Assembly: GCA_045658565.1 (NCBI GenBank)
Contig: JAZOVF010000031.1
Location: 64,222 to 128,221 of the forward strand
DNA length: 64,000 nucleotides
Origin: Eubacteriales bacterium
GTDB taxonomy: Bacteria > Bacillota > Clostridia > Oscillospirales > CAG-272
Direction: 5' to 3'
The translations under genes were made by a program, and so were the position numbers. The notes beneath the pieces are model-generated. The model was given only the letters and a program-made list of their open reading frames with translations, was not told the origin of the DNA and did not search any database. Shown here piece by piece: positions 1-64,000 of this stretch. How positions within the stretch are numbered: the first letter of the stretch is position 1; each line of letters begins with the position of its first letter.

Positions 1-69
1 TTATAAAGAATTAACAAAATAAACACAGAATTTTCTACTTTATTTTTATATTAAAATCTTTTGCCAGCC

Positions 70-98
70 TTGAATTATATGTTTTTCTATGGTACAAT
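70..98 (+). promoter_or_regulatory. putative sigma-A-type promoter TTGAAT-17nt-TACAAT
   Basis: The -35 box is at 70-75 and the -10 box at 93-98, with a 17-nt spacer. It overlaps ATG89 of the tracked ORF, which argues for the downstream start at 149. Confidence 0.5.
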
Positions 99-148
99 GT
101 AGTTATAGTTTTTTAAATATACAGGTTTTATATAAAAGGGGTGATAAA

Positions 149-1636
149 ATGTTTTCTATGGGGTTTGATAACGACAAATATCTGAAGCTCCAGTCACAGA
201 AGATAAAGGAAAGAATATCGCTTTTTGGCGAAAGACTTTATCTTGAATTCGGGGGTAAGCTTTTTGACGATTTTCACGCTTCACGTGTGCTTCCGGGCTT
301 TGCTCCGGACAGTAAGATAAAAATGCTTATCGAGCTTAAGGATGAGGCGGAGATAATTATCTCCATAAATTCTGCCGATATAGAAAAAAATAAGGTTAGA
401 GGAGATCTTGGAATTACCTATGACCTTGATGTTTTGCGCCTTATTGATGCCTTTCGCGGATACGGTCTTTACGTCGGAAGTGTGGTAATGACAAGATACA
501 GGTCTACCCCTACTGCCGATGCCTTTAAACAAAAGCTTGAAAAGCTTGGAATCAAGGTATATAAGCATTACGCGATAGACGGTTATCCTCATAACATACC
601 TTTTATTCTTTCGGAGGAAGGCTTTGGCAAAAACGAGTATGCAGAAGCAACACGCTCGGTTGTTGTGGTAACGGCACCCGGCCCCGGTTCGGGTAAAATG
701 GCTACCTGCCTTTCTCAGATATACCACGAGAGCAAAATGGGAAGAAAGTCGGGCTATGCTAAATTTGAGACATTCCCCGTGTGGAATATTCCCTTAAATC
801 ACCCGGTTAACCTTGCATACGAGGCAGCGACAGCAGACCTTAACGATGTTAATATGCTTGACCCCTTCCACCTTGAAGCCTATGGCGAAACCGCAGTTAA
901 CTATAACCGCGACGTTGAGGTATTCCCGGTGCTCAGAGCTATGCTGGAGGGAATTCTCGGTGAGTGTCCCTACAAGTCGCCCACAGATATGGGTGTAAAT
1001 ATGGCAGGCTTCTGCATCTATGACGATAAGGCTGTTTGCGATGCGGCAAAGCAGGAGATTGTAAGGAGACATTATAATGCCCTCTGCAATATGAGGAAGG
1101 GCAACGGCAATGAGGTTGAAATACAGAAGATCGAGCTTCTTATGCAAAAGCTTCGTTGCATTCCCGAGCTTGAGCGAAGGTGTGTTCTTCCCGCTCTTAA
1201 CAAGGCTGAGGACACAGGCTCTCCCGCAGTTGCAATAGAGCTTAACGACGGCAGGGTAGTTACGGGAAAAACCTCATCTCTTCTTGGAGCGTCAAGCGCC
1301 GCTCTTCTTAACGCCCTTAAAGCAATAGCAGGTATAGACCCTGAGATTGATGTTATTTCTCCCGAAATTTTAGAGCCTATCCAGAAATTAAAGATAGAAA
1401 ATCTCGGAAACCATAACCCAAGACTACATACAGATGAGGTTTTGATAGCCCTCTCTGTTTCTGCCGTTAATAATCCTAATGCAAAAAAAGCATTTGAGGC
1501 GATTCCTGGACTTAAATATGCCGAGGTGCATTCCACGGTTATTCTATCGCAGGTAGATGCTTCCACGTTCAGAAAGCTGGGTGTAAACCTTTCCTGCGAG
1601 CCTAAATATCAGACAAAAAAACTGTATCATAATTAA
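149..1636 (+). CDS. DUF1846 / UPF0371 family protein
   Basis: ORF 89..1636 trimmed to ATG149, which has a GGGGTGA Shine-Dalgarno upstream. The ~495-aa sequence ([10 protein letters not shown]..., [15 protein letters not shown]) matches my recollection of the UPF0371 family. TAA stop. Confidence 0.8.
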
Positions 1637-1648
1637 GGAGAACTTGTT

Positions 1649-2464
1649 ATGACGTTTGATAAAAATCATATACTGCTCTTTGTCCTTGTTGCGGCAATAA
1701 TCGCAGTTGTTCTTGCTCAATCGGTGTACTTTCTTGTAAAGTCTGTCCGCAGGGCAAAGAAAATCGGCATGGACAAAAAGCTGATAAACAAAACTATTAA
1801 AACCGCCGCAATCTTTACGATAGCTCCCGCTGTTGCAATAGTAATAACGATAGCAGCTCTGTCCGAGTCCTTAGGACTCGCTCTTCCTTGACTCAGACTG
1901 TCGGTTGTCGGCTCGCTTTCTTACGAGGCTGTTGCCGCTGCAAATGCAGCCAGCGGAATGGGTACAACTCTTGCCGGCCTTGCCGAGAATATCACTGCTT
2001 CTCAGTATGTTACAATAGCACTGGTAATGACCGTTTCGATAATGGTTGGAATCTGGCTTGTTCCCGCGGTTGCAAAGAAGTACCAAAACGGACTTGTTAA
2101 ATTTGAAAACAAGGATAAAAAGTGGTCCGACATTCTCCAAAACTCGCTCTTTATTGGTATGATATCCGCATTTGTCGGTTATGTGTTCTGTGATGTAAAC
2201 CGCCTCTGGAGCGAGGGCGCAAGATTTGTAACCTCGACAGATAGTATGACAGGCGAAAAGCAGGTGACCGAGTATACATCAACCTCCGGTCTTGTACCTG
2301 TCTTTGTTATGCTTGTAAGTGCTGTACTAATGTGTCTTTGCGGTATTCTTATCAATAAGCTCAAGTGGAAGTGGCTTAATGACTATGCTTTGCCTATTTG
2401 TATGGTTGTTGGTATGGTATCAGCAATTCCGCTGACAGCCCTCTTTGGAGGTGAAATAAAATGA
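1649..2464 (+). pseudogene. DUF5058-like multi-TM protein interrupted by one in-frame TGA (1889-1891)
   Basis: ORFs 1649..1891 and 1958..2464 are in the same frame. The 66 nt between them are open and read ...LGLALP-TGA-LRLSVVGSLSYEAVAAANA..., so a single stop splits a 271-codon frame. Confidence 0.65.
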
Positions 2465-3132
2465 AAAACAAAAAGCAAATGACTTATATGGATACAGTAC
2501 ACCGCGACGGTACTGTATGGAACCTTGTTATAATGGTTCTTCTTATGGCATTCCCCATAGCTGTCGGTATTTTGTTCTCGGCATGGCCCGATTGGGAGGG
2601 ATTTGCTAAAGGAATTGTTGCCACAGCTCCTATGTACTGGGCGGTCGGTATAGTTGAAGTAATAACCTTTATACCTATGCTTGGTGCAGGAGGCTCGTAC
2701 CTCTCCTTTGTTACAGGTAATATCTCAAACCTTAAGCTCCCCTGCGCGATAAACGCTCTCGAAAACGCAAATGTCGACGTAAAGAGCGAGGAGGGCGAAA
2801 TTGTATCAACTATCGCCATTGCCGTTTCTTCAATAGTTACAACGGTAATTATAATTCTCGGTGTAATTTTGTTAGCTCCTCTTAAGCCCTTTATGGAAAG
2901 CGAGACTCTGAAGCCCGCTTTTGACCAGCTTCTCCCTGCGCTCTTCGGCGCGCTTGGCGTTGCTCTTGTTTCCAAGAGCTGGAAGATAGCAATAGCACCT
3001 GTTGCGCTTATGCTTATACTGTTTATCTTTGTTCCAGCGCTTAATGCATCTACTGTTGGAATTATGGTTCCTGTGGGTGTTGTATTTACAATTCTCTTCT
3101 CAAGATTCCTTTATAAAAAGGGAATTCTTTGA
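2461..3132 (+). CDS. hypothetical integral membrane protein
   Basis: 223-aa ORF whose start overlaps the upstream stop (ATGA). It has several long hydrophobic segments. No family recognised. Confidence 0.7.
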   Translation: MKNKKQMTYMDTVHRDGTVWNLVIMVLLMAFPIAVGILFSAWPDWEGFAKGIVATAPMYWAVGIVEVITFIPMLGAGGSYLSFVTGNISNLKLPCAINALENANVDVKSEEGEIVSTIAIAVSSIVTTVIIILGVILLAPLKPFMESETLKPAFDQLLPALFGALGVALVSKSWKIAIAPVALMLILFIFVPALNASTVGIMVPVGVVFTILFSRFLYKKGIL

Positions 3133-3151
3133 TTGATAGAAAGGAAAAAAT

Positions 3152-4597
3152 ATGCCATTTATAATTGCAGGCAGTCTGGTTGCACTCTTGCTTTTGATCT
3201 TGATTTTGGTGCTTGTCATAAGAACGCTTCTCTTTGTTCCTAAAAAGACCGAGCGAGAAAAGGTTGCCCCGATTTTTGTAAATAGTGAAAAGGCTATAGC
3301 CGACCTTGGCGAAATGATAAAGTGCAAGACGGTATCTGATACCGATAAATCCAATGAGGACGAGTCGGAGTTTGAAAAATTCGAGGCTCTTTTGCCAAAG
3401 CTTTTTCCTAACGTGTATGAAAAATGCGTGTTTGAGAAACCCTCTGACAGATCCCTCTTGTTTAAATGGGAGGGCATAGCTCATGATGCTCCCACGGTTT
3501 TGATGTCACACTATGATGTTGTCAGCGTTGTAGAAGAGGATTGGGAAAAGCCGCCCTTTGATGCCGAACAGGAAAACGGTGTTCTCTGGGGCAGAGGAAC
3601 TCTTGATACAAAAGGCACCTTAAACGGTGTTCTTCAGGCAGCAGAAATACTCATAAGCGAGGGCTTTGTTCCCCAGAATGACATATACTTTGCCTTTGGC
3701 GGTGATGAAGAAATAAACGGCTACGGTGCAAAAACCATAGTAGACCTGTTTGAAAAACGCGGAATAACCCCCGGTCTTGTAGTCGACGAGGGCGGAGCTG
3801 TTGTTGAGAATGTGTTCCCTGGAGTAACATCGCCCTGTGCTCTAATCGGAATTGCCGAAAAGGGTATGGTTAATATCGAGTATTCTGTAAAGGGCGGTGG
3901 CGGCCATGCCTCATCTCCTGCGGTTCATACTCCTGTTGGCAGACTCTCTGCAGCTTGTGTTAAGGTGGAAAACAGTCCGTTCAAGTTTGGTATATCCAAA
4001 CCGGCAAAAGCAATGTTTGACTCGTTGGGAAGAAACTCAACCTTTGTATATCGCTTAATTTTTGCAAATCTTTGGCTCTTTAAGCCTGTTCTTAATATAC
4101 TGACTAAAAAGACAGGCGGTGAGCTTAATGCTCTTGTGCGTACAACAACAGCCTTCACCCAAATGGATGGCTCAAAGGGAATGAATGTTATTCCCCCTTA
4201 TGCAAGAATGGTTTCTAACCACCGTATTAAGGAAGGCGAGACTCCGGAAAGCGTTGCAGAGCGTATAACAAAGATAATTGATGACGAAAAAATAAATGTT
4301 CGTATAATCTCGGGTATGCCACCCTCAAGAATCTCGGATACAGACTGCGAGGCATGGGAACGCGTTAAGCTGACAGTAGGTGAAACCTGGCAGGATGCTA
4401 TAGTGTCTCCATATCTTATGCTTGCATGCTCTGACTCCCGCCATTGGGGCAGAATATCCGACAAGGTGTATAGATTCTCGGCTATGGCTCTTTCAAAAGA
4501 TGAGCGCGGCACAATTCACGGAAATAACGAGAAGATTCCCTTTGCAACCATAACAAAAACCGTTGAATTCTATATCCGACTGATGAAAAAATCTTAA
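3152..4597 (+). CDS. M20-family metallopeptidase (membrane-anchored)
   Basis: 481-aa ORF with an N-terminal hydrophobic anchor and M20-type motifs SHYDVV, WGRGTLDTKG, GGDEE and VDEGG. Confidence 0.8.
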   Translation: MPFIIAGSLVALLLLILILVLVIRTLLFVPKKTEREKVAPIFVNSEKAIADLGEMIKCKTVSDTDKSNEDESEFEKFEALLPKLFPNVYEKCVFEKPSDRSLLFKWEGIAHDAPTVLMSHYDVVSVVEEDWEKPPFDAEQENGVLWGRGTLDTKGTLNGVLQAAEILISEGFVPQNDIYFAFGGDEEINGYGAKTIVDLFEKRGITPGLVVDEGGAVVENVFPGVTSPCALIGIAEKGMVNIEYSVKGGGGHASSPAVHTPVGRLSAACVKVENSPFKFGISKPAKAMFDSLGRNSTFVYRLIFANLWLFKPVLNILTKKTGGELNALVRTTTAFTQMDGSKGMNVIPPYARMVSNHRIKEGETPESVAERITKIIDDEKINVRIISGMPPSRISDTDCEAWERVKLTVGETWQDAIVSPYLMLACSDSRHWGRISDKVYRFSAMALSKDERGTIHGNNEKIPFATITKTVEFYIRLMKKS

Positions 4598-4606
4598 AAT
4601 ATTAAA

Positions 4607-4640
4607 GCTGCCTTAAGCACTTGCTTGAGGCAGCCTTTTT
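4607..4640 (+). terminator. rho-independent terminator
   Basis: Hairpin gctgccttaag / cttgaggcagc (11-bp stem, 1 mismatch) followed by CTTTTT, directly after the peptidase stop. Confidence 0.6.
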
Positions 4641-4641
4641 G

Positions 4642-5130
4642 TTATGTATTAAGAAAGTAAATTGCAATATTTAAGTAACCTGCAAATATAACCCAAAGAG
4701 CATAAGGAATCTGCAAATATGCAGCGATAGGCGATATTCGCCTGTATTCTATAATTGTCTTGATTATAAAGTATAAAAGCAAAACAAGCCACAAAAAGCT
4801 GAGCAGAAATGCATTTGCGTTAAAGAAAATAATGCTCCAAGCAAAGTTTATAACCAGACTTATGGCATAGGTGGTGAGAGCCGAGCGAACTTCTGCAGTG
4901 TCGGTTATGCGTTTGCTATAAATCATAGCCGAGCTGATACCCATGAGTGTATAGAGCACAGTCCATACAATAGGGAACACCAAAGCAGGCGGAGCTATAT
5001 TAGGTACAATCAGCTCCTCGTATATATTCATGTTGTCCTTTGTAAAAAATGTTGATAAAAGCCCAACACCGATAGGAATTGCTATAGCTATAATGTATAT
5101 TCTGATATAAGGTTTAATCTTTTCCCACAT
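4642..5130 (-). CDS. tspO: TspO/MBR family tryptophan-rich sensory protein
   Basis: 162-aa 5-TM ORF with a Trp/Tyr-rich pattern (PIVWTVLYTLMGISS, FAWSIIFF, YALWVIFAGYLN) typical of TspO. Confidence 0.8.
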   Translation of the reverse strand: MWEKIKPYIRIYIIAIAIPIGVGLLSTFFTKDNMNIYEELIVPNIAPPALVFPIVWTVLYTLMGISSAMIYSKRITDTAEVRSALTTYAISLVINFAWSIIFFNANAFLLSFLWLVLLLYFIIKTIIEYRRISPIAAYLQIPYALWVIFAGYLNIAIYFLNT

Positions 5131-5240
5131 TTTTGTTACCTCCGAAAAGTTCCTTTGTAAAATTTATGTGCCTTTTTCGGTGGATATTACAAAAATTCAA
5201 AAAAACAAACCAATGATAAAAATTAAAAACGGAAATGATA

Positions 5241-5270
5241 AAAAAAGAAGCAGAATTTCTTCTGCTTCTT
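5241..5270 (-). terminator. rho-independent terminator downstream of tRNA-Leu
   Basis: Perfect 10-bp hairpin agaagcagaa/ttctgcttct, flanked by an A-run on one side and a T-run on the other, so it could work in both directions. Confidence 0.65.
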
Positions 5271-5274
5271 TTTT

Positions 5275-5358
5275 TGGTGCGGGAAACGGGACTTGAACCC
5301 GTACATCAAAGATACACGCCCCTCAAACGTGCGCGTCTGCCGATTCCGCCACTCCCGC
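5275..5358 (-). tRNA. tRNA-Leu (anticodon GAG)
   Basis: Manual fold of the reverse complement GCGGGAG...CCCGCACCA: 7-bp acceptor stem, anticodon stem cacgt/gcgtg, loop TTGAGGG, long variable arm, T-arm ACGGG-TTCAAGT-CCCGT, A73, encoded CCA. Confidence 0.85.
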
Positions 5359-5476
5359 GAACATTTGATATTATACACTAAAACTTTTCATTTGTCAATA
5401 GGTTTTTGATAAAAAAATCTAATTTTTTTAAAATTAAATAAAATGAATAAAAAAACAACGCATTTTGCAAAAATGA

Positions 5477-5505
5477 TTGACAAATATGTGAAATTCCTTT
5501 ATAAT
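5477..5505 (+). promoter_or_regulatory. consensus promoter TTGACA-17nt-TATAAT for the PqqD cassette
   Basis: Exact -35 box (5477-5482) and -10 box (5500-5505) with a 17-nt spacer, about 40 nt upstream of the GGAGGG SD and ATG5548. Confidence 0.7.
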
Positions 5506-5547
5506 TAGTGTGTATATTTTCGCGCGAAATAATATTATGGAGGGCTT

Positions 5548-6288
5548 ATGACGAGTTTTAATATTAAGCTTGCGGATAAAAATATTTTCATAGAATGTTT
5601 ATATGAATCCACAAAGACTTTTTGCAAAGATTATATTGTGGATGATATTGCCGCAGATATTACCGTCGGTATAACCCCTGCGGATATACAGTATGAACGT
5701 GAGAAATCGGATAAAGAACGTGAGATAGAAGGACTGCCGCCCTTTGCCCCCTCTCCTGCATATCTTGAAACCCTTGCCCTTTATCGTAAGATTGCCGATG
5801 CGATGATAGATTTTGATATAATTCTTTTCCACGGCTCGGCTATCTCTATGGACGGAGAGGCGTATATATTTACCGCTAAGAGCGGAACAGGAAAGTCTAC
5901 CCACACACGTTTGTGGCGAGAAGTCTTTGGCGACAGAGTTGTTATGATAAATGATGACAAGCCGCTTATAAAGATTACAGACTCGGGTGCTATAGTTTAC
6001 GGCACACCCTGGTGCGGAAAGCATAACCTTGGCTCAAATATATCAGCACCTCTTTATGCGATTGTTTCTCTTGAGCGTTCTAAGGTTAACAGGGTAGAGG
6101 AAAGCGATTCAAGAAAAAGCTTCCCTAAGATTTTAAGCCAGACTTACAGAACAAAAAATATTCTCGGGCTTCAAAAGACGCTTGCGCTTACGGACAAGAT
6201 GTTAAAGAGTGTTAAGATTTTTGAGCTTGGTTGTAATATGGACTCCGAGGCGGCAACGGTCGCATATAACGGAATGAAAGGTAAATAA
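5548..6288 (+). CDS. HPr-kinase-like P-loop protein (putative peptide/protein Ser kinase)
   Basis: 246-aa ORF with Walker A TAKSGTGKSTHT followed by ...DDKPLI...GTPWCGKH. It resembles the HprK C-terminal catalytic domain and lasso-peptide kinases. This is recognition only. Confidence 0.55.
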   Translation: MTSFNIKLADKNIFIECLYESTKTFCKDYIVDDIAADITVGITPADIQYEREKSDKEREIEGLPPFAPSPAYLETLALYRKIADAMIDFDIILFHGSAISMDGEAYIFTAKSGTGKSTHTRLWREVFGDRVVMINDDKPLIKITDSGAIVYGTPWCGKHNLGSNISAPLYAIVSLERSKVNRVEESDSRKSFPKILSQTYRTKNILGLQKTLALTDKMLKSVKIFELGCNMDSEAATVAYNGMKGK

Positions 6289-6292
6289 AACA

Positions 6293-6550
6293 ATGAAATT
6301 AAAAAACAACTTTATTACTCACACATCCGGTGACGAGCAGCTTATGATATCTGCAGGCGGTGATTTTAACGGAATGGTAAGAAGCAACAAGACCGCAGCT
6401 TTTATTATTGATATGCTGAAAGAGGAAACCACAAAAGAAAAGATAGTTGCCGCAATGCTTGAGATATATGATGCAGACGAGGCGATTATTTCTGCTGATG
6501 TAGATAAGGTTATCGATTCTCTTCGCAGCATTGGAGCGATAGATGAGTGA
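6293..6550 (+). CDS. PqqD-family protein (stand-alone RiPP recognition element)
   Basis: 85-aa ORF starting 4 nt after the upstream gene. The pattern (...NKTAAFIIDMLKEETTKEKIVAAMLEIYDADEAIISADVDKVIDSLRSIGAI) is typical of PqqD-like peptide chaperones. Confidence 0.7.
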   Translation: MKLKNNFITHTSGDEQLMISAGGDFNGMVRSNKTAAFIIDMLKEETTKEKIVAAMLEIYDADEAIISADVDKVIDSLRSIGAIDE

Positions 6551-7025
6551 TTTTTCCAGCTATGAGGAAGAGCTTTCCCGTCACGGTAAAATAATACATA
6601 CCAACGTAGGCTTCAGTATGATGCCGCTACTTAGGCAGCATAGGGATGTTATGATAATCGAGCGTCCCGAGGGAAGACTGAAAAAATATGACTGCCCCCT
6701 TTATAAGACAAAAAGTGGAAAGTATATTCTCCACCGTATAATCAAGGTGCGTGAGAATGATTATGTTATCTGCGGCGATAACTGCGTAACATTTGAACGT
6801 GGGGTAACCGATAAGCAGATTATAGGCGTTCTTACCGGTGTTATCCGTGACGGCAAAACTATCACAATGGATAACAAGGGGTATAAGCTGTATTATCATC
6901 TTTGGTGTGATTTTATTTATGTAAGAATTGCAATACTCCATATCATTCGCTTTGTAAAACGTATTCTTGCTCTGCCAAAAAGATTTTTCCGATTAGTAAA
7001 AAGACTTGTAGGCAAGAGAGAATAA
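6543..7025 (+). CDS. S24/S26-family (LexA / signal-peptidase-like) serine peptidase
   Basis: 160-aa ORF overlapping the PqqD gene by 8 nt. It has the nucleophile motif GFSMMPLL, an HRIIKV segment and a hydrophobic C-terminal helix. Confidence 0.65.
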   Translation: MSDFSSYEEELSRHGKIIHTNVGFSMMPLLRQHRDVMIIERPEGRLKKYDCPLYKTKSGKYILHRIIKVRENDYVICGDNCVTFERGVTDKQIIGVLTGVIRDGKTITMDNKGYKLYYHLWCDFIYVRIAILHIIRFVKRILALPKRFFRLVKRLVGKRE

Positions 7026-7286
7026 TCCGAACTCGCTCTAAAGTCTGAATTTTCAGCGCTTTCGGCACTTATCGCTCTTGCAAAGTCCGCACTTGGCTGC
7101 GAGCGCCAAGCACCAAAATCATCTTAAAATTAAGGCTTTAGAGTTCTGCGAATTTAAGAGATAGCTGATTTTGCGTAAGACAAGGTGAAAATTCGAGATA
7201 ATATGCGGATATTATGAGGGTTTTTACCGAAGCATTACACGAAATCAGCATCCTTCAAACGGGTTCGGATTGTTCTCTCTTGCCTA
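7009..7286. repeat. 27-bp inverted repeat (7009-7035 / 7260-7286) enclosing a ~225-nt non-coding insert
   Basis: taggcaagagagaataatccgaactcg pairs with cgggttcggattgttctctcttgccta. The only non-Watson-Crick positions are T/G, i.e. G-U on the + strand RNA. The left arm covers the S24 stop codon and the right arm ends just before the next gene's SD. Confidence 0.85.
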
Positions 7287-7297
7287 AAGGGTAAAAA

Positions 7298-8488
7298 ATG
7301 AAAGAACAAAACAAAAATACGGTATATAATGCCTTAATTTACATAATATCCTGCTGTTTAAACGGAAAAAGAGTTGAAAAAGAGCTTTTGTCTCACCTTG
7401 ACCTTGGGAGTATTTATTCCGCCGCATCAAATCATAGCCTTATAGCTATTGTTGCAACAGCTCTTGAGGATGCAGGCATAGTTTCAAAGCGCGCATCTGA
7501 GTTGAAGCTTAACGCTATAAGAAAAAATATGCTTTTTGATTCCGCCCGAGCCGAGATTTGCACAGCTCTTGATAAAAACTGTATTAAATATCTACCTCTT
7601 AAGGGCGTTATAATGAAAGAACTTTATCCTGCGGTTGGCCTCAGGCAAATGTCTGATAATGATATTTTGTTTGACCCGAATTACCGCAGTCAGGTTCGTG
7701 ACATTATGCTCTCTCTCGGTTACGAGAATAAGCATTTTGGTAGAAGCAACCACGATGTATATATGAAGGAGCCTGTTCTCAATTTTGAAATGCATGTTTC
7801 TTTGTTTGACCACCCTGCGTTGCCTCTGTTTAACGACTATTTCTCTGCCGCTTTTGACAGAGCGGTGTCTGACGGAAAAAGCTCATATGGGTTTGCTATG
7901 ACCGACGAGGATTTTTATATATTCATGAAAGCCCATGAGTATAAGCATTATGCAAATTGTGGCACAGGGCTACGCTCTCTTGTTGATGTTTATGTTTATC
8001 TTATGGCAAAGAGGGAAATCCTTAACTTTGATTATATAACCGCAGAATGCAAAAAGCTTGAAATATCCGAGTATGAGAGGGTAACAAGAGAAATTGCTCT
8101 TAATGTCTTTGCCCCTGAGACAGCAAAGGCATTGGTTTTGGCTGACAGAGGTGAGGGAGAATGCCCCGTATCCGATTACGATGCAGGATTCCTTGGGGAC
8201 TATATCAATATTTCCACCTACGGCTCTCACGAAACATATTTAACAAATCTCCTGACGAGGGAAAAGAAAAGCAAAAATTCAACGGGTGCTACAGCGAAGA
8301 TAAGATATATATTAAGTCTTACATTCCCGAAAATGGAATATTATGAGACAGTGCACCCCGGTGTGTCCAAAAAGAAATATCTCATTCCGTTCCTTTGGAT
8401 AAAGCGTTCTATAATTATTTTGGTAAAGAGGCCCGGCAGAACGATGAAAACCGTATGGGAAGTGGCACGTGCCAAGGTGAAAAAATAA
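7298..8488 (+). CDS. nucleotidyltransferase family protein (uncharacterised NTP_transf_5-like)
   Basis: 396-aa ORF with an AAAGGG SD. The sequence (LPLKGVIMKELYP...MSDNDILF...) resembles the uncharacterised nucleotidyltransferase family often found beside PqqD or lasso genes. Confidence 0.55.
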   Translation: MKEQNKNTVYNALIYIISCCLNGKRVEKELLSHLDLGSIYSAASNHSLIAIVATALEDAGIVSKRASELKLNAIRKNMLFDSARAEICTALDKNCIKYLPLKGVIMKELYPAVGLRQMSDNDILFDPNYRSQVRDIMLSLGYENKHFGRSNHDVYMKEPVLNFEMHVSLFDHPALPLFNDYFSAAFDRAVSDGKSSYGFAMTDEDFYIFMKAHEYKHYANCGTGLRSLVDVYVYLMAKREILNFDYITAECKKLEISEYERVTREIALNVFAPETAKALVLADRGEGECPVSDYDAGFLGDYINISTYGSHETYLTNLLTREKKSKNSTGATAKIRYILSLTFPKMEYYETVHPGVSKKKYLIPFLWIKRSIIILVKRPGRTMKTVWEVARAKVKK

Positions 8489-8500
8489 AGGATAACTATT

Positions 8501-9115
8501 ATGCTTGACTACACAAGAGCAGCAATTTCAAAAACAATTTCTGATATAAAAACTATTGTATTTGTCTCAACCCTTTTGGTTTACATATCGGGTATTATAA
8601 TACCTGTTTATAATCTTCTGTTTTTAAAAGAACCTTTGGTTCTTCATATTGTTTCTCTATGCCTGTCTGTTGCGGTTCTTGTTTTGTATTTGGTTTACAG
8701 AGATACAGACGACAAAAAGGAAAAAAAGAAGCTTAAGGTTAAGCGCAAACAAGTAAAAAAGGCAAACAAAAAGATTAGGTTAGTTTGCCGTGCATATACA
8801 GTTTTGTGCACGGGCTATGCCGTGTTTGCCCTCGGTGAGGAGATTTCCGCATTTTCAATGCTGATTACTTTGTTTGCCATTATCACTCTTATAATAAGCG
8901 TTATTTTTGAGCTTGTTAAGTGGGTAATATCAAGAAGAGCACATATGATTTATAACGCATTCAGAGAGGATTTAGCACCCTTTAATCCTGTAAACAGTGT
9001 AGGAAATATAATTAAGAGAGTAAAAGGCGAGCCTGTCATCAAGCACTCTTATCTTTCGGATAATGATAGGGAAATTCTCGATGATTATATAGATGAGAGA
9101 TATTCAACAAAATAG
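8501..9115 (+). CDS. hypothetical 4-TM membrane protein with Lys-rich loop
   Basis: 204-aa ORF starting 12 nt after the NTase gene. It has two pairs of hydrophobic helices separated by KKEKKKLKVKRKQVKKANKK. No family recognised. Confidence 0.6.
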   Translation: MLDYTRAAISKTISDIKTIVFVSTLLVYISGIIIPVYNLLFLKEPLVLHIVSLCLSVAVLVLYLVYRDTDDKKEKKKLKVKRKQVKKANKKIRLVCRAYTVLCTGYAVFALGEEISAFSMLITLFAIITLIISVIFELVKWVISRRAHMIYNAFREDLAPFNPVNSVGNIIKRVKGEPVIKHSYLSDNDREILDDYIDERYSTK

Positions 9116-9116
9116 T

Positions 9117-9150
9117 AAAAATGCGAGGGCAAATCCCCTCGCATTTTTTA
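9117..9150. terminator. bidirectional rho-independent terminator
   Basis: aaaaatGCGAGGGcaaatcCCCTCGCatttttt: a GC-rich stem flanked by an A-run and a T-run, between convergent genes. Confidence 0.7.
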
Positions 9151-10205
9151 TAATGAAAGATCAGATTTTGTGATATTTGTTGCTGCAAACACTTTCTGCT
9201 CGGCTTCTTCTTTTGTCTTTGCGGTTTTGAAGCAGATAGCATCACCCTTGTCATCAAAAAGAGTTGCAACAAATTCATTGTCTGCTTCCGTAGATTTTAT
9301 TCCATAACGTCTGAGTTCCGCCACGATTGCAGTCATATCACCGGAAAGAGTAAAGCTCTCTGTCGCGGGGATAAAATAGCTGTCACCGAGATTTAAGGGG
9401 GGGCGTTTATGTATCCTTTTCCGTCGGTTACGGTAACGCATCTAAAGATTGCAGAATCTTCCTCGAATACTTTGCATTCATTCTTTAAAACAGCTTTTCT
9501 TGCAGTAAAGTATTTGTTTATTCCTAAAAGATCGCCATCAAGCCTTACACCCTTATATTTAGAAAAATCAAGGACATTCAGAGCTTTTTCTATGTGAAGC
9601 TCTCGTGTATTTCCGTTTTTATCCCGTCTGTCGTAGTCATAGACAAGGTAGATAAGATTGCTGTTTTGCTGTATTTCATAAATAAGGCAACCTGTTCCGA
9701 TGGCATGTATTGTACCTGAGGGAATAAAGAAGCAGTCACCTGCTTTTACCTCAAAGAAATTCATAAGAGCGGTAAGTGTGTTTTCTTTTATGGCCACGTC
9801 AACCTCATCTTTTGAAACCCGTCTATTAAAGCACAGATAAATTCCGGCGCCTTCATCGGCTTCAACGATGTACCACATTTCGGTTTTGCCGTAGCTGTTT
9901 TCATGTGTTAGAGCATAATCATCACTCGGATGCACATGAACCGAGAGATTGTCATTTGCATCAATAAGCTTTATCATAAGAGGGAAGTTATGAAATATTT
10001 ATGCGTTCTTGCCCAAATCTTCCTTTGTAACATATTCAGAAAGAAGAGTGCCGTTCTCGAACTTCGTGGGTCCGTCGGGATGAAATGAAAGCTCCCAGCT
10101 TTCGGCGCATATGCTGTTTTTAGTGGTTTTTCCGTATTTATCTATAAGTCTTGTTCCGCCCCAAAGGTTGTCCTTTAATTCGGGATAAAGTTTTAAAGTT
10201 CTCAT
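9148..10205 (-). pseudogene. manA: class I mannose-6-phosphate isomerase, disrupted (in-frame TAA plus frameshift in a C7 tract)
   Basis: ORFs 9999..10205 and 9393..9977 share a frame and are split by a TAA at 9999-10001 (...EDLGKNA*IFHNFPLMIKLIDA...LSVHVHP). Adding one C to the C7 run (G7 on the + strand, 9397-9403) would join the 9148..9441 frame (...LNLGDSYFIPATESFTLSG). Confidence 0.75.
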
Positions 10206-10363
10206 AAAAGCTCCATAAATTTTATAAATTTATAACGAAATCTATAAATAACTTGCGATAAATAAAAATATCAGCGATTTTTATAAATAGATTTGCTGAT
10301 GTATTGCAAAAGTATTAACACTATGCTAGAATGAAGTATGCTCATTTTAAGAAGGGGGATAAT

Positions 10364-11239
10364 ATGGCGGTTTTTAATGAAGTTGAAGCTCAAAGCGCAT
10401 TCATCGATTCGCTTCGATCCATTGGTGAAAAGCAAAGTGATTTTGACGTCAGCATAAGGTATATTAATAATCTGCCGTCCTATCAACCTTCTCATCATTA
10501 TTTCGAGCTTCTGGCAGTAGCCGAGGGTGAAGTGAAAATTGTTTTAGGAAATGAGACTGTTACTGCTTCTTCACGAAGTGCGTGTTTCTTCTTCCCCGGG
10601 GAGCCGAGAAGACTTGAGGCCGAGAATAATTCTGAAGCAATTGTTTATAGTCTGATTGTGTCACCCTATCTTTTAACAGAGTTTTGTAACCTTGTAGCAC
10701 ACAGAGCCTTAGATCTTCTTTTCTCGGGTCAAGGTCATCATCTTTTCAGAATGCATTTCCGTGATTTTGAGTACTTTGTGCATCTTGCGGAGATTGCCAT
10801 ATCTTCTGAGAAGGAGGAGGCTCGCATACTTTCCAAGCGTGCGGTATACAACCTTGTCAGCCAGCTTATTCTCTCTATTGAGGATAATTCTGCATATCCC
10901 GACTGGTTTGAGATGTTTCTTGAGAAAATTCATCTCCCTGAATACTTCTTAAGCCCGATGAGCGAAATATACAAGCTTGCTCCCTACTCCCAGCCAATGC
11001 TTAACTCCTATTTTAACCGTTTTATGGGTGAAACGCTGGTTTCTTATATTACTAAAATGAAGATTAACTATGCCTGTAGCCTTCTTCGTTTTTCCGAGCT
11101 TACTGTTGTTGACATTGCTTCTAAGACAAAATATAGCAGCTTAAGCCATTTTAACCATATCTTCAAAAAACAGGTTGGAATGACCCCTTCCGAATACCGT
11201 GTGAATAACTCTGTAATAAAAAGCAATTTGAACAAATAA
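10364..11239 (+). CDS. AraC-family transcriptional regulator
   Basis: ORF 10331..11239 trimmed to ATG10364 (GGGGGA SD). The C-terminal HTH_18 pattern is ...SLSHFNHIFKKQVGMTPSEYR. It is divergent from manA. Confidence 0.8.
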   Translation: MAVFNEVEAQSAFIDSLRSIGEKQSDFDVSIRYINNLPSYQPSHHYFELLAVAEGEVKIVLGNETVTASSRSACFFFPGEPRRLEAENNSEAIVYSLIVSPYLLTEFCNLVAHRALDLLFSGQGHHLFRMHFRDFEYFVHLAEIAISSEKEEARILSKRAVYNLVSQLILSIEDNSAYPDWFEMFLEKIHLPEYFLSPMSEIYKLAPYSQPMLNSYFNRFMGETLVSYITKMKINYACSLLRFSELTVVDIASKTKYSSLSHFNHIFKKQVGMTPSEYRVNNSVIKSNLNK

Positions 11240-11311
11240 CTTTTAAAGGTATCGAAAACTCGGTACCTTTATATTATACCATAAAACACACGTTTGGTTA
11301 ATAGCGTTTAA

Positions 11312-11352
11312 TAAAAGCGATGAGAAATCTCTCATCGCTTTTGGCTTTTTTT
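11312..11352. terminator. bidirectional rho-independent terminator
   Basis: Perfect 10-bp hairpin agcgatgaga/tctcatcgct with a T9 run on the + strand and A/T runs on the other side, between convergent genes. Confidence 0.7.
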
Positions 11353-12384
11353 TTAGAAGCTGTAATCGGGATTAACAATTTTACCGGTTTTTGATGACTC
11401 AATAACAGCAAGGCAGGCAACAACGGTTTTTGCACCCTCGTAAACGGTTGTCGTAATAGGAGTATCGTTTATAAGATGGTCAGCAAATTCCTTAAATTCT
11501 GCGGTTGCGTTGTGGTTGTTTATTTCAACAGGGATGATCTCGGGCTCTCCCGCGCCATGACCCTCATCGTCGGCAAAGAATGCCTGGAATGTGTCAGAGC
11601 GGTTATCAAAGATAAGTGTTCCCTTTGTGCCGTAAATGCAGGTACGCATAGTGTAATTGCGCTTGCATCCAGTGGATACAAACACCTTGCCCATAATATT
11701 TCCCGGGAACTTAAGAATAGCAAGGTTAGCATCATCGTATGTAACCTCAGGAAGAAGCTTGTGAGTTCCGTGAGCATAAACCTCGGTAGGGTCAGCGTTT
11801 ACAAGCCATCTGAGAAGGTCTACTGCGTGGCATCCGCCGCCTACAACACCGTTACGAACAGGGGCTGATCTCCAGTTTGTGGGGTTTTCTTCAAACATAT
11901 GCTGGTAGTCGTGAGCATACTCCGACTCAACAAAGTAAAGATCTCCGATTTTTCCCTCTTCGATAATCTGCTTAGCCTGAACAAATGCGGGAGTAAAGCG
12001 GCAGATCTGACCGATCATAAACTTGCACTCGGGGTGAGCCTCAACAGCCTTGACAATCGCGTTTATGTCATCGCGGGTCAGGGCAAGGGGCTTCTCGCAC
12101 ATAATATGCTTACCCGCAGCAAGGCATTCTTCAATTTGTACTCTGTGCTGCTGGTCGGGAGTTGCGATAATAACAGTATTTATATCCTTGTTGTTAACGA
12201 TATCGTGATAATCAGTTGTTCCAATTTCTTTGGGAAGGTTGTTCTCTTCAAGAACCTTAGCGAGTTGGTCGGGATCTGTGTCGCAAATACCACCGATCTC
12301 AGCTCCGTAATTTATCGCACCCTTGAGATGGTTTGAACCCATCCCGAGACCTATAACACCAACAACTAATTTTTCCACCTTCAT
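11353..12384 (-). CDS. Gfo/Idh/MocA-family NAD(P)-dependent oxidoreductase
   Basis: 343-aa ORF with an N-terminal Rossmann motif VGVIGLGMGSNH, the EKP motif (MCEKPLA) and a family-typical C-terminal domain. Confidence 0.85.
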   Translation of the reverse strand: MKVEKLVVGVIGLGMGSNHLKGAINYGAEIGGICDTDPDQLAKVLEENNLPKEIGTTDYHDIVNNKDINTVIIATPDQQHRVQIEECLAAGKHIMCEKPLALTRDDINAIVKAVEAHPECKFMIGQICRFTPAFVQAKQIIEEGKIGDLYFVESEYAHDYQHMFEENPTNWRSAPVRNGVVGGGCHAVDLLRWLVNADPTEVYAHGTHKLLPEVTYDDANLAILKFPGNIMGKVFVSTGCKRNYTMRTCIYGTKGTLIFDNRSDTFQAFFADDEGHGAGEPEIIPVEINNHNATAEFKEFADHLINDTPITTTVYEGAKTVVACLAVIESSKTGKIVNPDYSF

Positions 12385-12415
12385 TTTTATAAAACCTACC
12401 TTTCGGTTAATTTGA

Positions 12416-12444
12416 TTTTAGAACTAATTTAAATTGTTCTAAAA
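12416..12444. promoter_or_regulatory. candidate operator: 9-bp inverted repeat TTTTAGAAC-N11-GTTCTAAAA
   Basis: Perfect palindromic arms in the 5' region of the oxidoreductase gene, with a third AGAAC half-site 14 nt further on. Confidence 0.3.
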
Positions 12445-12511
12445 TTATTATAAAAAACAGAACTTTAATTTGGAATGATAAATCAATAATATAAACATAA
12501 AAAAATGATAA

Positions 12512-12542
12512 AATCGTCAAAGCGTTGTTTTTAATCGTCAAA
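12512..12542. promoter_or_regulatory. candidate AraC-type operator: direct repeat AATCGTCAAA x2, 21-bp register
   Basis: Identical 10-mers at 12512-12521 and 12533-12542, i.e. two helical turns apart, between the divergent oxidoreductase and PocR/AraC genes. Confidence 0.3.
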
Positions 12543-12564
12543 TTGTAATTTTTCTTGGAATATA

Positions 12565-12593
12565 TTGAATTTAGACTTGTTATCTGCTATAAT
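12565..12593 (+). promoter_or_regulatory. putative promoter TTGAAT-17nt-TATAAT
   Basis: The -35 box is at 12565-12570 and the -10 box at 12588-12593, about 40 nt upstream of the GAGGAG SD and ATG12636. Confidence 0.55.
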
Positions 12594-12635
12594 CATATAT
12601 GAAGAATAGATAAACACGAGAGGAGAAAGTTCCTT

Positions 12636-13463
12636 ATGGATATACAAAAGCTAGACATAATACTCAGAGATTTTTATTTAATTTCGGGTATGGAAACATC
12701 TATTCTTGATGTCGATTTTCATAGTATAGCCGTATGTCGTTCATCTGACGAGAATTTTTGCTCTATATTTCACAGAGCATCCGGTGCGCTTGATATATGT
12801 AAAGCCTCGGATATAGAGAGGCTTTCCGCTGTGCGTGCAAGTCTTGAGCCGTCAATTTATACCTGTCCCTGCGGTATTACAGAGGTAATTGTGCCTATAA
12901 TCAGAGGCGACAGTATTACCGCCTACCTTATTTCCTCTATCGGAATAGAGGATTATCCCGGATGTGACACCGATGTGTTGAAAAAAACACGCATATTGGC
13001 TCCAAGACTTACCGAGGAAGGTATAATGCCTCACATAGTCGAGCTTAACCATCTTTCCTCGGAGAAAATAAATGCCTATTACAATATGTTAAAAATGGTA
13101 GCAGAGCATCTCAGCAACGACGAAACCCTTTCTTCTGACTCGGAGAGTATCGGCAAACTTGTAAAGTATTACATAAAAAATAATCTTACCAGAAAATTGA
13201 CACTTGCGGATATAGCCTGGAATCTCCATTGCAGCACCGTAACTCTTACCGAGCATTTTAAGGCAGAGTTTGGAATTACAATAATGGACTATGTAACAAA
13301 AAAGCGAATGGACCTGTCGGAGAAGATACTTCTCGGAACAGATGAGCCTTTACGCGAGGTGGCATCCAGAGTAGGTTTTTCCGATGTGGAATATTTCTCC
13401 CGTACCTTCAAGCGCTACCATGGCATCTCTCCTGCCGCGTGGCGTAAAGCTAATAAGCAATAA
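12636..13463 (+). CDS. PocR-sensor / AraC-family transcriptional regulator
   Basis: 275-aa ORF. The N-terminal part resembles a PocR ligand-binding domain (Cys-rich: FCSIFH, CKASD, YTCPCG). The C-terminal AraC HTH is FSDVEYFSRTFKRYHGISPAAWR. Confidence 0.75.
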   Translation: MDIQKLDIILRDFYLISGMETSILDVDFHSIAVCRSSDENFCSIFHRASGALDICKASDIERLSAVRASLEPSIYTCPCGITEVIVPIIRGDSITAYLISSIGIEDYPGCDTDVLKKTRILAPRLTEEGIMPHIVELNHLSSEKINAYYNMLKMVAEHLSNDETLSSDSESIGKLVKYYIKNNLTRKLTLADIAWNLHCSTVTLTEHFKAEFGITIMDYVTKKRMDLSEKILLGTDEPLREVASRVGFSDVEYFSRTFKRYHGISPAAWRKANKQ

Positions 13464-13474
13464 TGATAAAAGTA

Positions 13475-13515
13475 AAGAAGAGATATAGCAAAAGCCTAAC
13501 GCTATACCTCTTCTT
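13475..13515 (+). terminator. rho-independent terminator
   Basis: 15-bp stem aagaagagatatagc/gctatacctcttctt (1 mismatch) followed by a T-rich tail. Confidence 0.6.
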
Positions 13516-13518
13516 TAT

Positions 13519-14106
13519 TTATTTTTTGATTATATAATTCTTGCAGCTTCTGCAGGCACACTCTTCTTTGGAGTTGAACTCGCCGCAAACAGGGCAGAGC
13601 CAGCGACCTGTAATTTCGGGCTTGACGGGAAAGCGCGTTCCGCCAATATGTATAACCTCATCGCCCACCTTGTAATAACCCTCAAGATTTTTAGAAACGT
13701 CTGTAAGCTCCCTTACAATTATATCATCGCCCGAGCGAATATAGAGGGTCAGACGGTTAATGTCTCTGAAATATTTGCTGTACCTCTTCTTCACAAGACC
13801 GCCGTATCCAACAGTCATAATTCCGTTGCTAGCCCCTACGTTTAAGTCTATTTTTTCTATTGTTCCCGAGTAGCCTTTTGTGCTGCCGAATTTTGCGTTT
13901 CTTTTTTCATAAAAGAGGATTGCTAAGGAGATAACAGCGCATGTCGCCGAGATTATAAACAGTAGCGTGTTGCTTCCCTTAAGTAACATTGCAATAATCG
14001 AAGCGGCAAGTAATAAAACTCCAAAAACAAACCAAAATGCAGAGCAGAATATCTCCGACTTGCGTTTTGAGGTAATACCGTCAATGTCATATCTTGTGTT
14101 CATCAT
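13519..14106 (-). CDS. hypothetical 2-TM protein with C-terminal zinc ribbon (paralog 2)
   Basis: 195-aa ORF with two N-terminal hydrophobic helices and a C-terminal CPVCGEFN...CRSC. It overlaps the upstream paralog by 20 nt. Confidence 0.65.
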   Translation of the reverse strand: MMNTRYDIDGITSKRKSEIFCSAFWFVFGVLLLAASIIAMLLKGSNTLLFIISATCAVISLAILFYEKRNAKFGSTKGYSGTIEKIDLNVGASNGIMTVGYGGLVKKRYSKYFRDINRLTLYIRSGDDIIVRELTDVSKNLEGYYKVGDEVIHIGGTRFPVKPEITGRWLCPVCGEFNSKEECACRSCKNYIIKK

Positions 14107-14737
14107 ACTCTCCTTGTCTTAAGATTTTAAGACCGCAGCCCCCACACATCGCGCTCTCTTCGCCGTTAACCTCGCCGCAAAGCGGGCAGGGCTGTCTCTC
14201 GGTTTCTCTGTTTATGACAATAGGAAATTTGCATCCTGCGGGCTTTAAGAGAACATCACCCTCCTCGTATATTTCAAGGTGCGAGCCGTAAAGGCCGGTC
14301 AGCAAGTGAATGCCCCCGTCGTCACTCTTTAAATATATTTCACCGTTAAAGTGCATATTTTTGTGAAAGGCTTTTCTGTTTGCGCGTGTGTTTGGAGCAT
14401 AGGGCATAGCACCGTGGCCGCCTACCTGCTTGTGCCTCATTCCATTGCCTGTGTACGAGCCGCGCTTCATTATTTCATACTCGGATTCTTTTATGTTTTC
14501 TCCTTTTATTTCTCCGGAAAACAGAATTTTAGGATTATATTTATCTAATAATTTAAGGAGAAGCAAAAGGATAACAAAAAGTGCACCGCCCGAAAGGATT
14601 ATAACTTCGCCTATGCATGAGAGGGCAATAAGCAGGGCGCAAATTGCAGCGAGAGAAATGAGGATAAAAAGCTTTGTAAGAAAGCCTTGTTTGTTTTTCT
14701 TTACTGTTAAACATAAGCTGTTTAAATCGTATGTCAT
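14087..14737 (-). CDS. hypothetical 2-TM protein with C-terminal zinc ribbon (paralog 1)
   Basis: 216-aa ORF with an AGGAGG SD and the same architecture as the downstream gene (CPLCGEVN...CGGCG). Confidence 0.65.
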   Translation of the reverse strand: MTYDLNSLCLTVKKNKQGFLTKLFILISLAAICALLIALSCIGEVIILSGGALFVILLLLLKLLDKYNPKILFSGEIKGENIKESEYEIMKRGSYTGNGMRHKQVGGHGAMPYAPNTRANRKAFHKNMHFNGEIYLKSDDGGIHLLTGLYGSHLEIYEEGDVLLKPAGCKFPIVINRETERQPCPLCGEVNGEESAMCGGCGLKILRQGEYDEHKI

Positions 14738-14764
14738 TTTTATTACCTCCTTATTCCTGTTTCC

Positions 14765-14793
14765 ATTTTAGCACAATGCGGTCCGGTTGTCAA
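14765..14793 (-). promoter_or_regulatory. promoter TTGACA-17nt-TGcTAAAAT (minus strand)
   Basis: The reverse complement reads TTGACAaccggaccgcattgtgcTAAAAT, about 25 nt upstream of the zinc-ribbon gene's SD. Confidence 0.6.
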
Positions 14794-14803
14794 ACTTTTT
14801 TAA

Positions 14804-14848
14804 CAAAAAAATGAGGGTAGCTCAAGTAAAAAACTTGAGCTACCCTCT
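14804..14848 (-). terminator. rho-independent terminator of tRNA-Arg
   Basis: Perfect 14-bp stem gagggtagctcaag/cttgagctaccctc, followed on the minus strand by T7. Confidence 0.8.
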
Positions 14849-14863
14849 AAAGCATGTGGCTCT

Positions 14864-14940
14864 TGGCCTACCTGCGCGGATTCGAACCGCGGACCTTCAG
14901 AGTCGGAGTCTGACGCGCTATCCAGCTGTGCCCCAGGTAG
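14864..14940 (-). tRNA. tRNA-Arg (anticodon CCG), slightly atypical
   Basis: Manual cloverleaf of 77 nt: acceptor CTACCTG/CAGGTAG, D-loop AGCTGGATA, anticodon stem TCAGA/TCTGA with loop CTCCGAC, T-arm CGCGG-TTCGAAT-CCGCG, G73-CCA. The atypical features are C1:G72, G8 and one D-stem mismatch. Confidence 0.65.
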
Positions 14941-15077
14941 GTATTAACTTTTTGAGCATGGTTACGGTAAACCTTCAGAGTTTGCCGCTCGGGGGAATAT
15001 AGGAGAAAATTGCGTTGTGAAAATCTACTGCATTGCAGCATCTCCTCGCTTGGCAATATTCCGCCGAGGGCGGAATG

Positions 15078-15170
15078 CGGAGTCTGACGCGCTATGTTAG
15101 CTGTGCCACAGGTAGGTATTAACTTTTTGAGCATGGTTACGGTAAACCTTCAGAGTTTGCCGCTCGGGGA
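15078..15170 (-). repeat. second copy of the tRNA-Arg 5' half (to the anticodon loop) plus its ~55-bp upstream region
   Basis: ~92 bp nearly identical to 14904-14995. Differences are confined to the D-loop and position 8. Identity stops exactly after CTCCG of the anticodon loop and is followed by the hairpin attccgcc-ctc-ggcggaat. Confidence 0.85.
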
Positions 15171-15240
15171 AGAGTATACCACTTTTTTTGATGTTTGTCA
15201 ATAGAAATCTAATCAAAAGAAAATGTTCAAAGTAGTAAAC

Positions 15241-15283
15241 TTTAGGAGAAAATTGAACAAGCCTGTTTAAGAGGCTTGTTCAA
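15241..15283 (-). terminator. rho-independent terminator of the LRR gene
   Basis: Perfect 12-bp stem ttgaacaagcct/aggcttgttcaa, followed on the minus strand by TTTT. Confidence 0.65.
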
Positions 15284-15314
15284 TTCAATAGAATGTATTG
15301 ATGTTTATCAAAAA

Positions 15315-17003
15315 TCAGTTTCCCGACAGATTAAGCCATTTAACAGGTGTGCCGGCTGAAACGTCAAGATACCAATAATTACCTGCGACAGTAGGTCTGC
15401 CAAGCTCTTCTGCCCAGTAGTAATAAATGTTTGAGGAGTTTATAGCAGAGTTTCCGTCCTTTATATCAAGGTTATTCCATTCTGCTTCGTTACCGCCCCA
15501 GTAAATAATATGTAGGTTTTCCGCGCCGAAAAATGCATTTTTGCCAATGTAGGTTACAGACTTGGGAATAATGATTTTTTCCATATTTTTGTACCCCATA
15601 AAGGCATAATCGGAAATAAATCTAATATCCTCGGTAATAACAAATCCTTCAGTAACCGATTTGTCGTTTACATAGAATAGAGCATTTCCATACCGAAGAG
15701 GGTTAGAATAATCGTTTTCAAAGGTTGATTCACACCAGCCCTTACGGCTTGTTACTCTAACCTCTTGGATTGTGTTGCAGTTCTTGAATGCATTTTTTCC
15801 AAATGATTTTGTTACATCGTTGTTCTCAAACTTAACATATATTATCTCATCAAGTGTACTTAAGAAGTTTGCGGGAACGCGCTTTGCCGTTCTGCCAAAG
15901 GTAACCGTAATGTCAATTTCGGCATGAATTCCCGCACCTGTGAAGATGTTATTATCATCGGCAAAGTCAGAAAGATTTTCTGCATTAAGTTTAATGGTAT
16001 CGAGCCATTCGCAGTTATAAAATGCAAAGTCCTCAATAACTTTTATACTCACAGGAATGATAAGCTCCTTGAGAGGCGTACCCGAAAATGCACCTTCGCC
16101 AATCTCTGAGCATATAGCACCGTCATTAAATTTAAGAATTCTGAATCTGGTAGCTGAGTCCATAAGATACGAGGGAATTCTCTCAACATTTTCACCAATC
16201 TGTAAAGTCATAGTCTGGCTGTTTGTGGCAGCAAGCTTAAACACAGCTGAGCCGGGAAGTAGGTCGTTTAACCTTGTTGCGTTGTAATAAATCATATCAA
16301 GGTTAGCACAGCCGTAAAAGGCCTCGTCGCCTATATATTCAATATCTTCGGGTATTGTAATTTCCTTAAGCGAGGAGCATTTGTTGAATGCGTTTGCAGA
16401 AATAATTTTAGTGTCGGGATGTATTTTTGCTTTAGATATATCTGTTGAAACAGCCGAGAGAAGTATTGCATATTCATTGCTTCCGGAAGATAAATATGTT
16501 GTGTTCTCGTATTCACTAACATCGAGGGAACTGCATCGATAAAACGCGTTTTTGCCTATTTGTTTTAAGGCAGAACCGCCCTCTATGATTATTATCTCAA
16601 GCTTTGTGCAATTGCCGAATGCCATATCTCCGATATATGAAACGGTTTTTGGAATGGTGATTTTCTTTAAAACCGAGCATGCCTCAAACGCCGAAGAGCC
16701 AATAACAGTAACTCCCGAGGGAATAACAATCTCGGTAGCGGTACTGTTTGTGAAAAAGGCCTTGTCGGAAATGGACGTAACAGGGTGGCCGTCTATTGAA
16801 GAGGGGATTTCAACCTTTTCCTTCGTGGACTTGCATCTTGTTATACTGATTTCGCCGCTATCAGACAAGCGGTAAACATATTCTACGCCTTCGGGGGTGA
16901 CTCCGCCATTTTCGGATTCGTTACCTCCGCAAGACACAAGAGAAATAATAAAGGTTAGTGATAGAAGAAATAGAAGTAAAGCGTTTGTCTTTTTCATGGG
17001 CAC
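15315..17003 (-). CDS. BspA-type leucine-rich-repeat surface lipoprotein
   Basis: 562-aa ORF with a signal peptide and lipobox (LVSCGG). It has many repeats of the I.IP..V..IG..AF..C..L type. Confidence 0.8.
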   Translation of the reverse strand: MPMKKTNALLLFLLSLTFIISLVSCGGNESENGGVTPEGVEYVYRLSDSGEISITRCKSTKEKVEIPSSIDGHPVTSISDKAFFTNSTATEIVIPSGVTVIGSSAFEACSVLKKITIPKTVSYIGDMAFGNCTKLEIIIIEGGSALKQIGKNAFYRCSSLDVSEYENTTYLSSGSNEYAILLSAVSTDISKAKIHPDTKIISANAFNKCSSLKEITIPEDIEYIGDEAFYGCANLDMIYYNATRLNDLLPGSAVFKLAATNSQTMTLQIGENVERIPSYLMDSATRFRILKFNDGAICSEIGEGAFSGTPLKELIIPVSIKVIEDFAFYNCEWLDTIKLNAENLSDFADDNNIFTGAGIHAEIDITVTFGRTAKRVPANFLSTLDEIIYVKFENNDVTKSFGKNAFKNCNTIQEVRVTSRKGWCESTFENDYSNPLRYGNALFYVNDKSVTEGFVITEDIRFISDYAFMGYKNMEKIIIPKSVTYIGKNAFFGAENLHIIYWGGNEAEWNNLDIKDGNSAINSSNIYYYWAEELGRPTVAGNYWYLDVSAGTPVKWLNLSGN

Positions 17004-17132
17004 TCCTAATTATATACAGTGTAAATGCGCTTGTTCTTTCAAAATATTATAACACATTTTCTCGTTGTTGTAAACTATAAAAACAAAAATTAAAAATAAA
17101 ATTATTTTCGTGTTTTATATTTACAAAAAGTA

Positions 17133-17161
17133 TTGCAAAAATTGCGCTTTTGTGATAAAAT
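17133..17161 (+). promoter_or_regulatory. promoter TTGCAA-17nt-TGaTAAAAT
   Basis: The -35 box is at 17133-17138 and the extended -10 box at 17153-17161. The TTG start at 17177 would lie only ~9 nt from the predicted transcription start. Confidence 0.5.
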
Positions 17162-17203
17162 ATACTGGATAAAGTATTGCCAAAAAAGAGAGGGGAAGCC
17201 GCC

Positions 17204-18028
17204 GTGAAGAAAAGAACAATTATTGACACAATAGGTTTATCGGCAGCTTTTTTGTCCTGTCAGGCAGACATTGCTCCAAAAGAGATATCTGCTTGCCGTG
17301 ACAGGTATGAAATACTTTATGTAAGCTCGGGTCACGGTAGATTTATTGTTGAGGGAGAGGAATTTCCTTTTGAAGCGGGATGCCTGTTTCTTACTCGACC
17401 CATGGAATATGTAGTTACACTTCTTGATGAAAAAAGTGATTTTGAAAGATATGTAATCGATTTTGAAAAAACTGCCTTGCCAGAGGGAAGTGCAGATATT
17501 CTTGATTCTATGCTTGATGCAGGCAGCTTTGGAGGAGCTTATTTTGCTTGTGAGAGCGGATGCGACGATATTGCTTCTGTATTTGAAAGACTATGTATTG
17601 CAGAAAGACTTCCTCAAAAGGAACAGCGTGCCTTTGGCTTGGCGCTTGTATCAGAGCTTGTTGCTATTCTTTCGGCCTTGGGCGGAAAAAAGCTTCAGAG
17701 CACGGACGATACTCTTTTTACCAGAGTAACAAGGTATATAAATGCAAATATCCAAAAAGAGCTTAGCTTAGACATCCTATCGCACCGTTTTTTTGTAAGC
17801 AAGTATTATTTATGCCGTGCATTTAAGCAGCAAAGCGGCACATCCATTCACAGTTATATAAATCAAAAGCGAGTGCTCTACGCAAAGCAGCTTATAGAAT
17901 CCGGTGAGACGGCAGCAAGAGCTGCCGAAAGGGTAGGATTTGGCGATTATTCAGCATTTTATCGCGCTTATACTAAATTTCAGGGTGTTTCTCCCGCAAC
18001 GGTAAAGCTGAAGGGAGGAAAGTTATGA
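17204..18028 (+). CDS. AraC-family transcriptional regulator (cupin + HTH)
   Basis: ORF 17177..18028 has a TTG start with no SD, so it is trimmed to GTG17204 (GAGGGG SD). The C-terminal HTH is FGDYSAFYRAYTKFQGVSPA. Its stop overlaps the dxs start (ATGA). Confidence 0.75.
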   Translation: MKKRTIIDTIGLSAAFLSCQADIAPKEISACRDRYEILYVSSGHGRFIVEGEEFPFEAGCLFLTRPMEYVVTLLDEKSDFERYVIDFEKTALPEGSADILDSMLDAGSFGGAYFACESGCDDIASVFERLCIAERLPQKEQRAFGLALVSELVAILSALGGKKLQSTDDTLFTRVTRYINANIQKELSLDILSHRFFVSKYYLCRAFKQQSGTSIHSYINQKRVLYAKQLIESGETAARAAERVGFGDYSAFYRAYTKFQGVSPATVKLKGGKL

Positions 18029-19878
18029 TATATAAGCTTCTTGATAAAGTAAATTCCCCCGAGGACCTGCGTAAAATAAGCGATAAGGATATCCCTGCCC
18101 TTGCAGAAGAAATGAGGGCATTTATTACCGAATCGGTTGAGAACCACGGAGGACATTTGGCATCAAACCTGGGAGTTGTTGAACTCACACTTGCGGTTCA
18201 CAAGGTCTTTGATTCACCTCGCGACCACATAATCTTTGATGTTGGACACCAGGCCTATGTTCATAAAATTATCACGGGTCGAAAGGCGAATTTTGACACC
18301 CTACGTGTACCCGGGGGACTATCCGGCTTTACCTTAAGACGCGAGAGCGAGCACGACCCCTTTGGGGCAGGCCATTCCACAACCTCCCTTTCTGCCGCTC
18401 TGGGCTTTGCTGAGGCGGATAAAATAAAAGGTGAGGACAGATATACCGTCTGCATTATCGGTGACGGTGCCTGCACAGGCGGTATGATGCACGAGGCATT
18501 AAACAACTGCAAGCCCGACCTACCGCTTGTTATAATCCTTAACGAGAACGGAATGTCAATTTCCAAAAACAGCGGCGCATTTGCATCATATATATCGAGC
18601 GTCAGAGCCTCGAGGAAATATCTTAGGCTAAAGCAGGGAACAAACACCTTTCTTTCAAAGCTGCCCTTGGTTGGAAAAGGACTTCACAAGGCTATCTCCG
18701 CAGTTAAAAACTGTGTAAAAAGAATAATATATAAGACTAACTACTTTGAGGAGCTGGGGCTTTACTATATTGGGCCCATCGACGGCAACGACTACCAAAA
18801 GACTCTTGCTGCCCTTGAACTTGCAAGGGATATGAAAAGAACGGTAATACTCCACCTTAAGACAGTTAAGGGAAAGGGGCATTCCGAGGCCGAGCTGTCT
18901 CCCGAGGGATATCACAGTATTTCAACTGCGTCGGGCGAGCGTTATCACTCGATATTTGCCGACGAGCTTATTTCGTTGGCAGAAGAGAACAAAAAAATTG
19001 TTGCGGTTACTGCCGCTATGGGTATAGGTACGGGGCTTGACCGCTTTGGCGAAAAATATTCAGAGAGATATTTTGATGTGGGGATTGCCGAGCCTCATGC
19101 CTTAACATTTTCGGCAGCCCTTGCGGCCGACGGACTTGTGCCGTTTGTTGCCCTTTATTCAACCTTTTTGCAGAGAGGCTACGACAATATCCTACACGAT
19201 ATTGCTCTCCAGTCGCTGCCTGTAAAAATAATGATAGACAGGGCTGGGCTGGCTATTGGCGACGGAGCGACCCACCACGGTATTTTTGACGTATCAATCT
19301 TGTCCTCAATTCCCGGTATAGATATTTTTGCGCCTCTGTCATACACCTCGCTTCGCGATGCTATGCGTGTAGCATTGTTGGCGGATAATCCTGTGGCAAT
19401 AAGGTACTCGAATGCCGCAGAGCCTTCGGAGCTTTTGTCAGAATTTTCAAGAGTGGGTGGTGCGCTATCGCCTCTTGTTAATTTTGATTTATCAAATCCG
19501 CCCGAATATGTTTTTATTACCTATGGCACTCTGGCTTCACGTGTATCCTCGGCGGCAGAGCTTTTGAAAAAGCAGGGAATTTTTGCAGGAATAATAATTG
19601 CCGAGAGAATAAAGCCCTTATATGAGCTTTGCGAACTTGTAAAGGGACTTAATGATAAAACAAAGCGGATAGTATTTGTTGAAGAGGGAATAAAGCGCGG
19701 CGGTGCCGCAGAGGGACTTCTTTTGTCACTTATGGAATCGGGATTCGATTTTTCAAAAACAGAATATCTTGTCTCGGGAGTAGACGATAGCTTTGCCTCC
19801 CCCGATAGGGTGTGCGACCTTTATGACTATGTTGGTCTCTCTCCCGAAAAACTTGCAAAGAGAATGAAAAGAGAATGA
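18025..19878 (+). CDS. dxs: 1-deoxy-D-xylulose-5-phosphate synthase
   Basis: 617-aa ORF with GGHLASNLGVVELT, DVGHQAYVHKIITGR and the TPP motif GDGACTGGMMHEALN. Confidence 0.95.
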   Translation: MIYKLLDKVNSPEDLRKISDKDIPALAEEMRAFITESVENHGGHLASNLGVVELTLAVHKVFDSPRDHIIFDVGHQAYVHKIITGRKANFDTLRVPGGLSGFTLRRESEHDPFGAGHSTTSLSAALGFAEADKIKGEDRYTVCIIGDGACTGGMMHEALNNCKPDLPLVIILNENGMSISKNSGAFASYISSVRASRKYLRLKQGTNTFLSKLPLVGKGLHKAISAVKNCVKRIIYKTNYFEELGLYYIGPIDGNDYQKTLAALELARDMKRTVILHLKTVKGKGHSEAELSPEGYHSISTASGERYHSIFADELISLAEENKKIVAVTAAMGIGTGLDRFGEKYSERYFDVGIAEPHALTFSAALAADGLVPFVALYSTFLQRGYDNILHDIALQSLPVKIMIDRAGLAIGDGATHHGIFDVSILSSIPGIDIFAPLSYTSLRDAMRVALLADNPVAIRYSNAAEPSELLSEFSRVGGALSPLVNFDLSNPPEYVFITYGTLASRVSSAAELLKKQGIFAGIIIAERIKPLYELCELVKGLNDKTKRIVFVEEGIKRGGAAEGLLLSLMESGFDFSKTEYLVSGVDDSFASPDRVCDLYDYVGLSPEKLAKRMKRE

Positions 19879-21257
19879 TTTTAGATACAAAATTGGCGGG
19901 TGTTGGCCCCGCAGTACTGTCTGTCAGAGAACTTGTCTCTCATTTAAACAGATATTACTATGTTTACACCTTCGGTTGTCAGCAAAATGAAGCTGACAGC
20001 GAAAAAATAAGAGCCATGGCAGAGGCTATGGGCTATAAGAGAGCCGAGAGGGCAGAGGCGGCAGACCTTGTTGTAGTAAATACCTGCGCTATCCGCGAGC
20101 ATGCTGAAATGAAGGCACTTTCGCTTCTCGGAAACTTTCGTGCTGTAAAAAAGAGTAACCCCGATTTTATCCTTGGAGTTGTGGGCTGCATGGCTGCCGA
20201 AAGTCATGTAAAGGATATGTTAAAAAACAAGTTTCCTTATGTCACATTTACTCTTGAGCCAAATATGCTTCACCGTTTTCCCGAGGTCTTGTTAAAATAT
20301 CTTGCCGACCGCAGGCGCAGCTTTGTTCTCGGAGAGGACAGGGGCGACATTGTTGAGGGGCTTTCGTCAGTCCGAGAGAGTCGCCACAAGGCATGGGTAT
20401 CGATAATGTATGGGTGCAATAACTTTTGTACCTACTGCATTGTGCCTTATGTCAGGGGAAGAGAGCGCAGCCGAAAAAGCTCTGACATTATATCCGAGTG
20501 CCACTCGCTTGTTAGTAGCGGTGTTCGTGAAATTACTCTCCTTGGCCAAAACGTAAACTCCTACCGTTCAGACCTTGATTTTCCGGACCTGCTCTCGGAG
20601 ATTGCCCAAATAGACGGAGATTTTATTATAAGGTTTATGACCGGCCATCCTAAAGACACATCGGATAAGCTTATATCCGTTATGGCAAAATATAAGGGGA
20701 AAATTGCACCATATTTCCACCTGCCTCTGCAGTCAGGCTCTGACTCAGTGCTTCGGAGAATGAACCGCACCTATACAAAAGAGAGGTTTCTTTCAATTGT
20801 TGAAAAACTAAGGGCTGCCGTTCCCAAAATCGCACTTTCCACCGATGTTATAGTTGGCTTCCCGGGTGAGACTGATGCGGACATTGAAGATACTCTTGAT
20901 GTTCTTGAAAAGGCAAGGTTTGATATAGCCTATGCGTTTATCTATTCACCGAGAGAGGGAACACCTGCCGCAAAAATGGAAGAGCAGCTTCCCGAGGAAA
21001 TAAAGGGAGAGCGATTAAAGCGTGTATTCGCCTTGCAGGATAAAATATCCTATGAAAAAAATCTGCCGTATTTAAATAAAACCGTAAGGCTTCTTGTTGA
21101 CTCAAAAGAGGAGCGTGACGGCTCTGTAATTTACACAGGCAGAACGGATACAAACAAATTAGTTCACTTTACCTGCGAAAATGCGGAAATTGGCGAATTT
21201 ACAAATGTAAAAATAATAAAAATCGGTGCCTTTGACCTTATAGGCGCCAAGGAATAA
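19875..21257 (+). CDS. miaB: tRNA-i6A37 methylthiotransferase MiaB
   Basis: 460-aa ORF with the UPF0004 motif YTFGCQQNEADSE, the radical-SAM motif CNNFCTYCIVP and a TRAM-like C-terminus. ATGA overlap with dxs. Confidence 0.9.
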   Translation: MILDTKLAGVGPAVLSVRELVSHLNRYYYVYTFGCQQNEADSEKIRAMAEAMGYKRAERAEAADLVVVNTCAIREHAEMKALSLLGNFRAVKKSNPDFILGVVGCMAAESHVKDMLKNKFPYVTFTLEPNMLHRFPEVLLKYLADRRRSFVLGEDRGDIVEGLSSVRESRHKAWVSIMYGCNNFCTYCIVPYVRGRERSRKSSDIISECHSLVSSGVREITLLGQNVNSYRSDLDFPDLLSEIAQIDGDFIIRFMTGHPKDTSDKLISVMAKYKGKIAPYFHLPLQSGSDSVLRRMNRTYTKERFLSIVEKLRAAVPKIALSTDVIVGFPGETDADIEDTLDVLEKARFDIAYAFIYSPREGTPAAKMEEQLPEEIKGERLKRVFALQDKISYEKNLPYLNKTVRLLVDSKEERDGSVIYTGRTDTNKLVHFTCENAEIGEFTNVKIIKIGAFDLIGAKE

Positions 21258-21275
21258 AGAAAAGAGGATATAAAA

Positions 21276-21671
21276 ATGACTAAAATTATCGAGCTTGCAC
21301 ACCTGCTTGGTGACGAAATAGCAAAAAGCGATGAAATCAAAAATCTGGAGACAACAAAGGCTGCATTTCAGTCTGATGAGGCTTTACAGAACAAGATGAA
21401 TGAATACGAGGCAGAGAGAATGCTTCTCGGACAGGAGTTCTCAAAGAGCTCTGATGAAATAGACCAGCGTGCAATAGCTGACCTGAGGGCAAGAATAGAG
21501 GAGCTTTCTGCAGAAATATCAAAGAATCCCCTTTATATCGCGTTCAGCGATGCGCAGAAGGCTATGAATGCCCTTATGGCAGAGGTTAATGCTGAGATAA
21601 AGTTCTGTATTACAGGTGAGCGACCTGTTGAGTGCACCCACGACTGCTCCACCTGCTCGGGCTGTCACTAA
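21276..21671 (+). CDS. YlbF/YmcA-family regulator with Cys-rich C-terminus
   Basis: 131-aa helical ORF (LETTKAAFQSDEALQNKMNEYE...) ending in ECTHDCSTCSGCH. Confidence 0.65.
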   Translation: MTKIIELAHLLGDEIAKSDEIKNLETTKAAFQSDEALQNKMNEYEAERMLLGQEFSKSSDEIDQRAIADLRARIEELSAEISKNPLYIAFSDAQKAMNALMAEVNAEIKFCITGERPVECTHDCSTCSGCH

Positions 21672-21704
21672 TACTAAATACTTTAAACTTTTTGGAGGGC
21701 CGGT

Positions 21705-24329
21705 ATGGCAACAGAAGTAATAGAAAAGCGCTCTGATTTGGTTTCAACAACGCCTATGATGCAGCAGTATCTTGAAGTTAAGGCCGAATACGAGGATTAT
21801 ATCCTTATGTACAGGCTCGGCGACTTTTACGAGTGCTTTTTTGAGGATGCCGTAATTGCATCGCGTGTGCTTGAATTAACTCTTACCAGCAGAGACTGCG
21901 GAAATGGAAAGAGAGCCGCTATGTGCGGTGTTCCATTCCACAAATCCGATGTATACGTTGGCAGACTTGTTGAAAAGGGAATCAAGGTTGCTATCTGTGA
22001 GCAGGTAAGCGACCCTAAATCCTCGGTGGGATTAGTAAAACGTGAGGTTACACGTGTTGTTACTCCGGGTACAATAACAGACTCGTCTCTTCTAGCCGAG
22101 GGACAAAACAACTTCCTTATGGCAATTTGTCTCGATAGCGCAAGATGTGGTATTGCCGTTGCCGACATTTCTACAGGCGAGGTTTCGGCTACCTGTGTTT
22201 CTGGCGACGGTGTTTTAAGCCTTATAAAGAACGAAATAGGAGCATATAAGCCCTCTGAGATTCTCATTAACATAAAGGCTGAGGAATGCGCCGAGCTTGT
22301 CTCATTTGTAAAGGAACGCTTCTCCTCTCTTATAACCGACGGAAAAGACAAGCTCTTTGCATACGACAGGGCAAAGGCCAAAATTATGCGTACATTCCCC
22401 GAGGAGACCGCAAAGTTTACCGAGCCCGAGATGTTTATGGCTGTGGGAGCGCTTCTTTCTTATATTGAAGAAACCCAGAAGACAGAGATAGCCTTTGCAA
22501 AAGGTGTAAATGTTTATTCCAGAGGCCAATATCTTGATATTGACCTTAACACCCAGCGTAACCTTGAGCTTACCGAATCAATGCGCTCAAAGGAAAAACG
22601 AGGCACGCTTCTTTGGGTGCTGGATAAAACAAAGACCGCAATGGGAGCAAGACTTCTTCGCTCATGGGTAATCCGTCCGCTTCTTGACCCCGCTAAAATT
22701 TCTCATAGACAAAGTGCTGTAGCATCGCTTCTTTCTCACAGGAGAGAAAGGGATACTTTAGGCGAGCTTCTTTCGGAGATGCTTGATATGGAGCGCCTTA
22801 CCGCAAAGGCGGTTTACGGTACTGCGAATGCAAGAGACTTGCAGGCAATAGGACATAGCATTTTGAAACTGCCTGAAATTAAATCTCTGATTTCCGGTTT
22901 AAAGTCCGATGTGGTTAAGTCTATAGCTCATGAGCTTGACACTCTTGACGATATTGGGGAGCTTCTTATGGCGGCTATTGCAGACAATCCCCCTCTTACA
23001 ATACGTGAGGGCGGAATGATACGTGACGGCTTTAATGCCGATGTTGATTACTACCGTTCAATAAAGAACGGCGGCGAGGATATAATGGCTTCTATCGAGC
23101 AAAGAGAAAAGGAAGCCACAGGAATCAAGACTCTCAAGGTTGCCTACAACAAGGTGTTCGGCTACTATATCGAGGTGTCAAAGTCATTTATTAACGATGT
23201 GCCTGACAGATTTATCCGTAAGCAGACTCTTACAAACTGTGAAAGATATATTACCCAGGAGCTTAAGGAGATGGAGACCTCTATCTTCACCGCCGACGAA
23301 AAGCTGACGTCCTTAGAGTACGAAATATTTGACAGCTTAAGAGCACTTATTGCAGATAACAGAGAGCGTATAAGAGCCTCTGCAAGCCTTGTTGCCGAGA
23401 TAGACGTTTACCGCTCTCTTGCCGAGGTTGCGGGTAAAAACAATTATGTTTGCCCCGAGGTAGACCTTTCTACCGAAATAAAAATTGTTGACGGCCGTCA
23501 CCCTGTTGTAGAAAAGTTTGTTAAGGATACATACTTTGTACCTAACGATACAACCCTTGATACCTCGCAGAACAAGGTTATGATAATAACAGGACCTAAT
23601 ATGGCAGGTAAATCCACCTACATGCGTCAGGTTGCAATAATTGTGCTTATGGCACAGATTGGCTCATTTGTTCCGGCAAGAGAAGCCAAAATAGGCATTG
23701 TAGACAAGCTCTTTACACGTGTTGGCGCATCCGACGATTTAGCCTCGGGTCAGTCAACCTTTATGCTTGAGATGAGTGAGGTTGCGGCAATACTTAAAAA
23801 TGCCACATCGCGTTCTCTTATAATCTATGACGAGGTGGGCAGGGGAACCAGCACCTTTGACGGTATGTCCATAGCCCGCGCGGTTGTTGAATACACCTAT
23901 TCAAAGAAGATAGGTGCAAAAACACTCTTTGCTACCCATTACCACGAGCTTACCGATATGGAGGATGAATTTCCCGGTATTGTTAACTATAATATTGCGG
24001 CAAAGAAGAGGGGCGACAGCATAACCTTCCTTCGTAAGATAGTAAGAGGCGGAACAGACGACTCCTACGGTATCGAGGTTGCAAAGCTTGCGGGAGTGCC
24101 CTCCGAGGTTGTAAAGAGAGCAAGGGAAATTCTTGCGGGTATTGAGCAAGGCGCACCGAGAGAAATTAAGCACGCGCAGCCTAAGGAGGAGACGATTGAC
24201 CTCTTTAGCCAGCTTTCGTCTAGTGCAGACTCCGAGGTTGCCGACAAAATTCGCGCCCTTGATATAAATACACTTACACCCATAGAGGCGATGAACGTCC
24301 TCTTTGAATACAAAAAACTTCTTTCATAA
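21705..24329 (+). CDS. mutS: DNA mismatch repair protein MutS
   Basis: 874-aa ORF with TPMMQQYLEVK, Walker A GPNMAGKSTYMRQ and DEVGRGTSTFDG. Confidence 0.97.
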   Translation: MATEVIEKRSDLVSTTPMMQQYLEVKAEYEDYILMYRLGDFYECFFEDAVIASRVLELTLTSRDCGNGKRAAMCGVPFHKSDVYVGRLVEKGIKVAICEQVSDPKSSVGLVKREVTRVVTPGTITDSSLLAEGQNNFLMAICLDSARCGIAVADISTGEVSATCVSGDGVLSLIKNEIGAYKPSEILINIKAEECAELVSFVKERFSSLITDGKDKLFAYDRAKAKIMRTFPEETAKFTEPEMFMAVGALLSYIEETQKTEIAFAKGVNVYSRGQYLDIDLNTQRNLELTESMRSKEKRGTLLWVLDKTKTAMGARLLRSWVIRPLLDPAKISHRQSAVASLLSHRRERDTLGELLSEMLDMERLTAKAVYGTANARDLQAIGHSILKLPEIKSLISGLKSDVVKSIAHELDTLDDIGELLMAAIADNPPLTIREGGMIRDGFNADVDYYRSIKNGGEDIMASIEQREKEATGIKTLKVAYNKVFGYYIEVSKSFINDVPDRFIRKQTLTNCERYITQELKEMETSIFTADEKLTSLEYEIFDSLRALIADNRERIRASASLVAEIDVYRSLAEVAGKNNYVCPEVDLSTEIKIVDGRHPVVEKFVKDTYFVPNDTTLDTSQNKVMIITGPNMAGKSTYMRQVAIIVLMAQIGSFVPAREAKIGIVDKLFTRVGASDDLASGQSTFMLEMSEVAAILKNATSRSLIIYDEVGRGTSTFDGMSIARAVVEYTYSKKIGAKTLFATHYHELTDMEDEFPGIVNYNIAAKKRGDSITFLRKIVRGGTDDSYGIEVAKLAGVPSEVVKRAREILAGIEQGAPREIKHAQPKEETIDLFSQLSSSADSEVADKIRALDINTLTPIEAMNVLFEYKKLLS

Positions 24330-24339
24330 GGATTTTCTG

Positions 24340-26322
24340 ATGGGAAAAATAAATGTTCTGGATTTTGAGATAGCTAACCTTATAGCCGCAGGTGAGGTGG
24401 TTGAACGCCCCTCCTCGGTTATGAAGGAGCTTGTAGAAAATTCAATAGACTCGGGTGCCACCTCAATTGTTGCCGAGATAAAGCGAGGGGGCGTTGCCCT
24501 CATTCGTGTATCCGACAACGGCTGCGGTATGACGGCAGAGGACCTGCCCGTTGCAATAAAACGTCACGCAACAAGCAAAATAAAAAGCCGTGACGACCTT
24601 GAAAAAATTGCAACCCTCGGCTTCAGAGGCGAAGCTCTTGCCGCTATTTCCTCGGTGTCTAACGTTACCATAATCACTAAGACCAAAGAGGCGGAGATTG
24701 GAACAATGCTCACCGCTGAGGGCGGCAGAATTGCTGACATATCCGAGGTTGGAACGGCAGACGGAACAACGGTTGTTGTTGAGGACCTTTTCTATAATGT
24801 GCCCGCCCGCCGTAAATTCTTAAAAAAGGACTCCACCGAGGCTATGAATGTTTCCGCTCTGGTAGAAAAGGTGGCGCTTTCAAGCCCCGAAATTTCTATA
24901 CAGCTTCTTGTTGACGGTGAGGAGCGTTTTAAAACTCCCGGTGACGGAAATCTGCTTAATACCATTTATGCGGTATACGGCAAGGAATTTTCATCAAAGC
25001 TTATTTCTGCTGAGGGAAATGCAAACGGCATTCGCGTTCACGGCTACATAGGCAGAAGCGATAATGCAAGAAAAAACCGCAATCTTCAGAATGTTTTTAT
25101 TAACGGCAGATATGTAAAGAGCCTTACCGCTATGGCAGCGATAGAAAAGGCATATACCTCCTATATAGCACCCGAGGCATTTCCCGTATGCGTTCTGTTT
25201 ATAGAAATGAATCCTGCAACGGTTGATGTAAATGTTCACCCGGCAAAGCTAGAGGTTAAATTTGCAAACGAACAGCCTGTCTTTGAGGCTATATATTATA
25301 CAGTAAAGCGTTCCATTGAGGACTATACATACAGGCCTGAGATGACATTAAGTAAAAAGAGCACTTCCGAAAGAAGTGCCCTTGGAGCTTTTGTTCCTAT
25401 TGGTGAAAACACAAAGGGTGAGCAGATAAGCCTTAAAACAGAAGTAACAAAGCCTGTATATACTCCACCGGTGTCAGAAGCGTCGACTCCTGCGAAAAAG
25501 CCCGAGGCATATTCATCGCCAATAAATCTCGATGCGCCTTTGCGTGTTTTTAGCGGAGCAGGACAGAATTTCGGGGGATATAAGCAACCGCAAGCTGTAA
25601 GAGCCAACGAAACAATGACTCCGAGAAATTCGGTAGAGCTGCTTGAAAAATATTCTAAGGCGAAGGTAGACGAGAGCTACAAGCCTGAGCCTGCAAAGAC
25701 TCCCGAGCCTCCCGAAATCAAAATTTCCGAAAAAATAATTGATTACAAGCTTGTTGGCGAGGCATTTGATTGCTATGTCCTTGTTGAATACGAGGGTGCA
25801 CTTTTGGTAATTGATAAGCACGCAGCGCATGAGCGAATAATCTTCGAGGATTTAAAATCTATGCGTGAGAGCGACGGCAGAGTAGCATCTCAGTCTCTTT
25901 TACTTCCTATAACCGTTTCGCTGACACCCGACGAGTGCGCTGCGGCAGGGGAATTTTCAGAGGAGATTGCCTCGGTTGGCTATGAATTTACAGTAGGCAA
26001 GGGATATGCCGACATTACAGCTATTCCCGATGCAATAAGTGCCGCCGATGCAGAGAGTCTTTTTATTAAAATGCTTGACGAAATAAATGAGGGTAAGGGA
26101 AATCCTTCAGTAACCGAGAATATAAGACGTGAAAAGGCGCTTTATCAGATAGCCTGCAAGGCAGCTATCAAGGGTGGTCGAAAGTACGACCGCTCGATAA
26201 TTGAGTGGCTTGTTACAAAGATTCTCTCTCTTCCCGATATTACAGTTTGCCCCCATGGCAGACCCATAGCATATAGACTGACAAAGACAGCGCTTGACCG
26301 TCAGTTTGACAGAATAAAATAA
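24340..26322 (+). CDS. mutL: DNA mismatch repair endonuclease MutL
   Basis: ORF 24304..26322 trimmed to ATG24340 (AAGGA SD located after the mutS stop). The N-terminus reads IAAGEVVERPSSVMKELVENSIDSGAT. Confidence 0.95.
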   Translation: MGKINVLDFEIANLIAAGEVVERPSSVMKELVENSIDSGATSIVAEIKRGGVALIRVSDNGCGMTAEDLPVAIKRHATSKIKSRDDLEKIATLGFRGEALAAISSVSNVTIITKTKEAEIGTMLTAEGGRIADISEVGTADGTTVVVEDLFYNVPARRKFLKKDSTEAMNVSALVEKVALSSPEISIQLLVDGEERFKTPGDGNLLNTIYAVYGKEFSSKLISAEGNANGIRVHGYIGRSDNARKNRNLQNVFINGRYVKSLTAMAAIEKAYTSYIAPEAFPVCVLFIEMNPATVDVNVHPAKLEVKFANEQPVFEAIYYTVKRSIEDYTYRPEMTLSKKSTSERSALGAFVPIGENTKGEQISLKTEVTKPVYTPPVSEASTPAKKPEAYSSPINLDAPLRVFSGAGQNFGGYKQPQAVRANETMTPRNSVELLEKYSKAKVDESYKPEPAKTPEPPEIKISEKIIDYKLVGEAFDCYVLVEYEGALLVIDKHAAHERIIFEDLKSMRESDGRVASQSLLLPITVSLTPDECAAAGEFSEEIASVGYEFTVGKGYADITAIPDAISAADAESLFIKMLDEINEGKGNPSVTENIRREKALYQIACKAAIKGGRKYDRSIIEWLVTKILSLPDITVCPHGRPIAYRLTKTALDRQFDRIK

Positions 26323-26335
26323 AGGAAAAATATAA

Positions 26336-27478
26336 ATGGCAAAATTCACATTACTTAAACAAGAGGGAAAAGCGCGTCGCGGTCGCTTTGAAACAGTACA
26401 CGGCACAATAGAAACCCCTGTTTTTATGAACGTTGGTACCTCTGCGGCAATAAAGGGCGGAATATCTACACGAGACCTCGAGGAGGTCAACTGCCAGGTA
26501 GAGCTTTCTAACACCTATCACCTGCATATTCGTCCGGGCGATGAGCTTATACGCAGAATGGGCGGACTTCATAAGTTCTTTAATTGGCAGAAACCTGTTC
26601 TTACCGACTCTGGTGGATTTCAGGTGTTTTCCCTTGCAAAGCTTAGAAAAATAACCGAGGAGGGAGTTGCCTTTAACTCCCACATGGACGGAAAGCGTAT
26701 ATTTATGGGTCCCGAGGAGTCTATGCAGATACAGTCAAACCTTGGCTCTACTATCGCTATGGCATTTGACGAGTGTGTTGAGAACCCCGCCCCATACCAA
26801 TATGTTAAAGCCTCTCATGAGCGTACAATCCGTTGGCTTAAGCGTTGCAGGGCAGAAATGGATAGGCTCAATGCTCTTCCGGGCACAGTTAATAAAAATC
26901 AGCTTCTCTTTGGCATAAACCAGGGAGGAACATATGACGATTTGCGTATCGAGAATATGAAGGCGATAAAGGAAGTAGAGTGCGACGGCTACGCAATAGG
27001 CGGTCTTGCTGTTGGCGAGAGTGCCGAGGAAATGTATCATATTATCGAGGTCGTAGAGCCATATATGCCCGAGGATAAGCCAAGATACCTTATGGGTGTT
27101 GGTACACCACAGAATATTGTTGAGGCAGTATATCGCGGTGTTGACTTCTTTGACTGCGTTATGCCCTCGAGAAATGCCCGCCACGGCAACCTCTTTACCT
27201 GGAGAGGCAAGATAAATCTTCTTAACGAAAAGTATGCCGAGGACGAAAGACCTATTGCCGAGGAGTGCGGATGTCCCGCTTGTAAAAATTATTCTAGAAG
27301 CTATATCCGCCACCTCTTTAAGGCGCGCGAGGCTCTCGGTATGCGCCTTGCGGTTCTCCATAACCTCTATTTCTACAATGAGCTGATGCAGAAAATTCGT
27401 GATGCTCTTGATGAGGGAAGATACGAGGAATTCTATAAGGAATATCATAATTCTCTTGCTGAAAGACGTAAGGATTAA
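26336..27478 (+). CDS. tgt: queuine tRNA-ribosyltransferase
   Basis: 380-aa ORF with TPVFMNVGT, LTDSGGFQV and the zinc site CGCPACKNYSRSYIRHL. Confidence 0.95.
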   Translation: MAKFTLLKQEGKARRGRFETVHGTIETPVFMNVGTSAAIKGGISTRDLEEVNCQVELSNTYHLHIRPGDELIRRMGGLHKFFNWQKPVLTDSGGFQVFSLAKLRKITEEGVAFNSHMDGKRIFMGPEESMQIQSNLGSTIAMAFDECVENPAPYQYVKASHERTIRWLKRCRAEMDRLNALPGTVNKNQLLFGINQGGTYDDLRIENMKAIKEVECDGYAIGGLAVGESAEEMYHIIEVVEPYMPEDKPRYLMGVGTPQNIVEAVYRGVDFFDCVMPSRNARHGNLFTWRGKINLLNEKYAEDERPIAEECGCPACKNYSRSYIRHLFKAREALGMRLAVLHNLYFYNELMQKIRDALDEGRYEEFYKEYHNSLAERRKD

Positions 27479-27481
27479 ACT

Positions 27482-28438
27482 ATGTTTTTAAGAAAACATC
27501 TTGAAAAAATATATCGGGGAACTTTGTTTTCCCGCCACGATATAGACGGCAGTATTTTCTATTTTTCAGAGGAAGATTTTCCCGGTCTCAGAAAAACCGA
27601 ATATAACTTTAAAAATAGAAAAGGCGAAACACTTAGCGGCTGGTTCTTTAGCTACGACGGTGCAAACACCGAGAGGATAATAGTATTTGACCACGGACTT
27701 TCTGTTGGCCACAGGTCATACTTCAGAGAGGTTGAAACCCTTGCCGCCGCAGGCTATACTGTTTACACCTTTGACCACACAGGATGTACCTATTCCGAGG
27801 GGGAGGGAATTGGCGGCTTTGTTACCTCGCTTTCCGACCTTGACAGTTGCATAAAAGCGTTGAAGTCCCATTATCCCGAAAAGAAAATTGCCGTGGTAGG
27901 CCATAGCAGAGGCGCTTATTCCACTCTTAATATACCTGCCTACCACCCCGACCTTACACATATTGTAGCTATCTCGGGCTTCTCATCGGTAAAGGACATG
28001 ATTGACCAGCTGATACCATCATTAGCGAGTAAAATCAGAGCACATATCCACTCTGTTGAAGAAGCGGAAGCTCCCGAGTATGTCAACGCAGCTGCTGTTG
28101 ATACTCTAAAAAATACGAGTGTAAAAGCCCTTGTTATTCACTCGGCAGACGATAGGACAGTCAGCGTAAAGCAATATGAAAAACTTAACTCTGCCTTAAA
28201 AGATGTGCCGAATATTTCGTTTTTGTTGGTTGACAGAAAGGTGCATAACCCACACTATACCGCTGATGCTGTGAAGTATAAGGATGCATTTTTCAAGACC
28301 TATAAGAAAATGAAGAAAAAGAAAAAGCTCCTTACAGACGAGCAAAGAGCGACTTTTATTAAGCAGTACGATTGGCACCGCATGACCGCCCAAGACGATA
28401 CCATCTGGGCAGAAATTTTTAAATTTCTTGATTCTTAA
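27482..28438 (+). CDS. alpha/beta-fold hydrolase
   Basis: 318-aa ORF with the nucleophile elbow VGHSRGA, an FDHG oxyanion region and a Lys-rich C-terminal segment. Confidence 0.7.
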   Translation: MFLRKHLEKIYRGTLFSRHDIDGSIFYFSEEDFPGLRKTEYNFKNRKGETLSGWFFSYDGANTERIIVFDHGLSVGHRSYFREVETLAAAGYTVYTFDHTGCTYSEGEGIGGFVTSLSDLDSCIKALKSHYPEKKIAVVGHSRGAYSTLNIPAYHPDLTHIVAISGFSSVKDMIDQLIPSLASKIRAHIHSVEEAEAPEYVNAAAVDTLKNTSVKALVIHSADDRTVSVKQYEKLNSALKDVPNISFLLVDRKVHNPHYTADAVKYKDAFFKTYKKMKKKKKLLTDEQRATFIKQYDWHRMTAQDDTIWAEIFKFLDS

Positions 28439-28543
28439 GCCTTCCCCGGTGGAGCAAAGCGAAACGTGCCTTAGAAGGTGGCACGGCTATGCCGTGACGG
28501 ATGAGGTTGTGGAAGCTGTCACGAAGTGACTGATGAGGTGTAG
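28437..28543 (+). repeat. two tandem hairpin + GATGAGGTG-box elements (U1, U2)
   Basis: U1 is ...gaaggtgg-CACGGCtatGCCGTG-acGGATGAGGTt and U2 is gaagct-GTCACgaaGTGAC-tGATGAGGTGtag. U1 starts at the stop codon of the hydrolase gene. Confidence 0.8.
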
Positions 28544-28610
28544 AATTATTGAATTTGCCTTTTCATAAAGGCAAATATATTGAACGTCTATTACGTATAT
28601 CGAAAAAATA

Positions 28611-28737
28611 CGGACAGTCGAGGACGCCTGTCCCTACAAATTGCACTTGCAAATTTCTCCTAGACTATGTATTTACTAACATAATCATCTGAAGATTGTA
28701 TGCACTGATTGTAGGGGCAGGCGTCCTCGACTGTCCG
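28611..28737. repeat. REP/REPIN-like inverted doublet
   Basis: 29-nt arms cggacagtcgaggacgcctgtccctacaa and ttgtaggggcaggcgtcctcgactgtccg (1 mismatch) separated by 69 nt. Each arm is itself GTAG plus a palindrome (ggacag...ctgtcc). Confidence 0.75.
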
Positions 28738-28780
28738 CTTTTATGATACTGTAATATTACCTCTGTTATAAAACACCACG

Positions 28781-28812
28781 AAAAAAGGAGCGAATTTTCG
28801 CTCCTTTTCGTT
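28781..28812. terminator. bidirectional rho-independent terminator
   Basis: aaaaaaGGAGCGAatttTCGCTCCttttcgttt: a 7-bp GC-rich stem with A6 upstream and T-runs downstream. It probably ends the minus-strand aminotransferase operon. Confidence 0.65.
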
Positions 28813-28813
28813 T

Positions 28814-28943
28814 AAGCCTTCACCTGTGGGTAGCGAAGCGGCACGAGGGTGTAAAAAAAGCGTTAATAACGGTTTTTCCCCGAGTGTGACCGAGCCGCAG
28901 CGAGACAAGGTGGCACGGCTATGCCGTGACGGATGAGGTGTAA
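28814..28943 (+). repeat. degenerate unit U3 plus unit U4 of the GATGAGGTG-box family
   Basis: U4 (28907-28943) contains a 33-nt exact copy of the U1 core aaggtggcacggctatgccgtgacggatgaggt and ends GTGTAA, 1 nt before the convergent aminotransferase stop. Confidence 0.8.
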
Positions 28944-28944
28944 A

Positions 28945-30219
28945 TTACTTAGAATGCTTAGCGATAACAACCTTGATTGCTTCGATAACCTTTTCGATGT
29001 GCTCCTTTTCCCACGAGGGGTGGAGGAAGAGGGAAACTGTCTGATCACGGAGGCTTCTTGCAACAGGGCAAACAACCTTAGAGTAATCAACAGTCTTGGG
29101 GTCGGTGTACTCCTTAGACTTGAATGGGAACTGAGCATCGCCGAAGCCTACGCCGTCCTGATAAGCCTGCTCGAGATAGCTCTCGGGCCAGAGAATACCG
29201 GAGCAGGGAATGCCCATGCCGATAAGCTCCTTAATAAACTCCTTAGCGGTGATGTCAACAACATCAAGGTCAAGAAGAATGGGGTACCACCAGTATGCGT
29301 TCTTACGCTCTGCGGTATTTACAGGAACAGCCTTTATTCCCTTAAGGCCTGTGAGTGCCTTGTCGTACATTGCAGCATACTCAAAGCGGCGAGTAAGGTT
29401 CCAAGAATCGAATCTATTAAGCTCGCAAAGACCGATCATAGACTGCATCTCAGTCATACGGTAGTTGAAGCCGACTCTTCTGTGTATGTAGGGGAGCTTC
29501 TCCTCAAGAGCAAGCATATTCATTCTGGTACGAACATCGTAGCCGTGGTCACGGAAGGAACGGCACTCCCAAGCCAGATCCTCGTTGTTAGTGATAACCA
29601 TACCGCCCTCACCGCCGGTGGTAAAGTGCTTAGACTGGCAGAAGGAGTAGCATCCAACGTCACCGATAAGACCAACCATAGTGTCCTTATACTTACCGCC
29701 GATACACTGCGCGCAGTCCTCAACTACAAATAGGTTATGCTTCTTTGCAATCTCCATAATGGGGCCCATGTCAGCAACAACACCGTAAAGGTGAACAACT
29801 ACGATAGCCTTTGTCTTAGGAGTAATAAGAGCCTCGATGCACTTAGGGTCAAGGGTGTGGTCCTCGGTAACATCACCGAATACGGGAACTGCACCTGCCT
29901 GAACAACAGAGAAGGAGGAAGCAATAAAGGTGTAGGAGGGAACGATAACCTCATCACCCGGGCCTACGCCAAGAGCAGAAAGAGCGATGTGAAGCGCTGC
30001 AGTACCGTTAGTGCAGGAGATAGCATAGTCGCATCCTGCCCACTTTGCAAAAGCTTCTTCAAACTCCATACCAATCTTACCGGTCCAGTAGTTAACCTTA
30101 CCGGAATTAAGAACCTCGGTAACCTTCTCGGGAACCTCGGGTGCAAATTGAGGCCAACCGGGGAAGCCAATTTCTTCAACACCGGAGCCATTCATTACAA
30201 GATCTTCTTTTTTTGCCAT
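28945..30219 (-). CDS. DegT/DnrJ/EryC1/StrS-family PLP-dependent aminotransferase
   Basis: 424-aa ORF with the family motif SFCQSKHFTTGGEGG (PLP lysine) and a GDEVIVPSYTF segment. The size resembles scyllo-inosose/sugar aminotransferases. Confidence 0.85.
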   Translation of the reverse strand: MAKKEDLVMNGSGVEEIGFPGWPQFAPEVPEKVTEVLNSGKVNYWTGKIGMEFEEAFAKWAGCDYAISCTNGTAALHIALSALGVGPGDEVIVPSYTFIASSFSVVQAGAVPVFGDVTEDHTLDPKCIEALITPKTKAIVVVHLYGVVADMGPIMEIAKKHNLFVVEDCAQCIGGKYKDTMVGLIGDVGCYSFCQSKHFTTGGEGGMVITNNEDLAWECRSFRDHGYDVRTRMNMLALEEKLPYIHRRVGFNYRMTEMQSMIGLCELNRFDSWNLTRRFEYAAMYDKALTGLKGIKAVPVNTAERKNAYWWYPILLDLDVVDITAKEFIKELIGMGIPCSGILWPESYLEQAYQDGVGFGDAQFPFKSKEYTDPKTVDYSKVVCPVARSLRDQTVSLFLHPSWEKEHIEKVIEAIKVVIAKHSK

Positions 30220-30272
30220 GATTTTATGCCTTTCAATTATATAATTTTCAACTTTAAATTTAAAAATTCCGA

Positions 30273-31583
30273 TTACTTGCCTGCCTGCATCTCTGCAACA
30301 GCCTCAAGTACAGCATCAGCCATATACTCAAGCTGTTCAGCAGAAAGTCCGTAAAGAGGAAGATGAGTAAATCTCTTATAGAATACCTCTTCGCAGTTGG
30401 GACAGGTCTTTGCAATCTCGTCAGAATCATAGCCCATATCCTGAACTATCTTGAAGCGATAGAGAGGACCGAAGTGAGCAATCTGGGTAACACCCTTTGC
30501 TTCGAGCTTCTTCTTAAGCACCTGAATGTCGCCGCCTGCCTTTGCGGGGTCGATCTGGAGCAGGTACATGTGGTATGTGGGCTTGATGTCCTCGGTGTCA
30601 AGGAGCTGAGGAATGATAGCGTCATTCTCTGCAAATCTCTTGGTGAGATATTCTGCTGCCTCGCGTCTTATCTTTATAATCTCCTCGTTTCTTGCAACCT
30701 GGAGAGCAAGACCGAGACCCTGAATTTCGGTTGTAGAGGAGTTGCCGGGTACAAAAGGCTTTTCCTTGCCGGGAATGGGAGTGATATTGTAGAGCCAGTC
30801 CTTAATAGGGCAGGAGAAGTCGAGACCCAAGAAGCGTGCTCTCTTCATGTGAGGTGTGTAGCCGGGGATAGAGGTGCAGAGAATACCACCCTCACCAAAG
30901 GATGTGATATTCTTAACCTCGTGCATGGAGTATGCACCGAAATCACCGATAGTACCAATCATCTTTCCCTTATACATTGCGCCGAATGCGTGAGCCGCGT
31001 CCTCAAGAACTACAATGTTGTTCTTTTTAGCAAGCTCTAAGATAGGGTCAAGGTCAACAGGATAACCGCCGATATGTACGGGAACTATCATCTTTGTCTT
31101 GGGAGTAATCTTTCTTGCAACGTCTGCGGGGTCCATATTTATTGTTCTGGGGTCAACGTCAGCAAATACAAGCTTGCATCCGATAGCAAGGGGGTAAGCC
31201 ATTGTTGCTACGAATGTGATAGCGGGAACGATAACCTCGTCGCCCTCCTTAAGGTTTGCATACTTGTAAGCAATCTCAAAGCCTGCGGTAGCGTTGGTAA
31301 CGAATGTAGCAGACTCGGTCTTAAGGTACTCGTTGCAGGCAGCCTCAGCAGCCTCAACCTTAGAGCCGAGAGAGAGCTTTCCGGGAGGTGTAGCAAGAGC
31401 GTCAAGCTTCTTAACCTGCTTCCACACAGCCTCAAGAGCATCCTCGTATTCCTTGCCTTCGCCCTGCATAAGGAACTTGATAATCTCCATAAGGTCGTGA
31501 ACATTGTAGTTCTCGCCAACTGCTGCCCACGGCACCCTTGTGGCACCTGTGTTGTACCTGAAGTCAGATGTTTGTTTTCCCAT
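30273..31583 (-). CDS. DegT/DnrJ/EryC1/StrS-family PLP-dependent aminotransferase (second, divergent)
   Basis: 436-aa ORF with GDEVIVPAITF, LEDAAHAFGA and SMHEVKNITSFGEGG. Confidence 0.8.
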   Translation of the reverse strand: MGKQTSDFRYNTGATRVPWAAVGENYNVHDLMEIIKFLMQGEGKEYEDALEAVWKQVKKLDALATPPGKLSLGSKVEAAEAACNEYLKTESATFVTNATAGFEIAYKYANLKEGDEVIVPAITFVATMAYPLAIGCKLVFADVDPRTINMDPADVARKITPKTKMIVPVHIGGYPVDLDPILELAKKNNIVVLEDAAHAFGAMYKGKMIGTIGDFGAYSMHEVKNITSFGEGGILCTSIPGYTPHMKRARFLGLDFSCPIKDWLYNITPIPGKEKPFVPGNSSTTEIQGLGLALQVARNEEIIKIRREAAEYLTKRFAENDAIIPQLLDTEDIKPTYHMYLLQIDPAKAGGDIQVLKKKLEAKGVTQIAHFGPLYRFKIVQDMGYDSDEIAKTCPNCEEVFYKRFTHLPLYGLSAEQLEYMADAVLEAVAEMQAGK

Positions 31584-31648
31584 AATTTTCTCCTTTTAAT
31601 ATATTATGTTTTATATTATGCTTTAATAAATTTGTGAGGTGTAAGAGC

Positions 31649-32281
31649 TTAAAATTCCGGCTCGTACTTCTGGACAAACTCTTCCCAAACGATCTTCCTT
31701 ACCTCAATATCTTTAATCTTCAATCTAGTGCAGTAAGCCGAGAAGCCAAGATGTCCGCCCTTGATAGGCGTAGGATCGATAAGCTCGGTAATAAGAACAT
31801 CGTCAACCACCATAAATGTGTGACCCCCAATAGCTCCGCAGGTCATGCGTACCTCGCTGCCCGGTACGTAAATGTAGTTAGAGGTCGTAGAGTAGAGGTT
31901 TGTGCCAAAGCCTTCGCCGAAGTTTCTTTCAATTCCGCATTTGTGCTCGTACCAGCCGTTAAGACCGCAAACGTAGGACTCACCGAGATAATCGTGAGTG
32001 TTGTTCCAGTTAGCGCAGAATACCGCGTTAACGTCGCGCGTTGCGGGCAGAACTGTACCGATAGTGAACGAGAACATAACGTCATCCTCAAATCTCTCAC
32101 GAGTCATAAGGATTCCGCCAAAGTTTCCTCTCTCCTCACCAACAAGGTAGCCGTCCTTGACGCACCATTTTCCTGTCATTATTTCCCAGTATTTTTCCCA
32201 ATCTGAGTCGGGGGAGTAACTGAAAACAACAGGGGATTTGTCGGATAAAATCTTTTTGCCAAGTAAAAGTATGTCTTTCAT
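31649..32281 (-). CDS. DUF1961/DUF1080-like concanavalin-type (LamG-fold) protein
   Basis: 210-aa ORF with an AAGGAG SD. The C-terminal GGHLGFSAYCTRLKIKDIEVRKI resembles the last strands of DUF1080/DUF1961 jelly-roll proteins. Confidence 0.5.
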   Translation of the reverse strand: MKDILLLGKKILSDKSPVVFSYSPDSDWEKYWEIMTGKWCVKDGYLVGEERGNFGGILMTRERFEDDVMFSFTIGTVLPATRDVNAVFCANWNNTHDYLGESYVCGLNGWYEHKCGIERNFGEGFGTNLYSTTSNYIYVPGSEVRMTCGAIGGHTFMVVDDVLITELIDPTPIKGGHLGFSAYCTRLKIKDIEVRKIVWEEFVQKYEPEF

Positions 32282-32295
32282 TTTTCTCCTTTTTT

Positions 32296-32396
32296 AGCCT
32301 TCCCTTAAGCCTTCCCCTTGGGGAAGGGGGACCGCTTGCGGTGGATGAGGTAGTGATATGCTTGCTGCGCAAGCGGTCTTGACGAATGAGGTGTAA
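32296..32396 (+). repeat. units U5 and U6 of the GATGAGGTG-box family
   Basis: U5 is CCTTCCCCttGGGGAAGGggg-ACCGCttgGCGGT-GGATGAGGTagtg and U6 is GCTTGCtgcGCAAGC-ggtcttgacGAATGAGGTGtaa. Both lie between the operon's start codon and the AT-rich upstream region. Confidence 0.8.
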
Positions 32397-32661
32397 AATG
32401 TATAAATCGTTCCTATGTGAATCGTTTTATCCTTTTTACAGTAATCCCAAATATCGAAAATCTTTTTGTTTTTTGTATGTAAATATGCAATTTAACATAT
32501 TAAAACATATAGATTATAGCAAATATGTATATAAAATTAAATGATAAATCAATAAGGAAATATGAAAAATCGATAAAAAACAATCCAAAATCTTTGTAAA
32601 AATTTTGGATTTTACATTGTGTACAAAAAATCTCCTACATTACTGTTAGTGTTGAACAAAA

Positions 32662-32712
32662 AAGCCTTCCCCTTGGGGAAGGGGGACCAGCTCTGCTGGT
32701 GGATGAGGTGGA
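32662..32712 (+). repeat. unit U7 of the GATGAGGTG-box family
   Basis: aagCCTTCCCCttGGGGAAGGggg-ACCAGCtctGCTGGT-GGATGAGGTGgac. The flanks are the same as U5 but the second stem has a different sequence. Confidence 0.8.
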
Positions 32713-32873
32713 CTTTGGCAAGGGCGAATAGAATTAACCAACTAACTCTATACTCTACACTTTCCCCGCTTGCCAAAGCCTGAATCTGCAGACGGTTCGG
32801 AAAAGGAGATTCCTCGACTTCCGCTCTGCGTCTCTGTTTTCCACTTTCTGCCGCTCGGAATGACACATTTCTG

Positions 32874-32907
32874 CAAAACAAAAAAGCGGAGAATATTTCA
32901 TCTCCGC
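32874..32907 (-). terminator. rho-independent terminator of the lon...rluB operon
   Basis: On the minus strand: GCGGAGAtgaaatatTCTCCGC followed by TTTTTTGTTTT. Confidence 0.7.
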
Positions 32908-32926
32908 AAAATATGCATACCCCACT

Positions 32927-32977
32927 GTGGAAGGTGGGCATTCGGTCTTACGTCCCGAAAGCCCGGATGAGGTGTAA
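32927..32977 (+). repeat. unit U8 of the GATGAGGTG-box family
   Basis: gtggaaggtGGGCaTTCGGtcttacgtcCCGAAaGCCC-GGATGAGGTGtaa, ending 5 nt before the convergent stop codon at 32982. Confidence 0.75.
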
Positions 32978-32981
32978 CGAA

Positions 32982-33383
32982 TTAAAGCTTCACCTCGTGC
33001 CCATCACAATGCCCGTCAAACATTCCTGTCATATCTCTGAAAAACTCTCCATTTTCGTTCTTTTTAAAACCTATTGCATGGAGTAGCTTCTCATTTCCTG
33101 CGTCATTTGCCGCATGGCAGGTATGTGCGCCGCATATATCGATAAAGTTCATAGTTTGTCTGCCAAGGATAAACATAGCCTCAAAGTCCGAAAGCCCCTT
33201 TGCTTCCTTCAGGTCATATATGTACCCCTCTTTGCCAAGGTCAAACTGAGCCATTCCCATAAGGTGTCCATCGCCTGTATCTATCATCTCATAGGCGAGA
33301 GCCTCGGGGCGAAATTCCGCTCCGCAAAGTAGACAAATCTCTTTCTGCCTTGATTTATCTTGGGCTGGTGTGATTTTAAACAT
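32982..33383 (-). CDS. hypothetical protein (His/Cys-rich C-terminus)
   Basis: 133-aa ORF overlapping the rluB stop by 8 nt and ending in ...MTGMFDGHCDGHEVKL. No family recognised. Confidence 0.55.
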   Translation of the reverse strand: MFKITPAQDKSRQKEICLLCGAEFRPEALAYEMIDTGDGHLMGMAQFDLGKEGYIYDLKEAKGLSDFEAMFILGRQTMNFIDICGAHTCHAANDAGNEKLLHAIGFKKNENGEFFRDMTGMFDGHCDGHEVKL

Positions 33384-34113
33384 TTTTCACCTCTTTGGTT
33401 GCCTTGTAAAGATAGTCTACCTCACGCTCTTCAAGGTATCTCCATTTACCAACAGGAAGCCCATCCAGCTTCAGGTCACCGATAGACACGCGTGAGAGTC
33501 TTTTAACAGTAAGTCCTGCCGCCTCGCACATCTTTCTTATCTGGCGGTTGCGCCCCTCAAAGAGTGTCATCTTCAGCACGGTTCCGCTCTCATCTTCTGA
33601 GGCAATAACAACGTCAACAGGCTTTATTGTATATCCGTCTATCTCCAGAGCCGAGGTGAGAATTTCGTACTGTTCGTCGGTAACCCTGCCGCCTACCTTT
33701 ACTCTATAAAGCTTTGGTATTGTATGACTGGGGTGAGTGAGGCGGTTTTTTAACTCTCCGTCGTCGGTTAAGAGTAACATTCCCTCGGATATCATATCAA
33801 GACGTCCGACAGGGTAAACCCTTGCCTCAACTCCTTCAAGCAGGTCAACAACGCACTTTCTTCCCCTGTCGTCAGCGGTTGACGAGAGATATCCGCGGGG
33901 CTTGTTTATCATTATATAAGTGTACTCTCTTTTTTCGTACCTTATGCGCTTTCCGCGGTAGGTAATTACGTCATTTTTTGGGTCAACCTTCATACCTATT
34001 TCTGCCATGTGGCCGTTTATAGCAAAGCTGCCGCGCTCAATTTCTGCCTCGGCGGCTCTGCGGGACATAAGCCCTGCGTCTGCAATAAATTTTTGAAGTC
34101 TGATTTTTTCCAT
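33376..34113 (-). CDS. rluB: 23S rRNA pseudouridine synthase RluB-type (S4 domain + RsuA/RluB catalytic domain)
   Basis: 245-aa ORF with an N-terminal S4 motif (RLQKFIADAGLMSRR) and the catalytic motif GRLDMISEGMLLLTDDG. Confidence 0.9.
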   Translation of the reverse strand: MEKIRLQKFIADAGLMSRRAAEAEIERGSFAINGHMAEIGMKVDPKNDVITYRGKRIRYEKREYTYIMINKPRGYLSSTADDRGRKCVVDLLEGVEARVYPVGRLDMISEGMLLLTDDGELKNRLTHPSHTIPKLYRVKVGGRVTDEQYEILTSALEIDGYTIKPVDVVIASEDESGTVLKMTLFEGRNRQIRKMCEAAGLTVKRLSRVSIGDLKLDGLPVGKWRYLEEREVDYLYKATKEVKNV

Positions 34114-34130
34114 AACAAATGTCCTTTTTT

Positions 34131-35264
34131 CTATAATCCAAGCTTGTCAAATAGTTTTTTAAAAAAGCCTTTATCTTCCTTTTTATTTATATCTTCTGTT
34201 GCTATGAGCTTCACCGATGAAACCTTTTCTCCGTCAATGGTGAAAATTACTTCACCGAAGATTTCGCTCTTTTTTATCGGAGCAGCAGCAAATTTTGAGA
34301 GCTTTACAAACTCTTTTGTCTCGTGGTCGCCTCTCGGAGCTATAACAGATGCTCCCTCGGTGTTGGTTACGGTAAAGCTTTCTTTTTCTCCATCTATAAG
34401 GGGCAGGGAATATTCATATTCGCCCGCTGCCGCAAATTCTATTCGCTCCAGGGTCTCAAATCCAAGGTCAAAAAGCATCTTGTGGTCACGCCAGTCGTCC
34501 GGCGCGTCGAGAGTGACTGTAATAAAGGTAAGTCCATCACGCTCCGCAGCACCAACAAGGCATCTGCCGCTCTTTTTTGTAAAGCCTGTCTTCATTCCGA
34601 TAGCGCCATCATACATATTTAAGAGCTTGTTGTGATTTACATAAAGCCTTGATGTGTCCTCGGTTGCAAAGCCTTTTTTATATGTTGAAGATATTTTTTT
34701 AAAAGTTTCGTTTTTTAATGCCTCTGCGGCAATCAGCGCAAGGTCGTGTGCTGTGGTGTAATGCCCCTCATCGTCAAGACCGTGTGGGTTTTTAAAGCTC
34801 GTATTTTTAAGCCCAAGCACCTCGGCTCGCTTGTTCATCATATCCGCAAAGCTATCTATATCACCGCCAATATGGCAGGCTATTGCCACCGCCGCATCGT
34901 TTGCACTTCGTAGGAGAAGAGCATATATAAGCTCCTCCATGGTAAGTACCTCGCCCTCCTTAAGATAGGCAGATGAGCCTTCAACACCTACGGCAGAGGC
35001 GTCTATTCGAGTAGTGTCGGTAAGGCTCGAATTTTCAAGAGCCACAAGAGCCGTCATTATCTTTGTGGTGCTTGCCATAGGTAGCCTTGTGTTCTCATTT
35101 TTGGTAAAGATAAAGCTGTCGGTATCGGGCTGGTAAAGCACAGCAGCTCTGGCACTTACACTTTTCTTTTTCGGCTCTCCTGCCGCATAAACGGTTATAA
35201 GAGAAAAAATGAGAGCGGTTATTAAGAATATTGCAATATATAAATTGGTGTTTTTTCGGAACAT
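34131..35264 (-). CDS. serine-type D-Ala-D-Ala carboxypeptidase (PBP5 class)
   Basis: 377-aa ORF with a signal/anchor segment and the motifs SxxK (ASTTKIMT), SxN (SAND) and KTG (MKTGFT). Confidence 0.9.
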   Translation of the reverse strand: MFRKNTNLYIAIFLITALIFSLITVYAAGEPKKKSVSARAAVLYQPDTDSFIFTKNENTRLPMASTTKIMTALVALENSSLTDTTRIDASAVGVEGSSAYLKEGEVLTMEELIYALLLRSANDAAVAIACHIGGDIDSFADMMNKRAEVLGLKNTSFKNPHGLDDEGHYTTAHDLALIAAEALKNETFKKISSTYKKGFATEDTSRLYVNHNKLLNMYDGAIGMKTGFTKKSGRCLVGAAERDGLTFITVTLDAPDDWRDHKMLFDLGFETLERIEFAAAGEYEYSLPLIDGEKESFTVTNTEGASVIAPRGDHETKEFVKLSKFAAAPIKKSEIFGEVIFTIDGEKVSSVKLIATEDINKKEDKGFFKKLFDKLGL

Positions 35265-35323
35265 ATAAATATCACCCCTTTTTTCTTAATATTTGTACTT
35301 GGGGATGATATATTCGAGGAAAT

Positions 35324-35701
35324 TTATGACAGGATAGCTTTTATCCGCTCTATTATCTCGGGGGAATGCTCAATAAGCGAGGCTATCCTGTCAACCTCAC
35401 CGCCCGAGGGGTTAATGTGTATAAGATTTATTTCGGCATCTCTGCCAACGGTTAAAAAGGCAACAGGGGTAATAGAAAGTCCTGTTCCGCCTCCACCGCC
35501 AAAGTTCTGAGAGCCTCCGGGCTTTCCGCCCGCATAATCAACACCGCCTGTGGCAATTCCCATAGACACCTTTGAAACAGGTATAACCGTAACACCCGAG
35601 GGTGTGTTTATTGCTCCGCCTATAACGGTATCCATATCTGTAAAGCTCTTAATTCCGTCAAGTGATGCCTTTATAATATCACCCATTTTTGTTTCCGACA
35701 T
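35324..35701 (-). CDS. ytfJ: sporulation protein YtfJ / GerW family
   Basis: ORF 35324..35731 trimmed to ATG35701 (GAGAGG SD). It has a Gly-rich core GGGGTGLSITPVAFL typical of the GerW family. Confidence 0.8.
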   Translation of the reverse strand: MSETKMGDIIKASLDGIKSFTDMDTVIGGAINTPSGVTVIPVSKVSMGIATGGVDYAGGKPGGSQNFGGGGGTGLSITPVAFLTVGRDAEINLIHINPSGGEVDRIASLIEHSPEIIERIKAILS

Positions 35702-36221
35702 AAGATAACCTCTCGCTTTTCTTTTTTTCAAAATATACGTCAGCTCTTATAGCGATTACAGTATATAAAAGACGTATCAGAGGTGTTCTTAGTACAAGGT
35801 GATATAAAGATTTGTCTTCTTCGTCGCTTTCTGAAAGCGTTAACTCCTTTGAAAGACTTGAAAGATATGCCAAAGCAAGGTAATTTATAGTCTTATTAGC
35901 CGAGAAAAAAGGAATTTCAAAGGGGCTTTGCGGCTCGGGAAAAACAGGAATGCAAAGCCTCTTTACCTCAACCCGAGAGTAGGAGAGAAGCCCTGTTATT
36001 CTGTTATAAATTCTATGGCGGAGCTTTATTTTTTCTCTGTTTTTGCTTTTTGTCTGTTTTTTTGATTTGGATTTTTCTCTGTTGTATAAAGTGATGGCGA
36101 AAAACACCAAATCCACACGAATTACAAGGTAATCATGCCTGATAACCGTAACAAGGCACTCCCTTGTCAGAATGAAGATTACAGCGGTGAAAAGTGAAAG
36201 AAAAATATATAACCCCGCCAT
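35679..36221 (-). CDS. DUF2953-like sporulation membrane protein (YtfI-like)
   Basis: 180-aa ORF with an N-terminal TM helix, located immediately upstream of ytfJ as in other Firmicutes. Confidence 0.55.
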   Translation of the reverse strand: MAGLYIFLSLFTAVIFILTRECLVTVIRHDYLVIRVDLVFFAITLYNREKSKSKKQTKSKNREKIKLRHRIYNRITGLLSYSRVEVKRLCIPVFPEPQSPFEIPFFSANKTINYLALAYLSSLSKELTLSESDEEDKSLYHLVLRTPLIRLLYTVIAIRADVYFEKKKSERLSYVGNKNG

Positions 36222-36240
36222 ATATCTCCTTGTTTAAAAT

Positions 36241-37047
36241 TTAATCAACTACGGTTATGTCGTCCTCGGCAGATGGCTCGTTATCCATAAGCGCCATAGC
36301 ATCAACTACATCACCCGCCATATCGCTTATAGCATCAAGGGTCTCACTGTCAGCAGGTGAAACTGCAGGCGCATCCTCGGCAAAGTCTATCTCCTCCTGA
36401 ATGCACTCGCTGTCAGGGGTTCCGCGCTTAGCCTTTGCAAACATCTCCTGAATCTCCTCGGGAGTTCTTGGCAGAGATGAAATATCCTTTATTCCAAAGG
36501 AGCGTAAGAAGTCAGAGGTGGTGCCGTAAAGCATAGGTCTGCCGGGTGCGTCAAGACGTCCCTTTGATTCAATAAGTCCGCGGTCGATAAGATTGTTCAT
36601 AGCATACGATGAATCGGCACGACGCAGGGTATCAACAAAGGCGCGTGTTACGGGCTGGTTGTATGCAACAATAGCAAGAGCCTCAAGAGAGGAGGTAGAA
36701 AGTGTTCCGCTCTTCTTAATTCCCAAAGCCTCGCGTATCTCGTGCAGATAGTACTGCTTTGTGCAAAGCTGGCAGGATTCGCCGTATGTAAGAAGAATAA
36801 CGCCTCTCGGTATTTCGGGATTGTTATATTTCATTGAGTAGTCGATAACCTTTTCCTTAACCTTGACGGGCGTTGTATCAAAAACTCTGGCAAGGGTTGC
36901 GTATGTAATAGGATGTCCTGCCGCAAAAAGTATTGCCTCAAGAGCCTCTTCAAATACAATAACTCTTTCAATAATTTCTTCGTTTTCCTGTGAGCCTGAT
37001 GCTACATTAGGCTCATCGGCTATTGCTTCCTTTATTTCTTCACTCAT
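36241..37047 (-). CDS. scpB: segregation and condensation protein B
   Basis: 268-aa ORF with LEAILFAAGHPITY, LEALAIVAYNQPVTR and GRPMLYGTT, plus an acidic C-terminal tail. Confidence 0.9.
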   Translation of the reverse strand: MSEEIKEAIADEPNVASGSQENEEIIERVIVFEEALEAILFAAGHPITYATLARVFDTTPVKVKEKVIDYSMKYNNPEIPRGVILLTYGESCQLCTKQYYLHEIREALGIKKSGTLSTSSLEALAIVAYNQPVTRAFVDTLRRADSSYAMNNLIDRGLIESKGRLDAPGRPMLYGTTSDFLRSFGIKDISSLPRTPEEIQEMFAKAKRGTPDSECIQEEIDFAEDAPAVSPADSETLDAISDMAGDVVDAMALMDNEPSAEDDITVVD

Positions 37048-37883
37048 TTGTCATTTTCCTTTTCTTTTTCTTCATCATCAGAAGGGGGCGGGGCATCAAA
37101 CTCACTTTCTTCGCCCTCGCCGGGAACATAATCGGGATTAAGCCTGAAGCTCATCTCAAGTCCCTGTTCCTCGTATTCAATAACGTCCTCAATAACTCTG
37201 ACGTTTGTTATATTGATTCTTCCAAGCTTGATAAGCTCCAGCACGCCCATAAAGCGCGCAACAAGCTCGGCTCTTGAGTCTGCATCCTTGAGCAGGAAGA
37301 AGAGAGAAGCCTCATCCCTTGTTTCAAGAATAGCACAAATCTCTTCAATCTTTTCTTCAACCGAGACAACCTTGTGCTTGATAAGAGGATTAACAAGCTC
37401 TGAGGGAGCTTTAATGGTTTCGGCAACCTTCATTCTCTTCATAACCGAGCTTAACGCCTTGATAAGCAGCTCGGTGTCGAGATTTAAGGGTAAGCCCTTT
37501 TCGGGCGGAATATCGTCCATTCCCTTAACAAATCGGCCAGAGAATTCCTCGTACATAGGACGCATCTCCTTTGCCGCCTCCTTTGCCTGCTGGTAAAGAA
37601 GAAGCGCATCGGCAATTTCACGTCTTGGGTCATTCTCTGTACCCTCCTCGTGAGGGAGAAGCATCTTGCTCTTAATAAGCATAAGCTCGCTTGCCATAAC
37701 TATAAACTCGCTGGCAATATCGGGGTCCATCTTCTGAGCCTCATTGATATATTCAACATACTGGTCGCATATAAGAGCTATCGGTATATCGGTAATACTC
37801 ACCTTGTTTTTGCCAATAAGGGTCAGAAGAAGATCAAGGGGACCTTCAAACTGGTCAAGGCGGTATGTTAACTGTTCAATCAT
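37044..37883 (-). CDS. scpA: segregation and condensation protein A
   Basis: 279-aa ORF with FEGPLDLLLTLI at the N-terminus. Overlaps scpB by 4 nt. Confidence 0.9.
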   Translation of the reverse strand: MIEQLTYRLDQFEGPLDLLLTLIGKNKVSITDIPIALICDQYVEYINEAQKMDPDIASEFIVMASELMLIKSKMLLPHEEGTENDPRREIADALLLYQQAKEAAKEMRPMYEEFSGRFVKGMDDIPPEKGLPLNLDTELLIKALSSVMKRMKVAETIKAPSELVNPLIKHKVVSVEEKIEEICAILETRDEASLFFLLKDADSRAELVARFMGVLELIKLGRINITNVRVIEDVIEYEEQGLEMSFRLNPDYVPGEGEESEFDAPPPSDDEEKEKENDK

Positions 37884-37903
37884 AATGCAATCCTTTCACA
37901 GAT

Positions 37904-38632
37904 TCAAATAAAGAAAAGCCAGAAATCCAGCATTTTGTCGGCAATAAAGCCGATAGCATATCCAAGCATATCCGAGAGGGAGAGTACTCCCGCAATATTA
38001 TAGAGCAGGGGATTTGAGGCAACAAAGGGAAGACTTCTTAATCCCATAGCCGCATAGTCGCCGAGAAGCAGCCAGCCGAGAACGCCGAAGTATATCTGTC
38101 TTTCATACCTCATAATGCCGAAATAGATTTTAGGCGGGAAAATAACATTAAGCAGTCTTGAGCCGTCAAAGGGAGGAACAGGCAAAAGGTTGAATATTCC
38201 GAGTCCTACATTGACAGAGAAGAAAATGCTAAGAAAGAGAAGCAGATTTTGCGCTAAGGTGAGATGCATCTCGCTCTTGAAATCCATTACGGCAAAGGTG
38301 TTCCACACAAAAACATATATGCCCGAGAACACAAATGCAAGAATGAGGTTGGAGAGAGGCCCAGCCAGGGCTGATATGGCAAAATCTCTTTTTGGATTTT
38401 TAAAGTTACGCGCATTTATCGGTACGGGCTTTGCCCAACCCACATGGAAAAACAGCATACACAAGGCACCGATAGGGTCGATATGCTTTATGGGGTTAAG
38501 TGTCAGACGTCCAAAGTTTTTAGCAGTATCATCGCCTAACTTGTATGCTGCATAGGCGTGGGAATACTCGTGTATAGCAAGTGTAATAAGCACTGCCAGA
38601 GCGGTAAGTATAAGTTCAGCAGGATCAAACAT
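37904..38632 (-). CDS. site-2 protease (M50) family membrane metalloprotease
   Basis: 242-aa multi-TM ORF with the HExxH motif (IHEYSHAYAA) and a later PPFDGS motif. Confidence 0.8.
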   Translation of the reverse strand: MFDPAELILTALAVLITLAIHEYSHAYAAYKLGDDTAKNFGRLTLNPIKHIDPIGALCMLFFHVGWAKPVPINARNFKNPKRDFAISALAGPLSNLILAFVFSGIYVFVWNTFAVMDFKSEMHLTLAQNLLLFLSIFFSVNVGLGIFNLLPVPPFDGSRLLNVIFPPKIYFGIMRYERQIYFGVLGWLLLGDYAAMGLRSLPFVASNPLLYNIAGVLSLSDMLGYAIGFIADKMLDFWLFFI

Positions 38633-38681
38633 CTTTTAATTTACCTTCTTATTTTGAGCAAAAATCAAAGAAATATGTAGA

Positions 38682-39281
38682 TTAAAATGCCGCATCTGAA
38701 ATTGTTTTCCAAAGCTCGTCGCGTCCCTCGCAGCTGACAGAGGAGAAGGGAAGAATTTTAATTCCCGTGCCCTTAAAGAACTCCTCTTCAAGCTCCTCGA
38801 GCCTGTTTTTCAGGGCGGTCTTTGATAGCTTGTCCGTCTTTGTCGCAACAACGGTAAAGGGAATAGAACGGTCTATCATCATATTTATCATCATAATATC
38901 ATCATCCGAGGGGCCTGTGCGGATGTCTATAAGCTGAATAACCAGCTTTAATGCATCCTGAGAGGGATTTTTCACAAAAAAATCCTCGGTAAGGGTGCTC
39001 CATGAACGCTTTGAGTCCTGTGAACGCTTTGCATATCCGTAACCCGGGAGGTCAACAAGATAAAGCTTTTTATCAACATCGTAGTAGTTTATTGTTATTG
39101 TTTTTCCCGGCGCGGAAGAAACTCTGGCAAGAGACTTTCTTCCAAGGAGTGTATTTATAAGAGAGCTTTTTCCTACATTAGACCTGCCCGAGAGAGCAAC
39201 CTCGGGCTTTGGGTCCTTTGGGAACTGCTTTTGATGTCCCACCGTCAGGGCAAGGGATGCATTGTTTGTATTGATTTTCAT
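38682..39281 (-). CDS. engB: ribosome biogenesis GTPase YsxC/EngB
   Basis: ORF 38682..39338 trimmed to ATG39281, because the N-terminus MKINT... aligns with the YsxC type. G1 motif GRSNVGKSSLIN and G4 motif TKTDK. Confidence 0.85.
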   Translation of the reverse strand: MKINTNNASLALTVGHQKQFPKDPKPEVALSGRSNVGKSSLINTLLGRKSLARVSSAPGKTITINYYDVDKKLYLVDLPGYGYAKRSQDSKRSWSTLTEDFFVKNPSQDALKLVIQLIDIRTGPSDDDIMMINMMIDRSIPFTVVATKTDKLSKTALKNRLEELEEEFFKGTGIKILPFSSVSCEGRDELWKTISDAAF

Positions 39282-39300
39282 AGCCTTTTTCTGCCTTGGT

Positions 39301-41643
39301 TTATTTGTTTTCCGAAAGAGCCGCACCCAGCACATCATCTGCCGACTTGCAGGTGATAAAGCTTAAGTGACTCTTTGCCTCGGTGTCAATATCGTCAAGA
39401 TCTCTGAGATTCTCCTCGGGGATAAGAACGGTAGAAATGCCTGCTCTGTATGCAGCAAGTGTCTTTTCCTTAAGACCACCGATAGGCAAAACCATGCCTC
39501 TTAATGTGATTTCACCTGTCATAGCAACATCACGCTTAACCGGAATGCCCGACAGTGCGCTGACAATGGCAGTGACCATAGTAACACCGGCTGAGGGGCC
39601 GTCTTTGGGAATAGCTCCCTCGGGGAAGTGAATGTGTATATCCTTTTCCTTATAGAAGTCCTTTTCTATACCGTATTTGTCGGTAACGGTGCGTACGTAG
39701 GAATGAGCAATTTTTGCCGACTCCTTCATAACGTCGCCAAGTGAGCCTGTAAGCTCAATTTTACCGCTTCCGGGCATAACAGCAACCTCAACCTTAAGCA
39801 TGTCGCCTCCTGCCTGAGTGTAGGCAAGGCCGTTAACAACACCAACAGGGTCCTTTTCGTCTAATCTTTCGGGCAGGACCTTGATTTTTCCAAGGAAATC
39901 TACAAGATTTTTTTCTGTAATCTTAACAGATTTGCATTGGCCCTCGGCAATTTTCTTTGCGCTCTTGCGGATAAGAGAAGCAATTTCTCTTTCAAGATTT
40001 CTGACACCTGCCTCGCGGGTATAGCCCTTGATAAGAGCCATAATTCCGTCGTCGGTAATCTTAAACATTCTGCCGTTTATACCATTGCGCTTCATCTGCT
40101 TCGGAACAAGGTGATTCTTGGCAATCTGTAATTTCTCCGAATCGGTGTATGTAGAAAGCTCAATAATCTCCATACGGTCAAGAAGCGGGGCGGGAATACC
40201 GTCATAGCTGTTTGCGGTTGCAATAAAGAGGGTGTCAGAGAGGTCTATGGAAATTTCCATAAAGTTATCTCTGAAGGTCTTGTTTTGCTCAGGGTCAAGA
40301 ACCTCAAGGAGGGCAGAGGTTGGGTCGCCTCTGAAGTTTGATGACATCTTATCAATTTCATCAAGCACTATAACAGGGTTTTCAACTCCTGCGCCTATAA
40401 GAGCGGTAACAATTCGGCCCGGCATAGCGCCAACATAGGTTTTTCTGTGACCTCTTATTTCTGCTTCGTCGTGCATACCTCCGAGAGAAACACGTGAATA
40501 CTTTCTTCCAAGCGCTCTTGCAACAGATGCGGCAACAGATGTTTTACCAACACCGGGAGGGCCGACAAGGCAAATTATCTGGTTCTTTATATCGGGTGAG
40601 AACTGCTTAACAGCAACAAATTCAAGAATTCTTTCCTTAACCTTATCGAGTCCGTCATGGTCGGTGTCAAGTATCTTTTTAGCCGCTGCAACAGTAACCT
40701 CGTCGGTAGTCTTTTTACCAAAGGGGAAGTCAAGACAGGTGTCAAGATAAGCTCTTATAACCGAGCCTTCTGCCGCACCAAATGGAGTTTTAGCAAGCTT
40801 TGAAAGCTCCTTGTAGAGCTTTTCTCTTACCTCCTCGGGCATCTTAGCCTTAGCTATTCTTTCGTCATACTCGTGTATCTCGTCATCCTCGTCCTCAACT
40901 CCAAGCTCCGACTGGATAGCCTTTATCTGTTCTCTGAGGAAATAATCCTTTTGGCTTTTATCTATCTTTGCGCGTACCTGTCGCTGAATATCATGCTCAC
41001 ATTCAAGAAGCATTCTTTCTTCCTCAAGAGCAACCAGTAGCTTTTCGAGTCGGTTTTTCGGAGTAAGCGCATCCAGCACCGACTGCTTGTTTTTATAATC
41101 AATCAGGGCAGAGGAGGCAACAAAGTCTGCAAAGTAGCCGGGGGCGGTAATAGCCTCGGCAGCAAGACGCAGCTCCTCATCGAATGTGGGATGAATATTT
41201 TTAATATCGCTGAGTATAGCCTTTATCTCAGCCATCATAGCCTCGCACTGGGTAGAGGGCTTGAAGCTCTCCTTTTCCTTTTTTGCTACAGCCGTTGCAA
41301 TCATAAAGCCGGCACTGTCTAGGGTTATTTCTTCAATTTTCGCACGGTATTTGCCTTCAAACACAACCGAGAGATTGCCCTGAGGATTTTTTACCACATG
41401 CTTGATTTCCGCAACAACACCGATGCGCGATAGGTCTTGAGGCTTCGGGTCATCAACAGCTATATCCTTTTGCGAAACGAGAAGCACGTGAGCGTCGTGC
41501 ATTGTTGCCCCCGCGGTAAAAGCCTTAAGTGAAACAGTGCGGACAATTTCAATGCTCAACTGTACACCCGGGAAGCCAACCATTCCTCTCAGAGGTATAA
41601 GCGGCAGCTTAACATCCTCAAATATATCTATATGCTCTGACAT
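39301..41643 (-). CDS. lon: ATP-dependent endopeptidase La (Lon)
   Basis: 780-aa ORF with a LON N-domain, Walker [10 protein letters not shown] and the protease site [10 protein letters not shown]. Confidence 0.97.
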
Positions 41644-41842
41644 TCTTTGTACCTTCCTTTGCTAGAGAGACACTATGCAGCTTGGCTTTTTTAGACCAAA
41701 AAATGCCTTTAATCAGCACAAGCGCATATAAATCCATGTTATCATTTTACTATTATAGCATATAACTTAAAAAAAATCCACCCTAAATTATAATTTTTAC
41801 AAAATATTAAAAGTAATTTTATAGTAAAGTTTGCTATTACAA

Positions 41843-41871
41843 TTGACTAGCGCGACTTTTTGTGGTATAAT
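41843..41871 (+). promoter_or_regulatory. promoter TTGACT-17nt-TATAAT
   Basis: The -35 box is at 41843-41848 and the -10 box at 41866-41871. It overlaps the tracked ATG41860, which supports the ruvC start at 41914. Confidence 0.6.
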
Positions 41872-41913
41872 ACTCTATTAGAAACAAGAAAAATATGGAA
41901 AGGGACGGCTTTT

Positions 41914-42414
41914 ATGAGAATTCTTGGTATCGACCCGGGACTTGCGATAGTCGGCTGGGCGGTGCTTGAAAGCGACAGACGGGGTGTAACACCTGTTGCC
42001 TTCGGCGCTATTACAACACCTGCTCATACAGAAATAGAATCAAGGCTTTTTATCATAAAGCAGGACCTTGAGGAAATAATAAAAAAGTATCAGCCTGAGG
42101 AAATGGCAATAGAGGAGCTGTTCTTTAACACAAATATAACAACGGGTATTGCGGTTGCAGAGGCAAGAGGAGTTATTCTCTGTACGGCTCATGCTCTCGG
42201 AGTTAAAATAAGCGAATATACCCCCTTGCAGGTAAAGCAGGCAGTGGTAGGCTACGGCAGGGCAGAAAAGCAACAGGTTATCTCAATGGTAACAACTATT
42301 CTTAAGCTAAAAAGCCCGCCAAAGCCCGACGATACGGCAGACGCTGTGGCAATAGCTATCTGTCATTCCCAGTGCCGTGGCTCGGCTATGGGAAAATACT
42401 TTAATCAGAGATAG
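41914..42414 (+). CDS. ruvC: crossover junction endodeoxyribonuclease RuvC
   Basis: ORF trimmed to MRILGIDPGLAIVGW. Also has the EELFFNTN and DAADAVAIAICH motifs. Confidence 0.9.
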   Translation: MRILGIDPGLAIVGWAVLESDRRGVTPVAFGAITTPAHTEIESRLFIIKQDLEEIIKKYQPEEMAIEELFFNTNITTGIAVAEARGVILCTAHALGVKISEYTPLQVKQAVVGYGRAEKQQVISMVTTILKLKSPPKPDDTADAVAIAICHSQCRGSAMGKYFNQR

Positions 42415-42462
42415 GCGACCTTGTGTAAAGGGAGCTGTCGCAGAATGCGACTGAGGGATTGC
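42415..42462 (+). repeat. unit U9 (variant B: ...TTGTGTAAAGGGAG-hairpin-CTGAGGGATTGC)
   Basis: ggcgaccttgtgtaaagggagct-GTCGCagaatGCGAC-tgagggattgc, starting directly after the ruvC TAG stop. Confidence 0.7.
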
Positions 42463-42487
42463 TTCGTGAAGGAAAGGATTTACAATT

Positions 42488-43354
42488 ATGTGGCTCGCAG
42501 ATAAATGGAAAGATTATACAGTAATCGACACCTCGGGTGGCGAAAAGCTTGAGCGATGGGGAAAATATACACTTGTGCGCCCCGACCCCCAGGTTATATG
42601 GAATACAGATAAAAAAGATCCCCTCTGGCGAGGAGCTGATGCCAGCTACAGGCGTTCTTCATCCGGTGGAGGCAAGTGGAGCGAGAACAAGCTCCCCGAG
42701 AGCTGGGTAATATCCTACGGAGAGCTGAAATTCCTTATTAAGCCTATGGGCTTTAAGCACACAGGTCTTTTCCCCGAGCAGGCGGCAAACTGGGATTGGT
42801 TCTCGGAGCTTATAAGAGGTGCGGGCAGACCTATAAAGGTGCTTAACCTTTTTGCTTATACAGGCGGCGCAACAGTTGCTGCGGCAAAGGCAGGGGCGCA
42901 GGTCGTTCACGTTGATGCATCAAAGGGAATGGTTGCCCAGGCTAAGGAGAACGCAAGGCTTTCCGGACTTTCGGAAGCTCCCATAAGGTACATAGTAGAC
43001 GATTGTAAGAAGTTTGTGGAGCGTGAGATACGTCGCGGAAATAAGTATGACGGAATAATTATGGACCCGCCCTCATACGGCAGAGGCCCTACAGGCGAGG
43101 TGTGGAAGATTGAAGAAAATATCGATGAGTTTGTTGAGCTTGTCAGCGGTGTTCTCTCGGACGAGCCGCTCTTCTTCCTCCTTAATTCCTACACGACAGG
43201 CCTCTCGGCTTCGACAATGAAGTATATTACCTCTGTTCGTCTTTTGTCTAAAAAGAACGGATATTCTGAGGCAGACGAGCTTGGGCTGCCTGTAAAAAAT
43301 ACAGGTCTTGCGCTTCCTTGCGGCTCAAGCGTTCGAGTAACCTTTAAGAAATAA
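42488..43354 (+). CDS. class I SAM-dependent (RlmI/RlmK-like) methyltransferase
   Basis: 288-aa ORF with the SAM-binding motif VLNLFAYTGGATVAAA and motif IV IIMDPPSYGRG. Confidence 0.75.
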   Translation: MWLADKWKDYTVIDTSGGEKLERWGKYTLVRPDPQVIWNTDKKDPLWRGADASYRRSSSGGGKWSENKLPESWVISYGELKFLIKPMGFKHTGLFPEQAANWDWFSELIRGAGRPIKVLNLFAYTGGATVAAAKAGAQVVHVDASKGMVAQAKENARLSGLSEAPIRYIVDDCKKFVEREIRRGNKYDGIIMDPPSYGRGPTGEVWKIEENIDEFVELVSGVLSDEPLFFLLNSYTTGLSASTMKYITSVRLLSKKNGYSEADELGLPVKNTGLALPCGSSVRVTFKK

Positions 43355-43366
43355 GAAAGAAAAGTA

Positions 43367-44251
43367 ATGAGTGAAGTAATTATAAAAACAGAAGATCTCG
43401 GCTACACCTATGTAGACAGCATTGATGACGATATTGTAAAGGTTGATGAAATGCCTGCACTCAGAGGTGTAAGTCTTGAGATAAAGAGAGGCGAGTATGT
43501 TGCCGTTCTCGGACACAACGGCTCGGGCAAATCCACTTTTGCAAAGCTAATCAATATGATACTTACTCCGACTGTTGGAAAGATATATATAGACGGAGTT
43601 GACATTACCCGCGAGGACTTTACAGAGACGGACGTTTTTGATATCAGACGCAAGGTGGGAATGGTGTTCCAAAATCCCGACAATCAGCTCGTTGCTACGG
43701 TTGTTGAGGAGGATGTTGCCTTTGGTCCCGAGAATCTCGGGCTTCCGAGAGAGGAAATTCGCAGACGTGTGGACTCGGCTCTTTTAACTGTTGGAATGAC
43801 CGAATATATAAAGCACGCGCCTCACAAGCTCTCGGGCGGACAAAAGCAGAGGGTTGCAATAGCGGGAATTATAGCAATGAAGCCCGAAATTATAATCTTT
43901 GACGAGTCCACCGCAATGCTTGACCCGCAGGGACGAGCAGAGGTTATTGAGATTATGGAACGCTTAAACCGTGAAGAGGGAATAACCGTTTTGAATATTA
44001 CCCACTATATGGACGAGGCGGCAAGAGCCGACAGAGTAGTGGTTATCAACGACGGTGAGCTGATAATGGACGGCACAGCAAGAGAGGTATTTAAAAATGT
44101 TGAGCTTCTCCATTCGGTTGGTCTTGAGGCAACTCAGGGGGCTGAGCTTATTTCGTCGCTTGCAGAATGCGGTGTAAATATTTCGGGTGAGAGCCTGACT
44201 CTTGACGAAACGGTTGAAACTCTTGCAAACTACATTTTAAGGAAAAAGTAA
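43367..44251 (+). CDS. ecfA1: ECF transporter ATPase EcfA1
   Basis: 294-aa ORF with Walker A GHNGSGKST, signature LSGGQKQRVAIAG and Walker B IIIFDEST. Confidence 0.9.
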   Translation: MSEVIIKTEDLGYTYVDSIDDDIVKVDEMPALRGVSLEIKRGEYVAVLGHNGSGKSTFAKLINMILTPTVGKIYIDGVDITREDFTETDVFDIRRKVGMVFQNPDNQLVATVVEEDVAFGPENLGLPREEIRRRVDSALLTVGMTEYIKHAPHKLSGGQKQRVAIAGIIAMKPEIIIFDESTAMLDPQGRAEVIEIMERLNREEGITVLNITHYMDEAARADRVVVINDGELIMDGTAREVFKNVELLHSVGLEATQGAELISSLAECGVNISGESLTLDETVETLANYILRKK

Positions 44252-44258
44252 AAGAAAA

Positions 44259-45122
44259 ATGAGTAACATTCTGGAACTGAAAGACGTTTCATTCGTATAT
44301 TCCGAGGGCACGCCTTTTAGAAAGATTGCCTTGAATAAAGTTAATATATCCTTTGAGCGTGGAAAGATTACAGGACTTATCGGCCACACAGGCTCGGGTA
44401 AATCCACTCTGGTAAATCTTCTTAACGGCCTTTATAAGCCTACCTCCGGGCAGGTGCTTCTTGACGGAGTAGATATATGGGCTGAGCCGAAAAAAATCAG
44501 AGACGTAAGGTACAGGGTAGGTCTTGTTATGCAGTACCCGGAGTATCAGCTCTTTGACGAAACCGTAAGAGCCGATATTGGCTTTGCTCTTCGCAATAAG
44601 GGGCTGCCCGAGGCAGAAATCAGCGAGCGTGTTATCGAGGCTGCCCATTTTACGGGTATTGGCGATGACCTTCTTGACAAATCCCCCTTTGACCTTTCTG
44701 GCGGACAAAAGAGACGTGTTGCAATAGCGGGCATTATTGCTATGCGGCCTGATGTGCTTGTGCTTGATGAGCCTGCCGCAGGCCTTGACCCAAGGGGCAG
44801 ACGTGAAATTCTCGGAAGTCTGCATACCTATGCCGAAATGACAGGCGGCTCTGTAATCCTTGTCAGCCACTCTATGGAGGATATGGCTCACTATTGCGAT
44901 AACGTGGTGGTTATGAACCGCGCTGAGGTGTATAAATCAGGTACTGTTCGTGATATATTCTCCGAGGCAGAGGAGCTTTCTTCTGTCGGTCTTGATATCC
45001 CCATGACCTCAAAGGTCGCAAAAAGGCTTTCTGACATTGGAATTAAGCTTGAGGGCGACCTATATACGGTAGAAGGCATGCGTGATGCAATTCTTAGGTA
45101 TACAGGGGAGGTGAAAAAATGA
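44259..45122 (+). CDS. ecfA2: ECF transporter ATPase EcfA2
   Basis: 287-aa ORF with GHTGSGKST, LSGGQKRRVAIAG and VLVLDEPAAGLD. Confidence 0.9.
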   Translation: MSNILELKDVSFVYSEGTPFRKIALNKVNISFERGKITGLIGHTGSGKSTLVNLLNGLYKPTSGQVLLDGVDIWAEPKKIRDVRYRVGLVMQYPEYQLFDETVRADIGFALRNKGLPEAEISERVIEAAHFTGIGDDLLDKSPFDLSGGQKRRVAIAGIIAMRPDVLVLDEPAAGLDPRGRREILGSLHTYAEMTGGSVILVSHSMEDMAHYCDNVVVMNRAEVYKSGTVRDIFSEAEELSSVGLDIPMTSKVAKRLSDIGIKLEGDLYTVEGMRDAILRYTGEVKK

Positions 45123-45979
45123 TTTCAGATATCACTTTAGGCCAATTTTTCCCCGGCAATTCTGTAATACACAGGCTTGACCCAAGAACAAAAATTATAC
45201 TTGCCGTAGCTTTTATTGTGGCTGTGTTTTTCGCTAACAATCCTGTGGTATTTGTATTTTTGACACTCTCTGTTTGCCTGATGATTGCCCTCAGCCGTAT
45301 ATCCCTTAAGGTTGTGCTAAAGGGTATAAAGCCCATAATAATGATAATACTCTTTACAGCTCTCATCAATGTTTTTATGACAACAGGCGAGGGGGAGCCT
45401 CTTCTTGAATTCTGGATTATAAAAATTTATACCAGGGGAATTGTAAGAGCTGTGTTTATGGCAGTAAGAGTAATTCTGCTTATAATGGGCTCAAGCGTGC
45501 TGCTGACCTATACCACGTCTCCCATAGCCTTGACAGACGGCCTTGAATCGCTCCTTTCACCCTTAAAGGTAATAAAGCTTCCTGTTCACACCTTTGCTAT
45601 GATGATGTCAATAGCATTAAGGTTTATCCCAACTCTGGTTGAGGAAACCGAAAAAATCATGAATGCCCAGAAATCAAGGGGCGCGGATTTTTCAAACGGA
45701 AGCCTTGTTGAGAGAGCAAAGGCTCTTATACCTCTTCTTATTCCTCTGTTTGTTTCCTCGTTTAAGAGGGCGGAGGAGCTGGCAACGGCAATGGAATGCC
45801 GTTGTTACAGAGGTGACAAAAACCGTGTAAAGCTTAATAAGCTCGAATATCATGGCATAGACTATGCCTGGTTCTTGCTTTTTGCCATTTTTGTTTCTGC
45901 TCTTGTGTGCCTGTCGATATTACCTTATAGCTTTAACATTGACAATACACTATATAACATTCTGTTTTACAAAATCTGA
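45119..45979 (+). CDS. ecfT: ECF transporter transmembrane component EcfT
   Basis: 286-aa multi-TM ORF overlapping ecfA2 by 4 nt. CbiQ-type pattern (IHRLDPRTKI, ...AQKSRG...). Confidence 0.85.
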   Translation: MISDITLGQFFPGNSVIHRLDPRTKIILAVAFIVAVFFANNPVVFVFLTLSVCLMIALSRISLKVVLKGIKPIIMIILFTALINVFMTTGEGEPLLEFWIIKIYTRGIVRAVFMAVRVILLIMGSSVLLTYTTSPIALTDGLESLLSPLKVIKLPVHTFAMMMSIALRFIPTLVEETEKIMNAQKSRGADFSNGSLVERAKALIPLLIPLFVSSFKRAEELATAMECRCYRGDKNRVKLNKLEYHGIDYAWFLLFAIFVSALVCLSILPYSFNIDNTLYNILFYKI

Positions 45980-45993
45980 TTTTTAGAGGGTCT

Positions 45994-46737
45994 ATGAAAT
46001 ATTTTGCTAAAATAAAATATCTCGGCACAGACTTTCACGGCTTTCAGGTCCAGCCCGAAAAGCGAACGGTGCAGGGGGAGCTTTGCCGCGCCCTGTCTGA
46101 GGCAACAGGCTATCCTTGTAAGGTAACGGGCTGTAGCCGTACCGATGCGGGAGTTCATGCAAATGAGTTTTGTCTGACGGTTGAGTCTGAGGGGGCTACC
46201 GTTCCTGCAGAAAAGCTTCCGCTTGCAGTTGCGCGCTTTCTGCCTAATGATTTGTCCTTGTTTTACGCAAAAGAGTGCAATGAAGATTTTCACCCCAGAT
46301 ATGATGTTAAGGAAAAAGAATACCTTTACCGTATAATAAACAGGCCTGTTTATGACCCCTTTGAATTTGGGCGCGCTTGGTTTTTGCCTCGTCATATTGG
46401 AGAGGGTCAGATTGCTCTTATGAATCTTGCGGCAGAGAAAATTATAGGAAAAAGGGATTTTTCTGCCTTTATGTCCGAAGGCTCAGACACAGAGGATACT
46501 GTGAGAAATGTAACATATCTTAAGGTGGAAAAGCAGGGTGACCTTATCGAGGTTCGCATCCGTGCCGACGGCTTCCTTTATAACATGGTGCGTATAATCG
46601 TAGGCACTTTAACAGAGGTAGCATACGGCAGATTTACTCCCGAATATGTAAGTGAAATTGTTGAGTCAAAAAACAGACAAAGGGCGGGAATGACAGCACC
46701 TCCCGAGGGACTTTACTTAAATCGCGTATTCTATTAA
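45994..46737 (+). CDS. truA: tRNA pseudouridine(38-40) synthase
   Basis: 247-aa ORF with YLGTDFHGFQVQP and the catalytic motif SRTDAGVHA. Confidence 0.92.
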   Translation: MKYFAKIKYLGTDFHGFQVQPEKRTVQGELCRALSEATGYPCKVTGCSRTDAGVHANEFCLTVESEGATVPAEKLPLAVARFLPNDLSLFYAKECNEDFHPRYDVKEKEYLYRIINRPVYDPFEFGRAWFLPRHIGEGQIALMNLAAEKIIGKRDFSAFMSEGSDTEDTVRNVTYLKVEKQGDLIEVRIRADGFLYNMVRIIVGTLTEVAYGRFTPEYVSEIVESKNRQRAGMTAPPEGLYLNRVFY

Positions 46738-46815
46738 ATTCCGTCTTTGGAAAAAATATTAAAAATATCGAATTCCTCCGTTAGGCAAAATACTCCTGAC
46801 GGAGGTTTTTATTGT

Positions 46816-49188
46816 ATGAAAAGAAAAAAACGAGCCATTTCGGCTCTGGCAATAGTTATTTTATCGGTCGGGGGTCTTTTTCTTTTATGCGTTGGCGGAT
46901 TATATATATATTCAAGATTTGCAATAGATTTTGACGGTGATGTTGAGCTTTTCTCCCATTCTGCGGTCTTTGAGTCAACGGCATTTTTTGCAGACAGCGA
47001 TAAATCAGACGTTGAATACACCCCGGTGCAACTTGAAATTTCAGGCTCACTTAAGAAAATACACTATACGCTTGATGAAATAAGCCCTTATCTCAAATGG
47101 GGATTTATTGCAGTAGAGGATAGAAAATTCTATGACCACAGAGGTATTGATTATAAGCGTACTGCCGCTGCTATGGTAAACTATGTTTTTAGGGGAGAAC
47201 GTCGCTTCGGAGGCTCAACTATAACCCAGCAGGTGGTAAAAAACATAAGCGGAGACAATGATAAAAAGCTTACAAGAAAATTAAACGAGCTGATAAGAGC
47301 CATTCACATCGAGCAAAATTATTCCAAAAACGAAATTTTTGAGGTGTATCTTAATGTTATACCAATGGGAAATAATATGTACGGTGTGGGTATTGCCTCC
47401 GGAGCCTATTTTGGTAAAGAGCCATCAGAGCTTACCGCCGCCGAGGCAGCAACACTTATAGGTATTACAAATGCTCCCACCCTTTATAGCCCATATCTTA
47501 ATCCGGATAAATGCAAGACAAAAAGAAATACAATCCTTTCTGTAATGTATAGAGAAGGAGTTATCACAGAGCAAGAATATAAAGACGCCCTCTCAGAGGA
47601 TATTAAAGTTCTTCCGAGGGGCGAGGGGAGTGATATTTACGATTCTTGGTTTGTTGAAACTGTAATTGCCGAGGCGGCAGAGGACCTAGCCGAAAAGAAG
47701 AATATCTCAATTTCTGCTGCCGAGCACCTGCTTCTTGGCGGTGGGTACAAGGTTTATACAACTATGGATGTAAAGGTACAGAAAGCTCTGGAGAATTATT
47801 TTGAAAATAAGGAAAATTTTCCGTTGGAAATAAATGAGGGGTTAGGCTATTCTATGGTAATAACAAATACGGCAGACGGCAGCCTTGCGGGAATAGCCGG
47901 AGGCGTGGGAGAAAAGCGGGCAAACCGAATTTTAAACAACGCCCTTGTTCCACATACTCCCGGCTCGGTATTAAAGCCCCTAGCTCTTTATGCGCCCCTT
48001 GTCGACGAGGGTAAAATTAACTGGGCAACGGTTTTTGATGACGTGCCGACAAGTTTTACCGAAACCGATGAGGGCTACAAGGCATATCCAAGGAATTCCC
48101 CAAATGTTTATAGCGGTCTCATAACGGTAAAAGATGCCCTAAGGCTCTCTAAAAACACCGTTGCCGTAAGACTTTGCGAGATGCGGGGCACATCTGTGGT
48201 ATTCGATGACTTAAAAAATAAATTCGGCTTTGATACTCTGGTTGAAAAAGAGAGAACAAACGACGGCAGAACCCTAACCGACCTTGCGGTGTCGCCTCTC
48301 GCTTTGGGTCAGTTAACCTACGGTGTTCCGCTTTCAAAGCTCACCGAGGCATACAGTACACTCTCGTGCGGGGGAGTGCATAAAAAAATGCGCTCTTATC
48401 TTTATATAATCGACCACGAGGGAAAAACAGTTCTTGAAAATACCCCTGAGGAAAAGCGAATATTTAAGGCAGAAACTGCCGAAATAGTAACAAAAATGCT
48501 TGAAGAGGTAGTAAAGGCGGGCACAGCAAAAAGCATAAAGTTAAATACCCTTGTCCCCACTGCGGGAAAGACAGGCACCTCGGGGGGCGGCAGAGATAAA
48601 ATGTTCTTAGGATACACCCCTTATTACACCGCAGGTATATGGTGCGGCTTCGAGTCGGGCGGGGGAAGCGTTGACGGACTTGCTCCCTCTCATATTAAAA
48701 TCTGGGACGATATTATGTCTGAAATTCATGAGGAATATAAGGACACCGAGACAGAATTTAATATCTCGGGGCTGATACAACGGCCATACTGCATGGATTC
48801 AGGCGCGCTGTATTCGGAAAACTGTCTCCTAGATGTCAGAGGCTCAAGACTTGAATACGGATATTTCACTCCCGACAATGCCCCTGACAGAGTATGTAAA
48901 ACTCATGTTGTATGCTATTTTGACTCGGCAGAAAAGGGAATTGCAAGAAATGAGTGTCCCGATGAAAATCTTGTTAAAATCTCGCTTCTTGATATTCCAG
49001 ACAGGGCTTTTCCCACCGAGGTTTATATAACAGATGCAGAATACGTGTACAGGCATGTAAACACAGAAACCGAGTATCCAGAATTAGACACACTCCCATA
49101 CTTTTATTATGCATTACCACCCGGGGAGTATGCAGGAGTCAGCGGTGAGCGCAGGCAGTTTAACTGCGTCTGTCAGAAACACAGGTAA
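46816..49188 (+). CDS. class A penicillin-binding protein (glycosyltransferase + transpeptidase)
   Basis: ORF 46747 has a TTG start, so it is trimmed to ATG46816 (GGAGG SD). GT51 motifs EDRKFYDHRGID and GGSTITQQ. Transpeptidase motifs SVLKP, SKN and KTGT. Confidence 0.9.
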   Translation: MKRKKRAISALAIVILSVGGLFLLCVGGLYIYSRFAIDFDGDVELFSHSAVFESTAFFADSDKSDVEYTPVQLEISGSLKKIHYTLDEISPYLKWGFIAVEDRKFYDHRGIDYKRTAAAMVNYVFRGERRFGGSTITQQVVKNISGDNDKKLTRKLNELIRAIHIEQNYSKNEIFEVYLNVIPMGNNMYGVGIASGAYFGKEPSELTAAEAATLIGITNAPTLYSPYLNPDKCKTKRNTILSVMYREGVITEQEYKDALSEDIKVLPRGEGSDIYDSWFVETVIAEAAEDLAEKKNISISAAEHLLLGGGYKVYTTMDVKVQKALENYFENKENFPLEINEGLGYSMVITNTADGSLAGIAGGVGEKRANRILNNALVPHTPGSVLKPLALYAPLVDEGKINWATVFDDVPTSFTETDEGYKAYPRNSPNVYSGLITVKDALRLSKNTVAVRLCEMRGTSVVFDDLKNKFGFDTLVEKERTNDGRTLTDLAVSPLALGQLTYGVPLSKLTEAYSTLSCGGVHKKMRSYLYIIDHEGKTVLENTPEEKRIFKAETAEIVTKMLEEVVKAGTAKSIKLNTLVPTAGKTGTSGGGRDKMFLGYTPYYTAGIWCGFESGGGSVDGLAPSHIKIWDDIMSEIHEEYKDTETEFNISGLIQRPYCMDSGALYSENCLLDVRGSRLEYGYFTPDNAPDRVCKTHVVCYFDSAEKGIARNECPDENLVKISLLDIPDRAFPTEVYITDAEYVYRHVNTETEYPELDTLPYFYYALPPGEYAGVSGERRQFNCVCQKHR

Positions 49189-49240
49189 ATGACTTTACTT
49201 TTTCACCCTTTTGTGTTAAAATATCTAAAGAGGTGAAAAC

Positions 49241-49750
49241 ATGGAATACAAGGTAATATATTCGGACAGGAAAACACTTTCCTTGTCGGTAAAGGATGCA
49301 AATCTTATAGTAAGAGCGCCAAGGAGAACTCCCGAAGCAAAAATAAAAGAGGCAATCCTCTCCCATAGGGATTGGATAGAAAAGCATATAAGTACCCAGC
49401 TTGAAAGAGCACAAAATCACCCCGAGCCAAAGGAAAGCGAAATTCCTGCTTTAAGAGAAAGGGCAAGAGCGCTCCTTTCTGCAAAAACAAAATACTACGC
49501 CGAAATTATGGGGCTGAAATACGGCAGAATTACAATCACGGGAGCAAAAACACGCTTTGGCGCCTGCTCATCAAAGGGTAATATTTCCTATTCTTACCGT
49601 CTTTTTGACTATCCCGAGGAGGCTGTTGACTATGTTGTGGTCCACGAGCTTTCGCATCTTGTGGAGATGAATCACTCCGAGAGGTTTTATAAGATAGTTG
49701 AGTCTGTTCTTCCCGACTATAAAGAGAGACGAAAATTACTCAAAAAATAA
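49241..49750 (+). CDS. M48/YgjP-like (DUF45) zinc metallopeptidase
   Basis: 169-aa ORF with the HExxH motif in VVHELSHLVEMNHS. Confidence 0.75.
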   Translation: MEYKVIYSDRKTLSLSVKDANLIVRAPRRTPEAKIKEAILSHRDWIEKHISTQLERAQNHPEPKESEIPALRERARALLSAKTKYYAEIMGLKYGRITITGAKTRFGACSSKGNISYSYRLFDYPEEAVDYVVVHELSHLVEMNHSERFYKIVESVLPDYKERRKLLKK

Positions 49751-49755
49751 CGAAA

Positions 49756-49791
49756 CAGCGCTTGTTCGATATAAGAACAGGCGCTGATTTT
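49756..49791 (+). terminator. rho-independent terminator
   Basis: 12-bp stem cagcgcttgttc/gaacaggcgctg (one G-U pair) followed by ATTTT. Confidence 0.6.
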
Positions 49792-49920
49792 ACACACAAC
49801 CTCTAGTATTTTCAAGGGGTTTCGGCTTTTTTGGTATGCAAAATTGTCCCATAAATGCGCCCCAGTGTAGTATAGTATAGTCTAGTATAGTATAGGTAAT
49901 GTAAGTGTAGTACAAAAAAA

Positions 49921-50388
49921 TTAACAAACAGAAAACTCAACAACAGAGTTAATGAGATTTTCTTTTTTATATTCTAACTTTAAAGAGAAAAATTTTTCCT
50001 CTCGCTCAAGTAAATCAAAGAATATTTTGTCACCCTCCCAGATAGAAAGAGAAGGGATTTTTTCTTTTTCAACCCACTCAAGCACACCCTCGTCACAGCC
50101 AAAGTCAATCTCGCCCTCATAGCTGTCGGCAGTAAAGAGGTGCATATATTCTGTGCCGTACTCGTCGGAAACAAAGGTGACAATGCCTCGGTACTTAAGA
50201 TTTTTCGGCTTTATTCCGCACTCCTCGTATATTTCACGTCTTGCACAGTCAAAGGGAGACTCTCCCGCTTCAAATTTTCCGCCAACTCCTATCCACTTGT
50301 CATGGTTTTCGTCATTTTTCTTTTTTATACGGTGTATCATAAGATATGCACCGTCTTTTTCTATATAGCAAAGGCTTGTGTTTTTCAT
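49921..50388 (-). CDS. NUDIX hydrolase (MutT/8-oxo-dGTPase-like)
   Basis: 155-aa ORF with the Nudix box GGKFEAGESPFDCARREIYEECG. Confidence 0.85.
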   Translation of the reverse strand: MKNTSLCYIEKDGAYLMIHRIKKKNDENHDKWIGVGGKFEAGESPFDCARREIYEECGIKPKNLKYRGIVTFVSDEYGTEYMHLFTADSYEGEIDFGCDEGVLEWVEKEKIPSLSIWEGDKIFFDLLEREEKFFSLKLEYKKENLINSVVEFSVC

Positions 50389-50489
50389 CTTTCACCTCAA
50401 ACAGATTACTACAATATATTTTATCACTATATGATAAATTTTGCAAGAAAAATATTTATGTATAAAATGTAAAATGCAAGGAAGCTCTA

Positions 50490-50517
50490 TTGACTTTTCG
50501 GTTGCTTTATGTATAAT
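50490..50517 (+). promoter_or_regulatory. promoter TTGACT-16nt-TGTATAAT, followed by an AT-rich palindromic region
   Basis: The -35 box is at 50490-50495 and the extended -10 box at 50510-50517. Downstream, TTAATTATTAACTTGTTAATGAA could be the MarR operator. Confidence 0.55.
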
Positions 50518-50560
50518 AATTAAGTGGTTAATTATTAACTTGTTAATGAAAGGAGAATAT

Positions 50561-51001
50561 ATGTCAGGAACAAAGCTTATGCGGGCTATCGAAATGATGA
50601 TAAAAACCGACAAAATGCATAGGTTTATGATTGACTCGCGGGTTCGTGAAATCGGAATACACCGAACTCAGCACAGAATTTTAATGCATCTAGCAAGAGA
50701 CGGTATGCTCCCTTCGCAAAAGGAGCTGGCTGACAGGCTTGATATAACTCCCGCAGCGGTTACGGGTGCTTTAAAGAAGATTGAACAGGATGGCTACATA
50801 AAGCGTACTTTGGGTCACGACACAAGATTTAATGAGATTAAAATAACCGAAAAGGGAAGAACTCTTGTTGAGCTTACGAAAGAGACCTTCTCTAAGGCTG
50901 ATGCCTCTATGTTTGATGGCTTTAGTGATGAGGAGCTTGACACCTATATATCCTGTCTTGAAAGACTCCAAGAAAATATAAAAAAGCACACCAGCTCCTA
51001 G
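50561..51001 (+). CDS. MarR-family transcriptional regulator
   Basis: ORF trimmed to ATG50561 (AAAGGAG SD). The winged-helix region reads IHRTQHRILMHLARDGMLPSQKELADRLDITPAAVTGALKKIEQDGYI. Confidence 0.85.
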   Translation: MSGTKLMRAIEMMIKTDKMHRFMIDSRVREIGIHRTQHRILMHLARDGMLPSQKELADRLDITPAAVTGALKKIEQDGYIKRTLGHDTRFNEIKITEKGRTLVELTKETFSKADASMFDGFSDEELDTYISCLERLQENIKKHTSS

Positions 51002-51014
51002 AAAGGAAAACAAT

Positions 51015-52748
51015 ATGAAAAGATGGATGAAATATGTAAAGCCCTACCTTAAATCCTTTATACTGGGTCCGCTCGGTATGATTGTTGAGGTTGTAGGCGA
51101 AATGTTTATGCCCCTTGTTCTGGCTATGATAATAAATGATGGCTATAACGGTACACTTACCGTGGCCTCAAGCATAGGGTATGCGGGTCTGCTTGCAGTT
51201 ATAGTTCTGTTTATGATGACAGGCGGTGTTGCCGGAGCGTACTACGGTGCAAAGGCGTCGGTAAACTTTGCCGCAGACCTAAGGCGGGATGTTTATACCA
51301 AAATACAGAAATTCTCCTTTGCAAATATTGATAAGTTTTCGGCAAGCTCTTTAGTTACCAGAATGACAAATGACGTAACCCAGCTTCAGAATTTTGTTAA
51401 TATGCTTCTCCGTATGGCTTTACGTTCACCCGGTATGTTTATCGGCGGTATAGTAATGGCTGTAAGCTTAAGACCCTCGCTTTCTGTTGTCTTGGCTATA
51501 ACAATGCCCCTTATGCTTATTGTAATATTTATGCTTATAAGGCTTGGATTCCCAAGGTTTGAGAGACTTCAGAAAAAGGTAGATAAACTTAACTCCACCG
51601 TCAGAGAAAATGTTACAAATGTAAGAGTTGTTAAGTCCTTTGTACGTGAGGACTACGAGATAGAAAAGTTTGAAGCCGATAACTCGGCTCTTAAAAAGTC
51701 GGGTATGGATGCCGTAAAGATAATGATATATATGGGTCCTGTTATGAACCTGTTTATGTATGCTACGGTAATTGCCATAATCTGGCTTGGCCACAAAGAG
51801 GTGCTTGACTTCGGTATGCCTGTTGGCGACCTTTCTGCCTTTGTCACCTACACAACCCAGATTCTTTCCTCTCTTATGATGGTTACAATGCTTCTTATGG
51901 TAACCTCACGCGCTATGGCATCGGCAAAGCGTATTTGCGAGGTCCTTGACGAAACACCCGACATCAGAGATACCGAAAAAATGATTTCTGACGCAGAGGT
52001 AAAAGAGGGCAGAGTAGAGTTCCGTGACGTTTCCTACCGTTATTACAAGAACAGCGAGGAAGCCGTGCTTGAAAAAATCAATCTCACAATTCCCGCAGGT
52101 GCAACGGTTGGTATAATAGGCTCAACAGGCTGTGGAAAAACAACTCTTGTTTCTATGATACCCCGACTTTATGACGTTGACGAGGGTGAGGTGCTTATTG
52201 ACGGAATAAATGTTAAGGACTATCCTCTGGTAAATCTTCGTGACGGTATAGGTATGGTGCTTCAAAAAAATCTGCTCTTTGCAGGTAGTATTGCAGATAA
52301 CCTTAAGTGGGGCGATATGGAAGCCTCGAATGAAGAAATCAAGAAAATGGCTACTTATGCTGCGGCAGACAAGTTTGTATCCACATTTAAGGATGGATAT
52401 AATACCGAGCTTGATAAGGGCGGAAGCAACCTTTCGGGCGGTCAAAAGCAGAGACTTTGTATTGCGAGAGCATTACTTAAAAAGCCGAAAATTCTTATCC
52501 TCGACGACTCAACAAGCGCAGTTGATACTGCAACCGAGGCTCAAATTAGAGAGGCTTTCAGAAACGAGATTCCCGATTGTACAAAAATAATTATCGCTCA
52601 GCGCATAAGCTCTGTTAAGGACTCGGATATTATAGTTGTTATGAACGACGGTAAGATAACCGGTGTCGGTACTCACGAAGAGCTTCTTGAAAATAACGCT
52701 GAGTATAGCGAAATATTCTATTCTCAAATGGATAAAAAGGAGGCGTAA
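51015..52748 (+). CDS. ABC exporter, fused permease/ATPase (heterodimer subunit 1)
   Basis: 577-aa ORF with a 6-TM domain, then GSTGCGKTT, LSGGQKQRLCIARAL and ILILDDSTS. Confidence 0.9.
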   Translation: MKRWMKYVKPYLKSFILGPLGMIVEVVGEMFMPLVLAMIINDGYNGTLTVASSIGYAGLLAVIVLFMMTGGVAGAYYGAKASVNFAADLRRDVYTKIQKFSFANIDKFSASSLVTRMTNDVTQLQNFVNMLLRMALRSPGMFIGGIVMAVSLRPSLSVVLAITMPLMLIVIFMLIRLGFPRFERLQKKVDKLNSTVRENVTNVRVVKSFVREDYEIEKFEADNSALKKSGMDAVKIMIYMGPVMNLFMYATVIAIIWLGHKEVLDFGMPVGDLSAFVTYTTQILSSLMMVTMLLMVTSRAMASAKRICEVLDETPDIRDTEKMISDAEVKEGRVEFRDVSYRYYKNSEEAVLEKINLTIPAGATVGIIGSTGCGKTTLVSMIPRLYDVDEGEVLIDGINVKDYPLVNLRDGIGMVLQKNLLFAGSIADNLKWGDMEASNEEIKKMATYAAADKFVSTFKDGYNTELDKGGSNLSGGQKQRLCIARALLKKPKILILDDSTSAVDTATEAQIREAFRNEIPDCTKIIIAQRISSVKDSDIIVVMNDGKITGVGTHEELLENNAEYSEIFYSQMDKKEA

Positions 52749-52751
52749 GTT

Positions 52752-54710
52752 ATGGCAAGATCACTCGAAGAGCTTAAAAAGCAATATAACAGCGTCTCCC
52801 ACGGTCAATCCCTAAGAGGCGGTGGTCCCGGCAGAGGTCCCGGTCCGAGAGCTAAGGGTAAGCCAAAGGATATAGGTAAAACTATCGCAAGGCTTCTCTC
52901 CTATGTAGGAAAATATAAATTAAGACTTGTTTTTGTCTTTCTCTGTATGATTCTTACAACCCTCTCCTCGCTTGCAGGCGGCTATTTAATTGTCCCTATG
53001 ATAAACAGGATAACCGTAGCGGTGAGTCCCGATGCAGAGCTTAATCCAAGCCCCCTTGCGGATTTTGCTGACGGAATAATTGAAGCCTTTGTTTCAACTC
53101 CTCTCCTAAAGAGCCTCACATCAAATGTTGTGGGTGCGGTAAGTGTTTATGCCGTTGGCGCGCTGATTATCTTAGGTACTGTGTATCTTATTTCTGCCTT
53201 TGGCAGCTATCTGCAGGCGAGAATTATGCTCTCCATCTCCCAAGGCTCTATTCAGGCAATAAGAGATGACCTGTTTAAAAAGCTGCAGGCTCTGCCTGTC
53301 AGATATTTCGACTCTCATCCCACAGGCGAGATAATGAGCCGCTTTACAAACGATGTTGATAATATCGATGTAATGCTTAACAACTCCTTAACATCAATAG
53401 TCAGCGGCGGTGTAAGTCTTATTGGTACATTTGTCTTTATGCTTACAACGAATGTTTATCTTACGATAATAACCGTTGTATTTGTTCCGCTTCTTGTTTA
53501 TGCCGTTGGAATCATAGGTAAAAATTCTTCTAAGTATTACGGTGAACAGCAGGCGGCTCTCGGTGCTGTAAACGGCTATATTGAGGAAACCATAAGCGGA
53601 CAAAAGGTTATTAAGGTCTTTAACCACGAGGACGAGTGCGTTGAAGAAATGGGCATCATTAACGAGGACCTGCGCTCCAAGCAGGAAAAAGCCCAGTTCT
53701 GGGGCGGTGTAACAGGCCCGATAATGCACAACATCAGCCTTATCTCCTATGCCGTAACTCTCGGTGTCGGCGGTATTCTTATAGTTCTTACAGGCTTTAC
53801 ACCCGGTGAGCTTACCGCTTTTGCCAATTATTCAAAGCAGTTCTCAATGCCGATAAACCAGCTCTCAATGCAGGTGTCAACTCTCTTTGCTGCCCTTGCG
53901 GGTGCTGAGCGTGTGTTTAAGGTTATGGATGAGACTCCCGAGGAGCCTGACATAGAGAATGCATCCACCGAGCCTATCAAGGGTCATGTTATTTTCGAGA
54001 ACGTAACCTTTGGCTACAACCCCGATAAGGTGGTATTAAAGAACATCTCCCTTTATGCAAAGCCGGGGCAAAAGATTGCCTTTGTTGGCTCAACAGGTGC
54101 GGGTAAAACCACAGTAACCAACCTCTTAAATCGCTTTTATGATATTGCCGAGGGAACAATAACCATAGACGGCAGACCCATAAAGGAGTATAGCAGGGAA
54201 TTCTTACGTAAGAATATTGCAATGGTGCTCCAGGATACCCACCTCTTTACAGGTACGGTTATGGAGAATATCCGCTACGGCAGACTTGACGCAACCGACG
54301 AAGAAGTAATAGCCGCCGCAAAGACCGCCAGCGCACATAGCTTTATTATGCGTCTTGAAAACGGCTACGATACCGTTCTCGAGGGCGACGGAGCAAACCT
54401 CTCTCAGGGACAGCGACAGCTTCTTAACATTGCAAGAGCCGCTCTTTCAAAAGCTCCAATCCTTGTCCTTGACGAAGCAACCAGCTCTGTCGATACCCGT
54501 ACCGAAAGACACATCGAGCACGGTATGGATAGACTTATGAAGGACCGCACAACCTTCGTCATAGCCCACCGCCTTTCCACAGTCCGTAATTCCAATGCAA
54601 TTATGGTACTGGAGCAGGGCGAAATTATCGAGCGCGGCGACCACGACGACCTTCTCAAGCTCCAAGGCAGATACTACGAGCTTTACACAGGAAAGAAGGA
54701 GCTAGACTAA
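52752..54710 (+). CDS. ABC exporter, fused permease/ATPase (heterodimer subunit 2)
   Basis: 652-aa ORF with a Gly/Pro/Arg-rich N-terminus and a TM domain, then GSTGAGKTT, LSQGQRQLLNIARA and ILVLDEATS. Confidence 0.9.
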   Translation: MARSLEELKKQYNSVSHGQSLRGGGPGRGPGPRAKGKPKDIGKTIARLLSYVGKYKLRLVFVFLCMILTTLSSLAGGYLIVPMINRITVAVSPDAELNPSPLADFADGIIEAFVSTPLLKSLTSNVVGAVSVYAVGALIILGTVYLISAFGSYLQARIMLSISQGSIQAIRDDLFKKLQALPVRYFDSHPTGEIMSRFTNDVDNIDVMLNNSLTSIVSGGVSLIGTFVFMLTTNVYLTIITVVFVPLLVYAVGIIGKNSSKYYGEQQAALGAVNGYIEETISGQKVIKVFNHEDECVEEMGIINEDLRSKQEKAQFWGGVTGPIMHNISLISYAVTLGVGGILIVLTGFTPGELTAFANYSKQFSMPINQLSMQVSTLFAALAGAERVFKVMDETPEEPDIENASTEPIKGHVIFENVTFGYNPDKVVLKNISLYAKPGQKIAFVGSTGAGKTTVTNLLNRFYDIAEGTITIDGRPIKEYSREFLRKNIAMVLQDTHLFTGTVMENIRYGRLDATDEEVIAAAKTASAHSFIMRLENGYDTVLEGDGANLSQGQRQLLNIARAALSKAPILVLDEATSSVDTRTERHIEHGMDRLMKDRTTFVIAHRLSTVRNSNAIMVLEQGEIIERGDHDDLLKLQGRYYELYTGKKELD

Positions 54711-54720
54711 GCCTACTCTA

Positions 54721-54768
54721 AGGCTTCCCCTCGGAGGGGAAGCTCTGCGAAGCGGCGATGAGATTTCG
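54721..54768 (+). repeat. unit U10 of the hairpin + GATGAG-box family
   Basis: aggCTTCCCCTCggGAGGGGAAGctCTGCgaaGCGGc-GATGAGATTTCG, starting 11 nt after the ABC gene stop. Confidence 0.7.
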
Positions 54769-54849
54769 TTATTTCAAAGTTTAATCACTAACTCACAAAA
54801 GATATCCGAGCTACCCCCTAGGTTATCTTTTTATTCTGCCAACAACAAA

Positions 54850-54918
54850 AAGGCGAGCCATTTGATATACACTCCAAAAGTGTTTAACTTTTGGGGTGCA
54901 TATCAGTGGACTCGCCTT
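54850..54918. repeat. long imperfect hairpin (31-nt arms)
   Basis: aaggcgagccatttgatatacactccaaaag / cttttggggtgcatatcagtggactcgcctt: about 24 of 31 positions pair, with a 7-nt loop. Confidence 0.6.
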
Positions 54919-54964
54919 AATAATTATTCTTTCTATAAAGTTTTTGCCGAGCTTTTTTCAAAAA

Positions 54965-55021
54965 GCGGCAATCCCTCCGACTTGCTCCGCAAGCCACCTC
55001 CCTTTACACAAAGGAGGCTGG
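54965..55021 (-). repeat. unit U11 (variant B, minus orientation)
   Basis: The minus strand reads ccagCCTCCtttgtgtaaagGGAGGtg-GCTTGCggaGCAAGT-cGGAGGGATTGCcgc, starting directly after the gltX stop codon. Confidence 0.75.
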
Positions 55022-56467
55022 TTATGCTAACTTATCAAGTGCTGCGTCGATTCTCTTAAGAGATTCGGTCTTGCCGATAACTTCCATAATCTCGGTAGCT
55101 CCGCCGGGAGTTGCCGCCATACCGGAAACCGCAATTCTTACGCACCACATAAGAGTACCCGTCTTTATCTGGAGCTTTTGCGCGATAGGCATAAGGGCGG
55201 CGAAGAGGGTATCGTTGTCGAAACTCTCAACACCTGTAAGGATTTGCTTTGCCTCTGTAAGAACAGTTTTTACTATCTCAAAGTCTGCAATCTTGTTCTT
55301 CTTGTTTAAGAACAGTTCCTTGTCATACTCGGGAAGAGTGATAAAGAAGTCCTTCTTTTCGTCAATCTCGGATAACTTTGAAATTCTTGTTTTTAAGAGA
55401 GATAACATTTTCTGCTTGTTTATATATGCCGGAATTTCAACTTTTACAAACTTTTCAACCGCATCGTTAAAGTCCTCGTCGGTCATTTTGTGAATATACT
55501 CGCCGTTGAACCAGAGCAGTTTTTCAAAGTCGAAAACAGAGGGAGATTTTGAAACACCGTCAATAGTGAACGCCGCCTCAAGCTCGGGGAGAGTAAAGAA
55601 CTCTGTTTCGGAATTTTTCGGGCACCAGCCGAGAAGAGAAATGTAGTTAATTATCGCTTCGGGGAGATAGCCGTCGTTTACAAGGTCCTGGAATGAAACA
55701 GCGCCGTGACGCTTAGAGAGCTTTGAAATATTGCCCTCGGCATCCTTACCCATAAGCAAGGGCAGGTGAACGTAGGTAGGTCTTTCCCAGCCGAATGCAT
55801 CGTAAAGAAGCACGTACTTTGGGGTAGAGGTAAGATACTCCGAGCCACGTACAACATGAGTAACCCCCATAAGGTGGTCGTCAACAACGTGGCAGAAGTT
55901 GTAGGTGGGGTAGCCGTCAGCCTTCATAAGAATCTGGTCCTGAAGCTCCTCGTTGTTCATAGAAATGTCTCCAAAAACCTCGTCGTGGTAGCTTGTAACA
56001 CCCTCGGTAGGCATCTTCTGGCGAATAACAAAGGGAAGCCCTGCTTTGAGATTAGCCTCAACCTCTTCCTTAGAGAGATTTCTGCAATGACGGTCATAGC
56101 CTCCAACACTATCTTCCTCGTGGAGCTGTTCAAGACGCTCCTTTGTGCAGAAGCAGTAGTATGCGTATCCAAGCTCAACAAGCTTTTTTGCATACTCCAT
56201 ATATATTTCCTTGCGCTCAGACTGAACATAAGGACCGTGCTCACCGCCAACGTCGGGACCCTCGTCATATTTAAGACCTGTTACGGCAAGGGTGGACTTA
56301 ATAACATCTGTCGCTCCTTCAACAAGTCTTTCTCTGTCGGTATCCTCTATTCTGAGAATAAACTTGCCGCCCTCGTGCTTTGAGATAAGGTAGGAATAAA
56401 GGGCAGTTCTCAGGTTTCCGATGTGCATATAGCCTGTGGGGCTGGGAGCAAATCTTGTAACTATCAT
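55022..56467 (-). CDS. gltX: glutamate--tRNA ligase
   Basis: 481-aa ORF with the HIGH motif (PSPTGYMHIGNLRTAL) and the KMSKS motif (KLSKRHG). Confidence 0.95.
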   Translation of the reverse strand: MIVTRFAPSPTGYMHIGNLRTALYSYLISKHEGGKFILRIEDTDRERLVEGATDVIKSTLAVTGLKYDEGPDVGGEHGPYVQSERKEIYMEYAKKLVELGYAYYCFCTKERLEQLHEEDSVGGYDRHCRNLSKEEVEANLKAGLPFVIRQKMPTEGVTSYHDEVFGDISMNNEELQDQILMKADGYPTYNFCHVVDDHLMGVTHVVRGSEYLTSTPKYVLLYDAFGWERPTYVHLPLLMGKDAEGNISKLSKRHGAVSFQDLVNDGYLPEAIINYISLLGWCPKNSETEFFTLPELEAAFTIDGVSKSPSVFDFEKLLWFNGEYIHKMTDEDFNDAVEKFVKVEIPAYINKQKMLSLLKTRISKLSEIDEKKDFFITLPEYDKELFLNKKNKIADFEIVKTVLTEAKQILTGVESFDNDTLFAALMPIAQKLQIKTGTLMWCVRIAVSGMAATPGGATEIMEVIGKTESLKRIDAALDKLA

Positions 56468-56617
56468 TTTATATACGTCCTTTCAGGGTTATCGCTTTTA
56501 ATCTTTTCTATTTTACCATAAAAAGTTAATTGAGTCAACAATATTAACAAAAAATATTTGACTTAGGAGCTTTACTGTGATAAAATTAAAGTGAAAAATT
56601 ATTTGTGAGGTGAAAGA

Positions 56618-58081
56618 ATGTTCAAATCCTCCTTTGCAAAGCATATTTCTGCCTTTGTACTTATAATATTTGCCAGCTTTTTAATCCTTTCGGGCATAAT
56701 CAGTACAATGATTCGCCGTTATGCCGACGACTCCAGAGAAGAAAAGCTGGATATGGCATCCAAAATTGTAATTGATTATATAAACGACGAAGCAATTGTT
56801 AACCTTGATATAGCGGTGCGTAACGGCCCTCTTCCGAAAATAATTGAGGCAATGGTACGCACCGACTCACAGTATGATATTATTGTGGCAAATGCCGAAG
56901 GTGAAATCATTCTCTCCAGTATTACCGAGGGAGAGGAGGAGCTGAAGGTCGGAAAGAGACTAGGAGACCTGCCTAAAGGACTCTTTAAGCCTGCTGAGAA
57001 CGAGACATATCTTGTTCATAACGGTGACCTTGGCGGTTTTCTTCCCGAAAAGTCTATGGTTTTTTTGAGAGAGGTCATAATTAACGGTGATGTAGCGGGA
57101 TACGTCGCAGCACTTGCCTCTGCCGTAAGAGAGGATAACCTTGTAAGTATAACCAGAAACGCTCTTATGCATAGTGCAATATGGGTAATGCTTGCTGCAT
57201 TTATTGCCGCATATTTTATCACCGAGCGTATAGTTCATCCCCTGCGTGTTATGACAAAGGCGACAAAGGAAATGGCTAAGGGCGATTTCTCTGCAAGGGT
57301 TACTGTTTACGGTGCAGACGAGGTTGCCGAGCTTGGTAGAGCGTTTAATAATATGGCAGAGTCCTTAGACAGCCTTGAAAAAATGCGAAATTCATTCCTA
57401 GCCAATGTCTCTCACGATTTAAGAACACCAATGACAACCATATCCGGCTTTATTGACGGTATAACCTCCGGGGCAATCCCCCCCGAAAAGCACGACTATT
57501 ACCTTGGCGTTATCTCTGCCGAGGTTCACAGGCTATCCCGCCTTGTTTCTCAGTTGCTCGATATTTCAAAGCTGGAGTCGGGTGAGCGAAAGTTTAGTTT
57601 CACGGAGTTTGACGTCGCTGAGCTGGCAAGAATAATTCTTATCTCCTTTGAGCAAAAGATAGAAGAAAAGCGGCTTGATGTTGAGTTTATTGCGGAAGAG
57701 GACGAAATGCTTGTTACAGCGGATAAGGACGCTATTCACCAGGTTTTGTATAACCTTTGCCACAATGCCATAAAGTTCTCTAAGGAGGGGGGAAGATTTG
57801 TAATCTCGCTTTCCCGCATTCAAGGCAAGAAGATAAGAATTTCTGTCTTTGATGAGGGGCAGGGTATTGCCAACGAGGACAAAAAAATGGTCTTTGACCG
57901 TTTCTACAAAACAGACAAAAGCCGCGGACTTGATAAGAGCGGTGTAGGACTTGGACTCTATATATGTAAAACTATTATTGATGCCCATGAGGAAAACATC
58001 TGGGTAGAGTCCGAGGGGGACGAGAACTGCGAGTTTATCTTCACCTTAAAGGAATCGCAGAAAAATCAGAAGAAAAAATAA
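56618..58081 (+). CDS. sensor histidine kinase (2 TM, HAMP, HisKA, HATPase_c)
   Basis: 487-aa ORF with the H-box FLANVSHDLRTPMTTI, N-box LYNLCHNAIKFS and G-boxes DEGQGI / GVGLGL. No adjacent response regulator. Confidence 0.9.
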   Translation: MFKSSFAKHISAFVLIIFASFLILSGIISTMIRRYADDSREEKLDMASKIVIDYINDEAIVNLDIAVRNGPLPKIIEAMVRTDSQYDIIVANAEGEIILSSITEGEEELKVGKRLGDLPKGLFKPAENETYLVHNGDLGGFLPEKSMVFLREVIINGDVAGYVAALASAVREDNLVSITRNALMHSAIWVMLAAFIAAYFITERIVHPLRVMTKATKEMAKGDFSARVTVYGADEVAELGRAFNNMAESLDSLEKMRNSFLANVSHDLRTPMTTISGFIDGITSGAIPPEKHDYYLGVISAEVHRLSRLVSQLLDISKLESGERKFSFTEFDVAELARIILISFEQKIEEKRLDVEFIAEEDEMLVTADKDAIHQVLYNLCHNAIKFSKEGGRFVISLSRIQGKKIRISVFDEGQGIANEDKKMVFDRFYKTDKSRGLDKSGVGLGLYICKTIIDAHEENIWVESEGDENCEFIFTLKESQKNQKKK

Positions 58082-58096
58082 AAAGGAGACATACTT

Positions 58097-59320
58097 ATGG
58101 GCGGGCGAGTAATACTTCATTGTGATTGCAACAGCTTTTTTGCCTCTGTTGAAACCGTTCTCAATCCTGCCTATAAGAATGTTCCAATGGCGGTCTGCGG
58201 AAGCGAAGAGGACCGCCACGGCATAGTCCTTGCTAAAAACGAGTTGGCAAAGCGGTACGGAATTCAGACTGCCGAGACCGTGTGGTCGGCTAAAAGAAAA
58301 TGCCCCGGCCTTGTAATAGCATCGCCTCATCACGAGGAATATGTAAAATATTCACGCAGAGTAAACGAAATCTACGCAAGATATACCGATATGATAGAGC
58401 CATTTGGTATTGACGAAAGTTGGCTTGATGTTACCGCCTCAAAAAAGCTCTTTGGCACAGGCGAAGAGATTGCCGAAAGGATAAGGCGAGAGGTAAAGGA
58501 TGAGATAGGAATAACCGTTTCTATCGGTGTTTCCTTTAATAAAGTGTTTGCAAAGCTGGGCAGTGATTACAAAAAGCCTGACGCAATTACTCTAATAAAC
58601 GAGGATAATTTTAGGCAGATTGTATTTCCTCTCCCCGCGTCAGATTTGCTCTTTGTTGGAAAAAGAACCGCTGAGCAGCTTTCGAGTATGGGTATTCGTA
58701 CCATTGGTGAGCTTGCCTCAGCAAGCCCTGAGCTGCTTTGCCACAAGTTTGGTAAAATGGGCGAGATGCTTTATAAGTATTCAAACGGCCTTGACGACAG
58801 CCCTGTTTCGGCAGAGCAGGAGGATGCAAAAAGCATTGGCTCAGGCTTTACCTTTAAGCACGACCTTATGAGCACAGATGAGTGCAGAATAGGTATAGAT
58901 TATCTTGCTGACGACATAGGTAGAAGATTAAGAAAATCCGGTATGAAGTGCGAGACCGTGCAGCTGACGATAAAAGACGAATTTTTGTCAGTGCTCCAAC
59001 GTCAAAGACCAATAACTCCCCCCACCGATATTGCAAGAGCAATTGCAGATACCGCCTATTCAATACTCCTTGACGAATGGCAAAAAGGAAAGCCTATACG
59101 TATGCTTACCGTTACCGCCACAAACCTTGTACATTCAGAAACTTATGCCGAGCAGATGGACCTATTTGGTGAGGAAGAATATAAAGAAAGAGAGAGAAGC
59201 AAAAAGAGGGAAGAAACCATAGACGAAATCCGAAAAAAATACGGCTCCTCGTCGATAGTCCAAGGCTCAATAATGAACTCTGATATTGGAATTTATAGCC
59301 CTAAAAACCGTGGTAGGTAG
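58097..59320 (+). CDS. dinB: Y-family DNA polymerase IV
   Basis: 407-aa ORF with ILHCDCNSFFASVE, IDESWLDVT and SIGVSFNKVFAKL. Confidence 0.92.
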   Translation: MGGRVILHCDCNSFFASVETVLNPAYKNVPMAVCGSEEDRHGIVLAKNELAKRYGIQTAETVWSAKRKCPGLVIASPHHEEYVKYSRRVNEIYARYTDMIEPFGIDESWLDVTASKKLFGTGEEIAERIRREVKDEIGITVSIGVSFNKVFAKLGSDYKKPDAITLINEDNFRQIVFPLPASDLLFVGKRTAEQLSSMGIRTIGELASASPELLCHKFGKMGEMLYKYSNGLDDSPVSAEQEDAKSIGSGFTFKHDLMSTDECRIGIDYLADDIGRRLRKSGMKCETVQLTIKDEFLSVLQRQRPITPPTDIARAIADTAYSILLDEWQKGKPIRMLTVTATNLVHSETYAEQMDLFGEEEYKERERSKKREETIDEIRKKYGSSSIVQGSIMNSDIGIYSPKNRGR

Positions 59321-59370
59321 ATGTTGATTCATATTACAACAGCTATTTAAAAATATTTCTTTATAACCTC

Positions 59371-59399
59371 TTGATTTTTAAGTTTGGATATGCTATAAT
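59371..59399 (+). promoter_or_regulatory. promoter TTGATT-17nt-TGcTATAAT
   Basis: The -35 box is at 59371-59376 and the extended -10 box at 59391-59399. It predicts a transcript starting ~59406, about 200 nt upstream of tRNA-Ser. Confidence 0.6.
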
Positions 59400-59603
59400 T
59401 TAAAGGCTTGATTTTCAAAATGTACAGTATGCATCACAGAGAGGTATTTCACCTTTGGTGAAGATATCCACACCTTGCGTTTTCAAGTGAACTTGACACG
59501 CTTCGGTGGGATATGCGAAGTGGATTCGCTGAGCTGAAGCTCATCGAGCCGCTTCTCACAGGTCTCTGCATAAATATGATGCACGCTGTTGCATCATATT
59601 TAT

Positions 59604-59692
59604 GCAGAGGTATCGAAGTGGTCATAACGGGGCTGACTCGAAATCAGTTTGTGCTAACGCACACGAGGGTTCGAATCCCTCCCTCTGCGCCA
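59604..59692 (+). tRNA. tRNA-Ser (anticodon CGA)
   Basis: Manual fold: acceptor GCAGAGG/CCTCTGC, anticodon stem GCTGA/TCAGT with loop CTCGAAA, long variable arm GTGCtaacGCAC, T-arm GAGGG-TTCGAAT-CCCTC, G73-CCA. Confidence 0.9.
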
Positions 59693-59733
59693 AATAGAAG
59701 TGGCACTCCTTGTGGGTGCCATTTCTATTTGGT
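59693..59733 (+). terminator. hairpin downstream of tRNA-Ser (possible terminator)
   Basis: 14-bp stem aatagaagtggcac/gtgccatttctatt (one G-U pair). It lacks a clear T-run. Confidence 0.4.
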
Positions 59734-59833
59734 GTAGGTGAGAGGATTCTTGCCCTGCGCCGAGAGGCGCGAGGGTACTTTCTAGGGTTAGCAAAAAGTG
59801 CAAACCGCTTTCTGTTTCGGTCTGCACTTGATT

Positions 59834-60181
59834 TTATTTTATCTCAATTTTTATAGCCGATATTTGCCCGGGATAGCTCATCATCACCTGGCCGCTATAA
59901 GTAACTACAATCTTGTCTCCAACCTTAACAGAGTCTTTTGTGGATTTGTTTCCGTCAGAGTCAAAAAACGCGGTTTTATCGTTTACAAGAACGTGCATAG
60001 GCTCGTTGTTATATATTTCATCGGTTACAAGTATTGCTATTCTGTCTCCCACATCGGTAACAACACCCGCCATTTTTGCTCCGCCGTCGGGAATGGAGTC
60101 GTCATCAGTATTGTTATATTCGCAAGATATAAGCAAAAATGCAGAAAGTATTATAAGCATTAGTGTACTAAGTTTTTTCAT
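59834..60181 (-). CDS. small lipoprotein, DUF3221/YobA-like
   Basis: 115-aa ORF with a signal peptide and lipobox (LLISC). The C-terminal ...KVGDKIVVTYSGQVMMSYPGQISAIKIEI resembles DUF3221. Confidence 0.6.
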   Translation of the reverse strand: MKKLSTLMLIILSAFLLISCEYNNTDDDSIPDGGAKMAGVVTDVGDRIAILVTDEIYNNEPMHVLVNDKTAFFDSDGNKSTKDSVKVGDKIVVTYSGQVMMSYPGQISAIKIEIK

Positions 60182-60318
60182 AAAAGCCCTCTTTGATTGT
60201 GTTTATTATATTTTATCACAAAAGTGGTTTTTGTGTCAATAAGTAGAGCAAAATAATAAAGAGCAGGGCAATAAAATGTTACTCTCGGTTTTCTCCTTCA
60301 AGTCCCCCCCTTATAAAG

Positions 60319-60358
60319 CAAAAAAAGGACATACCCCATTAGGGCATATCCTCTTTGT
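60319..60358 (-). terminator. rho-independent terminator of tRNA-Leu(UAG)
   Basis: On the minus strand, AGGATATGCCCtaaTGGGGTATGTCCT (11 bp including two G-U pairs) followed by T7. Confidence 0.7.
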
Positions 60359-60359
60359 T

Positions 60360-60442
60360 TGGTGCGGGTGACAGGACTTGAACCTGCACGGGTAACCACC
60401 AGATCCTAAGTCTGGCGCGTCTGCCAGTTCCGCCACACCCGC
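60360..60442 (-). tRNA. tRNA-Leu (anticodon TAG)
   Basis: The reverse complement GCGGGTG...CACCCGCACCA folds with anticodon stem CCAGA/TCTGG, loop CTTAGGA, a long variable arm and T-loop TTCAAGT. Confidence 0.9.
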
Positions 60443-60454
60443 AAAGCCTTATAC

Positions 60455-60483
60455 ATTCTATCACAAATGAAGGCAATTGTCAA
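60455..60483 (-). promoter_or_regulatory. promoter TTGACA-17nt-TAGAAT for tRNA-Leu(UAG)
   Basis: The reverse complement reads TTGACAattgccttcatttgtgaTAGAAT, ending 12 nt upstream of the tRNA 5' end. Confidence 0.65.
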
Positions 60484-60563
60484 GGAGTATGGTTAAATTG
60501 AGTGAGGTTTATTTTTTGAAAATTTTTTCGTGCCTTTTTGTCGATATTTTCTTAAAAAAACAA

Positions 60564-60593
60564 TTGACAACACAGGCGGTTATTTGATATAAT
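60564..60593 (+). promoter_or_regulatory. promoter TTGACA-18nt-TATAAT
   Basis: The -35 box is at 60564-60569 and the -10 box at 60588-60593, upstream of the HPr-like gene. Confidence 0.55.
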
Positions 60594-60629
60594 TACTCTA
60601 GAAAATATTTTCAGAAAGGAATTTCTATT

Positions 60630-60857
60630 ATGAAAGAAATTAAAATCAAGCTTACAAATGTAAAAGACATCAGAGATTTTGTTAACGAGGTTATTCTTGT
60701 TGATTACGAGGTAGACCTTGTTCAGGGCAGATATACAATTGATGCAAAGTCAATTATGGGTATTTTTTCTCTCGATCTTCTTTCTGATATTACCCTCGTT
60801 GCTCATACAGATAACGCAGAGGCTTTCTTTGCAAAGATTGCTAGGTTCACAGCTTAA
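60630..60857 (+). CDS. HPr-like protein lacking the His15 site (Ser46 region retained)
   Basis: 75-aa ORF. DAKSIMGIFSLDL matches the HPr Ser46 region (KSIMG), and there is no histidine at the position aligned with His15. Confidence 0.6.
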   Translation: MKEIKIKLTNVKDIRDFVNEVILVDYEVDLVQGRYTIDAKSIMGIFSLDLLSDITLVAHTDNAEAFFAKIARFTA

Positions 60858-60894
60858 ATCTTAAAAACAACCAAAACAAATAAGGGAGATTTGT

Positions 60895-61905
60895 ATGAAA
60901 AAAATATTCATTTTTCTTGCTCTTTCTATCTCTCTTTTAGTCTTTTCTTCCTGTGAATTTGTACCGGATACCGGTGCTGGTAACGGCCTTTTAGGAGGTT
61001 TGAGCACCCCGGGCAATACAGACAACTCAGGCTCCGGCACTTCAGAAAAATCTATAACTGTTGAATTTGTTATAGACGGTGTAAAGGAGACAAAGAGCTT
61101 CGATGTTGGTGAAAAAATTGCATATCCAACCCCTCCCGAAAAAGATAATTATATTTTCTCCGGCTGGTTCTATGACGAGGCGGGGGAGAATCCTGCCTAC
61201 CTTGGTACTTCACTTTCGGACAAGGTGACCCTTTATGCCTGTTACACCTTTGATTACCGCGAGGCTTTAAACAAAATATCTTCGGAGTATATTAAGGCCT
61301 GTGTCGGAATTGAGGTTATTCACGCAAAGACAACATTCGGTGTTCCCACAGACACCCACAAGGTTACGGGAAGCGGTGTAATATTTGAAGAAAAAGACGG
61401 CATATACTATGTTTTAACCAACTGCCACGTTACAAGGAATGTCAGCGGATTTAACTCCAGAGAATATTCTGTAATCGATTGCTTCGGAAATTCTCGTACT
61501 GCTACCGTTTTAGCGCAGAATGCTGAATATGATCTGGCACTTCTTGCTGTAAAAAAGGAAAATGTAGCTCTTGCTACGCTCTCCTTTTCTGATACCACGT
61601 CAAAACTCGGTGATGTTGTAATAGCTGTCGGCTCTCCCGGCGGTCTCGATAACAATATCACTTTTGGTAATGTAAACGAGATTGAACGTCAGGAGACCTC
61701 TGCTGTTGGTTATCTCGACTTTCCTGTTATCTGGCACGATGCGCCCATGGACCACGGCTCAAGCGGCGGTGTTCTTATGAATGACAGGTTTCAGATTGTT
61801 GGTATCAACTATGCGGTGGGAACATCTGCATCCACAGGTGATTTTATCTGCGGTCTTGCTGTTCCTTGCGATAAGGTTCTGGAATTTATTAACGCAAACA
61901 AATAA
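60895..61905 (+). CDS. lipoprotein trypsin-like (S1C) serine protease with Listeria-Bacteroides-type repeat
   Basis: 336-aa ORF with a lipobox (VFSSC), the repeat FSGWFYDEAGENP, a catalytic His (LTNCHV), Asp (DLALL) and Ser (DHGSSGGVL). Confidence 0.75.
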   Translation: MKKIFIFLALSISLLVFSSCEFVPDTGAGNGLLGGLSTPGNTDNSGSGTSEKSITVEFVIDGVKETKSFDVGEKIAYPTPPEKDNYIFSGWFYDEAGENPAYLGTSLSDKVTLYACYTFDYREALNKISSEYIKACVGIEVIHAKTTFGVPTDTHKVTGSGVIFEEKDGIYYVLTNCHVTRNVSGFNSREYSVIDCFGNSRTATVLAQNAEYDLALLAVKKENVALATLSFSDTTSKLGDVVIAVGSPGGLDNNITFGNVNEIERQETSAVGYLDFPVIWHDAPMDHGSSGGVLMNDRFQIVGINYAVGTSASTGDFICGLAVPCDKVLEFINANK

Positions 61906-61973
61906 AAAAATATGCTTGCATTAGGTGTTTTTTTCATTGATGACACTTTATGCAAGCATATTTTTTATATAGG

Positions 61974-62717
61974 TTATAAAAGGATATAAATTCCCTCGAG
62001 GAGTGCAAGGTGCAGGGGATAAAATATGTAGAAGAAATATTTGAGCTTTGCCTTTCCGCGTTTACCTGAGTATAAAAGCAGAATGGGTAGGGCAGCAAAG
62101 AGAAACGGACTAACAAGACGGTCGCCTGCTCTCATATTACGAAGCACTACAAAAAATACCGGAATAAAGAGAGAAAGTATTCGTAATGGCAGGGAATCAA
62201 GCTTTTTGAGCTTTTCGGGAATGTTAATGTCTCTAAGGTCAAATATGGCGGCAAAAACAGGAGCGAGACAGCCCGCAAAGCCGTAATCAATATGTACAAG
62301 CTCTGTAAAAAGGTATACAACAGTAATAAGAGTGGCAAGAATAAGACCTTTTAGTATTATAGAAGCCACAGAGCGCACCTCAGAAAAGAGGGATTTCTTA
62401 AAATCCTTTAACGCATAGATTATAAGGATAGAAAGTGAAAAGGTAATAAGAATGTTAAAAGGCTCAAAGCCGCCTGTAAGTATATACACCGCTTGACATA
62501 TTACAGAAAGAATGAATACCGACAAAAAATAGCGGAGTTTATCTTTTGTATACCTTGCTCCCTCTGAAATCATAAAGGCGAATATTGGAAAAGAAAGTCT
62601 GCCTATGATTCTGAAAATAGGAAACCCGGGAAAAAGCAGCACACCCATATGGTCAATAAGCATTGCTAAGGCGGCTATGATTTTTAGCACATTACCGCTT
62701 AATACATTTATCTTCAT
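61974..62717 (-). CDS. TraX-family membrane protein
   Basis: 247-aa multi-TM ORF. The N-terminal LKIIAALAMLIDHMG motif is typical of the TraX family. Confidence 0.7.
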   Translation of the reverse strand: MKINVLSGNVLKIIAALAMLIDHMGVLLFPGFPIFRIIGRLSFPIFAFMISEGARYTKDKLRYFLSVFILSVICQAVYILTGGFEPFNILITFSLSILIIYALKDFKKSLFSEVRSVASIILKGLILATLITVVYLFTELVHIDYGFAGCLAPVFAAIFDLRDINIPEKLKKLDSLPLRILSLFIPVFFVVLRNMRAGDRLVSPFLFAALPILLLYSGKRGKAKLKYFFYIFYPLHLALLEGIYILL

Positions 62718-62791
62718 AAAAATGTTCCTTTGTTTTTATAGCTTTATTTTATAACAAATACTTGAATATGTCAATAAAAAAGAAAAAACTA

Positions 62792-62850
62792 TTGACTTTT
62801 ACAGAGAATGAGGGTATAATAATATCAAACAGTTGAACAACCGTTCAACC
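62792..62850 (+). promoter_or_regulatory. promoter TTGACT-17nt-TATAAT plus palindromic operator TTGAACaaccGTTCAA
   Basis: The -35 box is at 62792-62797 and the -10 box at 62815-62820. A 6-4-6 palindrome lies just downstream, as expected for ArsR/SmtB autoregulation. Confidence 0.55.
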
Positions 62851-62864
62851 GAAAGAGGTTTTAA

Positions 62865-63230
62865 ATGAATTTGTACGAAAAAAGCCCACCCGCCTGCGAG
62901 TGTGAGGAGCTGCATTCTGAGGTTATTGAAAAAAAGAGGCAGGAAATGCCCGATGAGGAGATGCTCTACGACCTTTCCGATTTCTTTAAAATTTTCGGGG
63001 ACTCAACCAGAATGAGCATTCTCTTTGCGATAGACGGTGAGCCTATGTGCGTTTGTGATATTGCCGAGCTTCTCGGTATGACAAAGTCGGCAGTCTCCCA
63101 CCAACTTAAAATTTTGAGGCAAAGCGACCTTATAACCTACCGAAAGTCGGGCAAAAACGTCTTTTATACCCTGGCTGACGACCACGTGAGGGATATTATT
63201 GAAAAAGCCCTTGAGCATATTAAAGAATAA
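62865..63230 (+). CDS. ArsR/SmtB-family metalloregulator
   Basis: 121-aa ORF with FKIFGDSTRMSILF, the metal site PMCVCDIAELLGMTKSAVSHQLKILR, and extra N-terminal Cys residues (CECEE). Confidence 0.85.
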   Translation: MNLYEKSPPACECEELHSEVIEKKRQEMPDEEMLYDLSDFFKIFGDSTRMSILFAIDGEPMCVCDIAELLGMTKSAVSHQLKILRQSDLITYRKSGKNVFYTLADDHVRDIIEKALEHIKE

Positions 63231-63249
63231 TTTTGTGAGGTAAATAAAA

Positions 63250-63465
63250 ATGAAAATTAAGTATAACATTATTGGACTTGATTGCCCCAACTGCGCGGCA
63301 AAGCTTGCGTCACAGATTGAGGCGACAGAGGGAATTGACTCGGCAAAGATAAACTTTCTTACCGAAAAGATGACTGTTGAAACAGGTCTTGACGAGTCCG
63401 AGGCATACAACGTTATTTTGAAAGTCTGCCTTGCCTTTGACGACGACCTAAAGCTGGAAAAATGA
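63250..63465 (+). CDS. heavy-metal-associated (HMA) domain protein
   Basis: 71-aa ORF with the metal-binding motif GLDCPNCAAK. Its stop overlaps the ATPase start (ATGA). Confidence 0.8.
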   Translation: MKIKYNIIGLDCPNCAAKLASQIEATEGIDSAKINFLTEKMTVETGLDESEAYNVILKVCLAFDDDLKLEK

Positions 63466-64000
63466 AGAAAAAAATAAAAAAACTCTTTAGGTCGGATGCG
63501 GTAAAAATAGCAGTTTCTCTTTCGCTTTTTGCCCTGGGGCTTGTTTTTGGACTGTTTGAGCTTTCGGTTCTTTCGCTTATTCTTTATGTTTTCGCCCTTG
63601 TTGTTTCGGGGGCTGAGGTTTTTGTTGATGCGGTAAAAGGAATTTTACGGCTTGACCCCCTTGACGAGAAGTTTCTTATGTCTGTTGCGTCCATTTGCGC
63701 TATGTTTGTCGGTGAATGGAGCGAGGGTGTCGCTGTAATGATATTTTATCTGATTGGCGAGACCTTTGAACATAGGGCGATAAGAAAGTCGAGGGCATCT
63801 ATCAAATCTCTTATGGACATTTGCCCTGACGAGGCTAACGTAATTGTTGAGGGCAGGGAAGAGACGGTTGATGCCGAGGATGTGGAAATCGGTATGACGG
63901 TTGTAATTCGCCCCGGCGAGCGTGTTCCTGTGGATTGTGTTATTTTGTCGGGAAGTGCGAGCGTTGACACCTCTTCAATGACAGGCGAGCCTGTTCCGAG
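63462..64000 (+). CDS. heavy-metal-translocating P1B-type ATPase (5' part, truncated by the window edge)
   Basis: Open frame from ATG63462 to the end of the window, not in the ORF track because it has no stop. It has TM helices and then an actuator-domain sequence ...VIRPGERVPVDCVILSGSASVDTSSMTGEPVP. Confidence 0.85.
   Translation, partial: MKKKIKKLFRSDAVKIAVSLSLFALGLVFGLFELSVLSLILYVFALVVSGAEVFVDAVKGILRLDPLDEKFLMSVASICAMFVGEWSEGVAVMIFYLIGETFEHRAIRKSRASIKSLMDICPDEANVIVEGREETVDAEDVEIGMTVVIRPGERVPVDCVILSGSASVDTSSMTGEPVP

Follow-up and report, generated by a model that had tools for sequence, protein, structure and literature searches.

The five-gene cassette at 5477-9150 of the window (the whole 64,000-nt stretch of DNA that was analysed) is in all likelihood a trimmed cluster for a linear polyphosphorylated peptide (LPP), a RiPP, in which G1 would correspond to LppK, G2 to LppB, G3 to LppS and G4 to LppN, with G5 as a clade-specific addition and with lppA and lppD missing. 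LPP clusters (lppA-K-B-S-D-N), which are relatives of lasso-peptide clusters without the ring-forming enzyme, were characterised in 2026 by Popov et al. (Nat Commun, PMC13381572), with lppAKBSDN of Paenibacillus alginolyticus as the studied cluster and further examples in other Bacilli. A previous sequence-only reading of this locus had proposed that it is related to lasso clusters but has no cyclase and removes the leader with an S26-type peptidase, and this core inference was right, since the content and order of the cassette, K-B-S-(D)-N, match those of LPP clusters. The same reading had spoken of an uncharacterised pathway and of a tailoring cassette; the LPP family has been characterised (PMC13381572) and these genes form its pathway core, and the cassette is thus a new example of a known system and not a new system.

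Features of the cassette and its borders (positions counted from the first letter of the window)
Feature	Position	Strand	Details
tRNA-Leu(GAG)	5275-5358	-	
Predicted sigma-70-type promoter, TTGACA-17-TATAAT	5477..5505	+	12/12 consensus match; function inferred
G1	5548..6288	+	246 aa
G2	6293..6550	+	85 aa
G3	6543..7025	+	160 aa; overlaps G2 by 8 nt
MITE-like insertion	7009..7286	none	~278 nt; 27-nt terminal inverted repeats
G4	7298..8488	+	396 aa
G5	8501..9115	+	204 aa
Terminator hairpin	9117..9148	none	13 pairs, 6 G-C; T runs flank both sides

The five plus-strand ORFs (spacings of 4, -8, 272 and 12 nt), the exact promoter match, the terminator and the tRNA gene were all found as previously described. 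Identical hexamers with the same spacing lie upstream of the cassette in the closest relative (L089), and a second 12/12 promoter match, on the minus strand at 5398-5370, is directed at the tRNA. The terminator ends the cassette and is common to a convergent mannose-6-phosphate isomerase pseudogene. The surroundings are housekeeping genes, and the suggested AT-rich island proved marginal (GC 0.394 against 0.433 for the whole window, with 7.6% of equal-sized windows as low).

The family profile of G3 aligned with LppS (hhalign, probability 97%, E 8.7e-11; 24% identity), with S25, H64 and E85 placed on the catalytic S29, H68 and D93 of LppS, residues backed by mutant data (PMC13381572), and these three positions are invariant in 25 G3 homologues. 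The GFSMMPLL serine motif was present as noted earlier, and the LexA/signal-peptidase type then suggested was supported by the fold of the structural model, which matches LexA, SipA, UmuD and SpsB; G3 has no Pfam match, and its homologues are labelled 'S24/S26 family peptidase' by NCBI. On sequence grounds G3 is a predicted leader peptidase of the SipW/archaeal signal-peptidase-I type, LppS-like, with predicted activity. Features in common with the SipW/Sec11/archaeal (ER-type, S26B) signal peptidases are a serine box (GxSMxP), a histidine box (xHRx) where bacterial enzymes have Lys, a GDN box and a beta-barrel of the LexA/signal-peptidase fold. G3 differs from them in having no N-terminal membrane anchor, so that a cytoplasmic location is predicted for its catalytic domain, and in carrying a basic amphipathic helix at the C-terminus. 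In contrast to Sec signal peptidases, the characterised G3 homologue needs a PqqD-type recognition element (RRE) and cleaves a RiPP leader instead of a Sec signal peptide. An S24 (LexA/UmuD) self-cleaving peptidase with a Ser-Lys dyad was rejected, because the general-base position, which aligns with the catalytic Lys of Bacillus SPase I, is the invariant His64. The window's peptidase, with its 24% identity to LppS in the profile alignment, belongs to a branch that was not analysed by Popov et al.; in their dataset the Clostridial peptidases are placed in minor similarity clusters and not in the characterised cluster 1.

G2 is certainly a discrete PqqD/RRE domain, as previously read (Pfam PqqD, E 8.5e-14). 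Among curated families the lasso PqqD chaperone comes nearest to it (35 bits, under the family's cut-off), and the G2 family profile matched the lasso B1 structures TbiB1, TfuB1 and PbaB1 (9x90) in PDB sequences; LppB (9x8z) was not among the matches in the PDB sequence copy used, though PbaB1 was. Direct comparison with LppB gave a weak match (hhalign, probability 34%, E 4e-4), and in this same weak alignment N32, Y59, D60 and D69 fall on N33, Y60, E61 and D70 of LppB, so that G2 keeps the equivalents of the residues by which LppB fixes the leader Tyr and Pro, among them the Asp bonded to the Tyr hydroxyl.

G1 is, judging from its model, an LppK-like P-loop kinase with a PEPCK/HprK fold, and kinase activity is predicted. 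The AlphaFold (AF2) model (pLDDT 93.6) gave Foldseek matches to PEPCK (E 2e-7) and HprK/P (E 1e-5), and H95-G-S, S112-GTGKS-T118, which contains the expected SGTGKST P-loop, and D136-D137 are invariant across the family; a published partial LppK sequence was 24% identical over 110 aa (BLASTP, E 1e-7). The earlier description of G1 as HprK-like therefore stands for fold and motifs, but not for the Pfam family Hpr_kinase_C (PF07475), which gave no hmmscan match at E <= 1 in the local Pfam copy. Since the likeness is confined to fold and motifs, a genuine HPr kinase/phosphorylase was discarded. G1 homologues belong to a newer Pfam family, PF27840 'ScmC', for which the window's own G1 has no precomputed match, and some of them are fused to PqqD. 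The SynChlorMet ScmC/ScmD and HprK-related kinase A/B systems (TIGR04249, TIGR04352, TIGR04355) also pair an HprK-superfamily P-loop protein with a PqqD-family protein; they differ in that G1 scores only 15-17 bits against NCBIfam ScmC, HprK_rel_A and HprK_rel_B (cut-offs 125-200), and radical-SAM/SPASM partners are absent from the cassette.

The placement of G4 in a nucleotidyltransferase family was confirmed (Pfam NTP_transf_5, PF14907, E 3.6e-36), and its sequence points to a nucleotidyltransferase-fold enzyme of this family, LppN/PsmN-like, with predicted catalysis. The family has invariant residues at L101-K-G103, D120-N-D122 and E164, of which D120 and D122 correspond by motif to PsmN D134 and D136, both required for PsmN activity; the protein ends in an amphipathic tail. 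The addition of a hexose to a phospho-lasso peptide depends on PsmN, a homologue of LppN. LppN itself had no detectable effect in the heterologous host (PMC13381572).

Lasso clusters of the paeninodin and pseudomycoidin type (padeCAKB1B2D; psmCAKB1B2ND) resemble the cassette and its fuller relatives in their HprK-family kinase, which has a DD metal site, in the PqqD B1 protein, the NTP_transf_5 enzyme of PsmN type and the ABC exporter, in a parallel K-B1-protease-N/D order and in related [Y/W]xxP leaders. We applied the lasso criteria (cyclase C, protease B2, and a short precursor whose Asp/Glu at position 7-9 forms the ring) to the window and related loci, and the cassette was rejected as a lasso cluster, having neither an Asn-synthetase-like cyclase nor a transglutaminase-like B2 in the window; no Asn-synthase-like gene was found by Pfam among the window's large ORFs, G1 aligns with the lasso kinase PbaK only over the 28-aa P-loop region, and the product would be expected to be linear. 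A detached accessory module serving a canonical lasso cluster elsewhere in the genome would be a highly improbable explanation: in the published set, lasso enzymes are encoded by over half of the bacteria that bear LPP genes and are linked to about one third of the peptidase genes (PMC13381572), and in Butyrivibrio fibrisolvens pNP243 a complete lasso cluster and a distant relative of the cassette lie about 10 kb apart, but no lasso cyclase, B2 protease or lasso kinase was matched by tblastn in the window or in 1.40 Mb covering 96 related loci, so that the absence of C and B2 noted earlier extends to every related locus. Moreover, fuller Clostridial clusters have precursor sORFs of their own, LppB rejects a Trp-type lasso leader and the LPP pathway functions alone in B. 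subtilis (PMC13381572).

Comparison across related genomes showed that G1-G2-G3 are kept together in 57 of 80 loci, G4 being retained in 35, which answers the earlier question of synteny; within the window's clade the locus is likewise syntenic, which points to vertical inheritance. An ABC exporter is present in 45 of the 80, typically between G3 and G4, and a conserved precursor sORF with the pattern YxxP…FET…S in 32, with the leader MKE.YE.PEMEVVEFETEDVIT(T/A)S; LppA shares this pattern. [quoted passage not shown] The differences from published LPP clusters are a gut or rumen Clostridia MAG as host instead of a Bacillus relative, a position outside a capsule locus, Clostridial leaders 3 residues shorter between YxxP and FET, a conserved Ser at about +7 instead of +3 in Clostridial precursors, and, in the window, the lack of lppA and lppD with the extra membrane-protein gene G5 and the MITE-like insertion. 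Leader HMM and relaxed regular expressions found no YxxP...FET..S precursor in the 64-kb window or within about 20 kb around the cassettes of its clade, and neither 5477-9150 nor the clade has an MsbA-like (LppD) ABC exporter; the ABC pair at 51015-54710 is unrelated. This K-B-S-N layout without A and D recurs in eight or more relatives at species level, and a cultured organism, Porcipelethomonas ammoniilytica, has it too.

Ahead of the fuller clusters there are often genes for secreted, acidic lipoproteins of low complexity or for proteins anchored in the membrane, with the motif [IV]ELP[FM..][IV]P, and in the adjoining surface lipoproteins this motif co-varies with the peptide cores.

Such proteins raise the question of whether K-B-S-N in this clade modifies proteins (surface lipoproteins or BspA-type LRR proteins, for example) instead of a small dedicated peptide. 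Published LPP precursors reach 200 aa (PMC13381572) and a small precursor is lacking near the clade's cassettes, in keeping with a protein target; however, the window and its clade contain no ELP-motif protein, and the motif proteins have no YxxP...FET leader and bear signal peptides of the Sec or lipoprotein type, while G1-G4 seem to be cytoplasmic, which leaves this explanation very unlikely.

The 272-nt gap between G3 and G4 is due to the MITE-like insertion, whose arms (7009-7035 and 7260-7286) are 93% complementary and which supplies the last five codons of G3; the three relatives L089-L091 lack it, and there G3 and G4 overlap by 4 nt. It has no Rfam match and no further copy within the window. 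Both sORFs previously pointed out in the gap exist, but they are not precursors, because they lie inside this lineage-specific insertion and have no counterpart in the closest relatives. The insertion could reduce expression of G4-G5. With precursor and exporter absent and an insertion between G3 and G4, the cassette might be a decaying LPP remnant whose other genes were left functionless, and the adjacent isomerase pseudogene indicates that gene decay does occur here. We consider this very improbable: none of the five ORFs is truncated or disrupted, the insertion preserves the Shine-Dalgarno and start codon of G4, and the same reduced layout is kept in the relatives listed above. Purifying selection acts on all five genes (dN/dS against L089 of 0.05-0.19), including the two downstream of the insertion.

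For a functional LPP cassette, homology with the P. alginolyticus cluster, in which the steps were demonstrated by experiment, suggests the following course. The PqqD domain would bind the YxxP motif in the precursor leader, and the kinase would put several phosphates on a single Ser near the N-terminus of the core; the earlier proposal of C-terminal Ser phosphorylation is at odds with the one characterised LPP cluster, in which the kinase phosphorylates core Ser3 and not the C-terminal Ser (PMC13381572). Through the PqqD domain the leader would then be presented to the signal-peptidase-like enzyme, a cytoplasmic protein with a Ser/His/acid catalytic set, cleavage following the conserved Phe-Glu-Thr with the phosphorylated precursor as the best substrate, after which the NTP_transf_5 enzyme may add a further decoration to the phosphate and an ABC pump would export the product. 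The window itself displays homology, conserved catalytic residues and purifying selection; we infer that the four enzymes are probably active, that the gene for their precursor lies beyond these 64 kb, and that another transporter, or possibly G5, may serve for export.

G5, predicted earlier to be a 4-TM protein, indeed has four hydrophobic segments and a poly-Lys loop, and is restricted to the window's close clade (L001-L004, L011 and L089-L091). That the cassette serves conflict or defence, with the nucleotidyltransferase making a signal for a SLATT-like membrane protein G5, has an extremely low probability: G5 weakly resembles SLATT_5, DUF4231 and RTasSLATT and one related locus (L092) has a SLATT_1/DUF4231 gene near its cassette, but every G5 match is under the curated cut-offs, G1-G4 gave no PADLOC match, a single small clade carries G5, the locus lies among housekeeping genes, and the core genes correspond to those of a RiPP pathway that has been demonstrated. 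G5, with a dN/dS of 0.19 against L089, is a lineage-specific accessory membrane-protein gene.

The cassette in the window is a member of the linear polyphosphorylated peptide (LPP) family of RiPP clusters, published in May 2026, and it is a trimmed copy, in which kinase (K), PqqD (B), peptidase (S) and nucleotidyltransferase (N) genes are accompanied by a clade-specific membrane protein gene, lack a linked precursor or exporter, and are interrupted by an inverted-repeat element. The sequence-only reading of the five genes (G1-G5) was largely correct, except that it took the pathway to be uncharacterised, the family having already been published. The LPP cluster lppA-K-B-S-D-N (Popov et al., Nat Commun 2026, PMC13381572) encodes a precursor (LppA), an HprK-like kinase (LppK), a discrete RRE (LppB), a SipW-like signal peptidase I (LppS), an MsbA-like pump (LppD) and an NTP transferase (LppN). 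LppK puts several phosphates on core Ser3, LppS (catalytic S29, H68 and D93) cleaves off the leader behind F-3, E-2 and T-1 only if it is presented by LppB, and no effect of deleting lppN was detected in the heterologous host (PMC13381572). Leaders follow the consensus YxxPxVLxHQxIxFETxxS, lasso genes adjoin about one third of the clusters, and the published work concerns Bacilli (PMC13381572). The few Clostridial peptidases of the published dataset fall in minor similarity clusters and are absent from the main text; one of them, which comes from an uncultured Ruminococcus, shares 31% identity with G3 (E 2e-23).

Direct comparisons used sequences from the supplement of PMC13381572. The family profile of G3 matched LppS with 97% probability (E 8.7e-11), placing S25, H64 and E85 on S29, H68 and D93; Asp90, proposed from spacing as the third catalytic residue, was replaced by Glu85 after this alignment. 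G3 had no Pfam match, and its homologues are named 'S24/S26 family peptidase' by NCBI. The LexA/signal-peptidase-type serine motif read in its sequence was borne out by the structure model (pLDDT 81.8), a beta-barrel leading into a long C-terminal helix that matched LexA, SipA, UmuD', lambda cI and SpsB, and by the family, whose invariant residues include G23-x-S25-M-x-P-L, L63-H64-R65, G78-D79 and E85. His64 occupies the position of the catalytic Lys of bacterial signal peptidases, as in the ER/archaeal (SipW-type) arrangement, an identification supported by a weak TIGR02228 match.

G1 aligned with an LppK fragment over 110 aa (E 1e-7), and with the lasso kinase PbaK over a 28-aa P-loop region only. 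Its reading as an HprK-like P-loop protein held for model fold and motifs, not for Pfam: the library searched gave no match, and NCBIfam gave only sub-threshold matches to ScmC and HprK-related kinases A and B, while a newer Pfam family, PF27840 'ScmC', is assigned to G1 homologues. The G1 model (20 homologues, pLDDT 93.6) had its strongest matches among PEP carboxykinases (E 2e-7), followed by HPr kinase/phosphorylases (E 1e-5). Invariant in the family are H95-G-S, the P-loop S112-GTGKS-T118 and D136-D137, the last being the motif-level counterpart of D158/D159, the metal-site pair that the lasso kinase PsmK needs for activity. Some of the more than 7,700 homologue clusters of G1 are G1-PqqD fusions, and kinase and PqqD form one protein of 331-333 aa in some lineages (L005-L008 and L012; P0070, P0072, P0073, P0085, P0088, P0099); such fusions favour a direct physical coupling between kinase and PqqD domain.

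For G2 and G4, the PqqD (E 8.5e-14) and NTP_transf_5 (E 3.6e-36) assignments were confirmed. The G2 family profile matched LppB weakly (probability 34%), with the equivalents of N33, Y60, E61 and D70 conserved, and L-K-G, D120-N-D122 and E164 are invariant in the G4 family. Plasmid matches of G4 in Ruminococcus albus and Bacillus, solitary NTP_transf_5 genes within loci for sugar or other biosynthesis, were uninformative. G5 has the four hydrophobic segments and poly-Lys loop described for it, and its matches to SLATT/DUF4231-like families were all below threshold. PDB sequence searches with G1, G2, G3 and G4 gave no informative match and did not retrieve LppB (9x8z), the literature held nothing relevant on ScmC or PF14907, and an anti-phage system was rejected after PADLOC gave no match for G1-G4.

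A scan of species-representative genomes gave at least 576 matching stretches, showing that the LPP pathway has a wide distribution among Clostridia of gut and rumen, its carriers including the cultured Porcipelethomonas ammoniilytica. Among 80 loci taken for comparison, all Clostridia (Oscillospiraceae, Ruminococcus, Lachnospiraceae, Acutalibacteraceae), synteny was found: G1, G2 and G3 occurred jointly in 57 and G1-G4 were complete in 35. An exporter of about 570 aa (ABC_membrane + ABC_tran) was present in 45 of the 80, usually between G3 and G4, and no further gene family recurred among them. One Ruminococcus MAG (RUI288) carries several cassette copies on three contigs (L030, L075 and L078). 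The lasso cyclase and B2 protease were indeed absent, as first read: tblastn with the Butyrivibrio fibrisolvens cyclase, B2 protease and lasso-type kinase found no match in the 96 loci plus the window (1.40 Mb), and the genes of the cassette near this B. fibrisolvens lasso cluster had matches in 30-95 loci. In that organism, plasmid pNP243 (L096) carries a full lasso cluster with a distant version of the cassette about 10 kb away.

The precursor family was reached through this plasmid, in which a 57-aa Cys-rich sORF (MKKAYVKPELKASMNG...CPDYNTGSNKEQYCYDPCWNPCYNPCQPSYGRIW), neighboured by PssD/PssE glycosyltransferase genes, has a YxxPxL motif that prompted a search of all loci and uncovered a conserved sORF family; the plasmid sORF may be a different, Cys-rich branch of it. 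Members have 33-65 aa, with the leader M-K-E-x-Y-E-T-P-E-M-E-V-V-E-F-E-T-E-D-V-I-T-(T/A)-S and a short, acidic, variable core, as in the L085 precursor MKEVYETPEMEVVEFETEDIITASGDTPFVPAEP. A leader HMM found the family in 32 of the 80 loci, mostly less than 1 kb upstream of G1, and L029 has two such sORFs (754-876 and 2791-2916). No model for this leader exists in NCBIfam or Pfam. YxxP and FET are common to the Clostridial leaders and LppA, and the Clostridial clusters possess a well-conserved leader family of their own. Cleavage after 'IT(T/A)S', suggested by the -3/-1 rule, was downgraded, since the conserved FET aligns with F-3, E-2 and T-1 of LppA.

Neither the leader HMM nor relaxed patterns found a precursor in the 64-kb window or among its clade's loci. 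The two candidate sORFs proposed in the 272-nt gap between G3 and G4 fall inside an insertion and were abandoned. G3 and G4 overlap by 4 nt in the closest relatives (L089-L091), where the element is absent, so the gap is an insertion. This MITE-like element has internal hairpins, no Rfam match and no second copy within the window; it entered exactly at the G3/G4 junction, supplying the last five codons of G3 and leaving the G4 ribosome-binding site intact. Interruption is tolerated elsewhere too, as foreign genes lie between the kinase and PqqD genes in L052 (10959-12451; 197 and 300 aa) and L073 (524 aa).

The remaining layout was as described: five co-directional ORFs with spacings of 4, -8, 272 and 12 nt, a tRNA-Leu(GAG) gene (5275-5358, minus strand), a promoter matching TTGACA-17-TATAAT at 12/12 positions (5477-5505) and a terminator with a 13-pair hairpin (9117-9148). 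Promoter-like sites were not in excess in the region (16 vs 13.3 ± 3.7 in shuffled sequence), and L089, the closest relative, keeps the perfect site ahead of its cassette. A second perfect sigma-70 consensus promoter (5370-5398, minus) lies back to back with it, 78 nt apart, and points to the tRNA gene, the site at 5477-5505 pointing to the cassette. A functional link with tRNA-Leu(GAG) was ruled out, adjacency occurring only in the window's clade and L092. The claimed AT-richness was slight (GC 0.394, against a window value of 0.433), and 7.6% of segments of equal size were equally low.

G3 is 91% identical between the window and L089-L091, which share the order M20 peptidase, TspO, ABC-2 transporter pair, tRNA-Leu, G1-G5 and mannose-6-phosphate isomerase. 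With dN/dS against L089 of 0.10 (G1), 0.06 (G2), 0.05 (G3), 0.12 (G4) and 0.19 (G5), the window cassette is under purifying selection. It shows that a minimal K-B-S-N module can be retained under selection when neither precursor nor exporter is linked to it. Such loci would be missed or mis-called by genome-mining tools that demand a nearby precursor or known core enzyme. Most likely, the window cassette would process a YxxP-leader precursor encoded elsewhere.

At least 16 loci have, next to the cluster, a secreted low-complexity protein of acidic composition. Most of these are lipoproteins ending in ...[IV]ELP[FMLRE][IV]P(xx); in three loci the protein is membrane-anchored, with the motif directly after the signal peptide. 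[quoted passage not shown]

Coordinates of cassette genes, inserted element, Cys-rich sORF and ELP-motif surface proteins, with similar C-terminal ends
Feature	Locus	Coordinates	Strand	Details
G1	window	5548-6288	+	LppK-like
G2	window	6293-6550	+	LppB-like PqqD/RRE
G3	window	6543-7025	+	LppS-like
G4	window	7298-8488	+	LppN-like
G5	window	8501-9115	+	membrane protein
MITE-like element	window	~7009-7286		~278 nt; 27-nt terminal inverted repeats, 93% complementary
Cys-rich sORF	L096	6145-6318	minus	between G1-like gene and PqqD/S24-S26 pair
Lipoprotein	L085	5392-5898		core end ..DTPFVPAEP; lipoprotein end ..IELPFVPAF
Lipoprotein	L077	3947-4402		core end ..ETPFVPFS; lipoprotein end ..IELPFVPAD
Lipoprotein	L052	9425-9982		core end ..ITTPEI; lipoprotein end ..IELPEI
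Lipoprotein	L059	upstream of G1		172 aa; core end ..GEIDPDE; lipoprotein end ..GEIDPDL
ELP-motif protein	L068	229-798		
ELP-motif protein	L058	1925-2458		
ELP-motif protein	L063	9430-9960		
ELP-motif protein	L051	8569-9030		
ELP-motif protein	L048	1674-2138		
ELP-motif protein	L026	8216-8611		
ELP-motif protein	L028	8369-8833		
ELP-motif protein	L072	5118-5651		
N-terminal motif variant	L027	3917-4615		
N-terminal motif variant	L032	6425-7147		
N-terminal motif variant	L074	9475-9999		

The ELP-motif proteins belong to no curated family, and the literature held no relevant account of them. The G5 tail 'EDLAPFNP' lacks conservation and was therefore ruled out as an ELPFVP copy. In many clusters, an adjoining surface protein with a motif that co-varies with the peptide core offers a tangible clue to function. 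In the window's clade, K-B-S-N has been retained under selection with neither precursor nor pump linked to it, and the module could thus have been re-purposed for an unlinked protein substrate. Taken as one joint reading, a coupling of the LPP pathway of gut and rumen Clostridia to cell-surface proteins, including this re-purposing, seems unlikely; if it were true, the peptide would be a mimic, ligand or competitor of the surface motif, or the surface protein a second substrate.

The large ORFs of the window are housekeeping genes (DXS, MiaB-like enzyme, MutS, MutL, TGT, Lon, PBP1, GltX). The window (5131-5547 vs 5998-9008 in L089) has no counterpart of an ABC_tran + ABC2_membrane pair that separates TspO from tRNA-Leu in L089-L091 and precedes the cassette in L001-L003. 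The mannose-6-phosphate isomerase gene of the window (9148-10205, minus) has an in-frame stop at about codon 69 and a frameshift at about codon 268, and represents either a pseudogene or the product of misassembly; it is intact (352 aa) in L089 and L009. Two adjoining ORFs of 195 and 216 aa (13519-14737, minus), with no Pfam match at E <= 1e-5, have counterparts at the same place in L089-L091 (196 and 222 aa).

Follow-up and report, generated by a model that had tools for sequence, protein, structure and literature searches.

The window, a stretch of 64,000 nucleotides, contains a five-gene cassette (coordinates 5548–9115) encoding a 246-aa protein, a PqqD-family protein (6293–6550), a 160-aa protein whose homologues carry the name S24/S26 family peptidase (6543–7025), an NTP_transf_5 protein (7298–8488) and a 204-aa membrane protein. 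The cassette lies between a perfect TTGACA-17-TATAAT promoter at 5477–5505 and a terminator at 9117–9148, and the five genes therefore most likely form one transcript, with a repeat-bounded element inside it in sense orientation. As had been remarked in the initial annotation, the operon is tightly packed apart from one large gap, the 272 nt that now separate the peptidase and NTP_transf_5 genes. The order of the five genes is kept in relatives (L064–L067); no precursor peptide gene was noticed in the cassette. The features of the gap and its flanks are as follows.

6543–7025, plus strand: S24/S26-like peptidase gene with its 3’ end rewritten by the insertion; the inferred earlier end is ...CTT GTA AAG GGT AAA AAA TGA, overlapping the next ATG.
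7009–7010, no strand: left copy of the duplicated TA target; TA flanks all full copies on both sides, and the relatives’ empty sites have this position once.
7011–7035, plus strand: left terminal inverted repeat, 25 nt, providing the peptidase’s last four codons (GKRE) and its TAA stop where the relatives end in ...KGKK.
7036–7143, plus strand: left long hairpin, with an outer stem of 7036–7056 paired to 7123–7143; helices 2–4 are 94–96% paired in 12 copies.
7045–7135, plus strand: conserved core module, matched by covariance model R1 at 117 bits, with matches in six other genera as well.
Within the core, plus strand: a T-loop mini-hairpin, the hairpin CTTGGC-TGCGAGC-GCCAAG at 7092–7110, and the unpaired CACCAAAATCATC at 7111–7123.
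7066–7087, plus strand: internal degenerate end-like sequence GGCACTTATCGCTCTTGCAAAG, corresponding to the true right end ...CTCTTGCCTA in 76-nt mini variants.
7153–7259, plus strand: AT-rich long hairpin on the right, its apex formed by the invariant palindrome AATATGCGGATATT at 7200–7213; compensatory change at 21 of 39 pairs in helices 5–7.
7260–7284, minus strand: right terminal inverted repeat, 25 nt, placed by arm complementarity and by the boundaries of the copies.
7285–7286, no strand: right copy of the duplicated TA target, placed by TA-flanked copies and empty sites.
7287–8488, plus strand: native ribosome-binding site AAGGG and the NTP_transf_5 gene, with 272 nt now between it and the upstream stop codon.

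Across the gap lies an inverted repeat with two 27-nt arms, 7009–7035 (TAGGCAAGAGAGAATAATCCGAACTCG) and 7260–7286 (CGGGTTCGGATTGTTCTCTCTTGCCTA), 224 nt apart and complementary at 25 of 27 positions, both mismatches being T opposite G when read on the plus strand; the 27-bp repeat with two such exceptions was correctly described in the initial annotation. The TAA of the peptidase open reading frame falls inside the left arm, and the right arm ends 2 nt before the AAGGG-N6-ATG of the next gene, so that the earlier placement of the arms, the left one holding the last peptidase codons and stop and the right one halting just short of the next Shine-Dalgarno sequence, also stands. A 22-mer taken from the arm occurs in the window at only two sites, which are the arms themselves (0.00 expected, 100 shuffles). 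Including both TAs the element is 278 nt long, with 274 bp between the TAs and terminal inverted repeats of 25 bp, and the 278 nt enclose no complete ORF of 40 aa or more. No promoter-like site was found in 7009–7286 on either strand, in agreement with the earlier failure to find one, and terminator consensus sequences are likewise absent inside the element. A search of positions 6000–8500 against Rfam 15 at E up to 10 returned only two snoRNA matches at chance level (E = 1.3 and 6.3).

Folding of a 301-nt stretch with the element gives energies far beyond those of shuffled sequence on both strands (–119.2 kcal/mol, z = –9.8 on the plus strand; –110.1 kcal/mol, z = –9.2 on the minus strand). 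The predicted fold is a three-way junction made of the 27-bp closing stem, the left hairpin at 7036–7143 and the right hairpin at approximately 7153–7259, and the nested pairing that had been claimed for the enclosed segment is recovered in it (7036–7056 with 7123–7143, and CTTGGC with GCCAAG at 7092–7110).

The homologous loci, a comparison of which the initial annotation had suggested, lack the insert in G027, L063 and L064–L067, where the 278 nt are absent. In the alignment with L064 similarity breaks near 7003 and picks up near 7284, and in G027 (peptidase 83% identical) the NTP_transf_5 gene directly adjoins that of the peptidase. The contigs with the closest peptidases (91–94% identity) have the junctions ...GACTCGCAAAGGGTAAAAAATGAAA or ...AAAAGGCTAAAGGGAAAAAAATGAAAG, and the C-termini of the closest relatives’ peptidases are KGKK or KDKK. 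The junction in the window reads ...GACTTG-TA-[274 nt]-TA-AAGGGTAAAAAATGAAAG; if TA is counted once the reconstructed end given above is obtained, which translates as ...LVKGKK* with the usual ATGA overlap, and if both TAs are removed the reading frame ends in ...LEG*, matching no relative. Because a single TA restores the relatives’ KGKK tail and removal of both does not, the TA is, by sequence reconstruction, a target duplication. An exact-protein look-up for other assemblies of this strain had none on record.

The element thus entered the peptidase gene at a TA among its final codons, where the stop TGA shared bases with the start ATG of NTP_transf_5. In doing so it swapped the tail ...VKGKK* for ...VGKRE*, with the stop codon in the left end of the element, broke the overlap and moved the genes 272 nt apart, and left the downstream ribosome-binding site intact. 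As annotated, the peptidase has a chimeric C-terminus; its translational coupling with the following gene is lost, and the downstream gene would now have to start translation on its own.

The closest relatives lack the insert, and their two genes overlap; it is therefore recent, and the 272-nt gap is not a conserved feature of the operon. This argues against a site selected by the host for RNase III, at which cleavage within the 27-bp stem would uncouple the stability of the two halves of the operon mRNA. Such a reading draws on the length of the stem, with its two G.U pairs in the sense transcript, on the presence of an RNase III gene in the window’s genome, and on the stems of the Neisseria Correia (NEMIS) repeats, which if transcribed are bound or cut by RNase III (PMC2649163, PMC10969869), but given the empty sites we consider it unlikely. 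In the operon mRNA the element would fold on itself into the three-way junction with its 27-bp closing stem, and by analogy with the Correia elements that stem is a potential RNase III substrate; a double-stranded RNase III site, likewise proposed in the initial annotation, is then plausible as a consequence of the insertion.

The genome of the window (1.67 Mb, 38 contigs) has three full copies of the element with unrelated flanks, one in the window (C31), one in C21 (95% identical) and one in C14 (88%). These three full copies are 88–100% identical, and their similarity ends exactly at TAGG...CCTA, the boundary sequences being TAGGCAAGAG...CTCTTGCCTA. Decayed partial copies are seen at G000:C34:10330-10530 (right half, 78% identity) and G000:C16:32642-32700 (31 nt of an end, attached to inner sequence). 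Carriers within the genus numbered 9 of 37 genomes and, when the sample was enlarged, 53 of 213 species. The hosts are metagenome bins from the ruminant gut that carry the labels Eubacteriales, Clostridia or Oscillospiraceae bacterium. A single genome has as many as 32 matches to the end sequences, with 20–30 in some genomes, and as many of these lie at contig ends they point to recent bursts of the element that break assemblies. TA lies outside both repeats in every copy examined, within a wider target that is a symmetric T-TA-A. The terminal ends are conserved in about 50 copies, among which there is only one orthologous pair.

Subfamily A, to which the ends TA-GGCAAGAGAG...CTCTCTTGCC-TA belong, is accompanied by a sister subfamily B of 276 nt with ends GCCGTAAGAGAGTCGAAC (also given as GCCGTAAGAGAG). 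A copy of B (L002, G000:C21:~1710-1985) abuts the C21 copy of A with a shared TA and has the same two-hairpin layout and apical AATATGCGGATATT; in other genomes B is nested in a copy of A at a TA, or abuts A as a two-end remnant. The flank of the C21 copy had a tRNA-like appearance, for which ARAGORN reported no tRNA, and it is the sister element that lies there. Derivatives shortened by internal deletion, to 37–43 nt (just the two ends), to 76 nt and to about 150–170 nt, are also TA-flanked and dispersed, and the right end of the 76-nt form corresponds to the internal positions 7066–7087 of the full element. All of this is as usual for MITEs, and it also shows that an element needs no more than its ends to spread.

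The many unrelated sites, the nested and abutting insertions at TA, the deletion derivatives and the bursts show that the family is mobile. We conclude, with a probability of about 0.85, that the segment is a MITE copy, a non-autonomous DNA transposon of 274 bp with 25-bp terminal inverted repeats and a duplicated TA. A MITE-like insertion was one of three readings offered in the initial annotation, and it is the one favoured by the dispersed repeat-bounded copies, the TA at both ends and the empty sites in relatives. The family is a sizeable one in uncultured ruminant-gut Clostridia, with its 53 of 213 species in one genus and relatives in other families of the order. Phage and plasmid collections gave no match to the element, and with no description of the family found in Rfam or in the literature searched it is apparently undescribed.

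Another of the earlier readings was an inverton. Invertons are single-locus switches with an internal promoter, a recombinase and inverted repeats of 10–40 bp, and here too inverted repeats bracket a segment of a few hundred bp beside a gene start; a recombinase acting on the 27-bp repeats would flip the segment and switch downstream expression. This geometry fits, inversion of Correia elements has been reported (PMC10969869, citing Elbeyioglu 2017), and a related pair of copies provides an example of inversion in place. The copies L099 (G101:C13:2103-2380) and L116 (G146:C98:10442-10719) occupy the same insertion site, with flanks that are 97–98% identical, and differ in that the inner ~70 nt of the left hairpin are inverted between 19-nt arms; identity is 248 of 280 positions as found and 271 of 279 after flipping. 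Because one related copy has its inner hairpin inverted in place, inversion can happen within these elements. The flipped inner segment is nevertheless seen in just 1 of 49 copies and a flipped right hairpin in none, and the tail predicted for the flipped form would give the peptidase a length that none of its close homologues reaches. Moreover, unlike an inverton, the unit is multi-copy, present at many unrelated loci with a TA duplication and empty sites; it has no promoter-like site in either orientation, and no recombinase gene lies within about 4 kb, the ten neighbouring ORFs being without a recombinase domain. As the identity of the segment an inverton is thus not supported and very improbable, and of the earlier readings the MITE is preferred.

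The MITE would have moved by cut-and-paste, with a DDE transposase acting in trans. Strict duplication of TA is typical of the IS630/Tc1-mariner insertion-sequence families, and an enzyme of this type is the most likely candidate since the duplication here is strict. An autonomous partner with the same ends was not found among the hosts, all of them metagenome bins, which usually lose short repeated contigs, so that one may have escaped detection. A search for DDE_3 (IS630-type) transposases in nine carrier genomes, then in 213 genomes of the genus, gave a single hit, in an element with the unrelated ends TACTGTTCTCTAATTAAAAC.... This element (L078, G147:C118) has its transposase split over two overlapping frames, an arrangement that may represent a programmed frameshift, and is located ~60 nt downstream of a tRNA-like sequence.

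A second candidate, a 1.1-kb IS30-type element present in 67 of the 213 genomes including that of the window, was rejected as the source: its ends, AGGTGAATTATACTATTAAGTGCAACAC, are unrelated, and it shows no co-occurrence with the MITE (20 shared genomes against 16.7 expected). Members of the IS30 family duplicate 2–3 bp and insert beside their own ends. Copies of this IS30-family element (L287–L298; G000:C23:35237-36094) are 85–93% identical across many species of the genus, and it usually sits just after a terminator hairpin. In the element’s own genome neither approximate matches to the end sequences nor the ORFs between candidate pairs in C30 revealed a parent. No pair of ends at insertion-sequence spacing was detected in 20 copy-rich genomes, in viral contigs or in 116 public genome loci, where only MITE-sized pairs were present, and one pair 4.6 kb apart proved to be two separate copies.

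The predicted structure is well conserved. In 12 diverse copies 93.6% of cells are paired, and 35 of 96 pairs have changed on both sides, whereas shuffling yields 18.1 such pairs, with none of 500 shuffles reaching 35, and slid controls yield 7–13. The pairing signal has no strand, and the argument of the initial annotation that the two G-U pairs favour a plus-strand RNA therefore does not generalise: when the 77 pairs that both strands are predicted to form are counted over 49 copies, G.U cells number 68 for the plus strand and 58 for the minus strand (A.C on the plus strand). Template-switch correction of palindromic DNA during faulty replication can mimic compensatory change, so the covariation is not proof of a function in RNA.

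Conservation extends to elements with other ends. In the window’s own genome an nhmmer search with the core profile found only the three copies; subfamily B and the other genera came within reach only with a covariance model of the left-hairpin core. This model recovers the same ~280-nt architecture elsewhere in the order, in six other genera from five families, with unrelated inverted repeats; across these genera the unpaired ACAAAAATC is invariant and 12 of 17 consensus pairs show compensatory change. In the right hairpin the apical AATATGCGGATATT is invariant, while its stem covaries. The core is thus conserved across subfamilies with unrelated ends, which is the reverse of the usual pattern in a MITE.

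The orientation of the element next to genes is also unusual. Among 57 distinct full copies the right end lies within 30 nt of a ribosome-binding site and the start of an outward ORF in 22, the copy in the window being one of these, and the left end in 2 (p = 3.6e-5), a bias of 22 to 2 that a neutral element would not be expected to show if its ends are symmetric. Several causes were considered and rejected. The GC skew over ~10 kb on each side is positive for 24 copies and negative for 19, which does not implicate the replication strand, and orientation relative to the regional gene strand is likewise split 24 against 19. Promoters and terminators are excluded by the lack of any consensus inside the element, accessibility of the ribosome-binding site by its predicted equilibrium value of 0.596 both in native orientation and when flipped in silico, and an asymmetric target by the symmetry of the general T-TA-A. 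The bias then reflects either oriented integration or selection on the transcript. At two loci a strong promoter reads straight into the left end of the element: in L102 (G236:C55) a perfect TTGACA-17-TATAAT ends 8 nt before the element’s TA, and in L104 (G160:C43) TTGCAA-17-TAAAAT lies ~45 nt upstream, with the gene start 12–17 nt past the right end in both. As read from these promoter sequences, the element would be the whole 5’ leader of the following gene.

A further rival is a hairpin-based single-strand DNA transposon of the PATE or REPIN kind (derivatives of IS200/IS605 or RAYT), recognised by way of its hairpins and inserted beside a TA without true duplication. The orientation bias, the extensive and conserved hairpins and an inner structure that is better kept than the ends could all be accommodated in this way, and the flanking TAs are formally compatible with a TA target plus a TA carried by the element. 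Lagging-strand-dependent insertion predicts an orientation bias relative to the replication strand, but the copies have none by GC skew or by regional gene strand; the target is symmetric, the inverted repeats, long and perfect, form the true termini, and dispersed derivatives are made of the two ends alone. We judge a single-strand transposon to be very improbable compared with the MITE.

Rather less improbable, and compatible with identity as a MITE, is that the conserved core is the functional unit, a structured RNA or protein-bound DNA that acts in cis on the downstream gene, with the repeats as its vehicle. Several results speak for this: the architecture shared with six other genera whose ends are unrelated, with its invariant unpaired ACAAAAATC and compensatory pairs; the invariant apical AATATGCGGATATT on a covarying stem; the 22 of 57 copies in which a ribosome-binding site and start codon lie next to the right end; and the two copies that make up an entire leader. 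Set against them are the lack of strand asymmetry in the wobble pairs and a minus strand that folds equally well, the identical accessibility of the ribosome-binding site in the two orientations, the lack of an internal promoter or terminator consensus or of an Rfam match, and the replication errors that can imitate compensatory change. Short derivatives without the core are dispersed too, and the core is therefore not needed for spread. On balance we regard a cis-acting core as doubtful, though core conservation with unrelated ends and the orientation bias are not explained by a neutral MITE. It is similarly a tentative and somewhat unlikely proposition that the left hairpin’s ~90-nt core and the right hairpin’s apical GCGGAT make up a functional structured nucleic-acid module, one that has preserved its fold and the unpaired ACAAAAATC in several families of the order while exchanging its inverted-repeat vehicle. 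Such a module could owe its one-way placement directly upstream of ribosome-binding sites, whether by retention or by insertion, to an activity there, be it as a leader RNA, as an intercistronic RNA or as a device for oriented target capture.

Several families of small repeats invite comparison with the MITE. Correia elements (CREE/NEMIS) duplicate a TA. They consist of inverted repeats and a conserved directional core with a target duplication (PMC2649163), and copies are mostly located just 5’ of genes (71 of 113 in FA1090). The element described here resembles them in being non-coding, in having a conserved directional core between inverted repeats of about 26 bp, in length variants arising by internal deletion, in its target duplication and in the lack of a known cognate transposase, and in-place inversion is reported for Correia (PMC10969869). 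It differs in having no sequence similarity to them, in its hosts, which are uncultured ruminant-gut Clostridia and not Neisseria, in its length (278 bp in the window, against 104–157 bp), in its two long hairpins in a three-way junction, in the lack of a promoter consensus, and in a core common to subfamilies with unrelated ends. Because sequence and host differ, Correia/CREE is the closest known analogue and the element is not a member.

The repeat unit of pneumococcus (RUP) is about 107 bp long, duplicates TA and is mobilised by IS630-Spn1. RUP elements cluster and insert into one another (PMC10969869), and they share with the present family the status of a MITE in Firmicutes, the TA duplication and the clustered and nested insertions. 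For RUP the IS630-family partner is known, whereas the one element of IS630 type in the 213 genomes has different ends. The ERIC elements, or enterobacterial intergenic repeat units, are proteobacterial, 127 bp long and without a defined TA duplication. Like the element in the window they are imperfect palindromes co-transcribed with flanking genes, and their effect on mRNA level depends on how they lie in the transcript (PMC10969869). By comparison, the TA duplication is defined here, and an orientation-dependent RNA effect of the window’s element is only suspected. If the orientation bias reflects function, the family would be a Clostridial counterpart of the Correia elements, reshaping 5’ leaders and operon junctions.

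Single end-like sequences are also present right upstream of start codons, TAGGCAAGAGAGAACAATATG at G000:C38:11775-11796 and CTCTCTCTTGCCTAAATAATACGGAGATAAATAATG at G000:C30:41009-41046, and these may be remnants of the element or natural look-alikes of ribosome-binding sites.

Follow-up and report, generated by a model that had tools for sequence, protein, structure and literature searches.

Our analysis suggests that the hairpin-bearing units of the window, the whole 64,000-nt stretch of Eubacteriales DNA analysed here, are probably REP/BIME-like mobile DNA repeats, orphan and partly decayed, and that their cognate enzyme is probably the DUF559 nuclease, a role that we infer. The analysis demonstrates a common architecture with a covarying hairpin, a specific linkage of the repeat family to DUF559 genes across phyla, inverted doublets in other genomes, polymorphism for insertion and near-identical DUF559 units in unrelated contexts. 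This family is little described and is a hairpin-in-loop variant of triplex repeats. No paper on it, or on a link between DUF559 and repeats, was found in the literature searched, and the accessible part of the supplements of Fremin and Bhatt (2021) contained nothing relevant.

Architecture of the module

A full module consists, in order, of a pyrimidine arm, a loop and a purine arm (together hairpin 1), the dinucleotide TG, a short second hairpin (HP2) of free sequence that mostly carries a C(GNA)G triloop, and a purine box. This box, the "SD-like" sequence, repeats the purine arm of hairpin 1 in mirror order: at least seven of eight triads are compatible in 91% of 108 hairpins from DUF559-anchored loci (46% at 8/8), compared to 23% in shuffled windows, and scoring each physical hairpin once avoided counting a palindromic hairpin on both strands. 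The non-A sequence types gave the same 91% (63% at 8/8) against 18% in shuffles. Scoring the box as a direct repeat gave 46%, and that reading was dropped in favour of the mirror repeat. Sequestration of the box, as a ribosome-binding site, by the 5' arm of hairpin 1 was also considered as a switch and rejected, since pairing is poor in type A and the mirror repeat explains the resemblance better.

The compensatory stem changes that had been proposed for the second hairpin proved to be strong covariation. Among the matches listed, 139 copies with identical flanks contain 111 distinct HP2 sequences, and in a gapless alignment that was not fitted to structure 93% of HP2 cells are paired, compared to 79% after shuffling (reached in 0 of 500 shuffles) and 43-55% when partners are slid. 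Mean folding energy is -7.8 kcal/mol versus -3.0 in shuffles, and the 117 HP2 loops include 50 C(GNA)G triloops, seven GNRA tetraloops and no UNCG loop. The apparent invariance of hairpin 1 and the box is in part due to the sampling, because copies were collected with a search pattern that fixes both. The module would be expected to fold as single-stranded DNA into a putative intrastrand triplex with a hairpin in loop 2; DNA is favoured over RNA here because of the purine-motif triplex design and the C(GNA)G triloops, and purine-motif triplexes are not formed by RNA (PMC4666352).

Copies in the window

The first-pass annotation had placed at least 11 units in the window, and their sequences were found where it had put them. 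Scanning with R1, a covariance model built from 20 unrelated copies, all from genomes other than that of the window, recovered eight of the 11 at E<0.01 (U1, U2, U4, U5, U7, U8, U10 and U11) and no further credible copy in the window; U3 and U6 are weak, and U9 is a sequence variant. All copies are intergenic:

28437..28510, plus strand: U1, type A1 (R1 32.4 bits, E=2e-10, at 28468-28507; DNA fold z=-3.0)
28511..28543, plus strand: U2, truncated type A2 (R1 14.7 bits, E=0.0016)
28814..28853, plus strand: U3, degenerate fragment (AAGCCTTCACC...; R1 only 6.8 bits, E=1.8)
28880..28943, plus strand: U4, type A1 without an intact hairpin 1 (R1 23.6 bits at 28894-28939)
31635..31644, plus strand: twelfth site, a box-only remnant TGAGGTGTAA, missing from the earlier list
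32296..32355, plus strand: U5, full type A1 (R1 34.8 bits; match to the generic triplex-motif finder)
32356..32396, plus strand: U6, a hairpin and box without hairpin 1 (R1 weak, 9.1 bits, E=0.24)
32662..32712, plus strand: U7, full type A1, the best copy of the window (R1 38.6 bits, E=1e-12; DNA fold z=-2.6; generic finder match)
32915..32977, plus strand: U8, type A1 (R1 13.0 bits, E=0.008)
42415..42462, plus strand: U9, type B2 with decayed hairpin 1 (missed by R1; matches B2 copies of loci L028 and L068; DNA fold z=-3.3)
54721..54768, plus strand: U10, type A2 with decayed box GATGAGATT (R1 31.9 bits)
54965..55021, minus strand: U11, type B1 (R1 25.4 bits; generic finder match)

U1 starts within the TAA stop codon of a hydrolase gene and comprises a pyrimidine arm GCCTTCCCC (28439-28447), a 27-nt insertion, a purine-arm remnant AAGG, HP2 GGCACGGC-TAT-GCCGTGAC and the box GGATGAGGT; an exact 33-nt repeat is common to U1 and U4, whose HP2 and box are identical. 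U2 contains only GGAAGC-TG, HP2 GTCAC-GAA-GTGAC and the box CTGATGAGGTG, followed by TAG, and the same HP2 and box occur in the A2 copies of L001, L016, L027, L029 and L068. From a reading of the sequence, U3 is probably the displaced pyrimidine arm of U4, a weak assignment. The remnant at 31635-31644 corresponds to a full A1 copy in the relative L203. U5 reads CCTTCCCC-TT-GGGGAAGG, GGG, ACCGC-TTG-GCGGT and GGATGAGGT, with a partial duplicate of the pyrimidine arm in front; no HP2 variant found across phyla is commoner than that of U5, which is identical in 13 copies of other genomes among the matches listed. U6 has the hairpin GCTTGC-TGC-GCAAGC and the box variant GAATGAGGTGTAA, and a box of this type (GAATGAGGTG) is also present upstream of E. 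coli ycjD. In U8 the pyrimidine arm is truncated and HP2 is long and imperfect. U9 is composed of GCGACCTTGTGTAAAGGGAGC, TG, TCGC-AGAAT-GCGA and CTGAGGGATTGC, and U11 of CCTCCTTT-GTGTA-AAGGGAGG, TG, GCTTGC-GGA-GCAAGT and CGGAGGGATTG. Mirror scores are 7/8 for U5 and U7 and, by direct reading, 8/8 for U11. Folded as single-stranded DNA, the window copies form two hairpins with the box unpaired (z from -1.6 to -3.3).

The weakness of U3 and U6 might suggest chance, composition-driven hairpins next to ordinary Shine-Dalgarno sequences, unrelated to each other, as might the variant-B box GAGGGATTGC, which taken alone is not enriched in the window (two exact matches). We count this explanation as refuted: GATGAGGT occurs 11 times in the window versus 1.36 expected (0 of 100 shuffles reach 11) and TGAGGTGTAA four times versus 0.05, so that motifs are 8- to 80-fold over shuffles; covariance-model E-values go down to 1e-12; the family is very widespread, an exact 26-base pattern matching at least 120 loci; and shuffled DUF559 loci contain zero generic triplex-type motifs. 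Variant B is nonetheless genuine as a subtype, since other genomes contain copies of the same B1/B2 architecture. The earlier proposal of a genuine repeat family is upheld.

Orientation relative to genes

The units had been proposed to be co-oriented 3'-UTR elements, acting as an mRNA stabiliser or terminator, a ribosome-interacting element or a protein-recognised repeat. The four stop-adjacent copies of the window on which this was based are indeed all co-oriented with the gene that ends there, but U4 and U8 abut the stop codons of opposite-strand genes, their boxes ending 2 nt from the stop of a minus-strand DegT gene and 4 nt from that of a minus-strand 133-aa gene, respectively. U9 is bordered by the RuvC stop codon on one side and a methyltransferase start codon on the other. 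We tabulated orientation and stop distance for 129 intergenic copies from 120 other genomes, among the matches listed: the upstream neighbour is co-oriented in 64 cases and opposed in 46, a co-oriented stop codon is found no more than 30 nt before the copy in only 12 cases, an opposed stop adjoins eight copies, and 14 immediately precede a start codon in the same orientation. Among the copies listed, 29 of 34 adjacent pairs are inverted doublets, and for 66 of 111 copies another copy lies no more than 150 nt away. Window copies are mostly tandem and co-oriented rather than inverted doublets, with U10 and U11 forming a tail-to-tail pair 200 nt apart. Mixed A1/A2 doublets occur at several loci (L008, L044, L056 and L068, as examples rather than as a count of subtype pairing), and arrays of modules at L185, L188 and L218.

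No T-run follows the hairpins, which are followed by the purine box and then by G[GT]A-rich sequence; an intrinsic (rho-independent) terminator, which requires a hairpin plus T-run, was therefore rejected. Separate T-run terminators adjoin copies. The Rfam search called for by the first-pass annotation, at both gathering and permissive thresholds, matched no family to the elements: in the window only four tRNAs reach the gathering score, and the best match over an element is whalefall-1, at 14.6 bits versus a gathering score of 37.

REP elements have a secondary role as mRNA stabilisers, and the copies of the window that follow co-oriented stop codons, the covariation of the hairpins and the ability of the box to pair with the 16S 3' end and to act as the SD of DUF559 genes could all be taken to indicate an element working as RNA, with 3'-UTR hairpins stabilising or terminating the upstream mRNA or with the anti-SD-complementary box contacting the ribosome. 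We consider this very unlikely, given the near-random orientation and scarcity of copies near co-oriented stops, the predominance of inverted doublets, the antisense position of U4 and U8 to adjoining genes, the absence of a U-tract, DNA-type C(GNA)G loops in place of GNRA or UNCG, a mirror box that suits a purine triplex of a kind that RNA does not form (PMC4666352), and the presence or absence of copies between close relatives. The elements look like mobile structural DNA rather than an mRNA 3'-end signal; of the roles first proposed, the protein-recognised repeat comes closest, and a stabiliser or terminator finds no support.

Association with DUF559 genes

The parent unit of the family consists of a gene for a DUF559 protein of about 115 aa, a Vsr-like PD-(D/E)xK nuclease, together with an upstream module and an inverted module at the 3' end. 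The upstream box lies 3-8 nt before the DUF559 ATG and serves as its SD, and the 3' module is integrated into the C-terminus and stop codon of the gene. The purine-rich, SD-like character noted earlier for the box is borne out, and is explained by its being both the mirror of the purine arm and the SD of the DUF559 gene in parent units. The flanked gene is a clear DUF559 member (Pfam PF04480, E=4e-30, 104 bits versus a cut-off of 20.6). Among solved structures, a profile of the clade is closest to PDB entries 3HRL, the N. gonorrhoeae DUF559 structure (E=4e-21), and 3R3P, the I-Bth0305I catalytic domain (E=7e-5). Judging from a median dN/dS of 0.24 and from residues D51, E62, D64, Q67 and H68, which at least 93% of 88 intact copies retain, the gene is functional.

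No gene family other than DUF559 is a recurrent neighbour of elements at distances up to 1.5 kb (10 loci versus four for the next family). Of 80 DUF559 loci chosen blind to the elements, 64 have a generic triplex-type motif adjoining the gene, with a density of 2.81 per kb near DUF559 versus 0.109 per kb farther away, a 26-fold difference, and 111 of 141 covariance-model matches lie within 300 nt of a DUF559 gene. Similar flanking motifs were present at seven of eight DUF559 loci examined, those of E. coli (ycjD), N. gonorrhoeae, Shinella, Azospirillum, Deinococcus, Synechocystis and Photobacterium. The adjacency spans at least five phyla, in which the module sequences are quite dissimilar. 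The association of DUF559 subclade with box type is only loose, and no plasmid or phage carriers of close relatives of the DUF559 clade were found (<60% identity). The median number of BoxC-like places is 18 in E. coli genomes with a ycjD-adjacent copy versus eight in those without, in statistics that ignore kinship and with ycjD status inferred from the adjacent repeat in sampled genomes. The ycjD gene is single-copy in E. coli and is absent from 38% of genomes, and is therefore dispensable.

The 64-kb window contains no DUF559 gene, and solo modules far exceed DUF559 genes in number. Together with the GTAG-tagged, REP-like third hairpin that follows some A2 boxes and the lack of mobility genes near E. 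coli copies noted by Holder et al. (PMC4666352), this would be compatible with non-autonomous modules moved by some other, unlinked enzyme (RAYT, IS200/IS605-type Y1 or host recombination), with DUF559 a passenger in a doublet. We find this quite unlikely, since DUF559 recurs within 1.5 kb of the 178 copies and no transposase family does; a passenger gene is hard to square with adjacency in at least five phyla, or with a box that is the SD of the gene and an inverted module built into its C-terminus and stop codon.

Polymorphism and probable mobility

Comparison of the window with the relatives L201, L203 and L204 revealed a variable island between its two repeat clusters:

28439..32981, no strand: variable 4.5-kb island containing two DegT-family aminotransferase genes and a 210-aa gene

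The island is absent in L201, where 47 nt containing a plain terminator separate the hydrolase and 133-aa genes, and its content is different in L203 and L204. The site orthologous to that of U8 is empty in L201 and L203 and holds another copy in L204, and the U9 site is empty in two relatives, in which the spacer is 9 and 5 nt versus 73 nt. The U5 site, like those of U8 and U9, is empty or otherwise filled in relatives, with a neighbouring gene at 88% aa identity.

DUF559 units themselves are 95-97% identical in DNA (dS 0.1-0.2) between unrelated flanks. In one comparison the right-hand limit of homology coincides with the outer end of the downstream module, in the others it lies about 90 nt further out, and the left-hand limit lies about 75 nt past the upstream module. 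The edges vary between copies, giving a mosaic. Neither a target-site duplication nor a fixed element end was found, with none evident at the U9 junction, and the 5' flank of copies has only a W-W (A/T-A/T) preference. Identical 26-nt module cores are present in Clostridia, Negativicutes, Bifidobacterium isolates and alpha-proteobacteria, which argues that the unit itself transfers horizontally. One DUF559 allele (P0228) occurs in a single context across 22 contigs, which is more like a resident, RAYT-like gene than an active insertion sequence.

Vsr-type enzymes are repair nickases, and DUF559 could in principle be a host 'caretaker' nuclease that processes replication-stalling triplexes and hairpins, the modules being regulated substrates or expression/insulation signals spread only by recombination, slippage and horizontal transfer. 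The stable locus of the P0228 allele, the single-copy state of ycjD, the lack of a target-site duplication and the finding that TM-motif loci are rearrangement hotspots (PMC4666352) are in keeping with such a role. We nevertheless hold it to be unlikely: near-identical DUF559 units with both modules lie between unrelated flanks, the identical cores in distant groups imply horizontal transfer of the unit, and 38% of E. coli genomes do without ycjD.

Proposed explanation and significance

In the mobile-repeat explanation that we favour, the DUF559 protein would recognise the folded module and nick it, and nicking would mobilise or maintain both its own unit and, in trans, solo modules, as has been proposed for RAYT transposases and REP/REPIN sequences. 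The copies of the window would be non-autonomous passengers whose main effect may be on local genome plasticity, as seen in the island between the two clusters.

A wider proposal, to which we give somewhat less than even credence, is that DUF559 (YcjD-family) nucleases are the missing cognate enzymes of BoxC/PIT-type triplex repeats throughout bacteria, forming either a REP-RAYT-like system or a new class of insertion sequence built on a PD-(D/E)xK nickase. Such a nickase would read the folded single-stranded module (triplex plus mini-hairpin) and copy, move or homogenise modules. If true, nickase activity would account for HP2 stems that are perfect but hypervariable and for the instability of these loci. 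BoxC/PIT has been known in E. coli since the 1990s, and to our knowledge its origin, mover and function are not known; DUF559 is among the commonest uncharacterised nuclease domains. A consistent physical link between the two in at least five phyla provides each with a testable function, would pair a structure-specific nuclease with a non-B-DNA repeat in a candidate new class of mobile or domesticated element, and offers a mechanistic handle on rearrangement hotspots at such loci. The repeats also break metagenome assemblies and yield spurious 'hypothetical proteins' in gut Clostridia, and the hairpin-in-loop variant is invisible to existing triplex finders.

Comparison with known systems

The closest structural parallel is BoxC/PIT/TMECO of E. 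coli and other Proteobacteria (Bergler, 1992; Hoyne et al., 2000; Holder et al., 2015, PMC4666352), which has the same succession of pyrimidine arm, loop, purine arm, loop and mirror purine third strand, allows G.G:C, A.A:T and T.A:T triads, often with one mismatch, is strictly intergenic with no strand bias relative to genes, and forms inverted doublets of two subtypes, type A always being paired with type B in E. coli BoxC (PMC4666352). In both cases copy number is very different between relatives and rearranged loci are associated; one E. coli copy is listed 167 nt from ycjD, itself a DUF559 gene, in a table of the same paper (PMC4666352). The consensus is different, however: CCTTCCCC/GGGGAAGG/GGATGAGG and CCTCCCTT/AAGGGAGG/GGAGGGATT here versus CCCTCNCCC/GGGNGAGGG/GGGNGAGGG in E. 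coli, and the elements do not match the BoxC consensus CCCTCNCCC N3-6 GGGNGAGGG N3 GGGNGAGGG (loop 1 of 3-6 nt, loop 2 of 3 nt). Loop 2 here is not 3 nt and consists of TG, a free-sequence hairpin of 12-30 nt and C; it measures 10-40 nt and carries HP2 in 106 of 110 DUF559-adjacent motifs, so the published search, with loops of 1-6 nt, would miss the elements. The hosts are also different (gut and rumen Clostridia, Negativicutes and Bifidobacterium), and in the literature searched, published BoxC work names and found no associated enzyme (PMC4666352).

Integron attC sites resemble the modules in being recognised by a folded single-strand structure, in having conserved flanks around a highly variable central stem and in often abutting (cassette) stop codons; unlike attC sites, the modules have no R''/L''-L'/R' core (RYYYAAC/GTTRRRY) and no integrase nearby, and their geometry is one of two hairpins and a mirror box. 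The homing endonuclease I-Bth0305I (PDB 3R3P; Vsr-like, 'EDxHD') and Vsr have a catalytic domain related to that of DUF559, and share with it a small size and a selfish lifestyle, but DUF559 genes are free-standing in intergenic repeats rather than in an intron and here lack an extra DNA-binding domain. Somewhat as in IS/MITE and IS200/IS605 elements, DUF559, although not a known transposase gene, is bracketed by terminal inverted structured modules, with a hairpin directly upstream of the SD as in IS200/IS605; gene-less doublets with a spacer of about 48 nt resemble deletion derivatives, and near-identical units occur in unrelated contexts. In contrast to these elements, there is no known transposase family, target-site duplication or fixed terminus here, and the edges are mosaic.

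The REP/BIME/REPIN elements and their RAYTs differ from the present system in that the flanked gene here is a PD-(D/E)xK DUF559 nuclease rather than a Y1/HUH transposase, that the module adds a triplex-type mirror box to the hairpins, and that identical cores occur in different phyla, REPs being lineage-specific as a rule. Of the GTAG or CGTC tag conserved at the foot of REP hairpins, GTAG is found after the box in 11 of 172 copies, among the copies listed, and at the head of a third hairpin in several A2 copies, but is not general. The repeats of both systems are short, GC-rich, palindromic and intergenic, with the inverted doublet as main unit and mosaic clusters of two subtypes in alternating orientation, and both systems include one small nuclease gene that has the repeat on either side in inverted orientation and is often single-copy, in contrast to the many repeats.

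Orphan members of a dispersed repeat family

Our analysis shows that the repeats of the window are orphan, partly decayed members of a cross-phylum, BoxC-like family of triplex-hairpin DNA repeats. The module consists of hairpin 1 (pyrimidine arm, loop and purine arm), a variable second hairpin (HP2) and a purine box. All eleven units that the first-pass annotation had placed between 28437 and 55021 (U1 to U11) are present at the positions it assigned. The sequence GATGAGGT occurs 11 times in the window vs 1.36 expected, and the count of TGAGGTGTAA (4 vs 0.05 expected) exposes a twelfth, box-only remnant at 31635-31644. A covariance model (R1), built exclusively from copies outside the window's genome, matched U7, U5, U1, U10, U11, U4, U2 and U8 at E<0.01; U6 was weak, U3 was barely detected, and the scan of the whole window gave no credible copy beyond the listed units. 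U9 is a B2-type variant whose first hairpin has decayed. The window copies are all intergenic, with ordinary housekeeping genes as neighbours, and when folded as DNA they form the two hairpins, with the box staying unpaired. An Rfam search of these copies returned no matching family.

A collection of species-representative genomes, scanned with an exact 26-base pattern made up of hairpin 1 and the box with free spacers, gave at least 120 loci and at least 139 copies, and many of the loci studied here derive from metagenome-assembled genomes.

Hosts among the matches listed
Clostridia: Oscillospiraceae, Lachnospiraceae, Acutalibacteraceae, Christensenellales
Negativicutes: Selenomonas, Schwartzia
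Bifidobacterium: two isolates
Flexilinea: one genome assembly

The stretch from hairpin 1 to the box has 111 distinct sequences in the 139 copies listed, nearly all of them hairpin-forming, with a mean MFE of -7.8 kcal/mol vs -3.0 in shuffles. The claim that the hairpins covary proved correct. When 20 copies were aligned without gaps and with no fitting to a structure, 93% of cells were paired vs 79% after column shuffling (none of 500 shuffles reached 93%), and slid partners gave 43-55% pairing. Of the seven HP2 pairs, five had changes on both sides, as did two hairpin-1 pairs. The repeat subtypes are modular.

Plan of the repeat types
A1: GCCTTCCCC..GGGGAAGG-TG-HP2-C-GGATGAGGTG
A2: GGCTTCCCC..GGGGAAGC-TGTC-HP2-GA-CTGATGAGGTG
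B1/B2: same plan, arms CCTCCCTT/AAGGGAGG, box GGAGGGATTG

The A2 box is often trailed by a third module, made of GTAG, a variable hairpin of 5-6 bp and CGTTAWT (L011, L022, L027, L033, L059, L068 and L092, all loci from other genomes).

The box as a mirror repeat

Across sequence-diverse types, the box and the purine arm of hairpin 1 vary jointly, as mirror images of each other.

Purine arms of hairpin 1 and their boxes
Arm GGGAGAGG: box GGAGAGGG
Arm GAGGGAGG: box GGAGGGAG
Arm AAGGGAGG: box GGAGGGAT
Arm GGGGAAGG: box GGATGAGG or GGAAGGGG

In loci picked without reference to the box, 108 hairpins with an all-pyrimidine arm were scored for an 8-mer on one side, 6-46 nt away, able to form at least 7 of 8 triads of the kinds G.G:C, A.A:T and T.A:T. 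Such a mirror-compatible 8-mer accompanied 91% of the hairpins, vs 23% in shuffled windows. Scoring the box as a direct repeat reached only 46% on the same hairpins, and this reading was rejected. The mirror-box layout is the defining layout of the BoxC/PIT/TMECO intrastrand-triplex repeats. The loops of HP2 are C(GNA)G triloops, a very stable DNA mini-hairpin motif, in 50 of 117 cases, with seven GNRA loops and no UNCG. Together with the fact that RNA does not form purine-motif triplexes (Holder et al. 2015, PMC4666352), these triloops point to folding of the module at the level of single-stranded DNA, not RNA.

The first-pass annotation had read the elements as possible 3'-UTR structures sharing the orientation of the gene that ends beside them. 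Crude ORF calls around 178 copies, 129 of which scored as intergenic, do not bear this out. Among the intergenic copies the neighbour on the hairpin-1 side was co-oriented in 64 cases and opposed in 46; only 12 of the 129 followed a co-oriented stop codon at 30 nt or less, eight adjoined an opposed stop and 14 stood just before a co-oriented start. A partner was found within 150 nt for 59% of copies, and 29 of 34 such pairs were inverted (nineteen tail-to-tail with a spacer of ~48 nt, ten head-to-head). None of the copies surveyed had a T-run after the hairpins. The near-even orientation, the inverted pairing and the absence of T-runs speak against the 3'-UTR reading.

Polymorphism between relatives

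The repeats are shown to be polymorphic between relatives and to mark a variable island. Solo copies were compared between the window and four relatives, in which the neighbouring pseudouridine synthase is 88% identical. U9 is missing in two of them, where the RuvC-to-methyltransferase spacer measures 9 nt and 5 nt vs 73 nt in the window; U8 is missing in two, and a third has another copy in its place; at the U5/U6 site one relative has just one copy, unlike those of the window, and another relative has none; and one relative carries a full copy where the window has only a box remnant. The 4.5-kb island between two repeat clusters (28439-32981), with two DegT/DnrJ-type aminotransferase genes and a 210-aa 3-keto-disaccharide-hydrolase-like gene, is absent from the relative L201, where the flanking genes lie 47 nt apart, and its gene content differs in the relatives L203 and L204.

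Further repeats in the window
14924-14994 and 15099-15169: 71-nt direct repeat, 99% identical, the first copy overlapping the end of a tRNA gene (14867-14940)
28437-28543 and 28814-28943: U1+U2 and U3+U4, with a 33-nt exact core in common and hairpin 1 split by an insertion in each
28560-28810: between U2 and U3, a large inverted repeat of ~30 bp (tacggacagtcgaggacgcctgtccctacaa / ttgtaggggcaggcgtcctcgactgtccg), arms at about 28612-28640 and 28708-28738
32854-32864, minus strand: short motif gtcattccgag(c), also in L044 and L204, in the same repeat-rich spacers

The 71-nt repeat may have arisen by duplication of the tRNA end, for example as an integration scar. U1+U2 and U3+U4, one on each side of the large inverted repeat, resemble a direct duplication that has since diverged. 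The inverted repeat gave a sub-threshold match to Rfam tsr25 (36.5 bits vs a gathering score of 63), and is a member of a second dispersed palindromic family, since its CGG..GTCGAGG..CCCTACAA motif recurs in L059, L092, L107 and L204.

Coupling to DUF559 genes

Outside the window, the repeats are shown to be physically coupled to genes for DUF559, a Vsr-like nuclease domain; the 64-kb window itself holds no DUF559 gene. Several loci have the box 3-8 nt ahead of the ATG of a gene of ~115 aa that matches DUF559 (PF04480, E=4e-30), and the 3' end of this gene enters an inverted module, whose box codes for the final ..TSS residues. Within 1.5 kb of the elements, DUF559 alone recurs as a gene family, with 10 loci; the next most frequent is a generic ABC transporter (4 loci). 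In the reverse direction, 80 metagenome DUF559 loci gathered through protein similarity alone gave 141 full-length R1 hits, 111 of them within 300 nt of the gene. A sequence-agnostic finder of triplex motifs gave 2.81 motifs/kb near the gene vs 0.109/kb elsewhere in these loci (26-fold); 64 of the 80 were positive for triplex-type motifs, and shuffled loci had zero hits. The specificity of DUF559 clade for module type is loose.

The gene is predicted to be functional, given its median dN/dS of 0.24 and the conservation of residues D51, E62, D64, Q67 and H68. Its nearest solved relatives are N. gonorrhoeae 3HRL (E=4e-21) and, for the catalytic domain, the homing endonuclease I-Bth0305I (E=7e-5). 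Triplex-type motifs also flank DUF559 genes in E. coli (ycjD), N. gonorrhoeae, Shinella, Azospirillum, Deinococcus and Synechocystis. The module at the Shinella gene is perfect over 10 triads and includes HP2, and its box GGATGAGGGG lies 2 nt ahead of the ATG; the DUF559 copy on a Thermoactinomyces plasmid has no flanking triplex-type motif. In L185/L188 (2454-3891), modules of alternating orientation are arrayed on both sides of the gene at regular intervals of ~188 nt. Just outside the DUF559 units of L001, L034 and L078 lies a promoter-like conserved module, CCTAACTTGACAAAATCAT..TATAAT, directed toward the downstream host gene in L001 and toward the DUF559 gene in L078.

DUF559 units of 95-97% DNA identity (dS 0.1-0.2) are found in unrelated surroundings. 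Homology on the right stops where the downstream module ends in one comparison and ~90 nt past that point in the others; on the left, it extends ~75 nt past the upstream module. The unit edges thus differ from copy to copy and form a mosaic. One DUF559 allele is stable in a single context. No target-site duplication of the repeats was seen; the 5' flank showed just a preference for A/T-A/T. The nuclease probably recognises the folded module and would mobilise or maintain it. The perfect yet hypervariable HP2 stems would reflect recognition based on structure, or the use of one arm to correct the other, and the modules may promote local rearrangement.

Comparison with known repeats

Neither the family nor a link between BoxC and DUF559 is described in any paper found in the literature searched. 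TMECO follows the pattern CCCTCNCCC N3-6 GGGNGAGGG N3 GGGNGAGGG and has 23 copies in E. coli MG1655, intergenic without exception and free of strand bias, including five inverted pairs that each join a type A and a type B; triplex formation was demonstrated in vitro, rearrangement between strains is greater at TMECO loci, no mobility gene was found nearby, and TMECO no. 9 is listed in a supplementary table, without comment, 167 nt from ycjD (Holder et al. 2015, PMC4666352).

ycjD occurs in 3378 of 5426 complete E. coli genomes, as a single copy. Sixty genomes were sampled evenly, with ycjD status inferred via the adjacent repeat; genomes with this repeat had a median of 18 BoxC-like places (range 12-27) and those without it 8 (range 1-13; p=2e-10, uncorrected for phylogeny). 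In one E. coli locus (L213, 990-1035), a duplicated piece of the ycjD 3' end lies between ycjD and a BoxC/TMECO copy, and a 17-bp perfect hairpin with GAATGAGGTGA stands directly upstream of ycjD.

The consensus of BoxC/PIT/TMECO differs from that of the window family, and its loop 2 lacks HP2, whereas in the window family HP2 sits inside loop 2; this loop measured 10-40 nt in 106 of 110 motifs from the generic finder. The GTAG hairpin after A2 boxes is like the GTAG-tagged hairpins described for REP elements; over all box types, GTAG followed the box in 11 of 172 copies and is not general. In Photobacterium sp. GJ3 (locus L218), a run of more than 25 triplex-type motifs, alternating in orientation, fills 1.6 kb (4386-5973), starting 44 nt past the DUF559 gene, an array that resembles a BIME cluster. 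Finally, the layout of the modules around the DUF559 gene is similar to that of REP elements around the gene of their transposase, RAYT.
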